Virus record (IMG/VR): IMGVR_UViG_3300029477_000009
Origin: a virus
Direction: 5' to 3' (one strand)
DNA: 41,522 bases
In this document: positions 1-41,522 of the stretch, piece by piece
How positions within the stretch are numbered: position 1 is the stretch's first letter
Layout of the letters: every line of letters begins with the position of its first letter
The notes under the pieces: generated by a model
Told to the model about the DNA's origin: nothing
Databases searched by the model: none
What the model saw: the letters and a program-made list of their open reading frames with translations, nothing else
Position numbers and translations under genes: made by a program

Positions 1-99
1 TTTGAGTTTATGGCAATGATGGAAAGCCTTAACGAAGATTCGGCAATGTCTCATGCCCTGCAAATCAGAGGCACGGACACAAGCAAAATGAAGGGAAAA
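1..99. repeat. Terminal direct repeat, exact copy of 41424..41522 (circular-assembly overlap or terminal redundancy)
   Basis: Bases 1-99 (tttgagtttatggcaatgatgg...atgaagggaaaa) are identical to the last 99 bases. An ORF reads in frame across the join. Confidence 0.9.
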
Positions 100-204
100 C
101 AGAAACAGGAATACGAACGTCTCAAACGTAATTTAACCCCTGCACCCGCACTTTCCGAAGAGGAAAAGGAAGCTATTGACGCTTTCTGGGCGCAGATCAA
201 TTAG
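1..204 (+). CDS. Gp15-family tail assembly protein, 3' portion (continuation of 41094..41522 across the circular junction)
   Basis: The frame is open from base 1 and continues 41094..41522 in frame (..WFEFMAMMESLNEDSAMSHALQIRGTD..). It sits between the tail chaperone and the tape measure. Confidence 0.6.
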   Translation, partial: FEFMAMMESLNEDSAMSHALQIRGTDTSKMKGKQKQEYERLKRNLTPAPALSEEEKEAIDAFWAQIN

Positions 205-219
205 AAAGGCGGTGAATAA

Positions 220-3039
220 ATGGCGGATGGCTCTATCAGAATCGACGCTACTGTAAGCGACGAACAAGCGAAAAAGCAGATTGCACAAATGACGAAAGAC
301 ATTGAGAAGCAATCAGCCGCCGTAGATAAACAAGCCGCAAAGGTGCAAAAACTTGCTGATCAGTGGAACAAGGTAGCCGCTGGCGGCACGAAGGGCATTA
401 AAATGCAAGCCGACCTTGCAGCAACGGAGAAAGAAGCCGCACGTCTGGCTGCTCGGTTGGATGAAGTAAACGCTGAGATTGAAAAGGCTCAGAGCGATTA
501 CAACACCAAACTGAAACAGGCGACAACGGGCGCAATTCCACAGGAGGAATTCTCGGAATCAGCGCAAAAGCTGAATTCTCTTGTTGCTGAATCGGATAAA
601 CTGGGTGAAGCTCTGCGAAACGCAGATGATAAAGCGGCACAACTGAAACAACAGCTTTCCGAGATCAAGCAATCGTCCACGATGAGCAGCGCTGGTCAGA
701 ATGTACGGCAAAGCCTTGACAATGAGACGACGCAGTTAGAGAACATGAAGACTGGGCTGAAACAGTCCAAATCGGAAATGAACGACTTCGTAAGTCAAAC
801 GAATTCCAAAATGGCTAAACTGAAACGAGTTATTGCGAGTTTGGGCGTTGGCTTGAAAAACTCTGTCGGAAGTCTGCAAAATTCGCTCGGCGGCAAATTG
901 GGCGCAACGATTGACAAGCTCAAAGCCAAATTCTCCAATTTCGGACGTTCCAGCCAAAAGTCCATGAAGAAAGCAACGGGCGGCGTGCAGTCGTTCGGTG
1001 TGCGTCTGCGTTCTATCGTTGCGGGGGCGTTGTTCTTCAACTTGATTTCCAAAGCGCTTACGGCAATGGCTGACCGTTTGGGCAAGGTTATGCTTGCGAA
1101 CAAGACGTTTGCAAAGTCGTTCGGGCAGGTGAAAAGCAACCTGCTGACGGCGTTTCAGCCTATCTATGAATCTATCATTCCGTGGCTGAATAAGTTGATG
1201 CAGGCTCTTGCGCAGGTAACGGCACAGATGGCGCAGTTTATCGCGTCTGTGTTCGGTACGACTGCACAGCAGGCGCAGGAAAATACAAAGGAACTGAATG
1301 GGCAAGCGGATGCACTGGATTCCACGGCATCGTCTGCAAAGAAAGCCGAAAAAGCTCTTGCATCGTTCGATACAGTCCAGAAATTAACCAATAACAGCGA
1401 TAACACGACCGAACCGAGCGCACCTAAGTTTGATACGGATTATTCCGCAGCAAAAAATCAGACACCGCAATGGCTCACTGACTTTTGGAAAGTATTTCAG
1501 GATTCGTGGGCGCAGTACGGACAGCAGACTATTGAAAGCGCAAAGAACGCTCTTTCTGCGCTGAAAGACATGGTTTCCGCTATCGGTCAGTCGTTTATGG
1601 CAATCTGGACGAACGGAACCGGACTTGAAACGCTTAACAACATTCAACTGCTGCTGCAAACCATCTTCGATCTGATTACCGCCATTGCAACGGCATTTAC
1701 CAATGCGTGGAACACGAACAACACGGGCGAACAGATGTTGCAAGCAATTATGAACTTGCTGAACACGATCATTCAGATTATCACATCTATTGGTCAAGCG
1801 TTCATTGCGGCATGGAACGATGGTAACGCGGGTCAAATCATGCTGCAGGCTATCATGGCGGCGATTACGAATGTTGTTAGCTTTGTAAATTCCATCGGTC
1901 AGGCATTCCTAACGGCATGGAATGATGCTGGTTTGGGCGAAAGCATAATGGGACATATTATTTCCATCGTCACAAATATTGCAAACGCGATTGGCAATAT
2001 CGCACAGAGATTGCAGGAAGCATGGGAGAAGAACAACAACGGCGTGCAAATTTGGGAAGCCATTCTCGGTATTGTTGATTCTATCCTCGGATTTATTGAC
2101 CGAATCACGGAAGCTACTGCACAATGGGCGGCACATCTTAACTTTGAGCCGCTTATGGAATCTATCAAGAATATCCTGCAAGCAATCAAGAATCTTGCGG
2201 ATTCGCTCGGTGATGTACTGGGTGATTTGTACGAAAATGTTGTCCTTCCGATGCTGACGTGGGTAATCCAAACGGGGCTACCGGGTTTGGTTAACTTGCT
2301 TGCAAGTGTAATTCAGTTTTTAGCCAAACATAAGGAATTGCTTGTAGTTCTTACGGGTTTGGTTGTTAGCTTTATTGCTGCATTTAAGTTGGTTACGATT
2401 ATTCAGCAGTTCATCACTATGGCAGCGGCTATCGGAAAGGTTGTTGACGGAATTACTCCACTAACAGCCGCTTTGGCTCTTATAATCATGTTGACTGCTG
2501 GAATTATGGGTGCATGGAGCAATCTTACTCCTCTGGAACGTGCAACAACCGTTATTTACGGAATTGTTGCCGCTGTTGCTGCATTGGCTGTTGCACTTGG
2601 TGCATTAACCGGCGCAGCGGGTGCTATCGCGGCGGCTGCTGCATTGGCTATCGGCATTGGCATGGTGTATAAGAACATCAACGCTGCAAGCAAACGATCT
2701 GCATCGTCCACAAGAGCCTACAGTCTCGGCAATGCCGATCGACCTGTTGCGCTTTCTACGAGCGATATCCCCGTCCTTGCAAATGGTGCAGTTATCAGCC
2801 CGAACAGCGAATTTCTCGCGCTGCTGGGCGATCAGAAAAGCGGCGTGAACGTGGAAACCCCACTGTCCACCATGATTGATGCGTTTAACGCGGCACTTGA
2901 CGCACGCGGCGGCACCGGCAACAGCAGTCAGCCTATTGAGCTGTACATCGACGGCGCGAAGTTTGCACGCATTACCGGCCCGTACAACAGCGGTGAAACG
3001 CGGCGGCGCGGTGTGAGCCTTGTAACAGGAGGTGCATAA
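220..3039 (+). CDS. Tail tape measure protein
   Basis: 939 aa with an N-terminal coiled coil, internal ~35-aa repeats (..IGQAFxxAWNxxxxGxxMLQAIM..) and C-terminal Ala/Gly-rich hydrophobic segments. It lies between the chaperone genes and the distal tail genes. Confidence 0.9.
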   Translation: MADGSIRIDATVSDEQAKKQIAQMTKDIEKQSAAVDKQAAKVQKLADQWNKVAAGGTKGIKMQADLAATEKEAARLAARLDEVNAEIEKAQSDYNTKLKQATTGAIPQEEFSESAQKLNSLVAESDKLGEALRNADDKAAQLKQQLSEIKQSSTMSSAGQNVRQSLDNETTQLENMKTGLKQSKSEMNDFVSQTNSKMAKLKRVIASLGVGLKNSVGSLQNSLGGKLGATIDKLKAKFSNFGRSSQKSMKKATGGVQSFGVRLRSIVAGALFFNLISKALTAMADRLGKVMLANKTFAKSFGQVKSNLLTAFQPIYESIIPWLNKLMQALAQVTAQMAQFIASVFGTTAQQAQENTKELNGQADALDSTASSAKKAEKALASFDTVQKLTNNSDNTTEPSAPKFDTDYSAAKNQTPQWLTDFWKVFQDSWAQYGQQTIESAKNALSALKDMVSAIGQSFMAIWTNGTGLETLNNIQLLLQTIFDLITAIATAFTNAWNTNNTGEQMLQAIMNLLNTIIQIITSIGQAFIAAWNDGNAGQIMLQAIMAAITNVVSFVNSIGQAFLTAWNDAGLGESIMGHIISIVTNIANAIGNIAQRLQEAWEKNNNGVQIWEAILGIVDSILGFIDRITEATAQWAAHLNFEPLMESIKNILQAIKNLADSLGDVLGDLYENVVLPMLTWVIQTGLPGLVNLLASVIQFLAKHKELLVVLTGLVVSFIAAFKLVTIIQQFITMAAAIGKVVDGITPLTAALALIIMLTAGIMGAWSNLTPLERATTVIYGIVAAVAALAVALGALTGAAGAIAAAAALAIGIGMVYKNINAASKRSASSTRAYSLGNADRPVALSTSDIPVLANGAVISPNSEFLALLGDQKSGVNVETPLSTMIDAFNAALDARGGTGNSSQPIELYIDGAKFARITGPYNSGETRRRGVSLVTGGA

Positions 3040-3417
3040 ATGGAACTTACCGTAGACGGCAAGAAGTACAACGTCCTTGTTACAAGCCTTACCCGTAAAT
3101 TTCAGGTGCTTGACGGCAAGAACGCAGAGCGAACGCTCAGCGGCGCAATGATTCGCGACATTATCGGTACGTTTTACAACTACGAGATTACGATTCTTCC
3201 CGCAGTTGGCAAGTACGGCGACTACGATGCGCTGTACGAGGTTCTGAGTGCACCGCAGGACAGTCACAGAATTGTTGTTCCGTATGCACAGAGCACGCTT
3301 ACGTTTAACGCATATGTTACTGCTGGACAAGACAATCTCGTTCGCAAGAAACCCGGAGAAGCATACTGGACGGGGCTTTCCGTTCAGTTTATCGCAATGG
3401 CACCGCAAAGGACGTGA
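3040..3417 (+). CDS. Small distal-tail (Dit-like) protein
   Basis: 125 aa that starts 1 nt after the tape measure stop, which is the canonical Dit position. Confidence 0.55.
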   Translation: MELTVDGKKYNVLVTSLTRKFQVLDGKNAERTLSGAMIRDIIGTFYNYEITILPAVGKYGDYDALYEVLSAPQDSHRIVVPYAQSTLTFNAYVTAGQDNLVRKKPGEAYWTGLSVQFIAMAPQRT

Positions 3418-3420
3418 CAC

Positions 3421-5559
3421 ATGGGAACAAATAAAATTCTTTATCTGGATAAGGTGTTCACGGCAACAGATGTAAAGTCGGGGAATATGTATCAAGCACG
3501 TTCCCCGATTGCTGCATCACAGGAAATTGATACTTTTAGTTTCGATGTATACAGTGAAAACACCACATTAACCGAATTTATCCGCAACACGCCATTGACG
3601 TATTTCCATAATGATGAACAAATGGGAATCTACTATGTGCAGAAAATCAGTCGAAAGTCCATCAACACCTATCATTTCGCCTGTACTTCGACCGTTGGCC
3701 TGCTGGATGAAACCTACCACGACGGCGGTATCTATACCGGCGAAACCGTGCGCGAAGTTTGTACGGACATTTGCTCACCGCTGACCTGCTATGTTAAGTC
3801 CAACATTGCCAACATCAAACTTTACGGTTGGCTGCCTATTGCAACTCGGCGCGAAAACCTTGCGCAAGTGCTGTTTGCTGTCGGCGCAACGCTGAAAGTA
3901 GACTACAATGGTGCAATCCGTATCGAGGGCTTGTGGGACGGACAGTCGAGCGAAATCACCGCAAGCGAAATGTACGCGGGCGGCTCGGTGGAGTATGCAA
4001 CGCCTGTTACTGAGGTAATCGTAACCGAACACGCCTATTCGCAGAGCGCAACGGAAACGACAGAGCTTTTCAAGGGCACAACGTCGGCAGGCGACAAAAT
4101 CACCTTCGACGAACCGTGCTATGACCTCGCGGCATCTGGCTTTTCCATTCTTGCAAGCGGTGCAAATTGGGCAACGGTTTCGGCAGGTTCGGGCGCGCTG
4201 ACGGGCAAGAAGTACACGCACGTTACCCGGCAGGTAATGCAGCAGATTAAACCGAAAACACGCGAACTCGTTACGCAGTCCGACAATACGGTTAAGGTAG
4301 AGAACGCAACGCTCGTATCTCTCGTAAATGCAACGGCAGTCGCAGAACGCCTCGCTGAGTATTACAGCCACAACGAACGTATCAATTACAAAATCGCGGT
4401 TAAACGTGAAACCCCCGGTGATGTAGTGAAGATTGCGCATCCTTACGGCGGTACAGTCTCCGGCTGCATTGAAAGCGCGGATATCACGGTATCCGGCAAA
4501 CTTGCAGCAGAGGAAAGCGTGCTGATTGATTATTTCCCGCCGGATATTGGTGTGCAGGAATATTACGACACGGTAGAAGTCCTGACGCAGAACGGCACTT
4601 GGACTGTGCCGGAAAACGTGACCTCTGCGCGAATTGTGCTGATTGGCGGAGGGTCTGGCGGTTCAAGTGGATGTGAGGGCGAAGATGGCAAGAGTGTGCA
4701 CGGCGGCGGCGCAGGCGGCAAAGGCGGCGTGGCAGGCGCAGGTGGCGCGGGCGGAAAGGTTTACAGCGTTGAAATGGATGTTACGCCCGGAGCGAATTAC
4801 GCAGTGCAAATTGGTGCAGGCGGCAAAGGTGGCGTATATTCCGCAGACGGCAGCGTAGCCGGTACGTCTGGCGTGCAAACAAAGTTCGGCTCGCTATCCT
4901 CTGAAAACGGCTCATCTTCCGATATTGGTTTTGCAGACCCAGTCAATAACCAGTTTTACGCCCAAGCCGGAGACGATGGCATTAAGGGCGGAGATGGAGG
5001 CAACGGCGGCGAAGCAAACTATACAAGCGATGATAGCAAGGTTCGCGCAGGCAAAGACGGAGGAAACGCCCTCGGCTACGCAGGCGGCAAGGGTGCAAGC
5101 GGTAGCGCGGCTAAATACGACGGTCAGATTGGCGTTTCTGGCGGTGGCGGTGGCGGCGGCGCCGCTATGGGCAACGCGGGAGGAGATGGCAATACCGGAC
5201 GCTTGGAATGGACGAATTTCTCCCTTCCCGAGCATACCGGTCAAGGATGGCTCGCAAAAGGCGGCGCAGGCGGCTCTGGCGGTAACGCAACTATCATTCC
5301 GAACACGCCTACCATGCTCGGCAGTGGCGGCGGTGGCGGTCACGGAGGCGGCGGCGGAGGCGGCGGCGGATTGACGCAAGCTGTGTCCACGTGGAGCCAT
5401 TCCGGCGGCAGCGGTGGTTCCGGCTCTTCCGGCGGCGACGGTGCGCCCGGCTGCGTGCTCATCTATTACCGTGTATACCGTGCAAGCTCTTCCGGACGGT
5501 TTGTCACTCGTGACGGCAAAGGCTTTAATGAGAAATTCACAAGAAAGGTTGTGGTTTAA
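3421..5559 (+). CDS. Tail tip / tail-associated protein with extreme glycine-rich C-terminal domain
   Basis: 712 aa in the Tal position. The C-terminal ~280 aa carries GGGSGGSSG, GGGAGGKGGVAGAGGAGG, GGGGGGAAMGNAGGDGN and GGGGGHGGGGGGGGG runs. Confidence 0.7.
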   Translation: MGTNKILYLDKVFTATDVKSGNMYQARSPIAASQEIDTFSFDVYSENTTLTEFIRNTPLTYFHNDEQMGIYYVQKISRKSINTYHFACTSTVGLLDETYHDGGIYTGETVREVCTDICSPLTCYVKSNIANIKLYGWLPIATRRENLAQVLFAVGATLKVDYNGAIRIEGLWDGQSSEITASEMYAGGSVEYATPVTEVIVTEHAYSQSATETTELFKGTTSAGDKITFDEPCYDLAASGFSILASGANWATVSAGSGALTGKKYTHVTRQVMQQIKPKTRELVTQSDNTVKVENATLVSLVNATAVAERLAEYYSHNERINYKIAVKRETPGDVVKIAHPYGGTVSGCIESADITVSGKLAAEESVLIDYFPPDIGVQEYYDTVEVLTQNGTWTVPENVTSARIVLIGGGSGGSSGCEGEDGKSVHGGGAGGKGGVAGAGGAGGKVYSVEMDVTPGANYAVQIGAGGKGGVYSADGSVAGTSGVQTKFGSLSSENGSSSDIGFADPVNNQFYAQAGDDGIKGGDGGNGGEANYTSDDSKVRAGKDGGNALGYAGGKGASGSAAKYDGQIGVSGGGGGGGAAMGNAGGDGNTGRLEWTNFSLPEHTGQGWLAKGGAGGSGGNATIIPNTPTMLGSGGGGGHGGGGGGGGGLTQAVSTWSHSGGSGGSGSSGGDGAPGCVLIYYRVYRASSSGRFVTRDGKGFNEKFTRKVVV

Positions 5560-6653
5560 TGCCTGATACTTATATATCACAGTTTAGCGGCGAAGAAATT
5601 GACTCTGCGCTGAGAGCGGCGCAGATTATCTCCGGCGCGGATACGCCTGCTGAACTGCGAAAAAAGCTCGAAATTCGAGGCGATACCATTCCGGTCAGCG
5701 CGACAGACCCCACGCCTGTTTCCGAAGCACTGACAGCATCCGGCGGCGGTGTCAACCCCAATTTGCTTGACAACTGGTACTTCGGCAGACCCGTGAACCA
5801 GAGAGGGCAGACGGAATGGGCGTCCTCTGCGAGTGCCTATGTTCCGTGCGTAGACAGATGGAATTGGTGGGGGCAGTATGCAGCCGGTTCAACCCTGAAA
5901 CTTCTGGATGATGGACTGCAACTTATCGGGGAACCTAACGTAGCAGGACTTTATCAGCATATCTCACAGAAGATTGAAAAGGATAGGTTGCCTATAGGAG
6001 CAGCCGTTACACTATCTGCTCTTGTCAAGTCGGAGTCTGATGCCTCAATTATTCTTAGTATAGACGGCAAAAACTATACGACTGTAGCAGTTCAAGCGAA
6101 TGTCTGGGAGTTAATTACTTACACGCTCAATGCTCCAAGTGTCGAGCAGACTTATGACATAAGTATTCAGCGGAATACAGCTGGCACAACTTTTACTGTT
6201 AAAGCCGCCAAGCTCGAACTCGGCGACACGCAGACCCTTGCGCACAAAGAGGGCGACAAGTGGGTGCTGAATGAAATTCCGGATTTTGGGGAGCAGCTGA
6301 GGAGATGCACGTACTATGCAGAGAAGGTTGAGAGTAAAGATACACCCGCAATCACAAACTCTACGTTTGTTCCTTCCGGTGCTACAAGTGCAGTATTCAT
6401 TCTCCCTTATGCAAGGAAACGTACAGTACCAGCAATCAATTTTAACGATGTAAGTAACTATCGAATTATCGCACGAACTATTTCTGGTGGAACTACTGCA
6501 TTTTCTGTAACAGCTATATCACTTTTAGACATTGGTAGAACAAAAGCAGCTATTCTCGTGTCTTTTAACACAACTGATCAAGGCTATTACTGTTTCTTGC
6601 AGCGTTCTGATAACGCAGCCGCCGGGTATGCCTTTATTTCCGCCGACCTTTAA
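5559..6653 (+). CDS. Tail fibre / receptor-binding protein
   Basis: 364 aa with an ATGA overlap onto the previous gene. It has the NLLDNWYFGRPVNQRG and KLELGDT motifs typical of Firmicutes phage fibres, and its C-terminal half is AT-richer. Confidence 0.6.
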   Translation: MPDTYISQFSGEEIDSALRAAQIISGADTPAELRKKLEIRGDTIPVSATDPTPVSEALTASGGGVNPNLLDNWYFGRPVNQRGQTEWASSASAYVPCVDRWNWWGQYAAGSTLKLLDDGLQLIGEPNVAGLYQHISQKIEKDRLPIGAAVTLSALVKSESDASIILSIDGKNYTTVAVQANVWELITYTLNAPSVEQTYDISIQRNTAGTTFTVKAAKLELGDTQTLAHKEGDKWVLNEIPDFGEQLRRCTYYAEKVESKDTPAITNSTFVPSGATSAVFILPYARKRTVPAINFNDVSNYRIIARTISGGTTAFSVTAISLLDIGRTKAAILVSFNTTDQGYYCFLQRSDNAAAGYAFISADL

Positions 6654-6667
6654 GGAGGTGACACACC

Positions 6668-7027
6668 ATGCAAACATCAAAATCGCGCGTCTATGTACTG
6701 ACAGACGCACAAGGACGCATTACCCGCCTCGAGGGCGAGTACACTCTGCCTTCCGACCTCACCGACTGGACACTGATTGATGAGGGGTACGGGGACGCAT
6801 TTAACCTTGCGCAGACCCACTATCTCTCGAAGCCGCTTTACACCGAACACGGCGTTATGCGGTACAAGCTGGTGGACGGCAAGGTCGTAGAGCGCACTGC
6901 CGAGGAAATCGAGGCGGACAAGGCGGCGTTACCTAAACCCGAGCCAACCGCAGAGGACGACACAAACGCTATGATGGTAGACCACGAATACAGGTTAACC
7001 CTGCTTGAACTGGGTCTCAACGAATGA
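6668..7027 (+). CDS. Hypothetical protein after the fibre (XkdW-like position)
   Basis: 119 aa with RBS aaggaggtgacacacc upstream. It lies between the fibre and the XkdX-like gene. Confidence 0.5.
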   Translation: MQTSKSRVYVLTDAQGRITRLEGEYTLPSDLTDWTLIDEGYGDAFNLAQTHYLSKPLYTEHGVMRYKLVDGKVVERTAEEIEADKAALPKPEPTAEDDTNAMMVDHEYRLTLLELGLNE

Positions 7028-7041
7028 AAGGAGCAAACACA

Positions 7042-7185
7042 ATGTTATTTCGTACTTTGAAGCGCATGATCGAGAAGAACCAGACCGACGGCCTTGCAGA
7101 CAAGATCGACATCTTTTTTGCAGCAGGCAAGCTCACCGAAAGCGAGTACAACACGCTGACCGAAATGCTGAAGCAGGAGGTGTAG
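7042..7185 (+). CDS. XkdX-family small phage protein
   Basis: 47 aa, MLFRTLKRMIEKNQTDGLADKIDIFFAAGKLTESEYNTLTEMLKQEV, with RBS aaaggag. It is below the ORF-track cutoff. The ..G.iT..eY..lT.. signature and its position before the holin support the call. Confidence 0.55.
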   Translation: MLFRTLKRMIEKNQTDGLADKIDIFFAAGKLTESEYNTLTEMLKQEV

Positions 7186-7186
7186 C

Positions 7187-7360
7187 ATGAAGGGCGCAGA
7201 AAACACCGCTGCACCGAACATGATCGTCGATGAGTTTTTTCCGAAGCACATCAGACAGCGTGAGGACTTTGCAGAAATCCGCGAGGCGGTGCGCAAATGC
7301 AGGATTACGGAGCTGTATCTCACGCAGAAGTACAACAGAAAGAGAGAAAAGCATGGATAA
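7187..7360 (+). CDS. Hypothetical 57-aa protein
   Basis: MKGAENTAAPNMIVDEFFPKHIRQREDFAEIREAVRKCRITELYLTQKYNRKREKHG. It fills the gap before the holin and overlaps the holin start by 8 nt. Confidence 0.4.
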   Translation: MKGAENTAAPNMIVDEFFPKHIRQREDFAEIREAVRKCRITELYLTQKYNRKREKHG

Positions 7361-7811
7361 TGTAAACAATTTTAAGACGGCTGTTACCGCTTGCGTTGCC
7401 GTCCTTACCGCCCTGTGGGGGTGGTTCGGTTGGCTTGTAGTGCTGTTTGTTGTCGCGATGGCGGCGGACTACCTGACGGGCACGGCGGCGGCAATGCAGG
7501 CGGGTGCATGGAACAAAAAGATTGCATGGAAGGGCATTACGCGCAAGGTTGCACAGATTGCTATTGTAGCGGTTGCAGGCGGTGCAGATTTGCTTGTCGG
7601 AACGATTGTGGGGCATCTGCCCATGGTCACACTGCCGTTTGAATACACTGTGCTGTTCTGCCCTCTCGTTGTCGTATGGTACACGCTGACGGAACTCGGC
7701 AGTATCGTGGAGAACGCGGTTTCCCTCGGTGCACCCGTTCCGGCGTGGCTGCAAAAGGCACTTTCTGCCGCAAAGGACGCGGTGGACAAAATCGGAGATG
7801 AGGAAAAATGA
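7353..7811 (+). CDS. Holin (phage_holin_4 / TcdE-like family)
   Basis: Starts at the internal ATG MDNVNNFK. It has three hydrophobic helices and an ADYLTG..A motif, and lies immediately upstream of the amidase. Confidence 0.8.
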   Translation: MDNVNNFKTAVTACVAVLTALWGWFGWLVVLFVVAMAADYLTGTAAAMQAGAWNKKIAWKGITRKVAQIAIVAVAGGADLLVGTIVGHLPMVTLPFEYTVLFCPLVVVWYTLTELGSIVENAVSLGAPVPAWLQKALSAAKDAVDKIGDEEK

Positions 7812-8536
7812 AAATCACTTTTAAGGGCTGTAATCCCAGTAACTACCGCAAGGGCAGAGAGTTCCCGATCAACTGGATTTGCCTGCACTTTACCGCGAAC
7901 AACGGCGATACCGCGCAGAATAACGCGGATTATTTCGCACGCGAAGTAGTGGAAGCGTCGGCTCACTACTTTGTAGACCCGAACGAGATTTACCAGAGCG
8001 TAAAGGACAGCGACACGGCGTGGCATTGCGGCAGGGAACGCGGCGGCAGTTACTACAACGACTGCCGCAACGCAAATTCTATTGGAATTGAAATGTGTAG
8101 CGTTATCCGAAACGGCGTGTACGTTATCCCGGAGGAAACCATGAAGCGCGCCGCAAAGCTGACCCGTGAGCTGATGGCAAAGTACCATGTGCCGGTATCG
8201 CGCGTGTGCCGTCACTATGATGTGACGCATAAGGAATGCCCCGAACCGTGGGTACGCAATCCGCAGTTGTGGCAGAAATTCAAAACCATGCTGACAGAGA
8301 AAGAGGTTGAAGATATGACGGAAGCGCAGACGCGCAAAATCGCGCAGGAAGAAATCAAAAAAGCAAACGCAAAGGTTTATGACCGCGTGCAGGACTGCCC
8401 GACATGGGCGAAAGACACGGTGCAGCGGCTTGTGAACAAGGGCTTTTTGCAGGGCGATGAAAACGGCAAGCTGGGTCTTACTGAAGAGCTGATGCGTGTG
8501 CTCGTTATCAACGACCGTGCACATCTGTACGGTTAA
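7808..8536 (+). CDS. Endolysin, N-acetylmuramoyl-L-alanine amidase (Amidase_2/PGRP) with SLH-like C-terminal repeat
   Basis: Motifs HFTANNGDTAQNNADYF, AHYFVD and DTAWHCG. The C terminus reads WAKDTVQRLVNKGFLQGDENGKLGL. Confidence 0.9.
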   Translation: MKITFKGCNPSNYRKGREFPINWICLHFTANNGDTAQNNADYFAREVVEASAHYFVDPNEIYQSVKDSDTAWHCGRERGGSYYNDCRNANSIGIEMCSVIRNGVYVIPEETMKRAAKLTRELMAKYHVPVSRVCRHYDVTHKECPEPWVRNPQLWQKFKTMLTEKEVEDMTEAQTRKIAQEEIKKANAKVYDRVQDCPTWAKDTVQRLVNKGFLQGDENGKLGLTEELMRVLVINDRAHLYG

Positions 8537-8574
8537 AAACAAGACGGTATAACATACCCAAGAGGGAGGATACC

Positions 8575-8835
8575 ATGAACGAGAAAAACGAAATTCTGGC
8601 AGGTGATGTACTGTCGCTGCTGAAAAGTCAGCTGAAATTTATGAAAGCGCTTGTACTGGTGCTTATTCTGCTGCTGGCGGCAACGAACATCTATCACGTA
8701 TGGCAGTGGAGCCAGTTCGATACGGTAGTCGTGGAGAACGGGGATAACGGTGGTTATGCAAATTATGTCGCCGGAGATAACACGGGAGGTGTGTATAATG
8801 GCGAGCGTAGCGGTACGGAAGAAGAAAAACGGTAA
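8575..8835 (+). CDS. Small single-pass membrane protein
   Basis: RBS gagggagg, a TM segment ALVLVLILLLAATNIYHVW, and a Gly/Asn-rich tail. Confidence 0.5.
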   Translation: MNEKNEILAGDVLSLLKSQLKFMKALVLVLILLLAATNIYHVWQWSQFDTVVVENGDNGGYANYVAGDNTGGVYNGERSGTEEEKR

Positions 8836-8874
8836 GACCAAGGGAGTTAAGATCAAGCGGAAGGGGTAAACCGC

Positions 8875-9078
8875 ATGAACCTCAAAAAAGAGTTCACCAA
8901 GCCGGAATGCGACTATTTCCGGCGCGAGTGCAATTTTACGGATGAGGAACGCGCCGTATTCGATCTACGAGTTACGGCGCGTTCTGTTGTTCAGATTGCG
9001 GACACGCTGCATATGAGCGAGGCAACGGTTTACCGGCGGCTGCGGAATATCAAACGGAAAATACTGAAAGTTTTGTGA
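8875..9078 (+). CDS. Sigma-70 region-4-like HTH regulator (67 aa)
   Basis: FTDEERAVFDLRV..SVVQIADTLHMSEATVYRRLRNIKRKI is a sigma r4/LuxR-type HTH pattern. Confidence 0.6.
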   Translation: MNLKKEFTKPECDYFRRECNFTDEERAVFDLRVTARSVVQIADTLHMSEATVYRRLRNIKRKILKVL

Positions 9079-9134
9079 CAGGTTTTCGCGCTTCCGATGC
9101 GCTATAATAGACGCATAGAGAGGGGCGATAAAGC

Positions 9135-9290
9135 ATGAGCTACGAACAAAGACTGGAACGTATCGGCTACGACAAGCAGTGTGCGCGGCGCATTGCTGAG
9201 GACTACCGCGAGGCGGGGAACACAAAGTATCTCGACGAGTACCTTGCCTACAAGGAGCGCTCCCTTCACGAAACGGAGGTGCACGGATAA
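9135..9290 (+). CDS. Hypothetical 51-aa protein
   Basis: MSYEQRLERIGYDKQCARRIAEDYREAGNTKYLDEYLAYKERSLHETEVHG. RBS gagagggg; its stop overlaps the next ATG (TAATG). Confidence 0.35.
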   Translation: MSYEQRLERIGYDKQCARRIAEDYREAGNTKYLDEYLAYKERSLHETEVHG

Positions 9291-9634
9291 TGGCTTACGG
9301 TTATCCACAGTATCCACAGCAGTATTCACAACAGAATGTACAAATGCCGCAGTATCCACAACATATTGTGCGTCCGGTGGCAAGCGTCGAGGAGGCAAGA
9401 GCGGTTCAGACCGACTTTTCGGGCGCTTTAACCATTATGCCGGACACGGCACACGGATACATCTACACAAAGCAGCTCAATCTGCAAACCGGCTGCGCGG
9501 ATTTCGCGGCATACAGCCGCGTGCAGGACGCGCCGAAAGTGCAGACGGATTATGTTCCGCGAGGCGAGTTTGACGAGCTGACACGGCGATTTAACGCCCT
9601 GTGCGACCAACTGGGAGGTGCAAAGAATGAATAA
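9290..9634 (+). CDS. Hypothetical protein with Tyr/Pro/Gln-rich N-terminus
   Basis: MAYGYPQYPQQYSQQNVQMPQYPQH followed by a globular part. Translationally coupled to its neighbours. Confidence 0.55.
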   Translation: MAYGYPQYPQQYSQQNVQMPQYPQHIVRPVASVEEARAVQTDFSGALTIMPDTAHGYIYTKQLNLQTGCADFAAYSRVQDAPKVQTDYVPRGEFDELTRRFNALCDQLGGAKNE

Positions 9635-9851
9635 CCCGATGATGCAGGTTTTGCAGCTGATGCGGAACGGCGGAAACCCTATGACGATGCTGAACCAGAT
9701 GACGGGAAACAATCCGATGGTCGGTCAGCTTATGCAGAGTATGCAGGGGAAAAGTCCGGACGCACTGCGGCAGATGGCGATGAACATCGCCAAAGAACGG
9801 GGGATTGACCTCGAACAGTTTGCGCAGCAGTTCGGCATGAAGATCAAGTAA
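9627..9851 (+). CDS. Hypothetical Met/Asn/Gln-rich small protein
   Basis: The ATG at 9627 lies 8 nt after GGGAGG, whereas the track start at 9618 is a GTG inside the SD. MNNPMMQVLQLMRNGGNPMTMLNQMTGNNPMVGQLMQSMQ.. Confidence 0.5.
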   Translation: MNNPMMQVLQLMRNGGNPMTMLNQMTGNNPMVGQLMQSMQGKSPDALRQMAMNIAKERGIDLEQFAQQFGMKIK

Positions 9852-9992
9852 ATACGAAACTGTAAAAAAACAGACGATTTTTTACGGTTCCCTTTTCAGT
9901 TACGGAATCTTGAAGAAAAATCCGGCATGAATTTGTCATGTTCGGAAAGCGTACGGTTCCGATCAAATATAACTGAAAAGGAGAATTACACT

Positions 9993-10751
9993 ATGAGTGA
10001 CGATTCGATGGCTCTGGGTTATGCACTGGGGCAGGACAGCAACAACAACGGCGGCGGCAATGACGGCATGTGGGGCGGCAACGGCTCGTGGATTTTTGCG
10101 TTTCTGATCATCGCGCTGATCTTCGGCGGCAACGGCTGGGGCTTCGGCGGCAACAACGGCGCGGGCTATCAGGGCGCGGTAACGCGCAGCGACCTGTGCA
10201 GCGAGTTCAACTTCAACAACCTGTCTCGTTCCGTTCTCGGCATTCAGAACGGCCTGTGCGACGGCTTTTACAGCACGAACAACGGCATGCTCACCGGCTT
10301 CAACACGCTCGGCAACAATGTGTCTAACGGCTTCCACGGCGTAGACAACGCGATTTGTCAGCTCGGCTACCAGACGGCACAGCTTGCAAACAACACGGTT
10401 CAGAACATGAACACCGGTTTTAACGGCGTGACCGCCGGTCTGACGGCACTCGGCACGCAGATGTCCGGCTGCTGCTGCGACACCCAGAGACAGATGGAAC
10501 GCGGTTTCTGCGACATCAACTACAATGCCGCTACCAACGCACGCGACATTATCCAGACGGCGCACAACGACACCGACCGCATTATCGCACGCCTCGACCA
10601 GATGGAGAACACCCGTCAGCAGGAGAAGATCGCGGCGCTCCAGAACGAGAATCAGGCCTTGAAGTTCGCGGCTTCGCAGGAGGCACAGAACAATTACCTT
10701 GTAAACGCTCTGCGTTTTTCCGGTTGCGGCTGCAACACCTGCGGCTGCTGA
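9993..10751 (+). CDS. Gly/Asn-rich membrane protein with coiled coil and C-terminal Cys cluster
   Basis: RBS aaaaggag. TM segment WIFAFLIIALIF, GGN repeats, a CCC at MSGCCCDTQ, a heptad region IIARLDQMENTRQQEKIAALQNENQALK, and a tail SGCGCNTCGC. Confidence 0.6.
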   Translation: MSDDSMALGYALGQDSNNNGGGNDGMWGGNGSWIFAFLIIALIFGGNGWGFGGNNGAGYQGAVTRSDLCSEFNFNNLSRSVLGIQNGLCDGFYSTNNGMLTGFNTLGNNVSNGFHGVDNAICQLGYQTAQLANNTVQNMNTGFNGVTAGLTALGTQMSGCCCDTQRQMERGFCDINYNAATNARDIIQTAHNDTDRIIARLDQMENTRQQEKIAALQNENQALKFAASQEAQNNYLVNALRFSGCGCNTCGC

Positions 10752-10807
10752 GATACGATATTCAGGAGGGGGAGCAATCCCCCTGCCTTTGACAGGAGGG
10801 AACAGTT

Positions 10808-11194
10808 ATGGCTTGCAAGCCTGTACAGAAACTTTGTCCGAACCTGCGTATCTCACAGAGCGTGACCTACGCAAGCGGCGTACTGACGGTAAATATTCCG
10901 GCGGGAGATTACCAGAACGGCTGCGTATACGGTATCGTCATCGCGCAGAACATCCCGAGTACGACGATCATCGGCGCGCCGGTGGTCATCACGATCGGCG
11001 ACGGCACGGTAACGTATCCGCTCTTAAAATGCAACGGCGCGGCGGCTACCGTGTTTAATCTGGACACCCGTCACAAATACCTGTGTCGCGTTGTCACTTC
11101 GGCAACCGGCGGCAGTTTCCGAATGCTCGGAAATTCCTGCTGCTCGCACTCTGACGCGCTGCGCTCGATTAACGGAACGGCGGTGACAGTATGA
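10808..11194 (+). CDS. Small beta-rich protein with Cys at both ends
   Basis: RBS caggaggg. MACKPVQKLCPN...GNSCCSHS, with a core rich in V/I/T/G. Confidence 0.55.
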   Translation: MACKPVQKLCPNLRISQSVTYASGVLTVNIPAGDYQNGCVYGIVIAQNIPSTTIIGAPVVITIGDGTVTYPLLKCNGAAATVFNLDTRHKYLCRVVTSATGGSFRMLGNSCCSHSDALRSINGTAVTV

Positions 11195-11892
11195 GAAGGG
11201 GAACAATGATGCTGCTGATGCAGCGAGGCCGCAAAGAGAATGCATCCCCGGAAGAGTGGAGAATTCGCAAGATGTATCCCGAAGATCGTCACCATTACGG
11301 CGTGCGGTATCATTACGGCAACATGGAGCCGTATGATTACTATGACGAGCGCATTCACGGCGGCGAACCGGAAATGCGTAGTTACCGCCGCTATTCTGAC
11401 GGACGCTTTGCGCCCAAGAACAGTGTCGCATGGCCGAGGTATGACGAGTACCCCGATTACGAGGATGAGATGCGCCCTATTGGCTTTCGCGATGATGACG
11501 CTTATATGGGTGATACCTCGTTCGTAGGGGACAAGACGCGCGGCTCTGAGCGCTCTATGGGGTATGCAGCAAGCGCCAACGCAGGCCGCATGACTAAGAG
11601 CATGGCAGAAGAGTGGCTGCACAGCATGCAGAACGCTGATGGCACGACCGGTCCGCATTGGACTTTCGAACAGTGCAAGCAGGTAATGCAGCAGCGCGGC
11701 CTTGACTGTGACCCAGTTGAATTCTGGGTTGCAATGAATGCCGAATACTCTGATCGTTGCGCCGTAAACGAAAAGCACGGTATGCGCAGCATTGATTTTT
11801 ATGCAGACTCAGCCTGCGCTTTTTGGCTGAACGACAAGGACGCAGTAAAGGATAAGGAAGCGGCATATTACAAATATGTCGTGAAGCATTGA
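11191..11892 (+). CDS. Hypothetical protein, Tyr/Asp/Glu/Arg-rich N-half and conserved-looking globular C-half
   Basis: ATGA overlap with the previous gene; alternative starts at 11206 and 11272. The C-half reads ..WLHSMQNADGTTGPHWTFEQCKQVMQQRG..EFWVAMNAEYSD.. Confidence 0.6.
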   Translation: MRRGTMMLLMQRGRKENASPEEWRIRKMYPEDRHHYGVRYHYGNMEPYDYYDERIHGGEPEMRSYRRYSDGRFAPKNSVAWPRYDEYPDYEDEMRPIGFRDDDAYMGDTSFVGDKTRGSERSMGYAASANAGRMTKSMAEEWLHSMQNADGTTGPHWTFEQCKQVMQQRGLDCDPVEFWVAMNAEYSDRCAVNEKHGMRSIDFYADSACAFWLNDKDAVKDKEAAYYKYVVKH

Positions 11893-11894
11893 CG

Positions 11895-11925
11895 AAAAGA
11901 GGGGGCTTCCGCCCTCTCTTTTTTG
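11895..11925 (+). terminator. Rho-independent terminator of the accessory operon
   Basis: AAAAGAGGGGGC-TTCC-GCCCTCTCTTTT, a 12-bp stem with one G-T pair, running into T6. Confidence 0.8.
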
Positions 11926-11932
11926 CTTGTGC

Positions 11933-11954
11933 AGGTGACACAGTAGGTGACACA
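11933..11954 (+). promoter_or_regulatory. attP arm-type repeats, 2 x AGGTGACACA with 12-bp spacing
   Basis: AGGTGACACAgtAGGTGACACA. The same 10-mer pair recurs at 12197-12218 on the other side of the tRNA-like core. Confidence 0.55.
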
Positions 11955-12049
11955 CCCTACACCCGCAAAAAACCGTAAAAACCGGTATTCGCTTGATATG
12001 AACGAAAAATGCGAAATTAACTTTTCCAACAAAATAGTTATGCGGAAAC

Positions 12050-12087
12050 AGAAAAAACGCCGCAAAACTCAAAGTTTTAACGGCGTT
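12050..12087 (-). terminator. Rho-independent terminator just 3' of the tRNA fragment (minus strand)
   Basis: The minus strand reads AACGCCGttAAAACTttgAGTTTTgCGGCGTT followed by TTTTTT. Confidence 0.6.
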
Positions 12088-12091
12088 AATT

Positions 12092-12142
12092 TGGTGATCC
12101 AGCGGGGATTCGAACCCCGGACACCCTGCCTTTTAAGCAGGG
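12092..12142 (-). other. attP core: 3' ~51 nt of a class-I tRNA gene (anticodon stem to CCA), not a complete tRNA
   Basis: The minus strand reads CCCTGC-TTAAAAG-GCAGGG-TGTC-CGGGGTTCGAATCCCCG-CTGGATCACCA. There is no matching 5' acceptor or D arm upstream. It lies directly downstream of the integrase. Confidence 0.7.
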
Positions 12143-12196
12143 AGTTATTCGCAAAATGTTCAACTATATCTGACGATTTCGGCATTCGGTTTTGTT

Positions 12197-12218
12197 AGGT
12201 GACACATCAGGTGACACA
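12197..12218 (+). promoter_or_regulatory. attP arm-type repeats, 2 x AGGTGACACA
   Basis: AGGTGACACAtcAGGTGACACA, in the same orientation as the 11933-11954 pair. Confidence 0.55.
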
Positions 12219-12234
12219 GTGCCGCGATACCTTA

Positions 12235-13317
12235 TTATATATGCACCACCTTGCGAGTCTCCTGCGCCTCATAGAAATTCGAAACGCGGGCGGCGGCAGA
12301 GGCGAAAGCCTCGTTGGATAGGTGTGTATAAATATGCGAGGTCATAGCGATGTTTTTGTGACCTAACAGATCTTTGGCGACGTTGATGGGCACGCCCGCC
12401 GACTGTAAGTCGGTGGCGTAAGTATGTCGCAGACAGTAGGGCGTTAGGTCATCGGCGACGACTGACGTTTCCGGGATAATCGCGCCACGGAACGTCCGCG
12501 CTCCCATGTCAATATCAACCCTTTTCTTGAAGTTGCACCACATTTGCCGCATAGAGGTTTTTGTGTGCGGCTTGCCGGTGGTCGGCTGGGTGAATATATA
12601 ACCTGTACCGCCGGTCAGCAGGGGGCGCAAAGCCGGATGCAGGGGAACGGCTCTGTCTCCGTAGTCCGTCTTGGATGAGTGCAGGATTATCTTTTCTTCG
12701 TTTAAGCGAACATCTGCCCACAGAGCTTTTCGCGTTTCGTCCGGTCTTGCACCGGTGTACAACATGAACAGCACCCATAGCCCGGCGCGGTGCGTTTCCG
12801 CAACATGCAGGATATGCCTGCGCTCGTCGGCCGTGATTGCCCTGTGCGTGCCGCTTGTGGTCTCCGGCATAACGATACCCTCGGTAGGGTCATAGGCAAT
12901 CACGCGGTCGATACGCGCCTGTCTGAACGCGCTGCGGATGAGGTTGCGCAGCTTGCACGCCAGAGACGCGGAACGGCCGGATACGCTGTTAAGAATGTGC
13001 TGTAAGTCAATCGGTTTTACGTCTTTGAGCCGGAACGAGCCGATGGGCGGAGAAATGTAGTTTTTTACGTAGCTTTGCAGGTCAGCATAGGTGTTCGGCT
13101 GCACCTTCGGGAGCTTGTAGGCGGCGAGATAGTCCGCAAACCACTTGTCTACTGTGGTGTTCTCGTTGGTGATGTCGATGCCGTGTTCCAGGCGGCGTTT
13201 CTTTTCATCCACTTTACGCCAGAGAGCTCGCTCGGTTTTGGCGCGGACGGAATAACGCTTGCCCTGAAAAGTGAATGTCTCGCGGAAATATCCGTCTGAT
13301 GTGTTCGCTTTTCTCAT
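12235..13317 (-). CDS. int: Tyrosine integrase
   Basis: 360 aa with a C-terminal catalytic pattern: TGARPDE (R), LRHTYATDL (HxxR), LLGH and IYTH (Y). Confidence 0.95.
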   Translation of the reverse strand: MRKANTSDGYFRETFTFQGKRYSVRAKTERALWRKVDEKKRRLEHGIDITNENTTVDKWFADYLAAYKLPKVQPNTYADLQSYVKNYISPPIGSFRLKDVKPIDLQHILNSVSGRSASLACKLRNLIRSAFRQARIDRVIAYDPTEGIVMPETTSGTHRAITADERRHILHVAETHRAGLWVLFMLYTGARPDETRKALWADVRLNEEKIILHSSKTDYGDRAVPLHPALRPLLTGGTGYIFTQPTTGKPHTKTSMRQMWCNFKKRVDIDMGARTFRGAIIPETSVVADDLTPYCLRHTYATDLQSAGVPINVAKDLLGHKNIAMTSHIYTHLSNEAFASAAARVSNFYEAQETRKVVHI

Positions 13318-13424
13318 GTTGCAAAACCTCCTATTTTGTCGTATAATAAGAGGGTAGAATTCCGTTGCACAAGACTTCTACCCCCGTATAACGTCCGCCG
13401 GTTGCCGCCGGTGGGCGTTATTTT

Positions 13425-13943
13425 TTATTTCATTGCACGCGCAATAGCCTGCGCATTGCGTTCCGCAACGGTATCAATATGTTCATCCTTCATGATTTCA
13501 ATTTGTTCTAAGACCGCAGCACGCATAGTGATACCTCGATCTACAGTTTTCATTTCAAAATCTTCGGATGAAGTGGAAACTTTGAGATTAGCATAGTCCA
13601 AAAATGTACCAAACATCGGAGATTCCACTTTTACAGAATTGATTTTTTCAAGCGGCGCATCCAACATTTTTATGTTCAGCAAACCGGTTCGTGCACATAG
13701 GCGCTTGTTTGTCAGAATCATAACATTTGTGTTGCTCAACACGAGCAGTACAAAAAAGCAAAGCGAGATAAATACACCAGATAAAAAATCTGAAGGAGTT
13801 GTACAGAAAGACAAGATGCAAAGCAGCATGCCTGAGCCTATTCCTATCCAAAGTGGTAAGCGTACAATCCAATGCAATTGAGCCTTAACTACAATGTATT
13901 CCCCCGATAGTAACGTATCTTCAAATTTTTTCATTGCAGACAC
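13425..13943 (-). CDS. Membrane protein with bacterial PH (bPH_2/YdbT-like) domain
   Basis: Two TM helices (LPLWIGIGSGMLLCILSF, VFISLCFFVLLVL) followed by ..ILTNKRLCARTGLLNIKMLDAPLEKINSVKV... It lies between int and the repressor. Confidence 0.6.
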   Translation of the reverse strand: MSAMKKFEDTLLSGEYIVVKAQLHWIVRLPLWIGIGSGMLLCILSFCTTPSDFLSGVFISLCFFVLLVLSNTNVMILTNKRLCARTGLLNIKMLDAPLEKINSVKVESPMFGTFLDYANLKVSTSSEDFEMKTVDRGITMRAAVLEQIEIMKDEHIDTVAERNAQAIARAMK

Positions 13944-13951
13944 CCTCCCTT

Positions 13952-14443
13952 TTATTTCTTATATTTCGGATTTCCCAGCATGATTTCAAGGAAATCCAAT
14001 GCTTTTTCCTGCCCGTCCTCGGTAAGCTGATTGAATATTGTGGTCAGCCGAGATTGACGGGCGATTTTTTGTGTCTCATCATACTGCGCGAGATCGTGCA
14101 GCATGAATTCGATTGAGTGTTGCATACGCTCTAAGCCTTTTAGATTGGCTTCGAGCCATGCCTGTTTTTCCTGCTCAGTGGCTTGACCAGCTGCTACTTT
14201 CTGCTGTAGCTCCACTATTTCCGGCGCACTGTTTACACGGATTGAAGCATCAGGGCTTAACTCGTTTACGCTTACGCCAAGCGCATTTGCCAGTTTCACA
14301 ATGTTTTCGTGCGAAAGCCGTTTGCTATCTCTTTTTACAATCGAATATAGTGTTGTATACGGCATTTCTGCGCGTTCTGAAAGTGCACGAAGTGAAATCC
14401 CTTGCGATTTTGCAACTTTTTCTATTCTTTCTCCAATAGTCAT
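13952..14443 (-). CDS. CI-like repressor (XRE HTH plus C-terminal dimerisation region)
   Basis: Starts at MTIGERIEKVAKSQGISLRALSERAEMPYTTLYSIV, an HTH_3 pattern. It is divergent from the cro-like gene. Confidence 0.85.
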   Translation of the reverse strand: MTIGERIEKVAKSQGISLRALSERAEMPYTTLYSIVKRDSKRLSHENIVKLANALGVSVNELSPDASIRVNSAPEIVELQQKVAAGQATEQEKQAWLEANLKGLERMQHSIEFMLHDLAQYDETQKIARQSRLTTIFNQLTEDGQEKALDFLEIMLGNPKYKK

Positions 14444-14478
14444 ATTATCACCTTTATAACGCATTGCGCATAAAATTG

Positions 14479-14507
14479 TTGACAATGAAATGCTTTGCGT
14501 ATATAAT
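14479..14507 (+). promoter_or_regulatory. Consensus sigma-70 early promoter (TTGACA-17-TATAAT) with flanking operator-like CGCATTGCG / CGCAATGCG motifs
   Basis: TTGACA at 14479-84, a 17-nt spacer and TATAAT at 14502-07. CGCATTGCG at 14460-68 and its inverse CGCAATGCG at 14523-31. Confidence 0.75.
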
Positions 14508-14549
14508 TCAATCACAGAATATCGCAATGCGAATAAGAAAGGAGACTAT

Positions 14550-14750
14550 ATGCGCATTGACAGAATCAAGTTTGCCGCTGTTATGGCGAAAAGCGGCAAA
14601 CGCGGAAAAGATATCGCGGAAATTGCTGGTGCCTCTATGTCGAGTGTCTACGGAGTAAAGCAAGGCCGCAGCTGCTCGGCAGAGATGGCAAGCAAAATCG
14701 CAAGTGCTTTGAACGTACCCCTTAACGAACTTGTAGAAAAGGAGAATTAA
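14550..14750 (+). CDS. Cro-like HTH regulator
   Basis: RBS aaaggag. MRIDRIKFAAVMAKSGKRGKDIAEIAGASMSSVYGVKQG is an HTH pattern. It is the first gene of the rightward operon. Confidence 0.8.
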   Translation: MRIDRIKFAAVMAKSGKRGKDIAEIAGASMSSVYGVKQGRSCSAEMASKIASALNVPLNELVEKEN

Positions 14751-14753
14751 CCC

Positions 14754-15548
14754 ATGGATAACAAAATCATTGCATTTACTAACCCTGAATTTGGCGAGGT
14801 TCGCACGCTGAACATTGAGAATGAACCGTGGTTCGTAGCGGCTGACGTTTGCAAGGCGCTGGACATCATTAACAGCCGCGATGCGGTTGCTCGTCTGGAT
14901 GACGACGAGAAGAATACCGTAGTTTTAACCGACGGTATTCCGGGCAACCCCAATAAGACTGTGGTTAACGAACCCGGCCTGTACACTCTGGTTCTCGGCT
15001 CTCGCAAGCCAGAGGCTAAAGCATTCAAGCGTTGGATTACGCACGATGTTATTCCATCTATCCGCAAGAACGGCGGCTACATTGCCGGCCAGGAAACTCT
15101 CAGCCCTGAGGAACTGATGGCAAAAGCCCTGCTTGTCGCCCAGAAAACCATTGAGGAAAAGGACAAGCAGCTTACCCACGCTGCCGAACAGGCGAAGCTC
15201 GATGCACCGCTCGTCCATTTTGCAAAGGGCGTTACCGTGTCCAAAACGTCCATCCTGATTTTCGACTTTGCAAAAATTCTCCGCCAGAACGGCGCGGATA
15301 TGGGCGGCAAGCGCTTCTTCGCATGGCTGCGTGAAAACGGCTACCTCGTCAAGCGCAAGGGCAGTGATTACAATATGCCTACCCAGCGCAGCATGGAGCT
15401 CGGACTGTTCGAGATCAAGGAAACTGTGATTACCCACTCGGACGGTCACACCACCATCAGCCGCACGCCGAAGATTACCGGCAAGGGACAGGTATATTTC
15501 TTCAACAAAATCCTCGGCACGGATATGCCGGAAGACATGCAGGGCTAA
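14754..15548 (+). CDS. Antirepressor (Bro-N plus KilAC/ANT domains)
   Basis: FGEVRTLNIENEPWFVAADVCKALD is a Bro-N pattern. The C-terminal part reads LRQNGADMG..FFAWLRENGYL..PTQRSMELGLFE. Confidence 0.85.
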   Translation: MDNKIIAFTNPEFGEVRTLNIENEPWFVAADVCKALDIINSRDAVARLDDDEKNTVVLTDGIPGNPNKTVVNEPGLYTLVLGSRKPEAKAFKRWITHDVIPSIRKNGGYIAGQETLSPEELMAKALLVAQKTIEEKDKQLTHAAEQAKLDAPLVHFAKGVTVSKTSILIFDFAKILRQNGADMGGKRFFAWLRENGYLVKRKGSDYNMPTQRSMELGLFEIKETVITHSDGHTTISRTPKITGKGQVYFFNKILGTDMPEDMQG

Positions 15549-15675
15549 CTCAATTACCGAACCTGGACAATTTTGACCGAGTTGCAGTTACGGACATTTT
15601 TGTCCGAAACTGCAAGCATGGGGGGAGTAACGAAACGTGACCCCCATGCGCCATACACTCGAAAGGAGCAAAACC

Positions 15676-15951
15676 ATGAGGCACGATGAATGCTGCGCAA
15701 TCTACGTTAAACGCGATGAAGATACGCGCAAGAGAATTGAATTACTCTATCACTACGTCAACACGCTTCCGCTTACCAAACATCAGCGCGGTAAGCTCAT
15801 CCGCCTTGCCGAAGAAGCGCTGGTCAGCGCCGAAGGCAACGGCTTTTATGCCGGCACTTGTGACACCAGCACGAACGACCTTATGAAAACCGTGGAGCGG
15901 TTTTTCAAAAAGAAGCTCGCCGACGCTGGCATTTCCGATCAAGTCCCATAA
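15676..15951 (+). CDS. Hypothetical protein
   Basis: RBS gaaaggag lies 7 nt before the ATG. 91 aa. Confidence 0.5.
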   Translation: MRHDECCAIYVKRDEDTRKRIELLYHYVNTLPLTKHQRGKLIRLAEEALVSAEGNGFYAGTCDTSTNDLMKTVERFFKKKLADAGISDQVP

Positions 15952-16173
15952 ATCGGACACATTTTGTGCTTCACTTATAATGGAACTTGCATCGAACAGG
16001 TGTTCTATGAATTATTACCTTACAGGCGGGCGGTTTCGACAGCTTACGCCGGATTTAGGGAGTAAGCTAATCGCATACAACAGGAAAGGCAGGAACCAAA
16101 CATCATGGACAACATCGACAAATTTACCGCAATGCTCAATTCATGCACAAATCCGCTGCGCATTTACAATGCG

Positions 16174-16566
16174 CTAAGAATGATCGCCGAACCGCCATTC
16201 GAGCAGCCCGACAATGTAACCGAGAAACGCGAGATCATCGTCGGAAAGGTTGCCGGACTTATCGAGCAGTCCGAGCGCCTTTAACAACTGGATAGACATT
16301 TCTCTTGTTACTTCCCCTGTTTCGGCTTTCGCCGGGGCGGGGGATTTTTTTTCGTCTGGATTTTCGAATGTTTCCAGATCATCAAGCGTATAGCCGAGCG
16401 CATGAACGATAGTTCGCAAAGTGCCATACTGCGGGTCTCTTGTCTGACCGGCAAACACTTTATTAAGCGTTCCTTTGGGAATATTGCACTCTTCACTAAT
16501 TTGAGAGAGCGTTTTCCCACTTTTACGTTTCATTTCATTCAGCGCGTCAGTCAACATTTTATTCAC
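16174..16566 (-). CDS. Second XRE-family repressor
   Basis: KRKSGKTLSQISEECNIPKGTLNKVFAG is an HTH pattern. It has a Pro/Ala linker and an LSDDDLAFLGYIVGLLEWRF tail, and is divergent from 16726. Confidence 0.8.
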   Translation of the reverse strand: MNKMLTDALNEMKRKSGKTLSQISEECNIPKGTLNKVFAGQTRDPQYGTLRTIVHALGYTLDDLETFENPDEKKSPAPAKAETGEVTREMSIQLLKALGLLDKSGNLSDDDLAFLGYIVGLLEWRFGDHS

Positions 16567-16582
16567 TCCTTTCTACGCCCTT

Positions 16583-16612
16583 ATTATACATCTATACGTG
16601 CAGCGGTGTCAA
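16583..16612 (-). promoter_or_regulatory. Promoter of the second repressor (TTGACA-18-TATAAT on the minus strand)
   Basis: The minus strand reads ttTTGACAccgctgcacgtatagatgTATAATaagg. Confidence 0.65.
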
Positions 16613-16620
16613 TAAATAAA

Positions 16621-16711
16621 TTACCGAATTAGGTAAAAATATTTCCGGCAGCCCCTTGACAGTTACCGAATTAGGTGATATTATAATAACACAGATTACC
16701 GAATACGGTAA
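16621..16711. promoter_or_regulatory. Three 16-bp operators TTACCGAAT(T/A)(A/C)GGT(A/G)A
   Basis: 16621-36 TTACCGAATTAGGTAA, 16663-78 TTACCGAATTAGGTGA and 16696-711 TTACCGAATACGGTAA. Each is an imperfect palindrome TTACC-N6-GGTAA. Confidence 0.75.
16656..16684 (+). promoter_or_regulatory. Rightward promoter overlapped by the middle operator
   Basis: TTGACA at 16656-61, a 17-nt spacer that is operator 2, and TATTAT at 16679-84. Confidence 0.7.
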
Positions 16712-16725
16712 CAGGAGGTGAAAAC

Positions 16726-16935
16726 ATGAGATATATCGAAAAGGAAATGCCACGGTTCAACGTGACATATTTCGACATTCAGCAGACGCTGAATTGCAGT
16801 GAAAAGACTGTGCGGAACAAGATGCAGGGAATTACGGATTTCACCTATGGAGAAGCCCGTAATATCCGCGATGCGCTGTTCCCGGGTATGAGCATTGAGT
16901 ACCTGTTCGACCAGCACGAGGACAGGGGCGCGTGA
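16726..16935 (+). CDS. Small Cro-like/regulatory protein
   Basis: RBS caggaggtg; 69 aa. FDIQQTLNCSEKTVRNKMQG is HTH-like. Confidence 0.55.
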   Translation: MRYIEKEMPRFNVTYFDIQQTLNCSEKTVRNKMQGITDFTYGEARNIRDALFPGMSIEYLFDQHEDRGA

Positions 16936-17145
16936 GGGAGGTGAGAGCAATAGAAGTCCTGCTGAAAATCGCAACATTATGCGTTGCACTGGCAACCCTG
17001 ATAATTAACATCAGAACAATCCTTGCGATCAACAAGGAGCACAGGAAGCGCACGAGGTGAGAGCGTGGCACTAAAGATTATCGCCCTTTGTCTGTCGGCT
17101 TTTTCGCTTGGTTGGTGCTCGTGCAGCGTAGTCTATCAGATCATG

Positions 17146-17419
17146 TTAATGCGCAGCGAGGAGAGCAAGCAATCCGACAACAAAACCGGCAATTCCAAAT
17201 AGGACGCCGATAAGCGCAACCGTTAAATTGATACGGTTCCATTTCAACGTGAATTTATGTTCTTTTTCGTCTGATTCTTCACGCAAGCGGCGTTCATCGT
17301 TCATCTGATTCTTCACGCAAGCGGCGTTCATCGTTCATCTGATTTTGGATGGATTCACGAAATTCTAATTCGGCTTCCTGCTCAATGTTTTTGAGTTGAG
17401 GACCCAAAGGTAAACGCAT
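17146..17419 (-). pseudogene. Tail-anchored coiled-coil membrane protein gene split by a 34-bp tandem duplication
   Basis: A strong RBS aaaggaggtgctgtc lies before the ATG at 17419. The ORFs 17294-17419 and 17146-17331 both contain QMNDERRLREESDE. Removing one 34-bp copy fuses them in frame into a 79-aa protein ending LTVALIGVLFGIAGFVVGLLALLAAH. Confidence 0.6.
17270..17337. repeat. Exact 34-bp tandem duplication (2 copies plus a 7-bp partial third)
   Basis: tctgattcttcacgcaagcggcgttcatcgttca occurs twice (17270-17303 and 17304-17337), followed by tctgatt. Confidence 0.9.
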
Positions 17420-17485
17420 GACAGCACCTCCTTTCTCGGCCATTATAACACGCCGAGAGAGGGCACGCAACGGAGGTGATAACCG

Positions 17486-17581
17486 ATGTACATAAACCCG
17501 TTTGTGGCGGGCGTGCTTGCCACACTGGGCGCAGAAATCGTGCTCCTTGTGCTCTACGCCGTTACGCATATGGAGCATTAG
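17486..17581 (+). CDS. Possible 31-aa hydrophobic peptide
   Basis: RBS ggaggtgataaccg lies before the ATG. MYINPFVAGVLATLGAEIVLLVLYAVTHMEH. Its N-terminus resembles the peptide at 18183. Confidence 0.3.
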   Translation: MYINPFVAGVLATLGAEIVLLVLYAVTHMEH

Positions 17582-17716
17582 CAAGGCGAGGCGTGGCAAA
17601 GGCAACGCGAAGCAGGACACTGCAACGGCATAGCTGGGCAGGGCATCGCAATGGCAAAGCACAGCGTAGATACGCAACGGAATTGCAAAGCGTAGACAGG
17701 CGTTGAAATGCCGCGT
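17582..17716 (+). repeat. T-depleted GCA/GGCA-rich degenerate repeat tract (first)
   Basis: gcaaggcgaggcgtggcaaaggcaacgcgaagcagg..gcaacggcatagc..gcaaagcgtagac. It has very few T and no credible ORF. Confidence 0.6.
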
Positions 17717-17760
17717 AAGGGCAGACCGAGGGCAAACCAAGGGCACACAAAGGGCAAACC
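17717..17760 (+). repeat. Four tandem 11-bp repeats RAGGGCAVACM
   Basis: AAGGGCAGACC GAGGGCAAACC AAGGGCACACA AAGGGCAAACC, running into the SD AAAAGGAGGG of 17777. Confidence 0.85.
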
Positions 17761-17776
17761 AAAAGGAGGGAAGAAC

Positions 17777-18013
17777 ATGGAGGAACGGAGCTACAAGGAA
17801 CTGCGGCAGGAAGTGAAAAACGACCTGGTGCAGATGTACGGCGGCGCGGTGCTTTTAACGCTCGAACAGTGCATGAAAGTGTACGGTTTGACGGACAGAG
17901 ACGCTGCAAAGAAGGTTATTCGTGCACCGAGGGTTCTCGGTGAAAGACGGGTAGTTTACTACATCGGCGACGTTGCAAGCGACATTGCAAAGCGGCGCGT
18001 CGGGAACGTCTGA
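17777..18013 (+). CDS. Excisionase-like (HTH_17/MerR-type) small DNA-binding protein
   Basis: Strong RBS aaaaggaggg. LLTLEQCMKVYGLTDRDAAKKVIRAPRVLGERRVVYYIGDVASDIAKRRV follows the Xis/AlpA pattern. Confidence 0.6.
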   Translation: MEERSYKELRQEVKNDLVQMYGGAVLLTLEQCMKVYGLTDRDAAKKVIRAPRVLGERRVVYYIGDVASDIAKRRVGNV

Positions 18014-18088
18014 GGGCAAACCGAGGGCAGTCCGAGGGCAAACAAAGGGCAGACCGAGGGCAGTCCGAGGGCAGACAAAGGGCAACAG
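18012..18088 (+). repeat. Seven tandem 11-bp repeats RAGGGCARNCM
   Basis: GAGGGCAAACC GAGGGCAGTCC GAGGGCAAACA AAGGGCAGACC GAGGGCAGTCC GAGGGCAGACA AAGGGCAACAG. There is a 33-bp higher-order unit. The array starts inside the stop codon of 17777-18013. Confidence 0.9.
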
Positions 18089-18120
18089 AAGAAGAAGGCA
18101 ATAAAGCAATACAGCAATAA

Positions 18121-18152
18121 CTACTCTCTCTCACTAACGTTCGAGAGAGTAG
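18121..18152. repeat. Perfect 10-bp inverted repeat with 12-nt spacer
   Basis: CTACTCTCTC-tcactaacgttc-GAGAGAGTAG. No U-tract follows it. Confidence 0.8.
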
Positions 18153-18182
18153 GACGCACACACACGACAGGAGGAAAAAACC

Positions 18183-18338
18183 ATGACTATCAACCCCGTA
18201 CTTTTCGGCGTACTCGCCTGCATCTTCACGCAGCTCGTGCTGCTGTTCGGGTGGGGCTTTTACCACCGCGTTCTCAAGGACGAGCTGCACAAGCGCATTC
18301 AGCGCATGGCTCGACTGCCGATGAACACACGCCGATGA
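18183..18338 (+). CDS. Possible 51-aa membrane peptide
   Basis: RBS gacaggagg. MTINPVLFGVLACIFTQLVLLFGWGFYHRVLKDELHKRIQRMARLPMNTRR. Confidence 0.4.
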   Translation: MTINPVLFGVLACIFTQLVLLFGWGFYHRVLKDELHKRIQRMARLPMNTRR

Positions 18339-18475
18339 CCGACGGCATCAGGCGGCGGAACGTAATCCGCGAGATGCAGAAACGCACGATCGGCGAGGCG
18401 CTTTACTCGAAGAAGATCGGCAGAAAGCCGAACGCAAGCGCTAAGAAAATCGGCGTACTGCCAAAACGAGATTAG

Positions 18476-18700
18476 CCGCGCAAGGGCAAGGCAAAGCGCA
18501 GCAGAGCATAGCAAGGGCGTAGCATTGCAAGGCAACGGCAGAGCAGAGCATAGCAAGGGCATGGCACAGCGCAGATGCGCACAGCAACGGCAAAGCATGG
18601 CGAAGCAGAGCGAGGGCATAGCGAAGCAGAGCGAGGGCATAGCAACGCAGTGCGCTGCAACGGCAAGGCATAGCATTACAAAGCTATGCGAGGGCAAAGC
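18476..18700 (+). repeat. T-depleted GCA/GGCA-rich degenerate repeat tract (largest)
   Basis: Contains GCATAGC five times, CAGAGCATAGCAAGGGC twice (42 bp apart), GCGAAGCAGAGCGAGGGCATA twice in tandem, and GCAACGGCA three times. Confidence 0.75.
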
Positions 18701-18731
18701 TTGAGGAACGAAACAGGAGGACAAAAAAATC

Positions 18732-19361
18732 ATGAAAAAGCTGAAAATTCACGTGACATTCACCGAGGGCATTCTCGGCACGGCAACCGCAGACCCGGAA
18801 ATCTACAGCCGGTTCATCGGCTCGAAGAGCCCGGACGCGGCAACACTGCCGGAGGAAGTCGCGGCACTCGGTGAGGACGCAATCGTCGAGAGAGGCACGA
18901 CCATATTCCCTAAGGACGAGGACGGCACGCCCTTTCTCTGGGACTACCAGATCAAGGGGTTCTTCAAGGATGCCTGCGGAATGCTGGCACGTCTCAGCGG
19001 CAAGGACCCCGAAACCGGCAAAAAGCGCAAGGCGGTAAACGAGTCCGGCAAGCTGACGGCGTACAAAAAGGTCATCGACGGCCTGATCTTCGTCGAGCCG
19101 CGCCGCATTCGGCTCGATACCCCGGGCGCAATCACGATCTGCCAGCGTTCGCTGCGTGCGCAGACCGCGCAGGGCGAGAGAACCGCACTCAGCAGCAGTG
19201 AGGAATGCCCGGCGGGCACGACGTGCGAAATGACGATCCTCTGCTTGGACGATGCACACGAAAAAGCAGTGCGCGAGTGGCTGGACTACGGCGCACTGCG
19301 CGGTATCGGACAGTGGAGGAACAGTTCGAAGGGACGGTTCAAGTGGGAGGAGGTCAAGTGA
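18732..19361 (+). CDS. Conserved-looking early protein of unknown function
   Basis: 209 aa with RBS aacaggagg. First long gene after the repeat tracts. Confidence 0.7.
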   Translation: MKKLKIHVTFTEGILGTATADPEIYSRFIGSKSPDAATLPEEVAALGEDAIVERGTTIFPKDEDGTPFLWDYQIKGFFKDACGMLARLSGKDPETGKKRKAVNESGKLTAYKKVIDGLIFVEPRRIRLDTPGAITICQRSLRAQTAQGERTALSSSEECPAGTTCEMTILCLDDAHEKAVREWLDYGALRGIGQWRNSSKGRFKWEEVK

Positions 19362-20401
19362 TGAAATGCTACAAGGGATTCGACAAGGACTTGCGCTGCA
19401 AGGACTTTCAGTACGAAATCGGCAAGGAGTACGAAACCGAGCGGGCGGAAATCTGCGAGGAGGGCTTTCACGCCTGTGAGTTTCCGCTCGATGTGCTGTG
19501 GTATTACAATCCGGCAGATAGCCGGTTCTGCGAGGTCGAGCTCGACGCAAACGAGCAGACGCGCGACGACAGTAAGCGCGTCGGAAAGAAAATCAAAATC
19601 GGCGCGGAAATCGGGCTTTCCGGACTGGTTAAGGCTGGCGTGAAGTTTATCCTCGAAAAAGCTGATTTCGAGAATGCGAAAGCCACGAACACCGGCAACC
19701 GTAGCGCAGCGACGAACACCGGCAACAGTAGCGCAGCGACGAACACCGGCAACAGTAGCGCAGCGACGAACACCGGCAACCGTAGCGCAGCGACGAACAC
19801 CGGCTACCGTAGCGCAGCGACGAACACCGGCGACAGTAGCGCAGCGACGAACACCGGCAACAGTAGCGCAGCGACGAACACCGGCCACAGTAGCGCAGCG
19901 ACGAACACCGGCGACTGTAGCGCAGCGACGAACACCGGCTACTGTAGCGCAGCGACGAACACCGGCAACCGTAGCGCAGCGACGAACACCGGCGACTGTA
20001 GCGCAGCGACGAACACCGGCAACCGTAGCGCAGCGACGAACACCGGCTACTGTAGCGCAGCGACGAACACCGGCAACCGTAGCGCAGCGACGAACACCGG
20101 ATACCGTAGCGCAGCGACGAACACCGGCTACAGTAGCGCAGCGACGAACACCGGCGACTGTAGCGCAGCGACGAACACCGGCCACAGTAGCGCAGCGACT
20201 GTCGAAGGGAAGGAAAGCATTGCTATCGTTACCGGGAACGGAAGCAAGGCGAGCGGCAAGCGTGGATGCTGGCTTGTGCTTACAGAGCGAGACAATAAAA
20301 ATCACGTTCTGGGTGTGCAGGCTGTGAAGGTGGACGGCGAAACCATCAAGGAAGATGCGTTCTACACGCTGTCCGGTGGAAAGGTAACAGAAGTCAAATA
20401 A
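19361..20401 (+). CDS. Nonapeptide-repeat (ATNTGxxSA x19) protein with Cys-containing N-domain
   Basis: Starts MKCYKGFDKDLRCKDFQYEIGKEYE..GFHACEFPLDV. It has 19 nonapeptide repeats and a ~70-aa C-terminal domain. Confidence 0.75.
   Translation: MKCYKGFDKDLRCKDFQYEIGKEYETERAEICEEGFHACEFPLDVLWYYNPADSRFCEVELDANEQTRDDSKRVGKKIKIGAEIGLSGLVKAGVKFILEKADFENAKATNTGNRSAATNTGNSSAATNTGNSSAATNTGNRSAATNTGYRSAATNTGDSSAATNTGNSSAATNTGHSSAATNTGDCSAATNTGYCSAATNTGNRSAATNTGDCSAATNTGNRSAATNTGYCSAATNTGNRSAATNTGYRSAATNTGYSSAATNTGDCSAATNTGHSSAATVEGKESIAIVTGNGSKASGKRGCWLVLTERDNKNHVLGVQAVKVDGETIKEDAFYTLSGGKVTEVK
19682..20194 (+). repeat. 19 tandem 27-bp repeats inside 19361-20401
   Basis: The unit is gcgacgaacaccggcNacNgtagcgca. 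The copies are identical except at two positions, plus two singletons (gcc in unit 1 and gga in unit 16). Confidence 0.95.
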
Positions 20402-20405
20402 AAAA

Positions 20406-20438
20406 CCGCCGAGCGGGAGCGCAATCCCGTTTCGGCGG
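20406..20438. terminator. Stable hairpin after the repeat-protein gene, with A6 upstream and no U-tract downstream
   Basis: CCGCCGA-g-CGGGA-gcgcaa-TCCCG-tt-TCGGCGG. It would be a canonical terminator only for the minus strand. Confidence 0.35.
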
Positions 20439-20487
20439 CAAAGATAAATGTTCAAAGAAAGTCTAACACGAAAAGGAGAAAAAGTCA

Positions 20488-20751
20488 ATGGACAGAGAGA
20501 CGGCGCACAAGCTGCTTGATCTGGTGTTAAATGCAAAGCACAAGGGCGTGACATTTGAGTTCACGCCGATGTGCAACAATGGCGGACAGGCGAGCTTTTT
20601 CATTCACGAGTGGGACGGAAACAGTATCGGCAAATGCCGCGGCTACACGATGGATATTGACGGCGCGTGGCTTGTGCTCGGTGAGGGCAGACGCTGCACG
20701 ACGCAGGAAATCATGGAGGTTCTGGAGGGGTTGCAGGATGCTGAACATTGA
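20488..20751 (+). CDS. Hypothetical protein
   Basis: RBS aaaaggag; 87 aa. Confidence 0.55.
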   Translation: MDRETAHKLLDLVLNAKHKGVTFEFTPMCNNGGQASFFIHEWDGNSIGKCRGYTMDIDGAWLVLGEGRRCTTQEIMEVLEGLQDAEH

Positions 20752-20941
20752 GCCGCCCTTAGAACCGCCCGAGCGGGACGATCAGGAGCGCATTAACCGG
20801 CTGTACGACATGAGAGAGGCGGAAATCAGCATGGGGGCGTTCCTCGAGGAGTACGAGGGGCTGTTCCCGGATGAGATCAAGAACTTTCTCGAAGATGTGA
20901 GAACGGCAGTTTGGGAATATGAACAGGAGGACGAAGAATGA
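20738..20941 (+). CDS. Small acidic protein
   Basis: Starts at an internal ATG 8 nt after GGAGGGG. 67 aa, Glu/Asp-rich, ending EYEQEDEE. Confidence 0.5.
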   Translation: MLNIEPPLEPPERDDQERINRLYDMREAEISMGAFLEEYEGLFPDEIKNFLEDVRTAVWEYEQEDEE

Positions 20942-21813
20942 ATGACAATCTGGCGCTATATAACGCGCTGCGCACAGTACCACAAACAGCAAAAAAAGAG
21001 ATTCAAGCCGGAAAACTGAAAGGTTTTACCGACATCAACCCGATGTGGCGCATTAAGGCACTGACAGAGCAATTCGGACCGTGTGGCATTGGCTGGAGGC
21101 CCGAAATTGTAAAGCAGTGGCTCGAAACGCACGACGGCGTTGTGTGTGCGTTCTGCAATATCAATCTGTTTGTCAAGATGGGCGGCGAATGGTCGGCCGC
21201 CATCCCGGGGACAGGCGGCAGCCAGTTCGTTTCACAGACCAGAAACGGCCCGCAAGTCTCGGACGAATGCTGGAAGATGGCGCTTACGGATGCAATTTCG
21301 GTCGCCGCTAAGATGCTCGGCGTCGGCGCAGACGTATACTGGAACGACGACAGCGTGCGGGAAGATCAGACGAAGTATTCCGGCGAGGCGGAACGTGCAG
21401 GAACGGACAAGCTGATTAAGCGTGACTGTCAGGCGTTTGCACGACGGCTGCAACAGGTATACGGAAATGACAAGGCGCAGGAACATCTTATGAGGCTGAC
21501 CGGATGCCGCACCACGTCAGAGGTGACTTATGACGAATACCATTTCGCACTGCAAAAGATCGAGCGGGAGCTGTCTCTGCAAAAGCCGCCGGAGGACACA
21601 ATCGGAGATAACGAAGCAGATGTAATCAAGAAAATTGCAAAGGCGCTCGGTGCGAAAACCAAAAAGCAGTTCGAGGAAATCATCGGCTTTCCGCTCGAGA
21701 AACTGCCGGAACTGAAAATGAACGATTACGGCGTGCTGATGGTAGAACTGAACAAGAAGATGGGAGAAAAAGACCATCAGAAAGTGATGGAGATGGTGAA
21801 CGATGACGCATGA
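20938..21813 (+). CDS. Single-strand annealing protein, Rad52/Sak-like
   Basis: DINPMWRIKALTEQFGPCGIGWRPEI and KMALTDAISVAAKMLGVGADVYW resemble Rad52-type phage SSAPs. It lies next to SSB, NinB and RusA. Confidence 0.6.
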   Translation: MNDNLALYNALRTVPQTAKKEIQAGKLKGFTDINPMWRIKALTEQFGPCGIGWRPEIVKQWLETHDGVVCAFCNINLFVKMGGEWSAAIPGTGGSQFVSQTRNGPQVSDECWKMALTDAISVAAKMLGVGADVYWNDDSVREDQTKYSGEAERAGTDKLIKRDCQAFARRLQQVYGNDKAQEHLMRLTGCRTTSEVTYDEYHFALQKIERELSLQKPPEDTIGDNEADVIKKIAKALGAKTKKQFEEIIGFPLEKLPELKMNDYGVLMVELNKKMGEKDHQKVMEMVNDDA

Positions 21814-22360
21814 GTTCGACAGGGCGCGCGTCGTGCGCGACGAGAGCGGCAACTGGCTTTGCCTGCACGTCAAGAACGCGCCTATGGCGCGCGTAGAGTG
21901 CGAGCAGATGAAGGAGGGCAAGTTATACTGTGCAGAGGTAAAGCGCAAGTATGACAAGCGGAGCGTTGACGCGAATGCGCTGTATTGGAAAATGTGCAAC
22001 AAGTTATCGGCTGCATTGAATGAACCTCCCGAAACGATATACAGGCGTCACATCAAAGATATCGGAAATTACGAAACAATCTGCATGATGAGCAAAACGG
22101 TCGGAAGTTTTAGCCGGCGGTGGACGAGTGGGCATTTAGGCAGGTTCATAGAAACAAAAAAATCGACTATACCGGAGTGCACAACGGTTCTCGCGTATTA
22201 CGGTTCAAGCGATTTCAGCACAAGACAAATGTCTGTGCTGATTGATAACTGTATGCAGGATTGCAAGAATGTTGGAGTGGAAACACTCCCGGAAAACGAA
22301 ATTGCTGCGATTGTAGAGAGGTGGGCAGATGGAAAAGTGGAAAGTCATACCGGGCACTAA
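21803..22360 (+). CDS. NinB/Orf-like recombination mediator (tentative)
   Basis: KRSVDANALYWKMCNKLS and SSDFSTRQMSVLIDNCMQDCKNVGVE parallel the lambda NinB motifs RSLDQN..LW and STS.M...EF..L. Confidence 0.45.
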   Translation: MTHEFDRARVVRDESGNWLCLHVKNAPMARVECEQMKEGKLYCAEVKRKYDKRSVDANALYWKMCNKLSAALNEPPETIYRRHIKDIGNYETICMMSKTVGSFSRRWTSGHLGRFIETKKSTIPECTTVLAYYGSSDFSTRQMSVLIDNCMQDCKNVGVETLPENEIAAIVERWADGKVESHTGH

Positions 22361-22919
22361 CTGCATGTACTGGGTCAGCAACGAGGGCAGAGTGAAGTCG
22401 GTTTACAAATATTCCGACCGAAAAGGGAGAAGAACAGGCACGAAAGAACACATCTTAAAGCCGAGCGAGAACAGCATGGGGTACTTGCGCGTTTCAATTC
22501 GCATCAACGGAATTGCGCAACGCTGTTTTGTGCATCGACTTGTAGCAGATGCTTTTATCCCGAAAGATGAAGGGAAAAACATTGTGAACCATAAGGACTT
22601 TAATCCGCACAACAACGCGGCGGAGAACCTTGAATGGGTCACGGAATACGAAAACTATCGTTATTCGTTCGATAGAGGGAGGTTCAAGCGAACGGACGAG
22701 TGGAAAAGACACTTGAAAGAAACGCTTGATACCTGCATGGGCAAATCTGTTATTGGCGTGAATATACAGACCGGAGAAACACGGTTTTATAGGGCATTAA
22801 ACGATTGCAAACGCGATGGATTTACGACATCGAATGTAAGCCAATGCTGCAACAGAAAGCGAACGAAATACGCCGGTTACACTTGGAGATTTGCAACATC
22901 GGAGGAGAAAACGGTATGA
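22329..22919 (+). CDS. HNH homing endonuclease (NUMOD4 plus HNH_3 plus C-terminal DNA-binding motif)
   Basis: WKVIPGTNCMYWVSNEGRVKS is a NUMOD4 pattern and VNHKDFNPHNNAAENLEWVT is an HNH pattern. The gene is clearly AT-richer than its flanks. Confidence 0.85.
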   Translation: MEKWKVIPGTNCMYWVSNEGRVKSVYKYSDRKGRRTGTKEHILKPSENSMGYLRVSIRINGIAQRCFVHRLVADAFIPKDEGKNIVNHKDFNPHNNAAENLEWVTEYENYRYSFDRGRFKRTDEWKRHLKETLDTCMGKSVIGVNIQTGETRFYRALNDCKRDGFTTSNVSQCCNRKRTKYAGYTWRFATSEEKTV

Positions 22920-23230
22920 GGCGGCAGACGAAGTTTACGGGCGTGTCGCCAAGTGTCTGGAAAGAGTGTTACGACCGGGACGGCGGCGTTTGCCGCCACT
23001 GCGGGAAGGGCGGCGTACTGCAAGCGTGCCATTTTGTATCGAGAGCACGCGGCGGCATGGGGATTCCGACGAATTTAGTCATGCTGTGCCCGGAGTGTCA
23101 TCGGGAAATGGACCAGGGTGACGGCAAGGAAATCAAGGAAGAAATGCGGGAGTACCTCGAAAGTATGTATCCGCTGTGGAGCGAGGAAAAGCAGAAATAC
23201 ACAAAGGAGACAGGACGAAATGCTGAATAA
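22916..23230 (+). CDS. HNH-type nuclease
   Basis: Has an ATGA overlap. CRHCGK..ACHFVSRARGG..NLVMLCPECH is a zinc-ribbon HNH pattern. Confidence 0.7.
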   Translation: MRRQTKFTGVSPSVWKECYDRDGGVCRHCGKGGVLQACHFVSRARGGMGIPTNLVMLCPECHREMDQGDGKEIKEEMREYLESMYPLWSEEKQKYTKETGRNAE

Positions 23231-23639
23231 GATCATCTTACAGGGGCGGCTCACCAAGGATTTTGAGCTGCGATACACGCAGAGCAACACGGCGGTTGCA
23301 GGCGGCACGCTGGCGGTGCAGAGAAGCCGCAAGGACGCGGGCGGAAAGTACCCGAGTGACTTCATTGACGTGGTTCTGTGGAGTAGGCTGGCAGAGCACG
23401 CGCATACGTGGTTCCACAAGGGCGACATGTGCATTGTTTCCGGCAGGCTCGAAAGCCGCGACTGGGAGGATAAGAACGGCAACAAACGCCGCTCGTGGGA
23501 GGTGCAGTGCGAAAGCATTGACTTCTGCGGCGGCAAGAGCGAGGGCAAGCCGAAGGAAGAGGAAAGCGACTTCATCGCGTCGGACGAGAGTGACTTTATC
23601 ATGTCGGACGAGAGCGACCAGGGCGACGTTCCGTTTTGA
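23220..23639 (+). CDS. ssb: Single-stranded DNA-binding protein
   Basis: OB-fold pattern MLNKIILQGRLTKDFELRYT..., with an acidic tail ending DVPF. Confidence 0.9.
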   Translation: MLNKIILQGRLTKDFELRYTQSNTAVAGGTLAVQRSRKDAGGKYPSDFIDVVLWSRLAEHAHTWFHKGDMCIVSGRLESRDWEDKNGNKRRSWEVQCESIDFCGGKSEGKPKEEESDFIASDESDFIMSDESDQGDVPF

Positions 23640-23652
23640 GAGGTGACAGGGG

Positions 23653-24390
23653 ATGCTGACGAACGGGCATATACAGATTTACCGACAGCTCACAGAGTGG
23701 GGGTGGTACAAAGACCTCCCCACCTGCAAACTGTGGCTGCATATCCTGCTGAGGGCAAACTACAAGGAAAGCCAGTTCATGGGGAGCGAGATTCCCCGAG
23801 GCGCGTTTGTGACGAGCTTGCAGGGGATTGCAGACGAGAGCGGGCTAACGTTAAAGCAGGTGCGCACGGCACTCGGGAAGCTCAAGAAAACCGGAGAAAT
23901 CACGGTGGAAAGCAACCGGCATTACACGATAATCACGGTATGCCGGTATGACGAGTATCAGGGCGGCGAACGGGAGGAAGCGCCTGCAAAGCAGCCGTCG
24001 AAACCGGAGATGCCGAAAAAGACGCAGAGTCCAAAGCCGAAAGAGCCTGACCTTGCAGAGCGGTTTTCTGAGCCTGTGCTTTCTGCGGTGCGCGACTGGA
24101 TCACCTACAAGCAGGAGCGGCACGAGGCGTACAAGGCTGTCGGACTGAAAAGCCTGCTGACAGAGATAGAAAACCGAGTAAAGCGCCACGGAGCGGCGGC
24201 GGTTGCTGAGGTTATCCGGCTGAGCATGGCGAACAACTGGAAGGGCATTATCTGGGATCGCATCAAGGACGCGCCAAAGCAGGCGGAAGCAAAGACGGAA
24301 CCGGAGAAAACGCCGGACTGGGAACAGGCATGGCTTGCGCAGAAGGAAGAAATCAGACGGAAAATGAGAGAGGAAGGTTATGAGAGGTAG
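23653..24390 (+). CDS. Replisome organiser / DnaD-like replication initiation protein
   Basis: The N-terminal winged-helix pattern is GHIQIYRQLTEWGWYKD..WLHILLRANY. It has a Pro/Lys linker and the C-terminal motif SMANNWKGIIWD. Confidence 0.6.
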   Translation: MLTNGHIQIYRQLTEWGWYKDLPTCKLWLHILLRANYKESQFMGSEIPRGAFVTSLQGIADESGLTLKQVRTALGKLKKTGEITVESNRHYTIITVCRYDEYQGGEREEAPAKQPSKPEMPKKTQSPKPKEPDLAERFSEPVLSAVRDWITYKQERHEAYKAVGLKSLLTEIENRVKRHGAAAVAEVIRLSMANNWKGIIWDRIKDAPKQAEAKTEPEKTPDWEQAWLAQKEEIRRKMREEGYER

Positions 24391-24550
24391 AAAGAAAGAT
24401 ACTCTCTGCTGGGACTGCACGAAAGCCGCTGCGAAGAGCTGCGCATGGTCTGGGCGGTTCGAGCCGGTGAAAGTCGCGTGGAGACTCGGCAGGAGTTTGA
24501 CTGCGGTAACGTACAAGATCAGGGAAATGAGGCGAGCGGGTGAATTATAA
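24380..24550 (+). CDS. Small Cys-containing protein (56 aa)
   Basis: MRGRKKDTLCWDCTKAAAKSCAWSGRF... It overlaps both neighbours. Confidence 0.35.
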   Translation: MRGRKKDTLCWDCTKAAAKSCAWSGRFEPVKVAWRLGRSLTAVTYKIREMRRAGEL

Positions 24551-24929
24551 GTTTACGATCAAGGGCACGCTGCCTGGACTGAACGAGTTGATCGAGGCGG
24601 AAAGGCGGAACCGGCAGGAGGGGGCACGGCTGAAAAAGCAGTGCGAGGCCGTTGTGATGAATGCAGCGCGGCAGATGGGCGGCGCGGAAATTCAGGAGCC
24701 GGTGTACATGGTTTATCACTGGTATGAGAAGGACCGGCGGCGGGACAAGGACAATATCTGCGCGTTTGGGCGCAAGGTTATTCAGGACGCGCTGGTGAAA
24801 GCGCGGTATCTGTCGAACGACGGATGGAAAAATATCCGAGGGTTTGAAGATCACTTTGAGGTGGATGCGAAAAATCCGAGGATTGTGGTTGAGATTTGGG
24901 AGAGGGACGAAACGGATGAAACAGGTTAA
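24540..24929 (+). CDS. rusA: RusA-family Holliday junction resolvase
   Basis: GTG start. TLPGLNELIEAERRN, RRRDKDNICAFGRKVIQDALVKARYLSNDGW. Confidence 0.75.
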   Translation: MNYKFTIKGTLPGLNELIEAERRNRQEGARLKKQCEAVVMNAARQMGGAEIQEPVYMVYHWYEKDRRRDKDNICAFGRKVIQDALVKARYLSNDGWKNIRGFEDHFEVDAKNPRIVVEIWERDETDETG

Positions 24930-25735
24930 ATGTGAATTGTTCTGCGATAATTTCCAGAATTATAAGCGGTATGGCATCCCGAAAGCGCAGCTTGTCATTG
25001 CGGATATTCCATATAACATCGGCGCGGACGCTTACGGTAGCAACCCGATGTGGTATGTCGGCGGAGACAACAAGAACGGCGAGAGCAAGAAGGCAAAAAG
25101 CAGTTTCTTTCGGACGGATGGCTATTTCAAGATTGCGGAGTATATGCACTTCTGCAACCGGCTTTTGAAGAAAGAGCCAAAGGAACGCAACGCTGCACCG
25201 GCGATGATTGTATTTTGCGCGTTCGACCAGATGCAGACAGTGATGGAGTACGGAAAGCGGTACGGGTTCAAGAACAGCTACCCGCTGTTTTTTTACGAAA
25301 AACTACTCGGCGCAGGTGCTTAAAGCCAATATGCGCATTGTAGGCGCAACCGAATTTGCGGTCGTACTGTACCGCGACAAGCTGCCGAAGTTTAACAACG
25401 GCAGGCAGTACGACGAGAACGGCAAGGTCATTCGCGGAAGCGGAAAGATGGTGTTTGACCATATCGCCTGGGAGCGGGACGGCAGAGAGATTCCCAAGCT
25501 GCACCCGACACAGAAGCCGGTGAAGGCTCTGAAAAAGTTGATTGAGATTTTCACCGACCCGGGCGACACGGTAATTGACCCTTGCGCCGGGAGCGGTTCG
25601 ACGCTGAGAGCGGCGCGGGAACTGGGAAGAAACAGCTATGGGTTTGAACTGGATAAGCAGTTTTACCGGCTTGCCAAAGATGAAATGCTGAAAGAACCGG
25701 AAACGGTGCAGATCAGGATGGAAGGTGTGGTATGA
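24916..25735 (+). pseudogene. Beta-class N6A/N4C DNA methyltransferase interrupted by a +1 frameshift in a T7 run
   Basis: The N part (24916-25323) carries motif IV, ADIPYN. The C part (next frame, readable from 25295 to 25735) carries motif I, IDPCAGSGST. Deleting one T of 25288-25294 gives ..YPLFFTKNYSAQVLKANMRIVGATEF.. Confidence 0.8.
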
Positions 25736-25854
25736 AGACCTGCAAGTGGTACGAACCGTTCTGCGGTGTGTGCTGCAACGGCGACAGCGAGCACCGGGCG
25801 GATTTTATGGACGCGGAAAGCGGTTGCGGAGAATGGGAGGAAAACAATGAATAA
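25732..25854 (+). CDS. Small Cys-rich protein (40 aa)
   Basis: MKTCKWYEPFCGVCCNGDSEHRADFMDAESGCGEWEENNE. It overlaps both neighbours. Confidence 0.35.
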   Translation: MKTCKWYEPFCGVCCNGDSEHRADFMDAESGCGEWEENNE

Positions 25855-26836
25855 AAAGTTTGAATTTACCGGAGAAACCAAAGCGATTTTAGGGAATACC
25901 CTGCATCGCATTCGGGCGTTGATTTCGTTCGGGGAAGTCGGAGCTGGGGAACTGGGCGGATGGATTGAAAAAGAGGAAAACCTTGATGCTTCCGGCAACG
26001 CATGGGTTTACGGCAACGCACAGGTTTACGGCAACGCACAGGTTTCCGGCAACGCACAGGTTTACGGCAACGCATGTGTTTACGGCGACGCATGGGTTTC
26101 CGGCAACGCACGGGTTTACGGCATCGCACGGGTTGACGGCAACGCATGGGTTTACGGCAACGCATGGGTTTACGGCGACGCATGGGTTTTCGGCAACGCA
26201 CGGGTTTACGGCAACGCACGGGTTTACGGCGACGCACGGGTTTCCGGCAACGCACGGGTTTCCGGCAACGCACGGGTTTACGGCGACGCACGGGTTTCCG
26301 GCAACGCATGGGTTTACGGCGACGCATGGGTTTTCGACAACGCACGGGTTGACGGCGACGCATGTGTTTACGGCGACGCATGTGTTTACGGCAACGCATG
26401 GGTTTACGGCATCGCACGGGTTGACGGCAACGCATGGGTTTACGGCAACGCATGGGTTTACGGCGACGCATGGGTTTTCGGCAACGCACGGGTTTACGGC
26501 AACGCACGGCTTTCCGGCAACGCATGGGTTTGCGGCAACGCACGGGTTTACGGCGACGCACGGGTTGACGGCGACGCACGGGTTTACAAGTGCGGTGCGA
26601 TTTTCTGGATTTCCAATGTTGGTTCGCGCGATGACACGGCAACTTTCTTCGCCTGCCGGGATAAAAAAATCAAAGTAATTGTAGGTTGCTTCTTCGGAGA
26701 TTTGGACGAGTTTGCCGCCGCAGTACAGAAAACGCACGGAGATAACACACACGCCAAGGTATACCGCCTTGCAATCGAAATGGCGAAGGAACGCATTAAG
26801 ATGGATGATATGCCGGAGGAAAGCAATGACGGTTGA
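25847..26836 (+). CDS. Hexapeptide-repeat (GNAxVY x33) beta-helix-type protein
   Basis: Starts at the internal ATG MNKKFEFTGETK. It has 33 hexapeptide repeats and a ~80-aa C-terminal domain. Confidence 0.75.
   Translation: MNKKFEFTGETKAILGNTLHRIRALISFGEVGAGELGGWIEKEENLDASGNAWVYGNAQVYGNAQVSGNAQVYGNACVYGDAWVSGNARVYGIARVDGNAWVYGNAWVYGDAWVFGNARVYGNARVYGDARVSGNARVSGNARVYGDARVSGNAWVYGDAWVFDNARVDGDACVYGDACVYGNAWVYGIARVDGNAWVYGNAWVYGDAWVFGNARVYGNARLSGNAWVCGNARVYGDARVDGDARVYKCGAIFWISNVGSRDDTATFFACRDKKIKVIVGCFFGDLDEFAAAVQKTHGDNTHAKVYRLAIEMAKERIKMDDMPEESNDG
25994..26587 (+). repeat. 33 tandem 18-bp repeats (ggcaacgcatgggtttac) with an internal 105-bp exact duplication
   Basis: 26120-26224 is identical to 26408-26512, an offset of 288 bp or 16 units. 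Variation is limited to codons 2, 4 and 6. Confidence 0.9.
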
Positions 26837-26897
26837 TGAGCTGCGGCGCAAGTCCAACATGGGGCTGCGGGAGCTGAGAGAATTGGAGGAGATGTAA

Positions 26898-27506
26898 ATG
26901 GGTAAGTGTAAGCCGGGTGATATTATCACCATCAAAGGGACGGAATTTGCGGTACTGGACATAGAGAAAGGCACGGCAAAGGACGGCAAAGACAAACTGT
27001 TTGTGCTGTTAAAAGAGCCGTTTGGAAGCACGCCATTCAGCACGGACGGCAACGACTATACCAAAAGTAAGCTGCGCAATGAGGTAGAGCGGTGGTATTG
27101 CGAATTTGCATCTGGTTTGAACAAGGAACTGATTTTTTATAGAGAAATTGACTTGCTGACCATGGATGGACGCGCTAATTATGGGGTTGTTACTTGCACA
27201 GCAGCACCTCTGACGTTTGACGAATGGCGCAAGTATTCACGCTATATTCCAGATTGCGAGAGAAGCTATTGGCTGGCAACTGGCGATGGCGCACCGGGGC
27301 GCAGCGGCGCAGCGCGTGCACTGCTCGTGTACTCCGATGGCGATTGTCTCAGCTACGTCTGCTCGAACTCGTATGCGGTGCGTCCGGCTATGTGGGTTTC
27401 TGAAGATCTGATAGACGAGCCGAAAGACGAAAAGCCGGATTTGAGCGAGTACAGCACGATGGAGCTACTTCAGGAGCTTGTAGAAAGGGCGATGAGGGAT
27501 GAGTGA
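26898..27506 (+). CDS. Hypothetical protein (DUF6273-like by motif)
   Basis: SYWLATG and NSYAVRPAMWV motifs; 202 aa. Confidence 0.55.
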   Translation: MGKCKPGDIITIKGTEFAVLDIEKGTAKDGKDKLFVLLKEPFGSTPFSTDGNDYTKSKLRNEVERWYCEFASGLNKELIFYREIDLLTMDGRANYGVVTCTAAPLTFDEWRKYSRYIPDCERSYWLATGDGAPGRSGAARALLVYSDGDCLSYVCSNSYAVRPAMWVSEDLIDEPKDEKPDLSEYSTMELLQELVERAMRDE

Positions 27507-27762
27507 GTTTTGCAAGAATGAAAGGCATGGAGGCATATGTGTCAAAACGGGTACTTATTGTAATCTTGGCGCTTGTCCTTACGAACAGTTAGAACAATTT
27601 GCGCCGGTGGTGCATGGGCGGTGGAGCATAGGACGGTTCAATCGGGAAACGGGAAACTATGAGGAGCAGTGCACTCGTTGCCGGAATTTCTCGAAAGAGT
27701 ACAGCAAGCCATACTGCCCCAACTGCGGCGCGAAGATGGACGGAGGTGCAGACAATGGCTGA
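27499..27762 (+). CDS. Cys-rich small protein, paralog 1
   Basis: Ends CPNCGAKMDGGADNG and contains VVHGRW. Confidence 0.55.
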   Translation: MSEFCKNERHGGICVKTGTYCNLGACPYEQLEQFAPVVHGRWSIGRFNRETGNYEEQCTRCRNFSKEYSKPYCPNCGAKMDGGADNG

Positions 27763-28024
27763 ATACATTGCGAGAGAAGTATTACTTGCACAACTTAGAG
27801 CAATGGAATCATACAACGCCTCACCTATGTACCGGCGCGGATATGACGATTGCGTTGCAACTGTTCTGAAAGCGCCTGCCGCCGACGTTGTTCCAGTGGT
27901 GCGGTGCAAGGATTGCACACACCTGTATGGGACGGTGTGCGCGGTTTGCGGATTGCTGCCTCGCAATCCCAACGATTTTTGCAGTTACGGTGTAATAAAG
28001 GACGGAGGCGAAAGCAATGTATAA
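27755..28024 (+). CDS. Cys-rich small protein, paralog 2
   Basis: Starts at the internal ATG MAEYIAREV. Contains VVRCKDCTH and ends FCSYGVIKDGGESNV. Confidence 0.55.
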   Translation: MAEYIAREVLLAQLRAMESYNASPMYRRGYDDCVATVLKAPAADVVPVVRCKDCTHLYGTVCAVCGLLPRNPNDFCSYGVIKDGGESNV

Positions 28025-28331
28025 ACCGTTGGCAGACAGCACCTTACTCCACATGACGAAAAAGGAGTTAATCGAACTGCTACGTACAGCAGAGCACAAT
28101 GCAGAAGTGTCGCAGGAATGGGTGGCACAACAGGCGGAGAACCTCAAGGATTGGGAGCCGGTGGTGCATTGTCGCGATTGCAAGCATTTTAACCACAAGC
28201 GCATGGAATGTGAAAACGAAGCCGTTTCGACTGACCATGAGGGCGGAGCACAATACAGCTTGAATTTTTGGCTGGACGACTTTTGCAGCTACGGCGAGAG
28301 AAAGGAAGGAGGCGCAGACAATGGTGTTTAA
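28017..28331 (+). CDS. Cys-rich small protein, paralog 3
   Basis: Contains VVHCRDCKHF and ends FCSYGERKEGGADNGV. Confidence 0.55.
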   Translation: MYKPLADSTLLHMTKKELIELLRTAEHNAEVSQEWVAQQAENLKDWEPVVHCRDCKHFNHKRMECENEAVSTDHEGGAQYSLNFWLDDFCSYGERKEGGADNGV

Positions 28332-28857
28332 GAAAGACGGCAAGGTGTACGGCAGCATTGAGTCGGTGGTCGGTGAGCATTGCCAAAAACGGCGGTATTG
28401 CTTTGATTGTGTGTTATATCGCAAGAAAGGTACGAAATGCTGCAAAGAATACGTGAATGAAAATCCGAAGGAGGTGGCGCACTTACTCGACTTTGAAGTG
28501 ATTGACGATACCCCCGACATCCGCGAGGTAGTCGAGAAGTACGGAGAGGACGAAAAGCGCAAGCTGACCCGTGCGGACATCCTGCACGCGGCGGAGAAGT
28601 GCGTATGCGGACAGCGCGAGACGGACTACGGCACACCGGAGGATAACTTTAAGACGATTGCGGAGCTGTGGGAGTCGTATCTTAATAAAGCCTGCACAAG
28701 GGGCGTGAACGTGCGCGTAGAGGCAAAGGACGTTGCTGCAATGATGGCGCTGCTCAAGATTGCACGCATTGCAGCAGGCAACGGAAAGGCTGACAGTTGG
28801 ATTGATCTGGCAGGCTATGCGGCGTGCGGGGCGGAATGTGAGGGAGTAACGGAATGA
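28321..28857 (+). CDS. Hypothetical protein with DUF6378-like C-terminal domain
   Basis: RETDYGTPEDNFKTIAELW..DVAAMMALLKIARIAAG..DSWIDLAGYAACG. Confidence 0.55.
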   Translation: MVFKKDGKVYGSIESVVGEHCQKRRYCFDCVLYRKKGTKCCKEYVNENPKEVAHLLDFEVIDDTPDIREVVEKYGEDEKRKLTRADILHAAEKCVCGQRETDYGTPEDNFKTIAELWESYLNKACTRGVNVRVEAKDVAAMMALLKIARIAAGNGKADSWIDLAGYAACGAECEGVTE

Positions 28858-29165
28858 CCATCTCTGAGATCGCCGCTCAAATGGGCGTTACGCCGGAAAC
28901 ACTGGTGCAGGAGGTTTGCAAGCAGCAGACCGAGATGACGATGCTTACGGTCGTTTGCGGAGTGGCGTTTGCTGTTATAGCAATTCTCCTTGTGGTAATT
29001 GCGTTTACCTATGAGCCTATATTTGCAGCGCTATTCGCCTTTCCCTGCTTGCTTGCAATAATGCTGCTATCTAATGGCATACCAGATTATAATGCATGGA
29101 AAACCGCACCACATGCCATGGCGAACCAGTATATTGTTGAACACTATGGAGGAACAGAAAAATGA
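28854..29165 (+). CDS. Two-pass membrane protein
   Basis: TM segments LTVVCGVAFAVIAILLVVIAF and IFAALFAFPCLLAIMLL. Confidence 0.5.
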   Translation: MTISEIAAQMGVTPETLVQEVCKQQTEMTMLTVVCGVAFAVIAILLVVIAFTYEPIFAALFAFPCLLAIMLLSNGIPDYNAWKTAPHAMANQYIVEHYGGTEK

Positions 29166-29272
29166 CGATTGATGAAGCTATCAAGGTAGCAGAAGCCAAC
29201 GCGGAACTCTATTCGAGCTTCGAAGGGTGGGGACAGGCGGTAAGTTTTACGGCACATGCGCTGCCATGCTGA
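29162..29272 (+). CDS. Possible 36-aa ORF (or the 5' part of the next gene)
   Basis: MTIDEAIKVAEANAELYSSFEGWGQAVSFTAHALPC, with an ATGA overlap upstream. Confidence 0.3.
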   Translation: MTIDEAIKVAEANAELYSSFEGWGQAVSFTAHALPC

Positions 29273-29529
29273 AAGTAATGAAGAAGATGATCGAGGAAGG
29301 CAGACCGGAAGACGCGCCGGATGCGTGGCAGGAGCGCAGAAAGCGCGAGTACCGCGAGACCAAGGACCGGTACGAGAGGCTGCACTGGATGGTTACCAAG
29401 TACGAGGCGGGCGTGCTTGAGTATACGCCGAAGTGCTCGATCGAGCTGTTAAAACAGCAGAAAAAGCACATGGGCGAGTACCTGCACGATCTGGAAGTCG
29501 GCGCATTTGTGGAAGGGGTGGAACTGTGA
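29266..29529 (+). CDS. Hypothetical protein
   Basis: MLKVMKKMIEEGRPEDAPDAWQERRKREYRETKDRYERLHWMVTKYE.. Confidence 0.5.
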   Translation: MLKVMKKMIEEGRPEDAPDAWQERRKREYRETKDRYERLHWMVTKYEAGVLEYTPKCSIELLKQQKKHMGEYLHDLEVGAFVEGVEL

Positions 29530-29699
29530 CGATTAACCAGGCAATCCGCATCCTCGACCCGGCAACGACAGCCGAGGCCTTGGGCGAGATCGAATACTAC
29601 GGCGGTCTGCATGGCAGAGAGAAGATGGTCGCTGCGTGTGACGAGGCCTGCCGCATGGCGGTTCAGATTATGAGAAAATACATGGAGGAACAAAAATGA
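29526..29699 (+). CDS. Hypothetical small protein
   Basis: GTG start overlapping the previous stop; 57 aa. Confidence 0.4.
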   Translation: MTINQAIRILDPATTAEALGEIEYYGGLHGREKMVAACDEACRMAVQIMRKYMEEQK

Positions 29700-30085
29700 A
29701 AAAGAAAATCATGGCGGCACTGCTCTGCGGTGCTATGATGTGTAGTCTGTCGGCCTGCAGGGAGAGCGAGCGCGTTGCGTACAACATCTCGAAGGAGGCG
29801 GACAATTTCAACGTCACGCGCCGTCTGGAAGTCATCAACGCGCGTACGGACAAGCCGGTGTTTGAGCTGATCGGCAACTTCGCCATCTCGAACAACAGCG
29901 AGAACGAGCTGGAGGTGACTGTCGAGACCGGCCAGGGCGTTTACAAGAAACACCTTGTGTACCTCAACGACTGGACGATCTACGTTGTGGAGGACGTCAG
30001 CGGAGCTTACGTGGACAAGTTCCACTACGAGGTGAATTTCCTGCCGGAGATGATCATTCCGGTTACGGTGACATCGCATGACTAA
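29696..30085 (+). CDS. Lipoprotein
   Basis: Signal peptide MKKKIMAALLCGAMMCSLSAC with the lipobox LSAC. Confidence 0.7.
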   Translation: MKKKIMAALLCGAMMCSLSACRESERVAYNISKEADNFNVTRRLEVINARTDKPVFELIGNFAISNNSENELEVTVETGQGVYKKHLVYLNDWTIYVVEDVSGAYVDKFHYEVNFLPEMIIPVTVTSHD

Positions 30086-30326
30086 AAATACAGCGACAAG
30101 GTCCGGCGTTACTTATTATGGTGATACGCCGTGCCGGAACTGCGCTTACTGGCGGACGCTCGGCAACTATAAAAATCTGAAGCTGTGGGCGTGCCACTAC
30201 GCATTAGTAAACCGGCATTCGAGGGGATGCGAGCCGGGCGAAAGGTGCACAAAAAGAACAGAAAGCTACCGCAGACGGATAGCTTTCAAGCACGATGGAA
30301 GCACCGAGGAGATTACAAGTCGATGA
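30078..30326 (+). CDS. Cys-rich small protein
   Basis: CRNCAYW..WACHY..RGCEPGERC; 82 aa. Confidence 0.45.
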   Translation: MTKNTATRSGVTYYGDTPCRNCAYWRTLGNYKNLKLWACHYALVNRHSRGCEPGERCTKRTESYRRRIAFKHDGSTEEITSR

Positions 30327-30736
30327 CAGCGAAAGAATGGCTAATGCGCGGGCGCGCACTGGAAAAGACGATTACAGCCTTGCAGGAGGCGCGGAAACGC
30401 GCCTATGCACGGGCAACGGGCGCAACCGCGCCGGTAAGGGACACGCCGGGCGGAAAAGGGAGCACGGGGAACAAGGCAGACCCCTACATCGAACTGGGCG
30501 AGAAGATCGCAGAGAAGGAAAACGAGCTTGCGGAGATATACGGCGAGATTGTGCGCGTGCTGGGCGAAATGCGGGATAATGAGCTGCAAACGCTCCTGCT
30601 TGAACGTTACGTGAACGGCGCAACATGGGCACAGGCGGCGCGGCGGCTGCATTACAGCGAGGCGCACGTGAAGGGCTACATGCACAGAATGGCACTGAAT
30701 GCTGTGGATAAGTTAATACCCCACAATACGCAATAA
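30323..30736 (+). CDS. Sigma-like late gene activator (DUF1492/ArpU/RinA-type)
   Basis: Starts at the internal ATG MTAKEWLMRG. ELQTLLLERYVNGATWAQAARRLHYSEAHVKGYMHRMAL is a sigma r4-like HTH. It is the last gene before the packaging region. Confidence 0.65.
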   Translation: MTAKEWLMRGRALEKTITALQEARKRAYARATGATAPVRDTPGGKGSTGNKADPYIELGEKIAEKENELAEIYGEIVRVLGEMRDNELQTLLLERYVNGATWAQAARRLHYSEAHVKGYMHRMALNAVDKLIPHNTQ

Positions 30737-31468
30737 TGTGATATACTGATATCGTGGAAGAGCTCCAAGGGAGCAAAACCACGGCATTCACGGGTTGATA
30801 AATTCCGGTTTTATGTCCTCCTAATTCTCTCCCCTGCTTCGGCGGGGACACGCTCCAAAGGCTGCACGAGGCCGGCGGGGCTCACACTTCCTTTCGCCCA
30901 AGGCATTCCCTAATGAGGCGGGAAACCGTCTCAGCCTGTCCGCCGCGTCCGCACGAGGGCGCGCGGGCTCTTTGACTCTCGGGAATACAGTTCAAGGAAA
31001 CGCGGCAGAGATGCCGCACATGCTCCAAAGCCTGCATGAGGGCGGCGGGGCAAAAAAAGACAGCCGGACAGGCTGCCCATAATCTGACGGCGTGGAAAGA
31101 CACGCAACGGCGCAGCTTACGGAACGGCTGCCTCCTATTCTGACAGCCCGGAAAGACGGACACCAGCAAGGCAAGGCTATGCTTGACAGCCCGGAAAGAC
31201 GGGCAGTTTCCGAACTCCTGCCGGGGCTGCTGCAACAGCTCGGCGGGCGCGGTACGCTTGCAGGCGATGCCGCCGGGGTCGCGCCCCGCTGTAACCAGTC
31301 AGCCGGAAAACAAACCGATAGTAATTGTGACACGCCGGAGAGCGACGGCGCACAGCCCAGAACGAGAGGGCGGCGGATGCACGCCAACGGATCGCGAGAG
31401 CCGAAAAGCTGCATACATGCGGATAAAAAACAAGATCAACAAAAGAGAGGTGAAACACTCCTTCTCTT
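30737..31468 (+). ncRNA. Candidate large structured ncRNA (ORF-free, hairpin-dense tract)
   Basis: No ORF here has an RBS. The tract contains duplicated hairpin modules at 30831-80 and 31002-50, UUCG/GAGA tetraloops on the + strand, and three GAAAGA-loop hairpins with compensatory changes. Confidence 0.45.
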
Positions 31469-31478
31469 ATACATTCCG

Positions 31479-31487
31479 TGGTATATT
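31479..31487 (+). promoter_or_regulatory. Extended -10 promoter TGgTATATT
   Basis: TG-n-TATATT at 31479-87. The -35 region is poor. Confidence 0.4.
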
Positions 31488-31493
31488 GTCTTA

Positions 31494-31690
31494 TTTTGTA
31501 GCATGCCCGCATGAAAGAAGCTGGGAGACCATCGGTGAAAGCCCGACGTTCGCGCGGCGACAAGCGCACATACCCCGAAAGGGGTATACATGCAGCCGAA
31601 AGTTGATACGCGGTGCAATCCCGCGTGGCTGCACCTCCAATTGTCATAAGTAAAAGCACCTCCCCGGGATGGCTTCGGGAAGGTGCTTTT
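31494..31690 (+). ncRNA. Candidate ~200-nt structured RNA ending at a strong terminator
   Basis: ATACCCC-GAAA-GGGGTAT at 31570-87. Nested GCAGCC..CGCGG-tgcaatc-CCGCG..GGCTGC at 31592-632. Terminator at 31652-90. Confidence 0.45.
31652..31690. terminator. Bidirectional rho-independent terminator
   Basis: AAAAGCACCTCCCCG-ggatggctt-CGGGAAGGTGCTTTT. It has an A-run upstream and a T-run downstream, and lies between the + RNA and the - gene 31715-31876. Confidence 0.8.
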
Positions 31691-31719
31691 GCTTAGATGT
31701 TGCTTAGATGTTGCTTAGC
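31690..31719. repeat. 11-bp tandem repeat TGCTTAGATGT x2.7
   Basis: tgcttagatgt tgcttagatgt tgcttagc. It contains the stop codon of the minus-strand gene. Confidence 0.85.
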
Positions 31720-31876
31720 GGTTATCATAAGCGCATAGAGCCTCGCACAGCTCGCGCGTCGGGCACTGAGAGCAGTCGCACTCCGAAATGATAACGTTTT
31801 CGCACAGTGCGCGAGGATCGGCCATAAAAACGGCCTCGGCTGCTCGGTAGTCCTCAGGGGTAATGATGTTATACAT
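31715..31876 (-). CDS. Small Cys-rich protein (53 aa), the only minus-strand gene in the late half
   Basis: RBS ggaggcgtaaccc lies before the ATG. MYNIITPEDYRAAEAVFMADPRALCENVIISECDCSQCPTRELCEALCAYDNR. Confidence 0.5.
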   Translation of the reverse strand: MYNIITPEDYRAAEAVFMADPRALCENVIISECDCSQCPTRELCEALCAYDNR

Positions 31877-32100
31877 GGGTTACGCCTCCAGCCGGTAGAA
31901 CATCGCGCCGTTAAGCAGTGCGAAAGTGATGCAAGCGGTGTTCGCCTGCCGGTAGACTATAAGCTGTTCGGCAGAACGTTCGATGGTATTGATTATCGGT
32001 TCTTGAAGCCGATCAAGGAGAATTTCCCGAGGGATTACGAAAAGATCATCACATGGTTCCCGCTGGCGGAACTGGAGTTATTCAGGAGGGGTGAGCTGTA

Positions 32101-32184
32101 ATGGGATATTGGAACGACAACGAAGTTAAGGAAACAAAAGATGATCACATTGAATTAGAGCAGCTCGAAAGCGAGCCTCGATGA
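32101..32184 (+). CDS. 27-aa ORF, probably the 5' part of 32219-32470
   Basis: RBS caggagggg. MGYWNDNEVKETKDDHIELEQLESEPR. The next frame continues ..LDELGDVEKSFRERMGAENK. Confidence 0.35.
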   Translation: MGYWNDNEVKETKDDHIELEQLESEPR

Positions 32185-32218
32185 GCTGGGAGATGTAGAA
32201 AAGAGTTTCCGTGAGCGC

Positions 32219-32470
32219 ATGGGCGCTGAGAATAAGCGATTTAAGGATATGTGCGACACCGAATATTGGTGCTGCATCTGCTTCACCAGCCGTGCGCAGA
32301 AGGAGGAATTTTTGGAGTCTCTGGAGTTTGACGGCGATTTGAAGTATATCGAAGGAAAAGAATTCGCGCGAGCGGTGAAAAGACCGGTTAAAACCGAGGA
32401 TTTGCGGTTTGCGCGTATCGGCAAAGGCTCAAAAGAATACTTGGGCAGGCTCATAGATGAGCAAAAATGA
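32219..32470 (+). CDS. Hypothetical protein upstream of the terminase
   Basis: 83 aa containing DTEYWCCICFTSRAQKEEFLESL. There is no SD before its ATG, and the frame is open upstream to 32156. Confidence 0.5.
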   Translation: MGAENKRFKDMCDTEYWCCICFTSRAQKEEFLESLEFDGDLKYIEGKEFARAVKRPVKTEDLRFARIGKGSKEYLGRLIDEQK

Positions 32471-32489
32471 CGGAGAGGAGGTGTAAAGC

Positions 32490-32612
32490 GTGGGTGCTGG
32501 TTATGGTAGCGGCAGGCTTGCCAATTTCGGCAGAACCAGAAATCGCCGCCGCAGTGTTGCGGTAGGCCGTCGCGCTGCTGGCGCTCGTGGCGCTCGTTCG
32601 CCCTCGACCTAA
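32490..32612 (+). CDS. Possible 40-aa Arg-rich basic peptide
   Basis: A GTG 8 nt after GGAGAGGAGG. GAGYGSGRLANFGRTRNRRRSVAVGRRAAGARGARSPST. Confidence 0.3.
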   Translation: MGAGYGSGRLANFGRTRNRRRSVAVGRRAAGARGARSPST

Positions 32613-32690
32613 ACACCAAAACTCAAAAGTCCAACGGTTGGGAAATGATTCTCAGCCGGTTTTCTTTTGGGGAAAGAAAGGAGGTAGCGC

Positions 32691-33002
32691 ATGGGACGGA
32701 AAAAGAAAGTGATTGACCTCAAAGCGGTGCAAGAGCTTGCAAGTGAGGGCAATACACAAGAAGAAATTGCAAAGGCTTTGGACTTTTCACGATCGACGTT
32801 CAGTAACCGCGACGATGTAACCGAAGCATACTATAAGGGCGTAGCAGAAATGAAGCTCAGCTTGCGCCATTGGCAGTTTAACGCTGCTCGTGGCGGTAAC
32901 ATCCAGATGCTTATCTGGTTGGGCAAGCAGTACCTCGGACAGCGTGACACAGTAGAGAAAAAAATCGAAAGCGAAGGCGTGAAGGTGATTATCGATGTCT
33001 GA
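32691..33002 (+). CDS. terS: Terminase small subunit
   Basis: RBS aaaggagg. The N-terminal HTH is NTQEEIAKALDFSRSTF, followed by IWLGKQYLGQRD. It lies directly before terL. Confidence 0.75.
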   Translation: MGRKKKVIDLKAVQELASEGNTQEEIAKALDFSRSTFSNRDDVTEAYYKGVAEMKLSLRHWQFNAARGGNIQMLIWLGKQYLGQRDTVEKKIESEGVKVIIDV

Positions 33003-34233
33003 GGTGAAGCTCTCGCAGATCATCGGACCGGCATTTTACGCCGTTGCGCACGATGTGTTTGCACATGGTCACACGCATTACGATGAGAGCGGCGGCCGTG
33101 GCTCGCTGAAATCGTCGTTTGTGTCGATTGTCGTTCCGCTGCTGCTTATCCACAACCCCGGAACGCATGCGCTTGTGTTACGCAAGGTTGGAAACACCAT
33201 CCGCGATAGTGTATACGCACAGTATGTATGGGCACTTGGTGAGCTGGGTATGGCTGACTACTGGGAAGCAAAGGTATCGCCGATGGAGCTGATATATCGC
33301 CCGACCGGACAGAAAATCATGTTTCGCGGCGCTGATGACCCGATGAAGATCAAGTCAATCAAGGTTCCGTTTGGTTATATTGCTGTTACGCATTTCGAGG
33401 AGAAAGACCAGTTCGCAGGACGCGCGGAAATCCGAACGATCTTGCAGTCCACAATGCGCGGCGGTGATAAGTATTGGAACTTTGAGAGTTATAACCCTCC
33501 GATCAGCCGCGACAACTGGGCGAACAAGGACAGTTTAGAAGAACGCCCTGACCGTCTCTGCCACCGCAGCACGTACCTTGAAGCGCCGCGCGAGTGGTTA
33601 GGCGATCAGTTTATTTATGAGGCGGAGCACCTAAAACTGACGAACGAACGAGCGTATCAGCATGAATACCTCGGCATTCCGGTTGGCACGGGTGGCAATG
33701 TCTTTGAAAACCTTGAACTGCGAGAAATCACAGATGATGAGGTGGCAACGTTCGATCGTATCTATCAAGGCGCTGACTGGGGATGGTTCCCCGACCCGTT
33801 CGCTTTTATCCGCGTCCACTACGACAGAGCGCGTGAGACGGTGTATTTTATCGATGAGATATACAAAAACAAGCTGAGTAACGAGGAAAGCGCCGGTATT
33901 ATCATGGAGCGCGGCTATAATGATACGTTTATCACCTGCGACAGTGCAGAGCCAAAAAGCGTTGCAGACTACCGCGCTATGCGACTGCCTGCCAAAGAGG
34001 CCGTGAAGGGTCCCGGCAGCGTCGAGTACGGCATGAAGTGGCTACAGCGCAGGACACTTGTCATCGACCGCAAGCGAACGCCGCACGCCTATGATGAGTT
34101 TGTGAACTATGAGTATGAGCGCGACAAGGACGGCGAGATCATCAGCGGCTATCCAGATGAAAAGAACCATCTGATTGACGCCACGAGATACGCCCTTGAG
34201 CGCGTTTACAGAAGAATGGGAGTGATTGCTTGA
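32995..34233 (+). CDS. terL: Terminase large subunit (PBSX/XtmB type)
   Basis: The Walker A-like motif is ESGGRGSLKSS, with a nuclease half downstream. 412 aa. Confidence 0.9.
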   Translation: MSEVKLSQIIGPAFYAVAHDVFAHGHTHYDESGGRGSLKSSFVSIVVPLLLIHNPGTHALVLRKVGNTIRDSVYAQYVWALGELGMADYWEAKVSPMELIYRPTGQKIMFRGADDPMKIKSIKVPFGYIAVTHFEEKDQFAGRAEIRTILQSTMRGGDKYWNFESYNPPISRDNWANKDSLEERPDRLCHRSTYLEAPREWLGDQFIYEAEHLKLTNERAYQHEYLGIPVGTGGNVFENLELREITDDEVATFDRIYQGADWGWFPDPFAFIRVHYDRARETVYFIDEIYKNKLSNEESAGIIMERGYNDTFITCDSAEPKSVADYRAMRLPAKEAVKGPGSVEYGMKWLQRRTLVIDRKRTPHAYDEFVNYEYERDKDGEIISGYPDEKNHLIDATRYALERVYRRMGVIA

Positions 34234-35651
34234 CGATCATTGAAAAACTGAAAGAGCTCGGCTATAACACAATCGCCCCCGAGTTTTACGGTAAGGTTGC
34301 GGAGTGGCGCAGCTGGTATGTGGGTGATGTGAAGTCATTCCACCATTACAAGGTGCGGAACTGCGGCCGAACCGTGCATTGCAAGCGATATACGCTCGGT
34401 ATGGCGAAGAAGTTAGCCGAGGACTGGGCGAACCTGCTCATGAACGAAAAGGTGAATATCACCTTGGAGGGCGAGAAAGAACAGGCGTTCGTCGACCGCA
34501 TCTTTGAAGAGAACAACTTCGAGGTAAAGGCGAACGAGATGCAGGAAATGAAGTCTGCACTGGGTACGGTCGCATACATTCCGCGTGTTGTCGGTGCAGT
34601 GTCGGACGGCGAACAGCCTATTGCGGGCGCAGCAAACGGCATTCAGATTGATTATGTGACTGTAGAACACATTTTCCCTCTGGCATGGCAGAACGGCGTT
34701 ATCATGGAATGCGCGTTCGACAGCAGAACCGCCGTGAAAGGCGAGGATTACTGCTATCTGCAAATCCACAAGCGAAATGAAAACGGCTTTTACGACATCG
34801 AAAACCGCATTTTCAAAATCACAAATGAAAGTTTGTCTGAAGAAAGCCTTGCAAGCGTGCCGGGGTTTGAAAAAATTCCACCCGTTGTGCATACCGCTTC
34901 GAACAAGCGGCGGTTTGTGATTGATCGTTTGAACATCGCGAACAACTTTGATTATTACATTCCGCTCGGCATTCCGGTCTATGCAAACGCGATTGACGTT
35001 CTGAAAGGCGTTGATATCGCATACGACAGCTATGTAAACGAGTTTCTGCTCGGCAAAAAGCGCATTATGGTCAAGCCTGCTGCAACGCAGTATCTTGACG
35101 GTGAGCCGGTGTTTGACCCGGACGAGCTCGCATATTATGTGCTGCCGGAGGATACGCAGGACGGCAATGTAATTGAGCCTATCGACATGTCGCTGCGAAC
35201 CAGTGAGCATAACCGGGGCATTCAAGATCAGCTGAACCTACTGTCAACCAAGACAGGTTTCGGCGAGAGCTATTATCACTTCGACGGCGCAAGCGTTGCA
35301 ACCGCCACGCAGGTAATCAGCGAAAACAGCACCATGTTCCGCACGATCAAGAAGCATGAAATCATCCTTGAGCAGGCACTTGTGGAGCTGTGTCGCATTA
35401 TTCTGCGGCTCGGAAATGACGCGATGAACGCCGGGCTGAACGAGGATGTGGAAATCAGCATTGACTTTGATGACAGCATCATCGAGGATAAGGGCACGGA
35501 CTTCACGCGAGACATGCAACTGCTTAACGCAGGCATAATGAACGACTGGGAATTCCGCGCTAAGTGGCTCAATGAAGATGATGAGACGGCGAAGAAAATG
35601 CTGCCTAAAGCGCAGGATATGACAGACGAGGGGGAAGATGAGATTGAATGA
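34230..35651 (+). CDS. Portal protein (SPP1 Gp6-like)
   Basis: 473 aa, follows terL, with an acidic C-terminus. The start codon is TTG per the track, so the start is uncertain. Confidence 0.85.
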   Translation: MTIIEKLKELGYNTIAPEFYGKVAEWRSWYVGDVKSFHHYKVRNCGRTVHCKRYTLGMAKKLAEDWANLLMNEKVNITLEGEKEQAFVDRIFEENNFEVKANEMQEMKSALGTVAYIPRVVGAVSDGEQPIAGAANGIQIDYVTVEHIFPLAWQNGVIMECAFDSRTAVKGEDYCYLQIHKRNENGFYDIENRIFKITNESLSEESLASVPGFEKIPPVVHTASNKRRFVIDRLNIANNFDYYIPLGIPVYANAIDVLKGVDIAYDSYVNEFLLGKKRIMVKPAATQYLDGEPVFDPDELAYYVLPEDTQDGNVIEPIDMSLRTSEHNRGIQDQLNLLSTKTGFGESYYHFDGASVATATQVISENSTMFRTIKKHEIILEQALVELCRIILRLGNDAMNAGLNEDVEISIDFDDSIIEDKGTDFTRDMQLLNAGIMNDWEFRAKWLNEDDETAKKMLPKAQDMTDEGEDEIE

Positions 35652-36817
35652 AGTATCCAATCACACCGGAATACCTCGACGCAGCGCCCGAACCGATTGC
35701 GATTGCAATGCGAGAGCTCGAAAAGGACATCTTGCGCGAGATATGTTCACGCTTTAAGCTGACCGGCGAACTGAACGAGGCTGCCATGAACAATATCCGC
35801 GCTCTGCGTGCGCAAGGCCTCGACATGGAGACCATCGAGAAAATGATAGCGAAGCACAGCAAGGAAACACTGCCTCAGGTGCAGGAAGCACTTGACCGTG
35901 TTGTTGAATACAACCAGAAGTATTACAACGAGCTTGCAAGCAAGGCGAGCATTGCTGAACCGCTTTTCTGGATGACGGCTGCGGATATCGCGCAGATACA
36001 GTCACAGACGCTTGACGGATACCGCAACATTACACGCTCTCTCGGTTTTGCACTGCAAACAAACGGAAAGGTTACATTTCAGTCGATTGCAAAGGCGTAT
36101 CAAGCCGCCCTTGACAAAGCAGAAGTGAAAATGCAGTCCGGCGCGTTTACGTTGCAGCAGTCACTTGAGGATGCAGTTAGAGAGCTGGCAGACAGCGGCA
36201 TATACACGATCGACTATGCGACAGGGCATAGAGACCGTGCAGACGTTGCAGCGCGCAGAGCTATTTTCACGGGGCTAAATCAGCTCACCTCGAAATATAC
36301 GGAAACAGCTGCGGAAACACTGGAAACTGACCTGTACGAAATCACCGCCCATCGCGGCGCGCGTGATAAAGGCACAGGATGGAAGAACCACAAGGCATGG
36401 CAAGGCAAGGTTTACAGCACGAAAGACGGCAGCAAATACCCGAATATTTACAAGGTTTGTGGATTGGGTGCTGTTGACGGTCTGGAGGGCGCTAACTGTA
36501 GGCATCATCGGCATGCGTTTTTAGAGGGCGTTTCTGAGCGCGTCTACACAGACGACGAGCTTGCGAACATCGACCCACCGCCTGTGGAGTTCGAGGGGCG
36601 CACGTACAGCGCCTATGAAGCAACGCAAATGCAGCGCAAGATAGAACGCACAGTGCGCAAACTGGAGCGCCGCAGAGCCGCGTACAACGCCGCAGGAATG
36701 ACGGGTAAGGAAGAGCAAACAGGCATCCGCATTCGCCGATTGAAGAAAGAATATCGCGAATTCAGCCGGGCGGCGAGCCTGCCGACGCAGACCAACCGCA
36801 TGAAAGTAATTGAATAA
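35648..36817 (+). CDS. Head morphogenesis / minor head protein (SPP1 gp7 / Mu F-like)
   Basis: Follows the portal. ITAHRGARDKGTGWKNHKAWQGKVYS..NCRHHRHAF. Confidence 0.8.
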   Translation: MKYPITPEYLDAAPEPIAIAMRELEKDILREICSRFKLTGELNEAAMNNIRALRAQGLDMETIEKMIAKHSKETLPQVQEALDRVVEYNQKYYNELASKASIAEPLFWMTAADIAQIQSQTLDGYRNITRSLGFALQTNGKVTFQSIAKAYQAALDKAEVKMQSGAFTLQQSLEDAVRELADSGIYTIDYATGHRDRADVAARRAIFTGLNQLTSKYTETAAETLETDLYEITAHRGARDKGTGWKNHKAWQGKVYSTKDGSKYPNIYKVCGLGAVDGLEGANCRHHRHAFLEGVSERVYTDDELANIDPPPVEFEGRTYSAYEATQMQRKIERTVRKLERRRAAYNAAGMTGKEEQTGIRIRRLKKEYREFSRAASLPTQTNRMKVIE

Positions 36818-36888
36818 TTGGCATCGTGGAAACACGGTGCTTTTTTATTGCCAAATTGTCCGACAGGACGTTAAACAAGGAGATTACC

Positions 36889-37401
36889 ATGGAGAACAAC
36901 ACTCCCAACACCAACGCGCAGAGCGCGGAGAACAACACTGCTGCACAGCAGGAAAAGACGTTTACACAGGCAGATGTAGACAAGATGATCCAGTCTCGCC
37001 TTGACCGTGAACGGAAGAAGATGCCCAGCGAGGAAGAGCTGAACGCATTCCGCACGTGGAAAGACAGTCAGCAGACCGAGCAGGACAGAATGAACAACAT
37101 CACCAAGGAGCGCGACACCGCAGTAAGCAACCTTTCGACGGCGAACGCGAAGATCGAACAGCTTGAGCATGAAAAATACGTTTCGTCCAAGGGGTTTACC
37201 GGCGACGAGGCGGAATTTATCGCGTTCAAGGCTGCGAAGATGGTAGATGACAAGACCACCTTTGAACAGGCTGTGGATGCAATCGCGCAGGAACGTCGGC
37301 CGCGAACCTCGTTTGATTGGACTGCGCCTGTTGGCGATGGCAACCAGAAAAACGCCCCCAATGCAGCGATGAACGCGCTTATTCGTGGGGCGATCAAGTA
37401 A
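36889..37401 (+). CDS. Scaffolding protein
   Basis: Starts at the internal ATG after aacaaggag. It is coiled-coil and acidic, and lies just before the major capsid gene. Confidence 0.7.
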   Translation: MENNTPNTNAQSAENNTAAQQEKTFTQADVDKMIQSRLDRERKKMPSEEELNAFRTWKDSQQTEQDRMNNITKERDTAVSNLSTANAKIEQLEHEKYVSSKGFTGDEAEFIAFKAAKMVDDKTTFEQAVDAIAQERRPRTSFDWTAPVGDGNQKNAPNAAMNALIRGAIK

Positions 37402-37419
37402 GAAAAGGAGCTTTTAACA

Positions 37420-38652
37420 ATGGCAAATAACGTAATTGACCGCAATTCCCTTTCCGGCCTCATCCCGGAGCCGGTAACTCGTGAAATCCTTCAGGGCGCT
37501 GTTGCAGAGTCGGCAGTGCTGCGTATGGCTCGCCGCCTGCCGAACATGACCAGCAAGACCCAGACCATGAACGTTCTGGATATGCTGCCGACCGCTTACT
37601 GGGTAAACGGCGAGGTTTCCGGCACTGGCGCGGCTGACTCCGCAGCGTACAAGCAGACTACCAAGATGGCATGGGACAAGAAGAAGCTTTACGCCGAGGA
37701 AATCGCGGTAATCGTCCCCATCCCGGAGGCGGTGCTCGATGACTCCGATTACGACATCTGGGGTGAAGTCCGTCCGCGTCTGGTCGAGGCGTTCGGCAAG
37801 AAGATTGACGCCGCAATCCTGTTTGGCGCGGACAAGCCGACCACGTGGCGTGATGGCGTTGTCCCGTCTGCGATTGCAGCAGGCAACGGCGTTCCGACCT
37901 CTACCGACACTTTCGGCGACATCATGGGCGAGAACGGCCTGATCGCAAAGGTTGAACTGGACGGCTACAGCCCGAACGGCGTTGTATCCGCCGTGCAGAT
38001 GCGCGGCAAGCTGCGCGGTCTGGTAGATACCACCGGTCAGCCGATCTTTAAGACTGACATGCAGGGCGCGTCTCGCTACGCTCTGGACGGCATGGATATG
38101 TATTTCCCGAATAACGGCGCGTTTGACCCGACGCTCGCAAAGATGATTGTCGGCGACTGGTCGCAGCTCGTTTACGCCATCCGTCAGGACATCACGTTCA
38201 AGATCTTCACCGAGGGCGTTATTCAGGATCCGTCTACCAAGGCAATCCAGTACAACCTCATGCAGAATGACATGGTTGCGCTGCGCGCGGTTATGCGCCT
38301 CGGCTGGGAGATCGCAAACCCGGTAACTGCATTTAATGCGGACATGGAAAATCCGTTCCCGTTCTCCGTTTACGGCAACGGCGGCACTGTATCCACTGTA
38401 AAGGTAACTCCGGCGACTGCAAGCCTTGCAGCGGGCGGTTCCAAGCTGTTTACTGCGGCTGTAACCGGCAACGGCATTGTTTCCGACAGCGTATCGTGGA
38501 GTGTTTCCGGCGGCGCAAAGGCTAACACCAAGATCACCGAAGACGGCCTGCTGACCGTTGACAAGGCGGAGACTGCATCGAGCCTCACGGTAACTGCTGA
38601 GTCGAAGCAGGACGCAAGCAAGAGCGGCACCGCATCCGTAACCCTTTCGTAA
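37420..38652 (+). CDS. Major capsid protein (HK97 fold) with C-terminal Ig-like (Big_2-type) domain
   Basis: 410 aa. The last ~85 aa, VKVTPATASLAAGGSKLFTAAVTG..VSWSVSGG..LTVTAES, follow the Big_2 pattern. Confidence 0.85.
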   Translation: MANNVIDRNSLSGLIPEPVTREILQGAVAESAVLRMARRLPNMTSKTQTMNVLDMLPTAYWVNGEVSGTGAADSAAYKQTTKMAWDKKKLYAEEIAVIVPIPEAVLDDSDYDIWGEVRPRLVEAFGKKIDAAILFGADKPTTWRDGVVPSAIAAGNGVPTSTDTFGDIMGENGLIAKVELDGYSPNGVVSAVQMRGKLRGLVDTTGQPIFKTDMQGASRYALDGMDMYFPNNGAFDPTLAKMIVGDWSQLVYAIRQDITFKIFTEGVIQDPSTKAIQYNLMQNDMVALRAVMRLGWEIANPVTAFNADMENPFPFSVYGNGGTVSTVKVTPATASLAAGGSKLFTAAVTGNGIVSDSVSWSVSGGAKANTKITEDGLLTVDKAETASSLTVTAESKQDASKSGTASVTLS

Positions 38653-38665
38653 GGAGAAAACGCAA

Positions 38666-39052
38666 ATGGTAGATTATGCATATTACAAGGATACGTACCT
38701 CGGCAACCAGATTGCCGAGGATGAGTTTCCGCGCCTTGAAAGCCGCGCTGTAGCATATCTTACCTATCTTACGCGCGGAAGAATTGACGATAGCGAGCCT
38801 GCAAAGATGGCGTGCTGTGCGGTCGCGGAGCAGTATCAAGTGATTGATACGCTCCAAACTCGCGCGGCATCTGCCGAGCAGGAGAAACAGAGCGAGAGCG
38901 TTGGCTCTTGGTCTGTAAGCTATCGCAGCGGCACGGAGGCAATGCAGGAGGCAAAGGCACAGCTCAAAGCGGCTGCGGAAATGTATCTTGCAAATACCGG
39001 AATGCTGTACCGAGGTGGGAGGTGCTGCGGATGCGATTGCCCCACACTGTAA
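38666..39052 (+). CDS. Head-tail connector (gp6/gp15-like)
   Basis: YAYYKDTYLGNQIAEDEFPRLESRAVAYL pattern, in the position after the capsid gene. Confidence 0.6.
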   Translation: MVDYAYYKDTYLGNQIAEDEFPRLESRAVAYLTYLTRGRIDDSEPAKMACCAVAEQYQVIDTLQTRAASAEQEKQSESVGSWSVSYRSGTEAMQEAKAQLKAAAEMYLANTGMLYRGGRCCGCDCPTL

Positions 39053-39342
39053 CGTTGTTTCAGCCGTCTGGCCGAACTGTTCTGACGGGCGTTTTGCTTG
39101 AAAGCACCAGAGGTACGAGCGTAACGAAAACCGCACAGAACAGCGCAGACAGCGTAACGCTGCATATCCCTTTACCGTTTGCGCAGATCATCAGCCCGGA
39201 AAAGGACTATTTTGCGCGCGGTGATGTGCCGGATGAGGGCAGCTACCAGAAATGCCGTGAGAAGCACGAGACATACCGGGTGACAAGCATTTCACGCTAT
39301 GACTACGGTCTGTTGCAGCATTTGGAGGTGGGCGGACGATGA
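39031..39342 (+). CDS. Head closure / neck protein
   Basis: Starts at the internal ATG MRLPHTVTLF. Gene order supports the call. Confidence 0.5.
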   Translation: MRLPHTVTLFQPSGRTVLTGVLLESTRGTSVTKTAQNSADSVTLHIPLPFAQIISPEKDYFARGDVPDEGSYQKCREKHETYRVTSISRYDYGLLQHLEVGGR

Positions 39343-39737
39343 TTTATTACTCCATGAAACTGCATTTGCCGAAAAATCTGCTCGATAAGCGCGTAGAAAA
39401 GGCGAACACGTGGCTTGTTGAGGAGATCATCAAGGATACCGACCCGTTTGTTCCGGCGCGAACCGGTGTACTGGCGATGAACGTACAGCGGCATGGGCAT
39501 ACCATCGTGTATGCCTCGCCGTATGCACGTTTTCAGTATTATGGCAAGGTGATGATTGACCCGGCAACCGGCAGTACGTTTGCACCCAAGGGCACACGCA
39601 AAGCATTGACAGATCGAAACCTCAAATACAGCAAGGGAATGCACAAGAACGCGCGTTCTCACTGGTTCGAAGCAAGCAAGGCGTTGAATGAAACGCGCTG
39701 GATGGAAGGAGTGCGCAAGATTTTGACCGATGAGTGA
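39339..39737 (+). CDS. Neck / tail-completion protein (HK97 gp10 / minor capsid-like)
   Basis: DPFVPARTGVL..YASPYARFQYYG motif. Confidence 0.6.
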   Translation: MIYYSMKLHLPKNLLDKRVEKANTWLVEEIIKDTDPFVPARTGVLAMNVQRHGHTIVYASPYARFQYYGKVMIDPATGSTFAPKGTRKALTDRNLKYSKGMHKNARSHWFEASKALNETRWMEGVRKILTDE

Positions 39738-40161
39738 GAAATTGAATACGGTAACAGCTCGTGAACAAGACGGTGTTTCACGGGCTGTTCTTTTATGGCT
39801 GAAAGGCTATGCTCCCGAAATCGAGTTTGAATATCTCCCGCCGGAACGGTCAGGCATGATGCTTACCAGTGTACAGAGCGCGTATAAAACTGCACAGTAC
39901 ATTGACGGCGGATATGCTGCACAGTACCCGTTCGGCGTGAAGTATCGCGCCCTGCCGACCGACAGCGAGGAACGTCTCGACATTGAATCCTTGCTGAATG
40001 AGCTGGGAGCATGGGCGGAAGAAAACCCGCCTGATCTCGGCGAGGGAATGACCGTCACATCTGTTGAGCGAACGACCCCCGCGGGGCTTATCGCTCGATA
40101 CGAAGATTTAACCGAGGATTACCAAATCCTCTTAACCATTAACTATGAAGTTGAGGTGTAA
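39730..40161 (+). CDS. Tail terminator / neck protein
   Basis: Lies immediately before the major tail protein; 143 aa. Confidence 0.5.
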   Translation: MSEKLNTVTAREQDGVSRAVLLWLKGYAPEIEFEYLPPERSGMMLTSVQSAYKTAQYIDGGYAAQYPFGVKYRALPTDSEERLDIESLLNELGAWAEENPPDLGEGMTVTSVERTTPAGLIARYEDLTEDYQILLTINYEVEV

Positions 40162-40163
40162 AA

Positions 40164-40685
40164 ATGGCAACTGAAAAGATTAAACGTCCTCTGATTGCGC
40201 ACTTTCTGGATACCAGCGATAAAATGGGCGAATATAGCGCTGCAAAGTTTGCGCGAATCGGCAAGAACGTAACCGAAGCATCTACGGACTACGGTGCACA
40301 GACCGAGACCGAGCAGGACATTATTTCTGATTCTGCGACTACTGAGATTACCGGCTATCAGCCGACCATGAGCGTTTCTCAGCAGTGCACCAAAGGCGAT
40401 GACGTGTTTGAGTTTATCGACAAGAAGCGTCGCGCTCGTGCTACTCTGGCAGATTCTCACGCATGGCTGCTGAACGTGGACATGTGGAATGCTACCAGTG
40501 ACAGCGACACTGCAACCTACGTTGCAGAAGTGCAGGAAGTATCTGTACAGGTTGATACCTACGGCGGCGCAGGCGGCGAATCTCCGACGCTGGAATATAC
40601 GCTGAACTATGTAGGCGACCCGATTCCGGGCACTGTTAAGATCACCGGCGGCGCACCGGTATTCACTGCGAATGTATCCGTATAA
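40164..40685 (+). CDS. Major tail protein
   Basis: 173 aa and beta-rich, lying between the neck genes and the chaperone. Confidence 0.75.
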   Translation: MATEKIKRPLIAHFLDTSDKMGEYSAAKFARIGKNVTEASTDYGAQTETEQDIISDSATTEITGYQPTMSVSQQCTKGDDVFEFIDKKRRARATLADSHAWLLNVDMWNATSDSDTATYVAEVQEVSVQVDTYGGAGGESPTLEYTLNYVGDPIPGTVKITGGAPVFTANVSV

Positions 40686-40699
40686 GGAGGTAACGAGGA

Positions 40700-41092
40700 A
40701 TGGATAGTATCCGCGTAAACAGCGGCGTAAAGGTTATTGAAGTCAACGACAAGGGAGAGACGATCTCCCTTCCGCTGTCTGATGATAGCTTTGTCAAAGG
40801 CTTTTTCGACCTGCTGAATGAAATCAAAGACAAGGCAACGGCTATTTCTGAGAAGAAAGGCGACGTTCTGGACACTCTGGACGATATCGTAGCGTTTGAC
40901 AAAGACGTTAGGGACAAAATCGACGCGCTGATTGGCGAAAATACTTGCGCGAAGGTGTTTGGTACGGTTCTTCCGTCCTCCGACCAGTTCCTTGATTTCT
41001 TCGCACAGCTTACCCCCATCATTGACAGCCACGTTGAGAAGCGTGCAGCAAACATGAGCAAGTACAGCGCGGAGCGTGTCGGCAGTGTTTAA
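40700..41092 (+). CDS. Tail assembly chaperone
   Basis: 130 aa and acidic, lying between the major tail protein and the Gp15-like/tape measure genes. Confidence 0.65.
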   Translation: MDSIRVNSGVKVIEVNDKGETISLPLSDDSFVKGFFDLLNEIKDKATAISEKKGDVLDTLDDIVAFDKDVRDKIDALIGENTCAKVFGTVLPSSDQFLDFFAQLTPIIDSHVEKRAANMSKYSAERVGSV

Positions 41093-41093
41093 C

Positions 41094-41522
41094 ATGCTGC
41101 TCGACCGCCTGCCAAGCTCTTACAAGGGGTATCTGATTCGCACGGATTACAGAATCGGCATTCAGATTTCCCTTGCGCTGGACGACCCGAATTTAAGCGA
41201 TAATGACCGCGCATGGGTGGCATTATCCTTGCTTTACGGAGCAGGGATGCCACCCATTGACATTGCACTGGAAGGTTTACAGTGGTTTGTTCGCTGTGGC
41301 GACGATAGAGAGATTGAACCCGGCGGTAAACGCATGATGTGGTTCGATTTCGATTCTGCACGGTTGTACGCATCGTTCCGACAGACGTTCGGCATTGAGC
41401 TGCACAAGGTCAATCTGCACTGGTTTGAGTTTATGGCAATGATGGAAAGCCTTAACGAAGATTCGGCAATGTCTCATGCCCTGCAAATCAGAGGCACGGA
41501 CACAAGCAAAATGAAGGGAAAA
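41094..41522 (+). CDS. Gp15-family tail assembly protein, 5' portion (runs off the window end and continues at 100..204)
   Basis: The ATG lies 1 nt after the previous stop. MLLDRLPSSYKGYLIRTDYRIGIQISLALDDPNLSDNDR... 143 codons are open to the last base. It is absent from the ORF track because it has no stop within the window. Confidence 0.65.
   Translation, partial: MLLDRLPSSYKGYLIRTDYRIGIQISLALDDPNLSDNDRAWVALSLLYGAGMPPIDIALEGLQWFVRCGDDREIEPGGKRMMWFDFDSARLYASFRQTFGIELHKVNLHWFEFMAMMESLNEDSAMSHALQIRGTDTSKMKGK
41424..41522. repeat. Terminal direct repeat, exact copy of 1..99
   Basis: Same 99-nt string as the window start. Confidence 0.9.

Follow-up and report, generated by a model that had tools for sequence, protein, structure and literature searches.

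The window analysed here, a 41,522-nt stretch of viral DNA, carries a late-regulator gene whose product shows only a weak match to sigma region 4 in a Pfam scan, and directly downstream of it, ahead of terS and terL, lies a tract that comparative sequence evidence identifies as a non-coding RNA gene on the + strand. The RNA unit covers approximately 30753-31700 (~950 nt), running from an extended -10 element (30737-47) to an intrinsic terminator (31647-95), and is an expanded member of an uncatalogued modular RNA family whose carriers are temperate phages, probably of human-gut Clostridia. A large structured + strand RNA had been proposed at this locus from the sequence alone (the original prediction), and this is supported by homologous tracts in more than 50 contigs with stem-preserving substitutions. 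Every element listed at that time is present in the sequence at its assigned position, but the 3′ limit of 31468 was too short, as a conserved 3′ domain continues to the terminator. The tract had also been called GC-rich; it is indeed richer than its surroundings, but only marginally so (0.56-0.58 versus roughly 0.51-0.56 in neighbouring sequence windows).

The promoter-like extended -10 element TGTGATATACT (TGTG-A-TATACT, 30737..30747, + strand) overlaps the regulator gene's stop codon. Each of 19 distinct relatives retains its TG and TAnnnT, including a variant with the TGTGATACAAT block, which bears out the earlier suggestion of such a site, and distant lineages have TGTGnTAnnAT just 3′ of the regulator gene (TGTGCTATAAT in L043 and TGTGCTATTAT in L044). 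A scan for hexamer pairs found no -35/-10 pair at the tract promoter, and a palindrome, GATAT(N4)ATATC, overlaps the -10 element. The first structure of the RNA is a nested hairpin, CGUGG-AAGA-GCUCC-AAG-GGAGC-AAAA-CCACG (30753..30783, + strand), which is invariant in the close family; in L090/L051 and L044 the same nested shape is retained with both stems altered (UGAG-CAAA-GCCCC-GAA-GGGCU/GGGGU-GAA(A)-CUCA). It is followed by an unpaired pyrimidine linker (30812..30829, + strand) containing CCUCC (30817-21) at the same position in four lineages (CCUCCUAAUUCU in the window, CCUCCAUUUCUA in L043, CCUCCUUUCUA in L090 and L044). The CCUCC linker resembles the 16S rRNA 3′ tail; when the phage genome was searched for an extended anti-SD-type target, the site itself was the sole match. 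Further downstream, RNAalifold analysis of 19 relatives predicts a multi-branch domain (30888..30999, + strand) that is closed by UUCCUU/AAGGAA and encloses a GAAA-loop hairpin and a degenerate module (module B, below), with variable pairs that still pair, e.g. GU:9/GC:5/AU:5. Across the 5′ domain 99.6% of cells are paired compared to ~44% when partners are slid, and 13 double-change cells are observed versus 2.4 expected, for a structure that was derived from the same sequences and in which 84 of 111 predicted pairs are invariant in the close family. No long-range covarying pairs were found in the consensus of these 19 relatives.

The repeat unit of the family consists of a variable hairpin, AYAY and a hairpin with the loop YGCAYGAG. 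Module A (30830..30883, + strand) comprises a UUCG hairpin, ACAC and GCUCC-AAA-GGC-UGCACGAG-GCC-GGC-GGGGC, and module C (31002..31053, + strand) a GAGA hairpin, ACAU and GCUCC-AAA-GCC-UGCAUGAG-GGC-GGC-GGGGC. A covariance model built on module copies gives two strong matches in the entire window, both on the + strand with E about 1e-11, namely 30848-30883 (52.6 bits, E 1.9e-11) and 31018-31053 (55.5 bits, E 3.4e-12). The duplication noted in the original prediction is therefore confirmed, and to it is added the degenerate module B (30938-30968, + strand, loop CGCACGAG), which the model matches weakly and locally at 30947-61. The GGC/GCC to GCC/GGC flip between the two clear copies, which had also been pointed out, is real and recurs across lineages, with CG:18 versus GC:9 at that pair. 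In the module alignment 96% of cells are paired, many of them as U·G, with double changes in 11 cells versus 3.5 expected, and all copies share one orientation. L042, with a regulator protein of only 44% identity, matches a 31-nt stretch of module C at 93.5% identity. In other phages a single hairpin unit is located directly 5′ of a tail-gene ribosome-binding site (RBS; single-copy loci L087, L058, L071, L072, L091, L107, L108 and L113). The UGCA within the module loop is self-complementary and could form kissing contacts.

After an A-run, a CAGCC-GGACA-GGCUG hairpin (31061..31075, + strand) leads into the middle of the tract; relatives keep it, in agreement with its earlier identification. 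Three hairpins of the form UGACRGC-NNG-GAAAGA-CNN-GC follow on the + strand (31085-105, 31141-161 and 31184-204), with an intervening hairpin at 31109-31131. The three had been recognised at the outset, and a pattern count gives 3 matches versus 0.00 expected by chance. Across loci their stems change (GCCCG/CGGGC, GCUCG/CGAGC, GCGUG/CACGC, GUGCG/CGUAC and GCGCG/CGCGC, with U·G intermediates as well) around an unchanging loop, and a conserved linear element, YUAUUCUGAC, precedes them; L038 lacks the third copy. The next segment (31205..31442, + strand) is a variable cassette common only to L022, L038 and, in part, L036. Other relatives have a different ~220-nt cassette at this position, and the replacement covers 31163-31488 in most of all the relatives. 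The hairpin AAGAGAGG-UGAAACACU-CCUUCUCUU (31443..31468, + strand) pairs an SD-like strand with an anti-SD-like strand, and a related hairpin, AAAGAGAGGUGAAA...CCUUUCCUU, is present in L043, L042 and L090.

A consensus fold of 15 relatives yields several hairpins in the 3′ domain (31491..31590, + strand), including a GNRA hairpin, AUACCCC-GAAA-GGGGUAU (31570-87), in which the third pair is CG in eight relatives and GC in seven and the loop is GAAA or GCAA. In the window it is followed by a tRNA-like minihelix (31591..31639, + strand, recovered in the minimum free energy fold) with a 7-bp acceptor-like stem, UGCAGCC/GGCUGCA, and a tail CCUCCA. Immediately adjoining the 3′ strand of the acceptor-like stem is a T-arm-like hairpin, ACGCGG-UGCAAUC-CCGCGU, so that over 31591-31633 a 7-bp stem is continuous with a 5-6-bp T-stem and a 7-nt loop. 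Pairing in the T-stem varies among relatives (GU:9/GC:3/AU:3), and in L038 both stems of the minihelix are replaced with pairing retained and a loop, UGCAAGC, that is kept. Neither ARAGORN nor Rfam (including RF00005) detects a tRNA or tmRNA in the window, where the T-loop of the minihelix (UGCAAUC) is non-canonical and CCA is not encoded in register. In other lineages the slot holds tRNA-Met, tRNA-Arg, a degenerate tRNA or a minihelix matching the ends of the tmRNA model. The L042, L053, L090, L121, L138, L142 and L143 lineages have tRNA-Met or tRNA-Arg at the 3′ end, L043 has a tRNA-Gly embedded in the tract, and the same GNRA hairpin precedes the tRNA in all lineages; together the lineages form a graded series from tRNA through degenerate tRNA to minihelix. 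The tract ends with an intrinsic terminator (31647..31700, + strand, inverted repeat I1) with 20-nt arms and a 9-nt loop, followed by UUUUGCUU, which a simple terminator scan missed owing to its loop limit of 8 nt. The terminator is bidirectional, in that the A-run on its 5′ side is a U-run on the minus strand. It is conserved in relatives with UG/UA variation, and in L038, L043, L042, L090 and L044 the terminator at this place is unrelated in sequence; each of the lineages has one.

Homologous tracts occur in more than 50 human-gut phage and metagenome contigs, including lineages in which the regulator protein has just 42-44% identity, and the substitutions in these relatives preserve the proposed stems. 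The parts run 5′ to 3′ as follows: an extended -10 after the late-regulator gene, the 5′ nested hairpin, the CCUCC linker, 1-4 module units, optional GAAAGA hairpins and exchangeable cassettes, the GNRA hairpin, a tRNA or acceptor/T-arm minihelix, and the intrinsic terminator. This order is kept in five lineages, with tract lengths from ~270 nt (the compact version in L044) to ~1100 nt, and in L042 a toxin/antitoxin-like pair on the minus strand splits the tract. Compensatory and G·U changes retain pairing in the UGCAYGAG module, the GAAAGA hairpins, the 5′ nested hairpin, the GNRA hairpin and the acceptor/T-arm minihelix; the G·U intermediates are seen only when the sequence is read as the + strand, which upholds the orientation first assigned. 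Folding z-scores for the whole tract are -4.1 on the + strand and -0.9 on the minus strand, from 20 shuffles only, and with 200 shuffles the sub-domain scores are modest (-2.4 for the 5′ 300 nt and -1.6 for the 3′ domain). Because the thermodynamic signal is modest, the case for structure rests on the comparative evidence, by which the tract is a heavily folded, conserved RNA with repeated hairpin modules and a tRNA look-alike at its end, belonging to an almost undescribed family. Sliding-window z-scores based on 15 shuffles were unreliable and were set aside: an outlier of -7.3 at 3377-3616 shrank to -2.4 once 200 shuffles were used.

Open reading frames (ORFs) inside the tract have no Pfam, PHROG or tblastn matches, and no protein homologue spanning the tract was found. 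For two of the long ORFs, tblastn gave no match in phage databases. Indels in relatives that are not multiples of three disrupt the tract frames, and indels of 1-2 nt relative to L038 disrupt both long + strand ORFs in 31205-31442. The original view that the tract contains no credible ORF thus stands. A small minus-strand ORF beginning in the reverse complement of the CCUCC linker was considered, as L090 and L043 carry GGAGGAAAACATG there, and was rejected because its length differs between these two (32 and 13 aa) and the window sequence lacks an ATG there. The tract is followed by an ORF of 53 aa on the minus strand and by remnants of genes, none with a family match.

None of the 4227 Rfam 15 models matches the window at gathering score, and with permissive filters at E<=10 nothing relevant was returned for 30500-32800 (no GOLLD, ROOL, HEARO, group I/II intron or CRISPR-DR), in keeping with the initial impression that the tract may lie outside known families, GOLLD and ROOL included. 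The likeness to GOLLD and ROOL is one of analogy only. They are likewise encoded by phages or prophages, hundreds of nucleotides long and multi-stemmed, and are described with tRNAs adjoining or inside the RNA (PMC12286853). The same phage-encoded, tRNA-associated context is found here through the sister lineages, in which tRNAs adjoin the tract or lie inside it; the window itself has the minihelix only. Unlike GOLLD and ROOL, the tract family is built from modules that vary in copy number and from cassettes that can be exchanged, includes a compact version of ~270 nt, and shares no motifs with them.

The sister lineages do contain one catalogued motif, DUF3800-VIII (RF03075), which scores 47-58 bits against a gathering threshold of 40.2 in L043, L051, L058, L071, L087, L090, L091, L129 and L136. 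It ends directly 5′ of the UGCAYGAG module in the 8 loci that were searched and matched by the module model, the adjacency in L071 being read from the sequence and the pattern position. DUF3800-VIII-like copies located by pattern scan in L110, L112 and L114 are followed by different sequence. In the window there is no match to the motif even at E<=10, and no DUF3800 protein is present among the 30 window proteins scanned against Pfam. In the sister lineages the motif fills the slot of the window's small tetraloop hairpin, in the same phage context and on the same strand; its Rfam entry is 64 nt, compared to the 270-1100-nt RNA with defined ends described here. Several DUF3800 motifs have terminators 3′ of them (Weinberg et al. 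2017, PMC5737381). The real tRNAs and DUF3800-VIII of the sister lineages, the 3′ minihelix and terminator and the cassette build were all absent from the original prediction.

Other known systems resemble parts of the tract. Several invariant-loop hairpins on a terminator-ended non-coding RNA, with single copies near RBSs in other phages, recall protein-sponge RNAs such as CsrB/RsmZ, but the loop motif is unrelated to GGA and the mRNA sites are outside this phage. At the 3′ end, an acceptor stem stacked on a T-arm closes a long non-coding RNA as in MALAT1-mascRNA, the tmRNA domain and the stable RNAs of phage T4. The latter are co-transcribed with tRNAs, and tRNA-like 3′ elements are used for RNase P processing. 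The two ends of the tmRNA model align with the L043 minihelix (21.7 bits, E 1e-5, below the gathering score of 47 bits), whereas the window minihelix, unlike a tmRNA or tRNA, lacks a D arm, an anticodon arm and a tag reading frame. Permuted tmRNAs reported by ARAGORN in L036 and L144 are likely artefacts that run across the terminator into the variable region. A ToxI-like RNA of a type III toxin-antitoxin system was rejected because the spacings between module copies (87, 83 and 170 nt) do not correspond to tandem ~36-nt repeats, and a CRISPR repeat or RNA anti-CRISPR mimic was likewise rejected, as CRISPR-DR gave no match at E<=10.

The function favoured here, with moderate confidence, is that of a tRNA-tailed modular non-coding RNA gene whose product is trimmed by RNase P and acts as a multivalent hairpin-loop platform. 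Its promoter, processing and stability are all predictions. Transcription of the RNA would take place at the start of the late/packaging region, and the lack of a -35 element in its promoter suggests a need for an activator, plausibly the adjacent sigma-region-4-like regulator. RNase P, perhaps with RNase Z, may then cut at the tRNA-like minihelix, removing the terminator and separating the RNA from downstream read-through, and the 5′ hairpin and dense structure would stabilise the RNA body. The body would present three UGCAYGAG loops, three GAAAGA loops and single-stranded CCUCC tracts, and these could serve as a multivalent platform to which RNA polymerase, the ribosome or a protein of phage or host binds. 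The single hairpin unit before tail-gene RBSs in other phages would fit an arrangement of sponge and operator, in which one RNA has many sites and mRNAs have single ones. Tract parts may act independently of one another, given that cassettes are swapped and that the L042 tract is split by the toxin/antitoxin-like pair.

The main alternative is possible if rather doubtful: a cis-acting late-operon leader for processive antitermination, comparable to lambda nut or HK022 put, in which the hairpins recruit a factor, perhaps the adjacent regulator, to RNA polymerase, or alter the polymerase directly, to allow read-through of the terminator at the tract end and of later ones within the packaging and structural operon. 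Gram-positive phages with RinA/ArpU-type late regulators have their late promoter at such a position, the tract promoter lacks a -35 element, and the regulator gene immediately upstream echoes lambda Q-pR′-tR′. The terminator lies 25-30 nt from the terS RBS in the L042, L053, L090, L123, L138 and L142 lineages and about 10 nt from the RBS of the next gene in L043, so terS or the next genes must there be transcribed through it, and in the L042 and L090 lineages it abuts the terS RBS with no room for a promoter, which indicates a cis-acting leader role. Further + strand terminator-like hairpins occur in the late region of the window (32635-58 and 36820-41). As in lambda nut, HK022 put and Bacillus EAR, promoter-proximal hairpins with purine loops and variable stems precede a terminator ahead of late genes; the GAAAGA stems are 5 bp, variable and covarying, and their tandem arrangement with an upstream linear element resembles boxA-boxB. 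The single module inside tail operons of other phages parallels EAR, an element also found inside long operons. However, the loop is an invariant hexaloop instead of the GNRA-like pentaloop of lambda nut, YUAUUCUGAC does not conform to the boxA consensus, and no N-like protein was identified. Known antitermination RNAs are about 30-120 nt, compared to 270-1100 nt across the family; the tract is roughly ten times longer than nut, put or EAR and has a tRNA-like element before the terminator. A tRNA or minihelix at that point invites an RNase P cut that would sever the tether on which nut and put depend, and in the window family the terminator is followed by morons on the minus strand and by what may be a separate promoter (11-nt repeats plus TATCAT).

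Three further explanations are less likely. A GOLLD/ROOL-type ornate RNA, with one defined three-dimensional shape, possibly a homo-oligomer and acting in trans during lytic growth, would account for a large, multi-stem phage RNA with tRNAs adjoining or inside it, as in GOLLD and ROOL (PMC12286853), for the several GNRA/UUCG loops and for a self-complementary UGCA loop that could kiss. It is improbable: neither the GOLLD nor the ROOL model matches at E<=10, no long-range covarying pairs were found, and the modular cassette build, with lengths of ~270-1100 nt, exchanged cassettes, 1-4 modules and one split lineage, disfavours a single rigid global fold. It is very improbable that the tract consists of decaying remains (degenerate tRNAs, moron scars and terminators) or, as a variant, of a missed protein-coding gene. 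The 3′ element does resemble a degraded tRNA within a graded series, the middle cassette is variable and ORFs of 140-160 aa exist, but the module is 93.5% identical over 31 nt where the neighbouring protein is 44% identical, the L038 minihelix is re-paired and not eroded, part order is conserved in five lineages, and the ORFs lack homologues and have broken frames in relatives. The chances are slimmer still for a DNA-level element made up of binding repeats for the small terminase (pac/cos), the late regulator or a replication protein. In its favour, the tract lies upstream of terS/terL and has repeats, inverted repeats and the palindrome over the -10, but stem sequences change while pairing is kept and loops are invariant, and the U·G intermediates would read as mismatched A·C if the opposite strand or a logic of DNA half-sites applied. 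Moreover, all module copies share one orientation, the unit also occurs in intergenic regions of tail genes, and real tRNAs form part of it.

Phage RNAs that are both large and structured, GOLLD and ROOL among them, are few and have lately drawn notice for their architectures; an unrelated human-gut family adds to them, and stands out for a clear modular grammar and a graded tRNA-to-minihelix series at the 3′ end. Through this series, maturation of the RNase P type becomes directly testable for a long non-coding RNA from a bacterium or phage. The orphan Rfam motif DUF3800-VIII also becomes part of a larger transcription unit whose ends and context are defined. The location between early and late genes, in front of a terminator through which late genes have to be transcribed in some lineages, provides a concrete hypothesis of late control in the poorly understood Clostridia phages. 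Tentatively, the family may constitute a new class, a tRNA-tailed multivalent hairpin array at the early-to-late switch of gut Clostridia phages that reprograms RNA polymerase to read through terminators or sequesters an RNA-binding factor of host or phage or the ribosome, with DUF3800-VIII as one interchangeable cassette. Read-through, if true, would be a form of RNA-based late-gene antitermination not yet described in Firmicutes phages; with sequestration, if true, the SD-like and anti-SD-like tracts and the tRNA mimic would act on translation.

A blastn search of the tract against INPHARED phages returned nothing, and a scan of genome contigs for the host gave chance matches in high-GC genomes only, none with the full module. 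The equivalent region has tRNAs but no module in Blautia phage Montmirail and in two fecal phages whose terL is related. The contig sources and a terL identity of 57% to Montmirail suggest that the host is probably a human-gut Clostridia or Lachnospiraceae-like bacterium.

The tract is real and conserved: a plus-strand gene for a structured RNA, belonging to an uncatalogued family. It is non-coding, its structured parts come in a conserved order, and it has a promoter-like motif at one end and a terminator at the other. The original prediction of a large structured ncRNA is supported, although its boundaries required correction. All of the hairpins and repeats listed there lie at the positions claimed when the sequence is inspected, and a repeat finder recovered the module pair (34 nt, 88% identity), the three GAAAGA units and an unlisted 20-nt inverted repeat (31647-66/31676-95). 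A covariance model of the module, a hairpin with a UGCAYGAG loop and an outer stem, gave two strong matches in the whole window, both on the plus strand within the tract, and a weak third. The GAAAGA pattern occurred three times against 0.00 expected; the 9-mer YGCAYGAGG alone was not significant (five matches against 1.9 expected). The tract had been described as GC-rich, but its GC content is raised only slightly relative to its surroundings. Nor does it end at 31468 as proposed, since the unit continues to the hairpin at 31647-95, followed by UUUUGCUU. Five relatives (L038, L043, L042, L090 and L044) carry a terminator of unrelated sequence at the same place, and the sequence comparison therefore puts the true unit at about 30753-31700. 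An 11-nt tandem repeat, TTGCTTAGATG (31689-31723), begins inside the terminator U-tract and is followed by TATCAT; it varies from 2 to at least 5 copies among close relatives, is missing in some, and could be a regulator-binding array, a late promoter or pac-related.

The claim that the tract lacks a credible ORF holds. ORFs of 117-160 aa overlap one another on both strands; the three tested had no match in a PHROG search, and two tested by tblastn had none among 50,697 phage records. Among close relatives there are indels of 1 and 2 nt, and in L038, which carries the window's middle cassette, indels of 1, 2 and 40 nt break both long plus-strand frames. A protein-coding reading is rejected on the lack of matches for the ORFs tested and on the frame-breaking indels.

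Folding energy for the tract gave z = -4.1 on the plus strand vs -0.9 on the minus strand (20 shuffles), with modest values for sub-domains (-2.4 and -1.6, 200 shuffles); a sliding-window scan was too noisy and was given no weight. Substitutions in the relatives preserve the proposed pairing in the module, the GAAAGA hairpins and the 5' and 3' domains. Across 28 distinct module copies 96% of cells pair, and the observed covariation was reached by no shuffle; at the middle pair of the inner stem, 18 copies have CG and 9 have GC. Many pairs in the outer stem are U·G, which read from the other strand would give A·C mismatches; further variants preserve the 7 bp of this stem (e.g. GCUCCGC/GCGGGGC and GUUCUGC/GCAGAGC), and the loop generalises to YGCNNGAG. 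GAAAGA stems occur in five fully complementary versions plus U·G intermediates around an invariant loop. The 5' domain consensus from 19 relatives has 111 pairs, of which 84 are invariant, and was derived from the same sequences used for testing; 99.6% of its cells pair vs about 44% with slid partners, and 13 double-change cells were found vs 2.4 expected. In the L090 and L044 lineages both stems of the 5' nested hairpin are replaced with the shape kept, while in the 3' domain a GNRA hairpin alternates between ACCCC-GAAA-GGGGU and ACCGC-GMAA-GCGGU and a T-stem pair is GU, GC or AU. In the hairpin at 31443-31468 an SD-like AAGAGAGGUG is matched by CACUCCUUCUCUU, a sequence that resembles the 16S rRNA 3' tail. 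CCUCC tracts lie in the 5' linker (30817-30821), which is CCUCCUUUCUA in L090 and L044, and just 3' of the minihelix (31634-31638); no extended target for the anti-SD-like sequence was found in the phage genome.

That minihelix (31591-31633) gives the RNA a tRNA-like 3' end: it comprises a 7-bp acceptor-like stem and, immediately before the 3' strand of that stem, a 6-bp stem closed by a 7-nt loop. Neither ARAGORN nor Rfam called it in the window. In L038 the acceptor and T stems differ but remain complementary, and the loop UGCAAGC is kept. In other lineages the slot 3' of the shared GNRA hairpin holds a tRNA-Met(CAU) with encoded CCA, a tRNA-Arg(GCG), a degenerate tRNA, or a minihelix whose T-loop is the canonical UUCGAUU and which matches both ends of the tmRNA model; a tRNA-Gly is embedded in the L043 tract. 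ARAGORN 'permuted tmRNA' calls in L036 (7239-7954) and L144 (5807-6522) start just 5' of the minihelix and cross the terminator into the variable region beyond it, and are probably artefacts set off by the minihelix.

The 27-nt module pattern matched 21 stretches of viral-contig DNA, and a search with the regulator, the sigma-region-4-like protein encoded directly 5' of the tract, found 26 loci, 21 at 98-100% identity and five at 29-44%. The close family conserves 30737-31162 and 31488-31700; most of its members have 31163-31488 swapped for a different ~220-nt cassette, and some have a fourth module, GCUCGC...GYGAGC. The tract lies between regulator and terminase genes in the window family, L042/L053, L043, L090/L051 and L044, while in L095 modules precede the terminase genes behind a different, HTH-type gene. 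A single unit of the Rfam motif DUF3800-VIII (RF03075) plus module lies in a tail-operon intergenic region of L058/L087, L071/L072/L091 and L107/L108/L113, stopping a few bases before a ribosome-binding site. All module copies are oriented with the late genes. L042 (6948-7834) and the L053 lineage have the tract split in two: two minus-strand genes whose sequence features are toxin/antitoxin-like have been inserted after the first module and before the second.

Nothing in Rfam 15, GOLLD and ROOL included, matched the window by cmsearch. In sister lineages DUF3800-VIII (47-58 bits) fills the slot of the window's small tetraloop hairpin, and it lies directly 5' of the module in the eight RF03075 loci in which a search with the module model gave a match (in L071 adjacency was taken from pattern position and printed sequence); different sequence follows the copies from a pattern scan in L110, L112 and L114. 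Eleven DUF3800-associated motifs of unknown function have been described, several followed by terminators (Weinberg et al., PMC5737381), and DUF3800 itself has been described as RNase H-like and as tied to mobile elements and defence systems (PMC13594972); a scan of 30 window proteins found no DUF3800 protein. GOLLD and ROOL are likewise phage-borne, with tRNAs near or inside them (PMC12286853), but no sequence or structure in common with the tract RNA is detectable. Thousands of structured-RNA candidates were predicted in IMG/VR (Fremin et al., PMC10690425).

Transcription would start near 30753, driven by an extended -10 promoter without a -35 element. Promoters of this type often depend on an activator, a role that the adjacent regulator could plausibly fill. 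RNase P may cleave at the minihelix, and a stable RNA body would present its repeated loops for binding. The modular build, the cassette exchange and the split L042 version argue against one rigid fold of the GOLLD kind. The stable RNA is preferred to a pure cis antitermination leader for the late genes because every lineage has the tract as a self-contained unit, morons in either orientation are tolerated behind it, and it is far larger than any known antitermination RNA. Antitermination remains a strong rival, since terS in the L042 and L090 lineages can be transcribed only through the terminator, there is a likeness between the GAAAGA hairpins and nut sites, and additional terminator-like hairpins lie in the window's late region; the binding-platform and antitermination roles are not mutually exclusive. 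A palindrome, GATAT(N4)ATATC (30737-30759), overlaps the -10 element; in three relatives it is changed as a block to GATAC(N4)GTATC, so that the sequence stays palindromic, and GATAT directly 3' of the -10 hexamer is also preserved in L090 and L044.

The window comes from the human gut and is the genome of a temperate, siphovirus-type phage, encoding a holin (7230), amidase (7808), minus-strand integrase (12235-13317) and CI-like repressor (13952-14527), and antirepressor (14754). Early genes lie between the antirepressor and the 136-aa regulator (30326-30736; it matches sigma-70 region 4 weakly and also has a PHROG match annotated 'transcriptional regulator'), and the small terminase (32691), large terminase (32995) and SPP1-type portal (34230) follow. 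A 43,204-nt IMG/VR contig is 99.5% identical across the compared region, and a human-gut metagenome contig, also of 43,204 nt, has the same two modules. By large terminase the closest cultured relative is Blautia phage Montmirail (57% identity), in which tRNA-Asn and tRNA-Ile lie amid very short annotated ORFs (L103, 1069-4581) between an annotated transcriptional regulator and terL, a layout resembling the window's; the UGCAYGAG module is absent from that stretch. GP20-b RNA (RF03003), for which the Rfam search found no match in the window, occurs in the L042-like lineage ~4.4 kb downstream of the tract (L053, 5711-5771, 60.5 bits) and was noted also for L116, L121 and L123. Plus-strand terminator-like hairpins with T-runs lie in the window's late region about 30 nt upstream of terS (32635-32658) and after a 389-aa head gene (36820-36841). 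A 53-aa minus-strand ORF (31715-31876) was gained, and sequence around 32003-32470 was lost, since a 32-aa ORF (32003-32101) retains only the C-terminal end of a 235-248-aa gene and an 83-aa ORF (32219-32470) is a shortened version of a 121-139-aa ORF, both intact in L023 and L024.

Follow-up and report, generated by a model that had tools for sequence, protein, structure and literature searches.

Short hairpins in which a fixed loop is carried on a freely varying stem are signals between phages and the machines of their hosts, the classic examples being boxB and the coat-protein operators. The boxB loops of lambda and P22 are GAAAA, GAAGA and GACAA. The guanidine-II hairpins display ACGR tetraloops, while the ANTAR targets are hexaloops with A1 and G4 that occur as two adjacent hairpins, the second overlapping a terminator. 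Stable stem-loops in the leaders of tRNAs slow RNase P approximately 10-fold and impose an order on processing (PMC10731613). The phage locus described here carries three hairpins that share one loop and one 5' flank on changing stems, and they are compared with these systems below.

Three hairpins and their consensus

The window, that is, the whole 41.5-kb stretch of viral DNA that was analysed, contains on its two strands exactly three matches to TGACR-N5-GAAAGA, and these lie where the original prediction had placed three copies of a UGACR-stem-GAAAGA hairpin (units 1 to 3, Table 1). The mean by chance is 0.13 and none of 100 dinucleotide-preserving shuffles gave three matches; these counts, together with the perfect stems of the IMG/VR matches described below, rule out a coincidental repeat occurring at random frequency. 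The single mismatch noticed in unit 2 is indeed present, as a C·A pair. A degenerate fourth unit had been overlooked; its counterpart in the relative L169 is gcgacaCGACGgagagaTGACG, and across the window GGANAGAC has no further occurrence within a UGACR hairpin. The compensatory changes that distinguish the stems of copies 1 and 3 are genuine and reach into the relatives, where the stems are GCTCG/CGAGC, GCCCG/CGGGC, GCGTG/CACGC and GTGTG/CACAC, with G·U intermediates.

Covariation was scored on 95 distinct units, gathered without a complementarity requirement by a pattern that did require a GA(A/G/C)AGA loop. The resulting consensus is YUGACR, four freely varying pairs, an invariant closing G-C pair and a GA(A/G/C)AGA hexaloop, usually followed by A; the loop has these six bases in all 95 units, as imposed by the collecting pattern. 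Stem cells are paired in 91.8% of cases, whereas shuffles give 63.4% and slid controls no more than 38.7%, and 113 cells are doubly changed where 29.5 were expected, neither value being reached in any of 500 shuffles. The units contain 54 different stems. At the inner stem positions G·U pairs outnumber A·C combinations (28 versus 8), hence the structure is formed on the + strand. The flank UGACA is retained in 25-29 of the 30 extra copies that were recovered through the hairpin alone. The selection for a hairpin shape with a sequence-specific loop and 5' flank that had been proposed is supported by this pattern, and on such sequence evidence the hairpin is an autonomous and portable RNA module of the + strand.

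No model of Rfam 15 (4227 models) matched anywhere in the window at gathering thresholds, and only chance-level matches were obtained at an E-value of up to 10 in 30500-32800; the hairpins were also unmatched in 18 + 4 other motif-bearing loci. Altogether the Rfam searches included the window and 26 related or motif-bearing loci, and neither the hairpins nor the RNA that carries them was covered. A UGACR/GAAAGA motif, or a tRNA-leader hairpin of this sort in phages, was not found in the literature. The consensus does not match the required core bases or geometry of the hammerhead, the hairpin ribozyme, k-turns and k-loops, CsrA sites or REP elements. A SECIS element or a stop-codon read-through signal (UGA-C followed by a hairpin) was rejected as well; tandem units with a 22-nt period leave no reading frame possible. 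A CRISPR array or solitary repeat would need identical repeats of at least 23 nt with unique spacers of almost uniform length between them, whereas neighbouring stems here differ by compensatory changes and the spacing varies (43, 56 and 60 nt in the window; 55-66 nt in the locus L329). An attenuator or translational operator was discarded on the absence of a strong association with terminators and of a fixed distance to start codons, and a sigma-70 promoter whose spacer would be the hairpin because no -10 element follows the stem.

Distribution of the module

When complementarity was not demanded of the matches, at least 200 viral and metagenomic loci were still recovered, and almost all of these have perfect stems. 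Their sources are samples from gut, rumen, sea and saline sites, together with E. coli prophages and a cultured Stenotrophomonas phage. Perfect stems were found in 121 of the 126 IMG/VR matches listed, compared with about 3.5% by chance, and in 71 of the 79 metagenome double matches listed both stems have at least four of five pairs. Among the matches listed, the motif is present in about 20 unrelated sequence clusters. All loci were chosen for carrying the motif, so that these frequencies are conditional on that choice.

Two or more copies occur in only 15 of the 120 IMG/VR loci listed; the others have a single module in unrelated intergenic regions, mostly short ones with no large RNA around. 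Of the 120 copies listed from IMG/VR, 87 are intergenic, and their orientation is that of the neighbouring genes in 59 cases against 15. Arrays of three to six units are found in L329, L323, L347 and L014, and one tmRNA (129.8 bits) has three tandem units in place of its pseudoknot region. The E. coli lambdoid prophage L403 and the Stenotrophomonas phage BUCT709 have a PL-type promoter downstream of a cI-like gene; two copies separate this promoter from an intrinsic terminator, and further copies then precede the early-left genes. In phages of the E. coli type, GGAAAGACC doubles as a ribosome-binding-site-like sequence.

The original prediction had thought of a protein partner, namely an antiterminator, a packaging or coat-like binder or a nuclease. 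A phage-specific partner of this kind is not indicated, and no protein family recurs beside the motif among the motif-bearing loci examined. The spread over E. coli prophages, a Stenotrophomonas phage, Clostridia phages and marine and saline contigs points instead to a conserved host factor. The original prediction had missed this wide spread, the fixed position of the module 3-12 nt upstream of phage tRNAs and the RNA of about 950 nt described in the next section.

The carrier RNA

The copies are predicted to sit in the variable middle of an untranslated structured RNA of about 950 nt (approximately 30750-31695, + strand), and the proposal of a larger RNA around the hairpins is supported. This predicted transcript starts directly after the late-regulator gene and ends with a tRNA-like minihelix and a terminator (Table 1). 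Its minimum free energy is -397 kcal/mol, compared with -349 ± 7.6 in shuffles (z-score -6.25). It lies between the late-regulator gene and the packaging genes of human-gut Clostridia phages; the surrounding genes are phage genes, with terS and terL about 1.5 kb downstream of the repeats. A protein-coding role of 30740-31700 was rejected, the overlapping ORFs being broken by 1-2-nt indels in relatives that are 97-99% identical.

Table 1. Hairpin units and other parts of the carrier RNA, in window coordinates.
Feature	Position	Strand	Description
Extended -10-like promoter element	30739-30747	+	TGATATACT; directly after the late-regulator stop; read from sequence
P1, two-tier 5' hairpin	30753-30783	+	CGTGG-aaga-GCTCC-aag-GGAGC-aaaa-CCACG; in MFE fold
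CU-rich single-stranded linker	30815-30830	+	GUCCUCCUAAUUCUCU, with CCUCCU
Hairpin 2	30832-30847	+	CCCUGC-UUCG-GCGGGG; relatives' alignment and MFE fold
GCAYGAGG hairpin, copy 1	30852-30881	+	GCTCC-AAA-GGC-UGCACGAG-GCC-GGC-GGGGC; direct repeat family D4
Conserved CCUUUC	30890-30895		could pair with loop GAAAG
GCAYGAGG hairpin, copy 2	31022-31051	+	opens the variable central region
H0, variable hairpin	31061-31075	+	CAGCC-GGACA-GGCTG, then conserved linker CCAUAAUC
Hairpin unit 1	31084-31106	+	CTGACG-GCGTG-GAAAGA-CACGC-A; stem 31090-31094/31101-31105 (GCGUG/CACGC), loop 31095-31100; read from sequence, in MFE fold
H2 hairpin	31112-31131	+	GCAGC-UUACGGAACG-GCUGC; begins 3-6 nt past unit 1
Hairpin unit 2	31140-31162	+	CTGACA-GCCCG-GAAAGA-CGGAC-A; stem 31146-31150/31157-31161; one C·A mismatch
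Hairpin unit 3	31183-31205	+	TTGACA-GCCCG-GAAAGA-CGGGC-A; stem 31189-31193/31200-31204
Degenerate fourth unit	31328-31350	+	GTGACA-CGCCG-GAGAGCGA-CGGCG
Conserved 3' hairpin	31570-31587	+	AUACCCC-GAAA-GGGGUAU
tRNA-like minihelix	31591-31639	+	7-bp acceptor-like stem 31591-31597/31627-31633, 10-nt bulge, tail CCUCCA; inner 6-bp stem and 7-nt loop UGCAAUC, 31608-31626
Intrinsic terminator	31652-31695	+	inverted repeat I1, 20-nt arms 90% complementary, U-tract; in MFE fold

By sequence comparison, the carrier RNA is a member of a family of RNAs of 190-980 nt in Clostridia phages and prophages, whose size is set by modular insertions. The conserved core of the family consists of P1, the CCUCC linker and the GCAYGAGG hairpin, and many of its helices show compensatory changes among relatives. 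The element TGATATACT is the presumed start of the RNA, with transcription probably beginning near 30750-30755; TGnTAtnaT elements are equivalently placed in L142, L166, L191 and L169, all of them distant relatives, and a scan with the sigma-70 consensus found no -35/-10 pair at the presumed promoter. P1 keeps its architecture in L142 and L166 with entirely different stems (TTGAG-caaa-GCCCC-gaa-GGGGT-gaa-CTCAA). The pyrimidine linker bearing CCUCC is kept in all family members, being CCUCCUUUCUA in the same two relatives, and in the place of hairpin 2 L142 has another stem, ACCGCCC-ttcg-GGGCGG. In the GCAYGAGG hairpin, every family member has CUGCAYGAGG unchanged between stems that covary: the inner stem passes from GGC/GCC in copy 1 to GCC/GGC in copy 2, and the outer stem of copy 2 exists as GCUCC/GGGGC, GCUCGC/GUGAGC and GCUCGC/GCGGGC.

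In the variable middle, H0 has indels in its loop among relatives and compensated lengthening of its stem (CAGCCU/AGGCUG in L371, CAGCCG/CGGCUG in L345, GACAGC/GCUGUC in L169), and the H2 loop CUUACGGAACGG is invariant in 16 relatives on a stem that is GCAGC/GCUGC in the window and GCGGC/GCCGC in L169. Homology to most relatives stops exactly at the 3' end of unit 2 (BLAST query 1-423). Unit 3 is an extra copy that, among relatives, the window shares only with L123 and L361. In L363 the downstream sequence is the same and is preceded by an equivalent unit (GCGTG/CACGC), and the remaining relatives have two copies about 60 nt apart. Throughout the family both the number and the position of the hairpins vary, with one to three copies in most and a complete lack of the module in L142, L162 and L191, the minimal members.

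At the 3' end, the conserved hairpin has compensatory variants (ACCGCG-CAAG-CGCGGU) in relatives. In L146 and L166 a real tRNA begins 3-4 nt after it, and in the window the minihelix follows at 3 nt. The place of the minihelix is taken in relatives by tRNA-Met or tRNA-Arg (directly after the RNA in L146 and L166), and in L133 ARAGORN called a permuted tmRNA piece there. A tRNA or tmRNA would be marked by a cloverleaf, or by an acceptor stem with a T-arm (UUCRANY loop) and a 3' NCCA. ARAGORN found no tRNA or tmRNA in the window, and the minihelix has no match to tRNA or tmRNA covariance models at an E-value of 10; a weak antisense match was obtained at the minihelix with a model that also matched the antisense of the L166 tRNA. 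The fold z-score of the minihelix is -3.2 and its inner stem covaries (ACGCGG/CCGCGU versus ACACGG/CCGUGU). The terminator that follows is conserved in all window-type relatives and is presumed to be the 3' end of the carrier RNA.

A BLASTN search of the carrier-RNA region against 50,697 phage records gave no match, a pattern taken from the 5' beginning of the minimal RNAs gave chance matches only, and the RNA was not found in the literature on new large phage RNAs. Both the UGACR/GAAAGA hairpin and the carrier RNA would be new to Rfam and, as far as was found, to the literature.

Possible functions of the hairpin

Of the 108 unique tRNAs in motif-bearing loci, 19 have a hairpin on their own strand whose end is 3-12 nt (mode 4-6) upstream of the tRNA 5' end; more than 85% of all copies have no detectable tRNA adjacent. 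The tRNA-upstream placement suggests a role in processing or in the protection of 3' ends. The reading that we prefer, to which a probability of roughly 0.4 is given, is that the module would be a "punctuation" hairpin of long untranslated phage transcripts, read by a shared host factor, that marks or protects boundaries. The hairpin would fold locally, and its invariant loop and 5' flank would be read by a factor common to very different bacteria, the best candidates being RNase P or the machinery of RNA processing and decay; it would thereby mark and protect the boundaries between structured RNA units. Near tRNAs, a hairpin 3-12 nt before the RNase P site should slow or order cleavage, and the upstream RNA would be left with a hairpin and a very short 3' tail, a poor target for exonucleases. 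Since in the carrier RNA each copy precedes another helix by a few bases, the three copies would delimit or stabilise sub-domains, and their number could change without harm.

Several observations stand against such punctuation. The window has no tRNA, and its hairpins precede ordinary helices that are not recognisable RNase P substrates. Protection of 3' ends alone leaves the invariant loop and the UGACR flank unexplained. The copies of the E. coli prophage, located in a PL-type leader before a terminator, fit antitermination equally well or better, and the tmRNA with three tandem copies in place of pseudoknots fits a purely structural role.

For antitermination, the module would be a loading site similar to nut/boxB, at which the hairpin in the nascent RNA binds a conserved elongation component (RNA polymerase, NusA or a similar factor) or a small antiterminator, so that transcription of long untranslated or terminator-containing operons becomes processive against Rho and intrinsic terminators; we regard this as unlikely. 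The 5-bp GC-rich stem and the purine-rich GA-N-AGA loop resemble the boxB of lambda and P22, but the loop is a hexaloop and not a pentaloop. The two copies of L403 and BUCT709 are placed as such a site should be, between promoter and terminator, terminator-like hairpins are present between the late regulator and terS in the window, and all contexts of the module (leaders, tRNA arrays, large non-coding RNA, tmRNA) are untranslated, where Rho would otherwise act; however, the enrichment of terminators around the motif is weak (20% and 14%, versus 13% and 9% at control positions), and antitermination needs no fixed distance of 3-12 nt to tRNA 5' ends. Nor do the hairpins adjoin a boxA: no CGCUCUUA-like sequence lies beside them, and the window has a single boxA-like string, GCUCUUUGA at 30967-30975, some 110 nt upstream of them and variable in the relatives. 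No gene for an arginine-rich-motif protein recurs nearby and there is no common neighbour family; the motif is not present in lambda, and its sequence is unrelated to HK022 putL/putR.

It is less likely still that the module is purely architectural, a compact, highly stable hairpin that large RNAs would employ as a building block, engaged through its loop and flank in tertiary contacts (A-minor, receptor-like or kissing with CUUUC) and perhaps in multimerisation. The substitution of three tandem units for the pseudoknots of a genuine tmRNA would suit this role, as would the arrays of three to six units and the large and ornate carrier RNA with its low folding energy, whose CCUUUC (30890-30895) could pair with the GAAAG of the loop; ROOL and GOLLD are likewise phage-borne and tRNA-adjacent and form homo-oligomers (PMC12286853). 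Against it, the candidate CUUUC partner is missing from unrelated contexts, and within the family copy number and position are not conserved, the minimal members lacking the module altogether. Loop-loop multimerisation within a larger RNA, as originally envisaged, is unlikely as a general role because most loci are single-copy, with no large RNA around (15 of the 120 IMG/VR loci listed have at least two copies), and because all-purine loops cannot pair with each other; only the larger RNA itself was borne out.

A decoy mimicking rRNA, in which the hairpin would display the macrolide/Erm site at A2058 of 23S rRNA or act as an SD-like GGA sponge, titrating a ribosome-targeting factor, is very improbable. 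The octamer GGAAAGAC is identical to 23S rRNA 2056-2063, within the segment 2054-2068 that reads ACGGAAAGACCCCGU (PMC12887398), and in the minimal substrate of Erm the loop of a hairpin displays AAAGACC and is closed by G-C pairs (PMC12116650). However, identity over eight bases can arise by chance, and the 5' flank and stem are unlike helix 73. The family members L142 and L166 also bear CCUCCUUUCUA, which presumably matches the 3' end of Firmicute 16S rRNA, and GGAAAGACC resembles a ribosome-binding site in phages of the E. coli type. We know of no widespread enzyme acting on A2058 in hosts lacking erm genes, and no link of the motif to resistance or toxin genes was found among its neighbours.

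Finally, a site acting at the DNA level (terminase pac/cos or regulator-binding repeats) or a coincidental repeat is scarcely credible, for although three direct repeats do lie about 1.5 kb upstream of terS/terL and the CTGACA/TTGACA flank resembles a -35 hexamer, free covariation of the stem around a fixed loop is needless for double-stranded binding, the excess of G·U over A·C denotes a strand-specific element, no -10 follows the stem (the key-position A is found in only 2 of 30 copies), many contexts of the module are unrelated to packaging, and chance is excluded by the window shuffles and by the stem perfection in IMG/VR.

A broader proposal, advanced here tentatively and with some doubt, is that the UGACR/GAAAGA hairpin might be a universal and so far unrecognised 22-nt signal by which phages of many phyla draw a core host machine to untranslated RNA or steer it there, and that the carrier RNA might represent a new large and ornate class with a tRNA-like handle, on a par with GOLLD and ROOL. 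Candidate machines are RNase P with exonucleases (RNA punctuation) or RNA polymerase (RNA-only antitermination). The module is apparently common (more than 200 loci) and yet it is outside Rfam and was not found in the literature; searches for new phage non-coding RNAs could use it as a handle. Where it precedes phage tRNA genes, its fixed distance of a few bases would connect it with RNase P processing and the protection of RNA ends. With the carrier RNA, the few known large structured phage RNAs of unknown function would gain a new family, and the tRNA-like end of this RNA gives a hint of how 3' ends are made in RNAs of this sort.

Comparison with known systems

The boxB of lambda and P22, the nut-site hairpin of N-dependent antitermination, shares with the module a 5-bp GC-rich free stem, a conserved purine-rich loop starting with GA and a location in untranslated phage leaders, but its loop is a GNRA-like pentaloop instead of a GA(N)AGA hexaloop. 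In lambda nut the accompanying element is an upstream boxA, whereas the module needs a 5' UGACR, is often present in multiple copies and has no N-like gene nearby; furthermore, its range goes well past the lambdoid phages, and it frequently takes up a fixed position 3-12 nt ahead of tRNAs. HK022 put, which antiterminates through RNA alone, is, as in L403, a cis-acting structured RNA just past the early promoters of a lambdoid phage. Nevertheless, it is built from two long irregular stem-loops, together about 70 nt, that have neither sequence nor shape in common with the 22-nt module, and identity with put was rejected on reading the putL and putR regions, which contain no UGACR-GAAAGA unit and no similarity.

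The leader stem-loops of the E. coli valV-valW type, which order RNase P cleavage in polycistronic pre-tRNAs, are also stable hairpins a few nucleotides upstream of a tRNA 5' end, as seen for the 19 phage tRNAs. The known ones lack a conserved loop or flank, while the module is sequence-specific, spread across phyla and mostly away from tRNAs. Guanidine-II (mini-ykkC) hairpins and ANTAR targets resemble it in being tandem short hairpins with covarying stems, invariant loop nucleotides and closing pair, variable linkers and a location in 5' leaders. They act as pairs by an expression platform, whereas the module is mostly single and overlaps neither terminators nor start codons consistently. 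Its membership among the ANTAR targets looks unlikely, given a loop of G1 A2 A3 A4 G5 A6 and the lack of consistent overlap with a terminator.

DUF3800-VIII (RF03075), described earlier as a motif of unknown function (PMC5737381), is found inside the relative L166, where it scores 48.6 bits (gathering score 40.2) and lies shortly before the second GCAYGAGG hairpin; hence part of the carrier-RNA family was already known as an isolated motif. It is a different structure of 64 nt with no GAAAGA hairpin, and it is not in the window. GOLLD (RF01998) and ROOL (RF03087) resemble the carrier RNA in being untranslated RNAs of several hundred to about 1000 nt with GNRA-capped helices, present in Firmicute phages and prophages and often tRNA-adjacent (PMC5737381). 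Their covariance models did not match the window, even at an E-value of 10, or four relatives. The carrier RNA differs from them in its core of P1, CCUCC linker and GCAYGAGG hairpin, in its range of 190-980 nt and in its fixed place after the late-regulator gene and before the packaging genes. In spite of these differences, the trait that characterises GOLLD and ROOL, that of a large structured phage RNA frequently adjacent to tRNAs, is also that of the carrier-RNA family.

Hairpin units and their covariation

The original prediction described three copies in the window of a hairpin with a UGACR 5' flank, a 5-bp stem and a GAAAGA loop, and every detail was correct when the sequence was re-read (Table). 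The pattern TGACR-N5-GAAAGA, searched for on both strands of the window, matched three times, always at units 1-3, against a mean of 0.13 in 100 dinucleotide-preserving shuffles, none of which reached three, so its frequency is above random. The three units are real copies in the window; all form in both the MFE and the centroid folds of a 953-nt segment, and each has another helix within a few bases on its 3' side, H2 in the case of unit 1.

Relatives were gathered via the upstream late-regulator gene and via DNA patterns, and the unit occurs in them with differing stems, including compensatory pairs (GCTCG/CGAGC, GCCCG/CGGGC, GCGTG/CACGC, GTGTG/CACAC and GTGCG/CGTAC, plus G·U intermediates). 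The pattern TGRYR-N4G-GA(A/G/C)AGA-CN4, which does not demand complementarity, was collected over the motif-bearing loci keeping only distinct units, and yielded 95 of them, whose stems were of 54 kinds. Standard pairs occupied 91.8% of their stem cells, versus 63.4% with the 3' partners shuffled and at most 38.7% with the partners slid, while both-side changes were found in 113 cells versus 29.5 expected; the observed pairing and double-change values were reached in 0 of 500 shuffles. The covariation is of textbook quality and bears out the proposed selection for a hairpin shape, which acts at the RNA level. Since G·U exceeded A·C by 28 to 8 at the three inner variable pairs, the fold belongs to the written strand. 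Because the search pattern itself required the closing G-C and loop positions 1, 2, 4, 5 and 6, the constancy of these bases across the 95 units is imposed; loop position 3 is nearly always A, sometimes G or C. Among 30 extra copies found via hairpin and loop alone, the flank U-G-A-C-A was kept in 25, 29, 26, 29 and 27, and an A followed the stem in 21.

Features of the window and of related or motif-bearing loci (L handles, retrieved from IMG/VR, metagenomes or named genomes)
Feature	Position	Strand	Description
CU-rich linker	window 30815-30830; L142 2470-2490; L166		contains CCUCC; all family members
boxA-like GCUCUUUGA	window 30967-30975		~110 nt 5' of first hairpin; differs in some relatives (L137, L125)
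Unit 1	window 31084-31106	+	CTGACG-GCGTG-GAAAGA-CACGC-A
Unit 2	window 31140-31162	+	CTGACA-GCCCG-GAAAGA-CGGAC-A; one C·A mismatch
Unit 3	window 31183-31205	+	TTGACA-GCCCG-GAAAGA-CGGGC-A
GGAAAGAC octamers	window 31094-31101, 31150-31157, 31193-31200		
Degenerate unit	window 31328-31350		loop GAGAGCGA; found only by relaxed search
Second extended -10-like TGGTATATT	window 31479-31487		inside window-specific insertion
tRNA-like minihelix	window 31591-31639		3 nt after hairpin 31570-31587; fold z-score -3.2; 10-nt bulge, 6-bp inner stem, 7-nt loop UGCAAUC; tail CCUCCA
Acceptor-like stem of minihelix	window 31591-31597 with 31627-31633		7 bp
11-nt repeat TTGCTTAGATG	window 31689-31721		three in tandem, beginning within terminator U-tract; number and sequence vary among relatives
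53-aa ORF	window 31715-31876	-	just past terminator; good GGAGG site; Cys-rich motifs
Second terminator-like hairpin	window 32635-32658		directly 5' of terS
GP20-b RNA motif	L146 5711-5771		60.5 bits; structural gene region of a relative
DUF3800-VIII motif	L166 12527-12592	-	48.6 bits (gathering score 40.2)
tmRNA with units	L358 432-794		129.8 bits; tag AKVITFPGAKAPVALAA
GGAAAGAC octamers, early-left leaders	L403 4040-4760 (E. coli NZ_CM180093); L406 1540-2660 (Stenotrophomonas phage BUCT709)		6-7 in ~1 kb; three in canonical hairpins, rest unpaired, as GAGGAAAGACCAAUG, resembling ribosome-binding sites of small genes
Five-unit array	L014 4125-4512		322-kb IMG/VR jumbo-phage contig; last four units 78 nt apart in near-identical repeats ending at terminator; no tRNA in locus
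Six- and three-unit arrays	L329 4095-4457 (six); L400 (three)		spacing 55-66 nt; directly 3' of GerE/LuxR-family regulator gene; ACCCCAUA and a different small hairpin after each unit; one stem doubly compensated
tRNA-proximal hairpins (IMG/VR)	L006, L011, L012, L020, L032, L037, L041, L042, L047, L049, L081, L082, L084, L085, L088, L093, L096, L099		

The carrier RNA and its family

Units 1-3 sit in an ORF-poor, GC-rich stretch (GC 0.60-0.67 versus ~0.50 around), flanked on one side by a gene weakly similar to sigma-70 region 4 (PHROG "transcriptional regulator") and on the other by small ORFs, terS and terL. Twenty IMG/VR relatives, with a regulator protein 95-98% identical, vary over this stretch by 1-2-nt indels and many paired substitutions (AUACCCC-GAAA-GGGGUAU versus AUACCGC-GCAA-GCGGUAU; ACGCGG/CCGCGU versus ACACGG/CCGUGU), with a further variant stem, GAGGCGG...CCGUCUC versus GAGACGG or ...CCGCCUC, and the stretch is therefore non-coding and structured. 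Folding of the 953-nt segment gave -397 kcal/mol, versus -349 ± 7.6 in shuffles (z-score -6.25). The carrier RNA matched no Rfam model, GOLLD and ROOL included, and its region none of 50,697 phage records. The carrier, which contains the hairpin module, is thus a large structured RNA of a new kind whose end is tRNA-like. Given the -10-like element TGGTATATT, the hairpin, tRNA-like element and terminator that make up its 3' domain might also be transcribed separately, and the terminator-like hairpin directly 5' of terS implies that late transcription may need read-through.

We read the 3' structure as a tRNA-like minihelix with a putative acceptor stem and T-arm. Its inner stem covaries among relatives, and at its position in the relative L133 ARAGORN calls a permuted tmRNA piece; in L146 and L166 this place is taken by tRNA-Met and tRNA-Arg, 3-4 nt after the family 3' hairpin. 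The window minihelix itself received neither an ARAGORN call nor an Rfam tRNA or tmRNA match, its sole sub-threshold Rfam match being in antisense, to a model that matched the L166 tRNA in antisense as well.

The core of the family, found in phages and prophages of Clostridia, comprises an extended -10 immediately 3' of the regulator gene, the two-tiered hairpin P1, whose stems are wholly different between distant members, the CU-rich linker, a small hairpin, another that bears the invariant loop CUGCAYGAGG, and the 3' hairpin AUACC...GGUAU. In L142 and L166 the linker is CCUCCUUUCUA, which matches the anti-Shine-Dalgarno region at the 3' end of Firmicute 16S rRNA; the linker could alternatively base-pair with GAGG in the GCAYGAGG loop, forming a pseudoknot. 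Two minimal members, from Butyricicoccus (L191, ~190 nt, with a terminator at its end directly before terS) and Intestinibacillus massiliensis (L142, ~270 nt), hold little beyond this core, and the GAAAGA unit is absent from both. An inserted variable middle with 1-3 units marks the larger members: the window type, L169 (Coprococcus eutactus MAG), L146, L166, L363 and L371. For most relatives, the homology to the window stops precisely at the unit 2 3' boundary. Unit copy number varies freely within the family, as expected of an accessory module. In L166, the DUF3800-VIII motif, published without a function (PMC5737381), lies inside the RNA just 5' of its second GCAYGAGG hairpin, so this orphan motif is, at least here, part of a larger RNA.

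Spread of the module

Pairs of units with free stems and a separation of 24-50 nt were sought in metagenomes, and at least 80 loci were found; among the matches listed, both stems had at least 4/5 pairs in 71 of 79 double matches. The loci, which come from gut, rumen, marine and saline samples, sorted into ~20 clusters unrelated in sequence, only one of them being the window family. A single-unit scan of IMG/VR found at least 120 loci. A perfect 5-bp stem was present in 121 of the 126 matches listed, versus ~3.5% expected; 87 of 120 copies listed were intergenic, and they shared the orientation of neighbouring genes by 59 to 15 on the downstream side and by 55 to 17 on the upstream side. No protein family recurred among the genes neighbouring the motif, nor was a fixed distance to start codons found. 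Among named carriers are a lambdoid prophage of E. coli and vB_SmeS_BUCT709, a cultured phage of Stenotrophomonas, both with the order cI-like gene, PL-type promoter, two units, intrinsic terminator, more GGAAAGAC copies and early-left genes. Arrays of three to six units occur, and in the genuine tmRNA of L358 three tandem UGRCA/GAAAGA units with a 21-22-nt period replace pseudoknots. No Rfam family lay over the hairpins in the motif-bearing loci searched and the motif was not found in the literature; it apparently lacks prior annotation. The module is a common, widespread and portable phage RNA element. Sequence, shuffle counts and covariation agree with the original prediction, and its scope is wider than foreseen.

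Function of the module

ARAGORN was run on 288 loci, namely the motif-bearing loci and relatives of the regulator gene. Of 108 distinct tRNA genes, 19 have a UGACR/GAAAGA hairpin that ends 3-12 nt 5' of the tRNA on the same strand, with a modal gap of 4-6 nt and an AU-rich linker; fewer than one such juxtaposition is expected by chance, as estimated from 113 tRNAs in 2.35 Mb. The tRNAs are of many identities, some being first in long arrays (L041), and the 3' hairpin of the family is placed likewise relative to the tRNA or tRNA-like end that follows it. Hairpins trailed by just a few bases are degraded poorly by 3' exonucleases. Bacterial RNase P acts about tenfold more slowly when a stable stem-loop lies in the proximal 5' leader, and such stem-loops dictate the order in which polycistronic precursors are cut (PMC10731613). 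Because of this geometry, the slowing of RNase P and the resistance of short-tailed hairpins, we favour, with a probability of about 0.4, the reading that the module punctuates untranslated phage transcripts; the placement close to tRNAs would make RNase P-linked processing the leading candidate role. Beyond this anatomy we infer that the module would insulate neighbouring structured RNA units, set the manner and timing of processing by RNase P or other enzymes and protect the 3' end that is left, its invariant loop and flank being read by a factor common to very different bacteria.

A boxB-like site that loads processive antitermination would fit the leader of the E. coli prophage and the untranslated contexts of the motif, but the loop is a hexaloop, boxA and N are missing, the association with terminators is weak and the fixed distance to tRNAs would be left unexplained. 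A purely architectural or multimerising module suits the tmRNA and the arrays, whereas single copies in short intergenic regions dominate the IMG/VR loci listed. Mimicry of ribosomal RNA is suggested by the identity, possibly coincidental, of GGAAAGAC to 23S rRNA 2056-2063, around the macrolide/Erm target A2058 (PMC12887398), and by the minimal Erm substrate, a hairpin with AAAGACC in its loop (PMC12116650); however, the flank is mismatched and a partner is not evident. A DNA-level site is excluded by the strand-specific covariation, and a chance repeat by the shuffle counts and perfect-stem statistics.

HK022 put is unrelated in sequence to the UGACR/GAAAGA module, and the motif is absent from the lambda genome. 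The hairpin is more interesting than could be told from its three copies: a common phage RNA module inside a new large RNA.

Follow-up and report, generated by a model that had tools for sequence, protein, structure and literature searches.

The stretch at positions 31479-31690 of the window (the whole DNA analysed, 41,522 nucleotides) probably forms the 3' domain, intrinsic terminator included, of a structured non-coding RNA of about 940-950 nt with an autonomous gene of its own, which sequence comparison places at about 30754-31694 on the + strand. About a hundred contigs of gut phages carry the RNA; they are viral contigs of IMG/VR on which terminase, portal and tail genes are found, and the length of the RNA in relatives is 0.8-1.2 kb. 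The original prediction had taken the same stretch for a self-contained transcript of about 200 nt acting as an imitation of the anti-Shine-Dalgarno (anti-SD) end of 16S rRNA. Its structured non-coding element on the + strand is supported by helices which covary among homologues; the small independent unit and the anti-SD role are not.

Conserved hairpins of the 3' domain

All motifs named in that prediction are present in the window, and they are given here together with the helices (H1-H7) of the 3' domain.

31479-31487, + strand: TGgTATATT, -10-like box, not conserved (window, L003 and L027 only)
31522-31531, + strand: H1, UGG-GAGA-CCA, 3-bp hairpin with a GNRA loop, covariation
31532-31546, + strand: H2, UCGG-UGAAAGC-CCGA, 7-nt T-loop-like loop; 100% of cells paired, 2 of 4 pairs change on both sides
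31552-31567, + strand: H3, GCGC-GGCGACAA-GCGC, three inner pairs essentially invariant (1 non-pair in 63)
31570-31587, + strand: H4, AUACCCC-GAAA-GGGGUAU, confirmed in place; base CAUACC/GGUAU near-invariant, distal pair covaries
31592-31632, + strand: nested structure GCAGCC...CGCGG-UGCAAUC-CCGCG-U-GGCUGC, confirmed in place; its outer helix is H5, GCAGCC/GGCUGC, 6 of 6 pairs change on both sides
within 31592-31632, + strand: H6, CGCGG-UGCAAUC-CCGCG, T-arm-like, nested in H5; 99.7% paired, 3 of 5 pairs change on both sides
31632-31638 and 31657-31663, + strand: two copies of CACCTCC, confirmed in place
31633-31651, + strand: linker ACCUCCAAUUGUCAUAAGUAAAA with the first CACCUCC (31632-31638), clade-specific
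31652-31690, + strand: inverted repeat of the terminator, confirmed in place
31652-31694, + strand: H7, intrinsic terminator, stem 31652-31668 with 31674-31690, then UUUUGCUU; 11 of 11 modelled pairs change on both sides

The flagged features exceed chance. The 206-nt stretch folds with a minimum free energy (MFE) of -81.7 kcal/mol (z = -4.0), and none of 200 shuffled sequences was equally good. The strong terminator expected at the end of the element is borne out: its hairpin of 21 bp reaches -29.2 kcal/mol alone on the + strand and -26.3 kcal/mol on the - strand, so it is potentially bidirectional, and the A-run before H7 would make it usable from the - strand too. A simple terminator scanner did not list 31652-31690, probably because of an internal C/A mismatch.

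A covariance model, R1, was seeded on clade B sequences, which are distant relatives of the window, because a mixed-clade MAFFT alignment with RNAalifold gave only fragments of helices owing to register shifts. R1 matches the window at 31501-31697 (79.3 bits, E = 6e-22) and finds full-length matches in 67 loci, with scores of 69-256 bits. The alignment used for pair counting was fitted to the R1 structure and the counts therefore favour it: among 63 distinct homologues 97.0% of the cells of the seven helices are paired. Shuffles give 77.4%, none of 500 reaching the real value, and controls with slid 3' partners give 28-49%; 26 of 41 modelled pairs change on both sides. H1 occurs in five compensatory variants, all with a GNRA loop (UGG-GAGA-CCA, CGG-GAAA-CCG, GGA-GGAA-UCC, UGA-GAGA-UCA and GGC-GCAA-GCC). 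The outer pair of H3 is AU, GC or GU, with 14 non-pairs in the 63 homologues, while the distal pair of H4 is UA in 42 sequences, CG in 11 and GC in 9, under loops GAAA, GCAA, CUGU, GCAG or AUGA. In H7 the loop core AUGGC is retained while the stems vary (UUAUGGCUUU in 39 sequences, GGAUGGCUU in 12 and GGGAUGGCUUC in 5); CCAUC at 31530-31534 is complementary to this loop and was considered as its kissing partner, but it is not retained in other clades. Judged from this covariation, the flagged hairpins are real and strongly conserved RNA structure. Within the 3' domain G-U and A-C pairs number 65 and 45, a weak strand asymmetry, and an internal pair of H6 which is G-U in 23 of the 63 sequences supports the + strand.

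Two hairpins of this domain are capped by GNRA loops and two by 7-nt T-loop-like loops, and the terminator completes it. The hairpins earlier written as CGG-UGAAAG-CCG are present, though their loops are better termed 7-nt T-loop-like. H6 has 5 bp and a 7-nt loop UGCRAnn, and as in the T-arm of tRNA its stem is closed by G-C and is nested in the 6-7 bp of H5. Acceptor/T-arm minihelices are known from tmRNA and tRNA-like structures, and the stack of H5 and H6 (7 + 5 bp), followed in clade A by A-CCUCCA and accompanied by the second T-loop-like loop of H2, resembles them. It differs from a tRNA T-arm in position 2 of the loop, which is G and not U, and, in several clades, in 1-3 unpaired bases which part H6 from H5; only some clades have the ACC-like tail, and ARAGORN found no tRNA or tmRNA genes in the window.

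Database searches agree with the earlier statement that no known riboswitch fits. Rfam 15 at the gathering score gave no match for the window and seven further loci, and at E <= 10 the regions 30600-32300 of the window and 8550-9850 of L082 (the full clade B RNA) gave only noise of miRNA, snoRNA or CopA type on the terminator palindrome. A blastn search of 30700-31900 against GenBank phages was without a match. By eye, GGUGAAAGUCC and CCCCGCUGUAA look like cobalamin-riboswitch or RNase P motifs and GUCGCGCCCCGC like a type I-C CRISPR repeat; these likenesses were rejected, as they have no Rfam support and the local hairpins differ. A survey of structured RNAs in IMG/VR comprises 10,006 candidates, which may include part of this RNA (PMC10690425).

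The - strand of the same region has an open reading frame at 31177-31659 (160 aa), in which an in-frame ATG at 31646 has GGAGGTG 9 nt ahead of it. That it is a protein-coding gene can hardly be credited: no frame is conserved, the open frames of close relatives differ in phase, position and length, the SD-like sequence sits in the terminator stem, and ORFs of either strand have no family matches. Because open frames shift among close relatives, which differ by 1- and 2-nt indels, the region is on comparative grounds non-coding.

Upstream modules and extent of the RNA

The 3' domain is preceded on the same strand by a long series of further elements.

30739-30747, + strand: predicted extended -10 promoter TGaTATACT, 3 nt past the stop codon of the regulator gene, conserved; start predicted near 30753-30756
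30753-30783, + strand: 5'-terminal hairpin CGUGG...GCUCC-AAG-GGAGC...CCACG, stem covaries between clades
30852-30881, + strand: repeat module 1, GCUCC-AAA-GGC-UGCACGAG-GCC-GGC-GGGGC, repeat family whose stems covary
30939-30968, + strand: repeat module 2, degenerate, loop CGCACGAG, inner stem GUC/GGC; inner 3 of 3 and outer 2 of 5 pairs formed (fixed register)
31022-31051, + strand: repeat module 3, GCUCC-AAA-GCC-UGCAUGAG-GGC-GGC-GGGGC, same repeat family
31085-31106, 31141-31162 and 31184-31205, + strand: three hairpins with GGAAAGA loops, direct-repeat family D1
31225-31420, + strand: central core GGGGUCGCNCCCCGCUGUAACC...CAGCCGGAAAACAAACCGAUAG...GAGAGCCGA, conserved across clades by sequence alignment
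31443-31468, + strand: hairpin AGAGAGG...CUUCUCU just 5' of the 3' domain, read from sequence

The ~200-nt transcript proposed earlier is not supported: the conserved promoter is at 30739-30747, about 740 nt upstream of the box proposed for it and about 950 nt from the end of the terminator. At the same position other clades have TGGTATAAT, TGCTATAAT or TGTTATAAT, followed by GATATCGTG, and 64 loci (43 distinct sequences) have the pattern TGnTAWAMT then GATATYGTG, with the terminator ending 817-1205 nt downstream of it, from which we infer a conserved extended -10 promoter of sigma-A type. A promoter scanner detected no two-hexamer promoter within 29500-33500; an extended -10 element without a -35 falls outside its rule. 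At 31479-31487, where the original prediction had put the promoter, other clades carry unrelated sequence and the scan lists none, and in the phage of the window a weak internal promoter may be present there. Given this box and the sharp boundary at 31488 which it precedes, the 3' domain could in this phage also be made on its own.

The repeat modules are near-identical two-tier hairpins with the loop UGCRYGAG, 2-5 of them per locus, spaced by roughly 94-108 bp, and a 17-mer of module 3, CCAAAGNCTGCATGAGG, retrieves more than 117 IMG/VR stretches. In 61 distinct module variants both the inner stems (GCC/GGC, GGC/GCC, GUC/GGC) and the outer stems (GCUCC/GGAGC, GCCCG/CGGGU, GCCGC/GCGGC) covary, and a tally by hand counted some 65 G-U pairs but some 12 A-C pairs, an excess which indicates an RNA on the + strand. 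The 5' hairpin varies between CGUGG/CCACG and CGUGAU/AUCACG and appears as well when the whole RNA is folded, both in the MFE and in the centroid structure. The stems of the GGAAAGA hairpins differ by copy and locus (CGUG/CACG, CCCG/CGGG, GUCCG/CGGAC, GCUCG/CGAGC). The hairpin at 31443-31468 has counterparts in clade B (GAGGU-AAU-ACCUC) and in L029 (GGAGGU-CAUU-ACCUCU) and is absent from most clade A relatives; in the window it contains GAGGUG (31447-31452), which is complementary to CACCUC.

Partly palindromic repeats recurring every ~94-108 bp upstream of terminase genes, where cos or pac sites lie in many Firmicutes phages, could also be read as DNA: modules and core would bind a protein on the double strand, as pac/cos for the small terminase, as operators of the regulator or as a replication origin. 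Such an element is highly improbable, since the loops are conserved and the stems covary, the reverse of protein-bound half-sites, and since G-U exceed A-C pairs in the modules. GNRA and T-loop-like loops are present, a promoter and a terminator frame the region, and terS can lie as far as about 2 kb away, beyond variable cargo.

As one RNA, the region folds with -394 kcal/mol (z = -4.8) and is alignable end to end across clades. The independence of a ~200-nt unit is not upheld, as the 3' domain always lies downstream of the hairpin array on the same strand: in every locus having both (nhmmer and R1), it follows the UGCRYGAG hairpins by about 450-900 nt. The same order is kept even in a mini version of about 290 nt in L022, recognised by eye and folding only, with one UGCAUGAG module, H4- and H6-like hairpins and a terminator; R1 gave no match in L022, L023, Blautia phage Montmirail or MT835625. 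The central core is shortened in most clade A relatives, which together with the 2-5 copies of the module speaks against one rigid global fold. The flanks on either side of 31488-31696 and the downstream cargo are swapped between relatives, and this mosaicism, with the regulator homologues which have no such RNA (see below), makes the unit look autonomous.

CACCUCC motifs and Shine-Dalgarno sequences

In the model first proposed, an sRNA of about 200 nt would start near 31494, directed by TGgTATATT, and its single-stranded CACCUCC would pair with GGAGGUG-type SD sequences of phage and host. Several observations agree with it. The -10-like box adjoins the recombination boundary at 31488; the + strand of the whole window has CACCTCC three times, two copies being inside the flagged stretch, and GGAGGTG 16 times, against about 3 expected for both strands combined. 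The first CACCUCC was said to be single-stranded, and the clade A linker probably does remain so, because GGGAGA forms the covarying H1; a helix P1 of GGAG (31524-31527) with CUCC (31635-31638), suggested by single-sequence folding, was rejected as GGGAGA covaries as its own GNRA hairpin. C-rich seeds which pair to SD regions are established in Firmicutes sRNAs such as RsaE/RoxS, and the clade A copies likewise bear an unpaired ACCUCC beside the terminator.

Conservation decides against this model, which is very unlikely. The linker ACCUCC is restricted to clade A, with about 17 of the 63 distinct sequences. The other 46 homologues keep all seven helices and have linkers such as AAACAGUCGUAWAAUGG, UUACAUYUCCAAAAGACA or AAACAUCUUUUCAUACCUCUU, and CACCUCC is missing from their terminator arms too. 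The original prediction had itself held that loss of the motifs from otherwise conserved homologues would count against an anti-SD mimic, and such loss is what the comparison found. The copy in the terminator arm occurs in 15 of the 63 sequences, where it is base-paired, being buried in the window in a stem of -29 kcal/mol. Furthermore, the -10 box is missing from most homologues, the 3' domain was never found without the upstream RNA in the examined loci, and GAGGUG at 31447-31452 is a potential partner inside the same RNA. From RsaE/RoxS the RNA differs in its unconserved 3' motif, its length of about 1 kb against 70-200 nt and the lack of an Rfam match.

SD pairing by the clade A linker therefore cannot be the conserved function of the RNA, even if such pairing may occur in that clade. 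Complementarity to GGAGGUG is trivial because this is the usual SD of the phage, and CACCUCC is, by its distribution, lineage-specific sequence of the linker and terminator arm and not the functional core. A CCUCC near the 5' end of the RNA is conserved in all clades; in clade B it appears, read by eye, to pair locally with GGAG.

Late regulator, packaging genes and possible roles

The order of regulator, RNA, variable cargo and terminase was found in 93 of 94 loci, and in all 93 the regulator shares the strand of the RNA and precedes the first module by 123-237 nt. The gene for the large terminase is co-oriented with the RNA in 35 of 35 loci and is of two unrelated types. In the window a 40-aa Arg-rich peptide is encoded at 32490-32612. 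The regulator, at 30185-30736, is best assigned to PHROG 36 "transcriptional regulator" (E = 2.8e-15) and to sigma-70 region 4; a Pfam scan at E <= 0.1 gave only sigma-70 region 4, HTH families and a faint likeness to Phage_antitermQ (13.2 bits, E = 0.085, against a cut-off of 26 bits). It was rejected as a ConAn1 or Q homologue, since it is without PF17362 and its Q score is far under the cut-off. The RNA is not a general companion of the regulator family: distant homologues lack it, HNH or other genes coming directly next, with an HNH gene in two cases. In a Streptococcus phage a 600-nt gap follows the regulator homologue, and the equivalent place in Blautia phage Montmirail has TGCTATAAT and about 450 nt of non-coding sequence before tRNA genes.

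This location fits equally well a cis-acting leader of the late operon. Transcription from the promoter behind the regulator gene, constitutive in this model, would be stopped at 31652-31690 until the RNA itself (like put, EAR or conAn2) or the regulator (like lambda Q at PR'/tR') made polymerase terminator-resistant, so that it read across the cargo region into terS and terL. The succession of regulator, promoter, structured RNA, strong terminator and co-oriented packaging genes (93 of 94 loci) suits such a switch, as do clade B, which has no gene separating the terminator from a small ORF and terS, a second hairpin with a T-run directly before terS (32635-32668) and the sub-threshold likeness of the regulator to Q. 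Lambda bor is a precedent for antisense cargo within a late transcript. A conserved pairing which would compete with the terminator was not seen, however; the candidate antiterminator pairings, GAGGUG 31447-31452 with CACCUC and, in clade B, GUGAG with CUCAC, were seen by eye, span 5-6 nt and have few independent variants. The terminator looks bidirectional and has 0.2-2 kb of convergent genes behind it in many genomes, and generally the downstream sequence is swapped among relatives, often antisense, with no fixed co-oriented gene directly after the RNA. In L001 the downstream + strand genes start after a divergent gap (6422-6512), possibly from their own promoter. Distant regulator homologues work without any such RNA, and hairpins at both ends with a variable number of modules suit rather a stable trans-acting RNA. 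With the regulator lacking the ConAn1 domain and scoring low as Q, the cis-acting leader, though the main rival, is judged unlikely.

A precedent for such a leader is conAn, in which a ConAn1 protein gene (domain pXO2-34 of Pfam, PF17362) is followed by an antiterminator RNA of 260-600 nt heading long operons of Gram-positive mobile elements (PMC8191782). The present locus is similar in that a regulatory protein gene and then a large structured non-coding region head a terminator-containing operon of a Firmicutes mobile element. It differs from conAn in the predicted promoter and strong bidirectional terminator of its own, in a length 2-4 times greater, in the convergent genes which often follow and in a regulator without PF17362. 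Lambda 6S RNA, between PR' and tR', has 194 nt and a conserved fold of it is not known to be needed. Here also a constitutive-looking promoter stands right after the late regulator gene and a putative terminated non-coding transcript precedes co-oriented late genes, but a covarying structure is conserved over an RNA of about 1 kb, and the regulator is not recognisable as Q (13.2 against 26 bits).

In the model preferred here, that of an autonomous RNA gene or "RNA moron", host RNA polymerase would transcribe promoter, gene and terminator as an independent unit, situated in the accessory hot-spot which follows the late regulator and precedes the packaging genes. Hairpins at both ends, the 3' one being that of the terminator, would stabilise the RNA, and the terminator would also insulate the convergent cargo genes. 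More speculatively, and with a chance somewhat short of even, the RNA acts in trans, with the module array as a multivalent platform, either for self-association or for some protein partner, and the 3' domain as a compact tertiary module.

Among large non-coding RNAs, close counterparts are the "ornate" GOLLD and ROOL of phages and prophages, which are Rfam families with structures from cryo-EM (PMC12286853). Like them, this is a GC-rich, many-helix RNA of Firmicutes phages, 0.8-1.2 kb long and apparently with its own transcription unit; in the 64 loci with the promoter it exceeds 500 nt (817-1205), and it shows strong covariation and GNRA and T-loop-type tertiary motifs. GOLLD and ROOL often adjoin tRNAs, and tRNA genes occupy the equivalent locus in a phage whose terminase is 57% identical. 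The present RNA is fixed beside the late-regulator gene, its array varies from 2 to 5 copies, its core is shortened in some relatives, and neither the window nor the full clade B RNA has Rfam homology with them even at E <= 10. That it represents an undescribed class of kilobase ornate phage RNA, in at least about 100 contigs of human-gut Clostridia phages, which self-assembles, or to which a factor of host or phage binds as to a multivalent decoy or scaffold, and which so times late genes or blunts host defence, is a doubtful proposal with an appreciable chance of being right. Candidates for that factor would include the adjacent sigma-like late regulator or, via the T-arm-like minihelix, tRNA-binding machinery. 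Self-assembly would rely on the UGCRYGAG loops, which usually hold self-complementary UGCA or CAUG, and the double-T-loop 3' domain would contribute to it.

It can be said that the attractive reading of this locus as a mimic of the 16S anti-SD is corrected as wrong. If the cis-acting leader were true after all, RNA-based processive antitermination, so far known to us from HK022 put, EAR and conAn, would be extended to a late switch of Firmicutes phages. Large, elaborately folded phage RNAs such as GOLLD and ROOL are few, and recent structures have revealed unexpected RNA-only assemblies among them. The family described here would be abundant in human-gut phages and would have a fixed genomic partner, the sigma-like late regulator, while its natural variants with 1 to 5 modules, including the minimal form of about 290 nt, would offer a ready-made deletion series for the study of its function.

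Architecture of the proposed RNA unit

As judged from sequence comparison, the element at 31479-31690, which the original prediction took for a self-contained small RNA of about 200 nt, is the last domain of a larger predicted unit composed of a promoter, a structured RNA and a terminator. The putative RNA gene extends roughly over 30754-31694 (+), about 940 nt, within a stretch of about 1 kb (30737-31714) that holds no convincing gene; the element is situated at the end of this stretch.

Features of the window in and around the proposed RNA gene
29696-30085: gene two upstream of the regulator; 129-aa protein with lipoprotein-like N-terminus, Pfam Phage_VG64 (PF25682), E = 1.7e-46
30185-30736: upstream regulator, 183 aa; PHROG 36 'transcriptional regulator', E = 2.8e-15; weak sigma-70 region 4 match
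30739-47 (+): predicted extended -10 promoter, TGaTATACT
30753-83 (+): 5' hairpin
31689-31721: 11-nt tandem repeat TTGCTTAGATG, two complete copies plus part of a third
31715-31876 (-): 53-aa Cys-rich ORF (CDCSQCPTRELCEALC)
31957-32101: C-terminal remnant (...KLFGRTFDGIDYRFLKPIKENFPRDYEKIITWFPLAELELFRRGEL) of a 235-aa ORF
32490-32612: 40-aa arginine-rich ORF (MGAGYGSGRLANFGRTRNRRRSVAVGRRAAGARGARSPST) with strong Shine-Dalgarno (SD) sequence GGAGAGGAGGTG
32635-32668: hairpin and T-run after the 40-aa ORF, directly before the terS SD
32691-33002: small-terminase-like (terS-like) gene
32995-34233: large terminase (terL)

Directly 3' of the regulator stop codon, every clade shows a predicted extended -10 promoter with GATATYGTG behind it (TGGTATAAT, TGCTATAAT or TGTTATAAT in clades other than that of the window). 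The interval from the promoter to the terminator end measures 817-1205 nt (64 loci, 43 distinct sequences) and aligns across clades throughout. The 5' hairpin is followed by modules, three GGAAAGA-loop hairpins, a conserved core and the 3' domain. Modules, present in 2-5 copies, are two-tier hairpins with an outer stem, an AAA internal loop, an inner stem and the loop UGCRYGAG, and both stems covary (61 distinct variants). By a hand tally they hold about 65 G-U against about 12 A-C, an excess which indicates an RNA on the + strand; a site acting at the DNA level is an unlikely reading. It is also unlikely that a minus-strand protein is encoded: comparison of the window RNA with its relatives gave no conserved reading frame on either strand, and indels of 1-2 nt separate the relatives. 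For the window RNA as a whole the folding energy is -394 kcal/mol (z = -4.8). Gene order is tightly kept: the regulator precedes the first module by 123-237 nt, in the same orientation, in 93 of 94 loci, and terL is co-oriented in all 35 of 35 despite two unrelated terL types.

The 3' domain and the anti-SD motifs

Twenty-three loci were gathered from IMG/VR through relatives of the regulator. Among them 31488-31696 is a discrete mosaic block of about 85-93% identity (blastn), bordered on the left (31163-31488) by sequence that is swapped out in most of them, and on the right by sequence swapped out in several. Hairpin repeats with the loop UGCAUGAG lie upstream, and the 17-mer CCAAAGNCTGCATGAGG, used as a probe, brought up more than 117 further stretches of IMG/VR, where nhmmer located diverged copies of the element, without exception on the same strand and some 450-900 nt 3' of the repeats. 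Five groups can be distinguished: the window-like clade A; A' (L010, L027), which shares the 5' half but differs in the sequences of the nested stem and the terminator; the L029/L067/L064 type; the large clade B; and a mini version of about 290 nt in contig L022 (2444-2742). The last stands 3' of a regulator with 42% identity. Its parts are a promoter-like box (TGcTATTAT), a single UGCAUGAG module, AUACCCC-GAAA-GGGGUA, a T-loop hairpin with GGUGCAA and a terminator.

A covariance model of the 3' domain (R1; seven helices, H1-H7, 41 pairs), seeded from clade B only, gave full-length matches in 67 loci (69-256 bits), including window positions 31501-31697 (79.3 bits, E = 6e-22); it did not detect the L022 version, and its reverse-strand matches are restricted to the palindromic terminator. 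In 63 distinct sequences standard pairs fill 97.0% of cells against 77.4% after shuffling (0 of 500 as high), a value biased in favour of the model by an alignment fitted to it, compensatory variants nevertheless being plain in the raw sequence. Both sides change in 26 of the 41 pairs, the covariation score reaches 0.461, compared with 0.115, and pairing falls to 28-49% once the 3' partners are slid by 1-3 columns. H1 occurs as UGG-GAGA-CCA, CGG-GAAA-CCG, GGA-GGAA-UCC, UGA-GAGA-UCA and GGC-GCAA-GCC, and H5 as GCAGCC/GGCUGC, CCCCC/GGGGG, GGGGC/GCCCU and CGGUUU/AAACCG. H6 keeps a 5-bp stem and a 7-nt loop (UGCRAnn), resembling a tRNA T-arm; H2 carries a second T-loop-like loop, and the terminator loop AUGGC is kept although its stem differs entirely between clades. 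The asymmetry of G-U over A-C (65 vs 45) is weaker here than in the modules.

The motifs originally described are largely real: AUACCCC-GAAA-GGGGUAU (31570-87), the nested GCAGCC ... CGCGG-UGCAAUC-CCGCG-U-GGCUGC (31592-632) and CACCTCC at 31632-38 and 31657-63 are all present. The proposed two-way terminator was likewise found as a long inverted repeat (31652-90) followed by TTTTGCTT (-29.2 kcal/mol on the + strand, -26.3 on the - strand); a simple scanner did not list it, probably owing to an internal C/A mismatch. Folding of the 206 nt gives -81.7 kcal/mol (z = -4.0), and the reverse strand does about equally well, as hairpins would lead one to expect. TGgTATATT, proposed as the -10 box, exists at 31479-87 in window-type sequences only, being replaced by unrelated sequence in other clades.

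Nineteen CACCTCC occur in the window, only three on the + strand, two of these in the element; the 16 on the minus strand, read as GGAGGTG on the + strand, agree with the suggestion that this is the usual SD of the phage. CACCUCC is lost in otherwise conserved homologues, an outcome which the original prediction named as refuting it: of the 63 distinct sequences about 17, all of clade A, have ACCUCC in the linker, where clade B reads AAACAGUCGUAWAAUGG, and the terminator-arm copy occurs in 15 of 63. A self-contained anti-SD RNA is thus unsupported; SD pairing may still be available to clade-A RNAs, yet not as a conserved function. Pairing of the linker CUCC with GGAG (31524-27), seen in the single-sequence fold, was rejected since that GGGAGA is H1.

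All clades conserve a CCUCC near the 5' end of the RNA, some 60-95 nt from its predicted start (30817-30821 in the window), which in clade B, judged by eye, seems to form a local pairing with GGAG (CGGAG-UUUCGUU-CUCCG). With this one, CCUCC occurs four times in the window RNA (also at 31131-35, 31634-38 and 31659-63), and GGAGG not at all. A 160-aa minus-strand ORF (31177-31659) has an in-frame ATG (31646) after GGAGGTG, the reverse complement of the terminator-arm CACCTCC; it is probably spurious, as its frame is not conserved in relatives.

Genomic surroundings

Downstream follow the antisense 53-aa ORF, the remnant of a larger gene, two small ORFs, the terS-like gene and the large terminase, whose closest named relative is that of Blautia phage Montmirail (57% identity). 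Relatives of the regulator belong to Oscillospirales and Ruminococcus gut phages, and the sole match among bacterial genomes is a metagenome-assembled bin labelled Coprococcus eutactus.

The TTGCTTAGATG repeat, flanked by the terminator and by the 53-aa ORF's stop codon, has 2 to about 5 copies among close relatives (most in L034), which suggests slippage. The 53-aa ORF, without match in Pfam or PHROG, is identical in contig L001, there as the first ORF of a longer convergent cassette (5393-6421). The 235-aa ORF, perhaps PAPS-reductase-like, is intact in L001 (6797-7504) and L029; in the window phage most of the cargo that separates the RNA from the packaging genes is lost. The 40-aa product, with a counterpart in L082 (about 9999-10106), could be an RNA- or DNA-binding peptide.

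Identity and possible role

It is considered probable that the RNA gene has the identity and architecture proposed. It would be an autonomous stable-RNA gene because of its own predicted sigma-A-type promoter and strong two-way terminator, its 5' and 3' hairpins, its seat in a recombination hot-spot where the cargo of relatives varies and is often convergent, and the existence of distant regulator homologues without the RNA. The main rival, a cis-acting late-operon leader, is less probable, though possible: the layout recalls lambda Q/PR'/6S/tR' and conAn, in which a protein gene precedes an antiterminator RNA of 260-600 nt (PMC8191782), yet the regulator lacks the ConAn1 domain (PF17362) and scores far under the Q-family cut-off, no conserved antiterminator pairing was seen by eye, and convergent genes often follow the terminator. 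Within the stable-RNA reading, the variable count of identical hairpins would suit a multivalent platform better than a single rigid fold; a role in trans, as scaffold or decoy, is put forward tentatively, at somewhat below an even chance.

In the cultured, experimentally tractable Montmirail (ON453898, 2500-3050), a 'transcriptional regulator' gene and TGCTATAAT precede about 450 non-coding nt with only tiny hypothetical ORFs annotated, then tRNA-Asn and later tRNA-Ile, ahead of the terminase gene. This layout suggests that the equivalent place may be an analogous stable-RNA slot. In Streptococcus phage Javan630 (3469-4064) about 600 nt without an annotated gene follow a distant regulator homologue (28% identity).

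No family of Rfam 15, a search advised with the original prediction, matches the RNA; GenBank phages hold no similar DNA, and no description was found in the literature, although fragments may figure among the 10,006 candidates that the IMG/VR survey left unnamed. We file the RNA as a new family among the large, structured non-coding RNAs of phages that have no known function: a widespread, strongly covarying phage RNA gene of roughly 1 kb, more substantial than the anti-SD reading.
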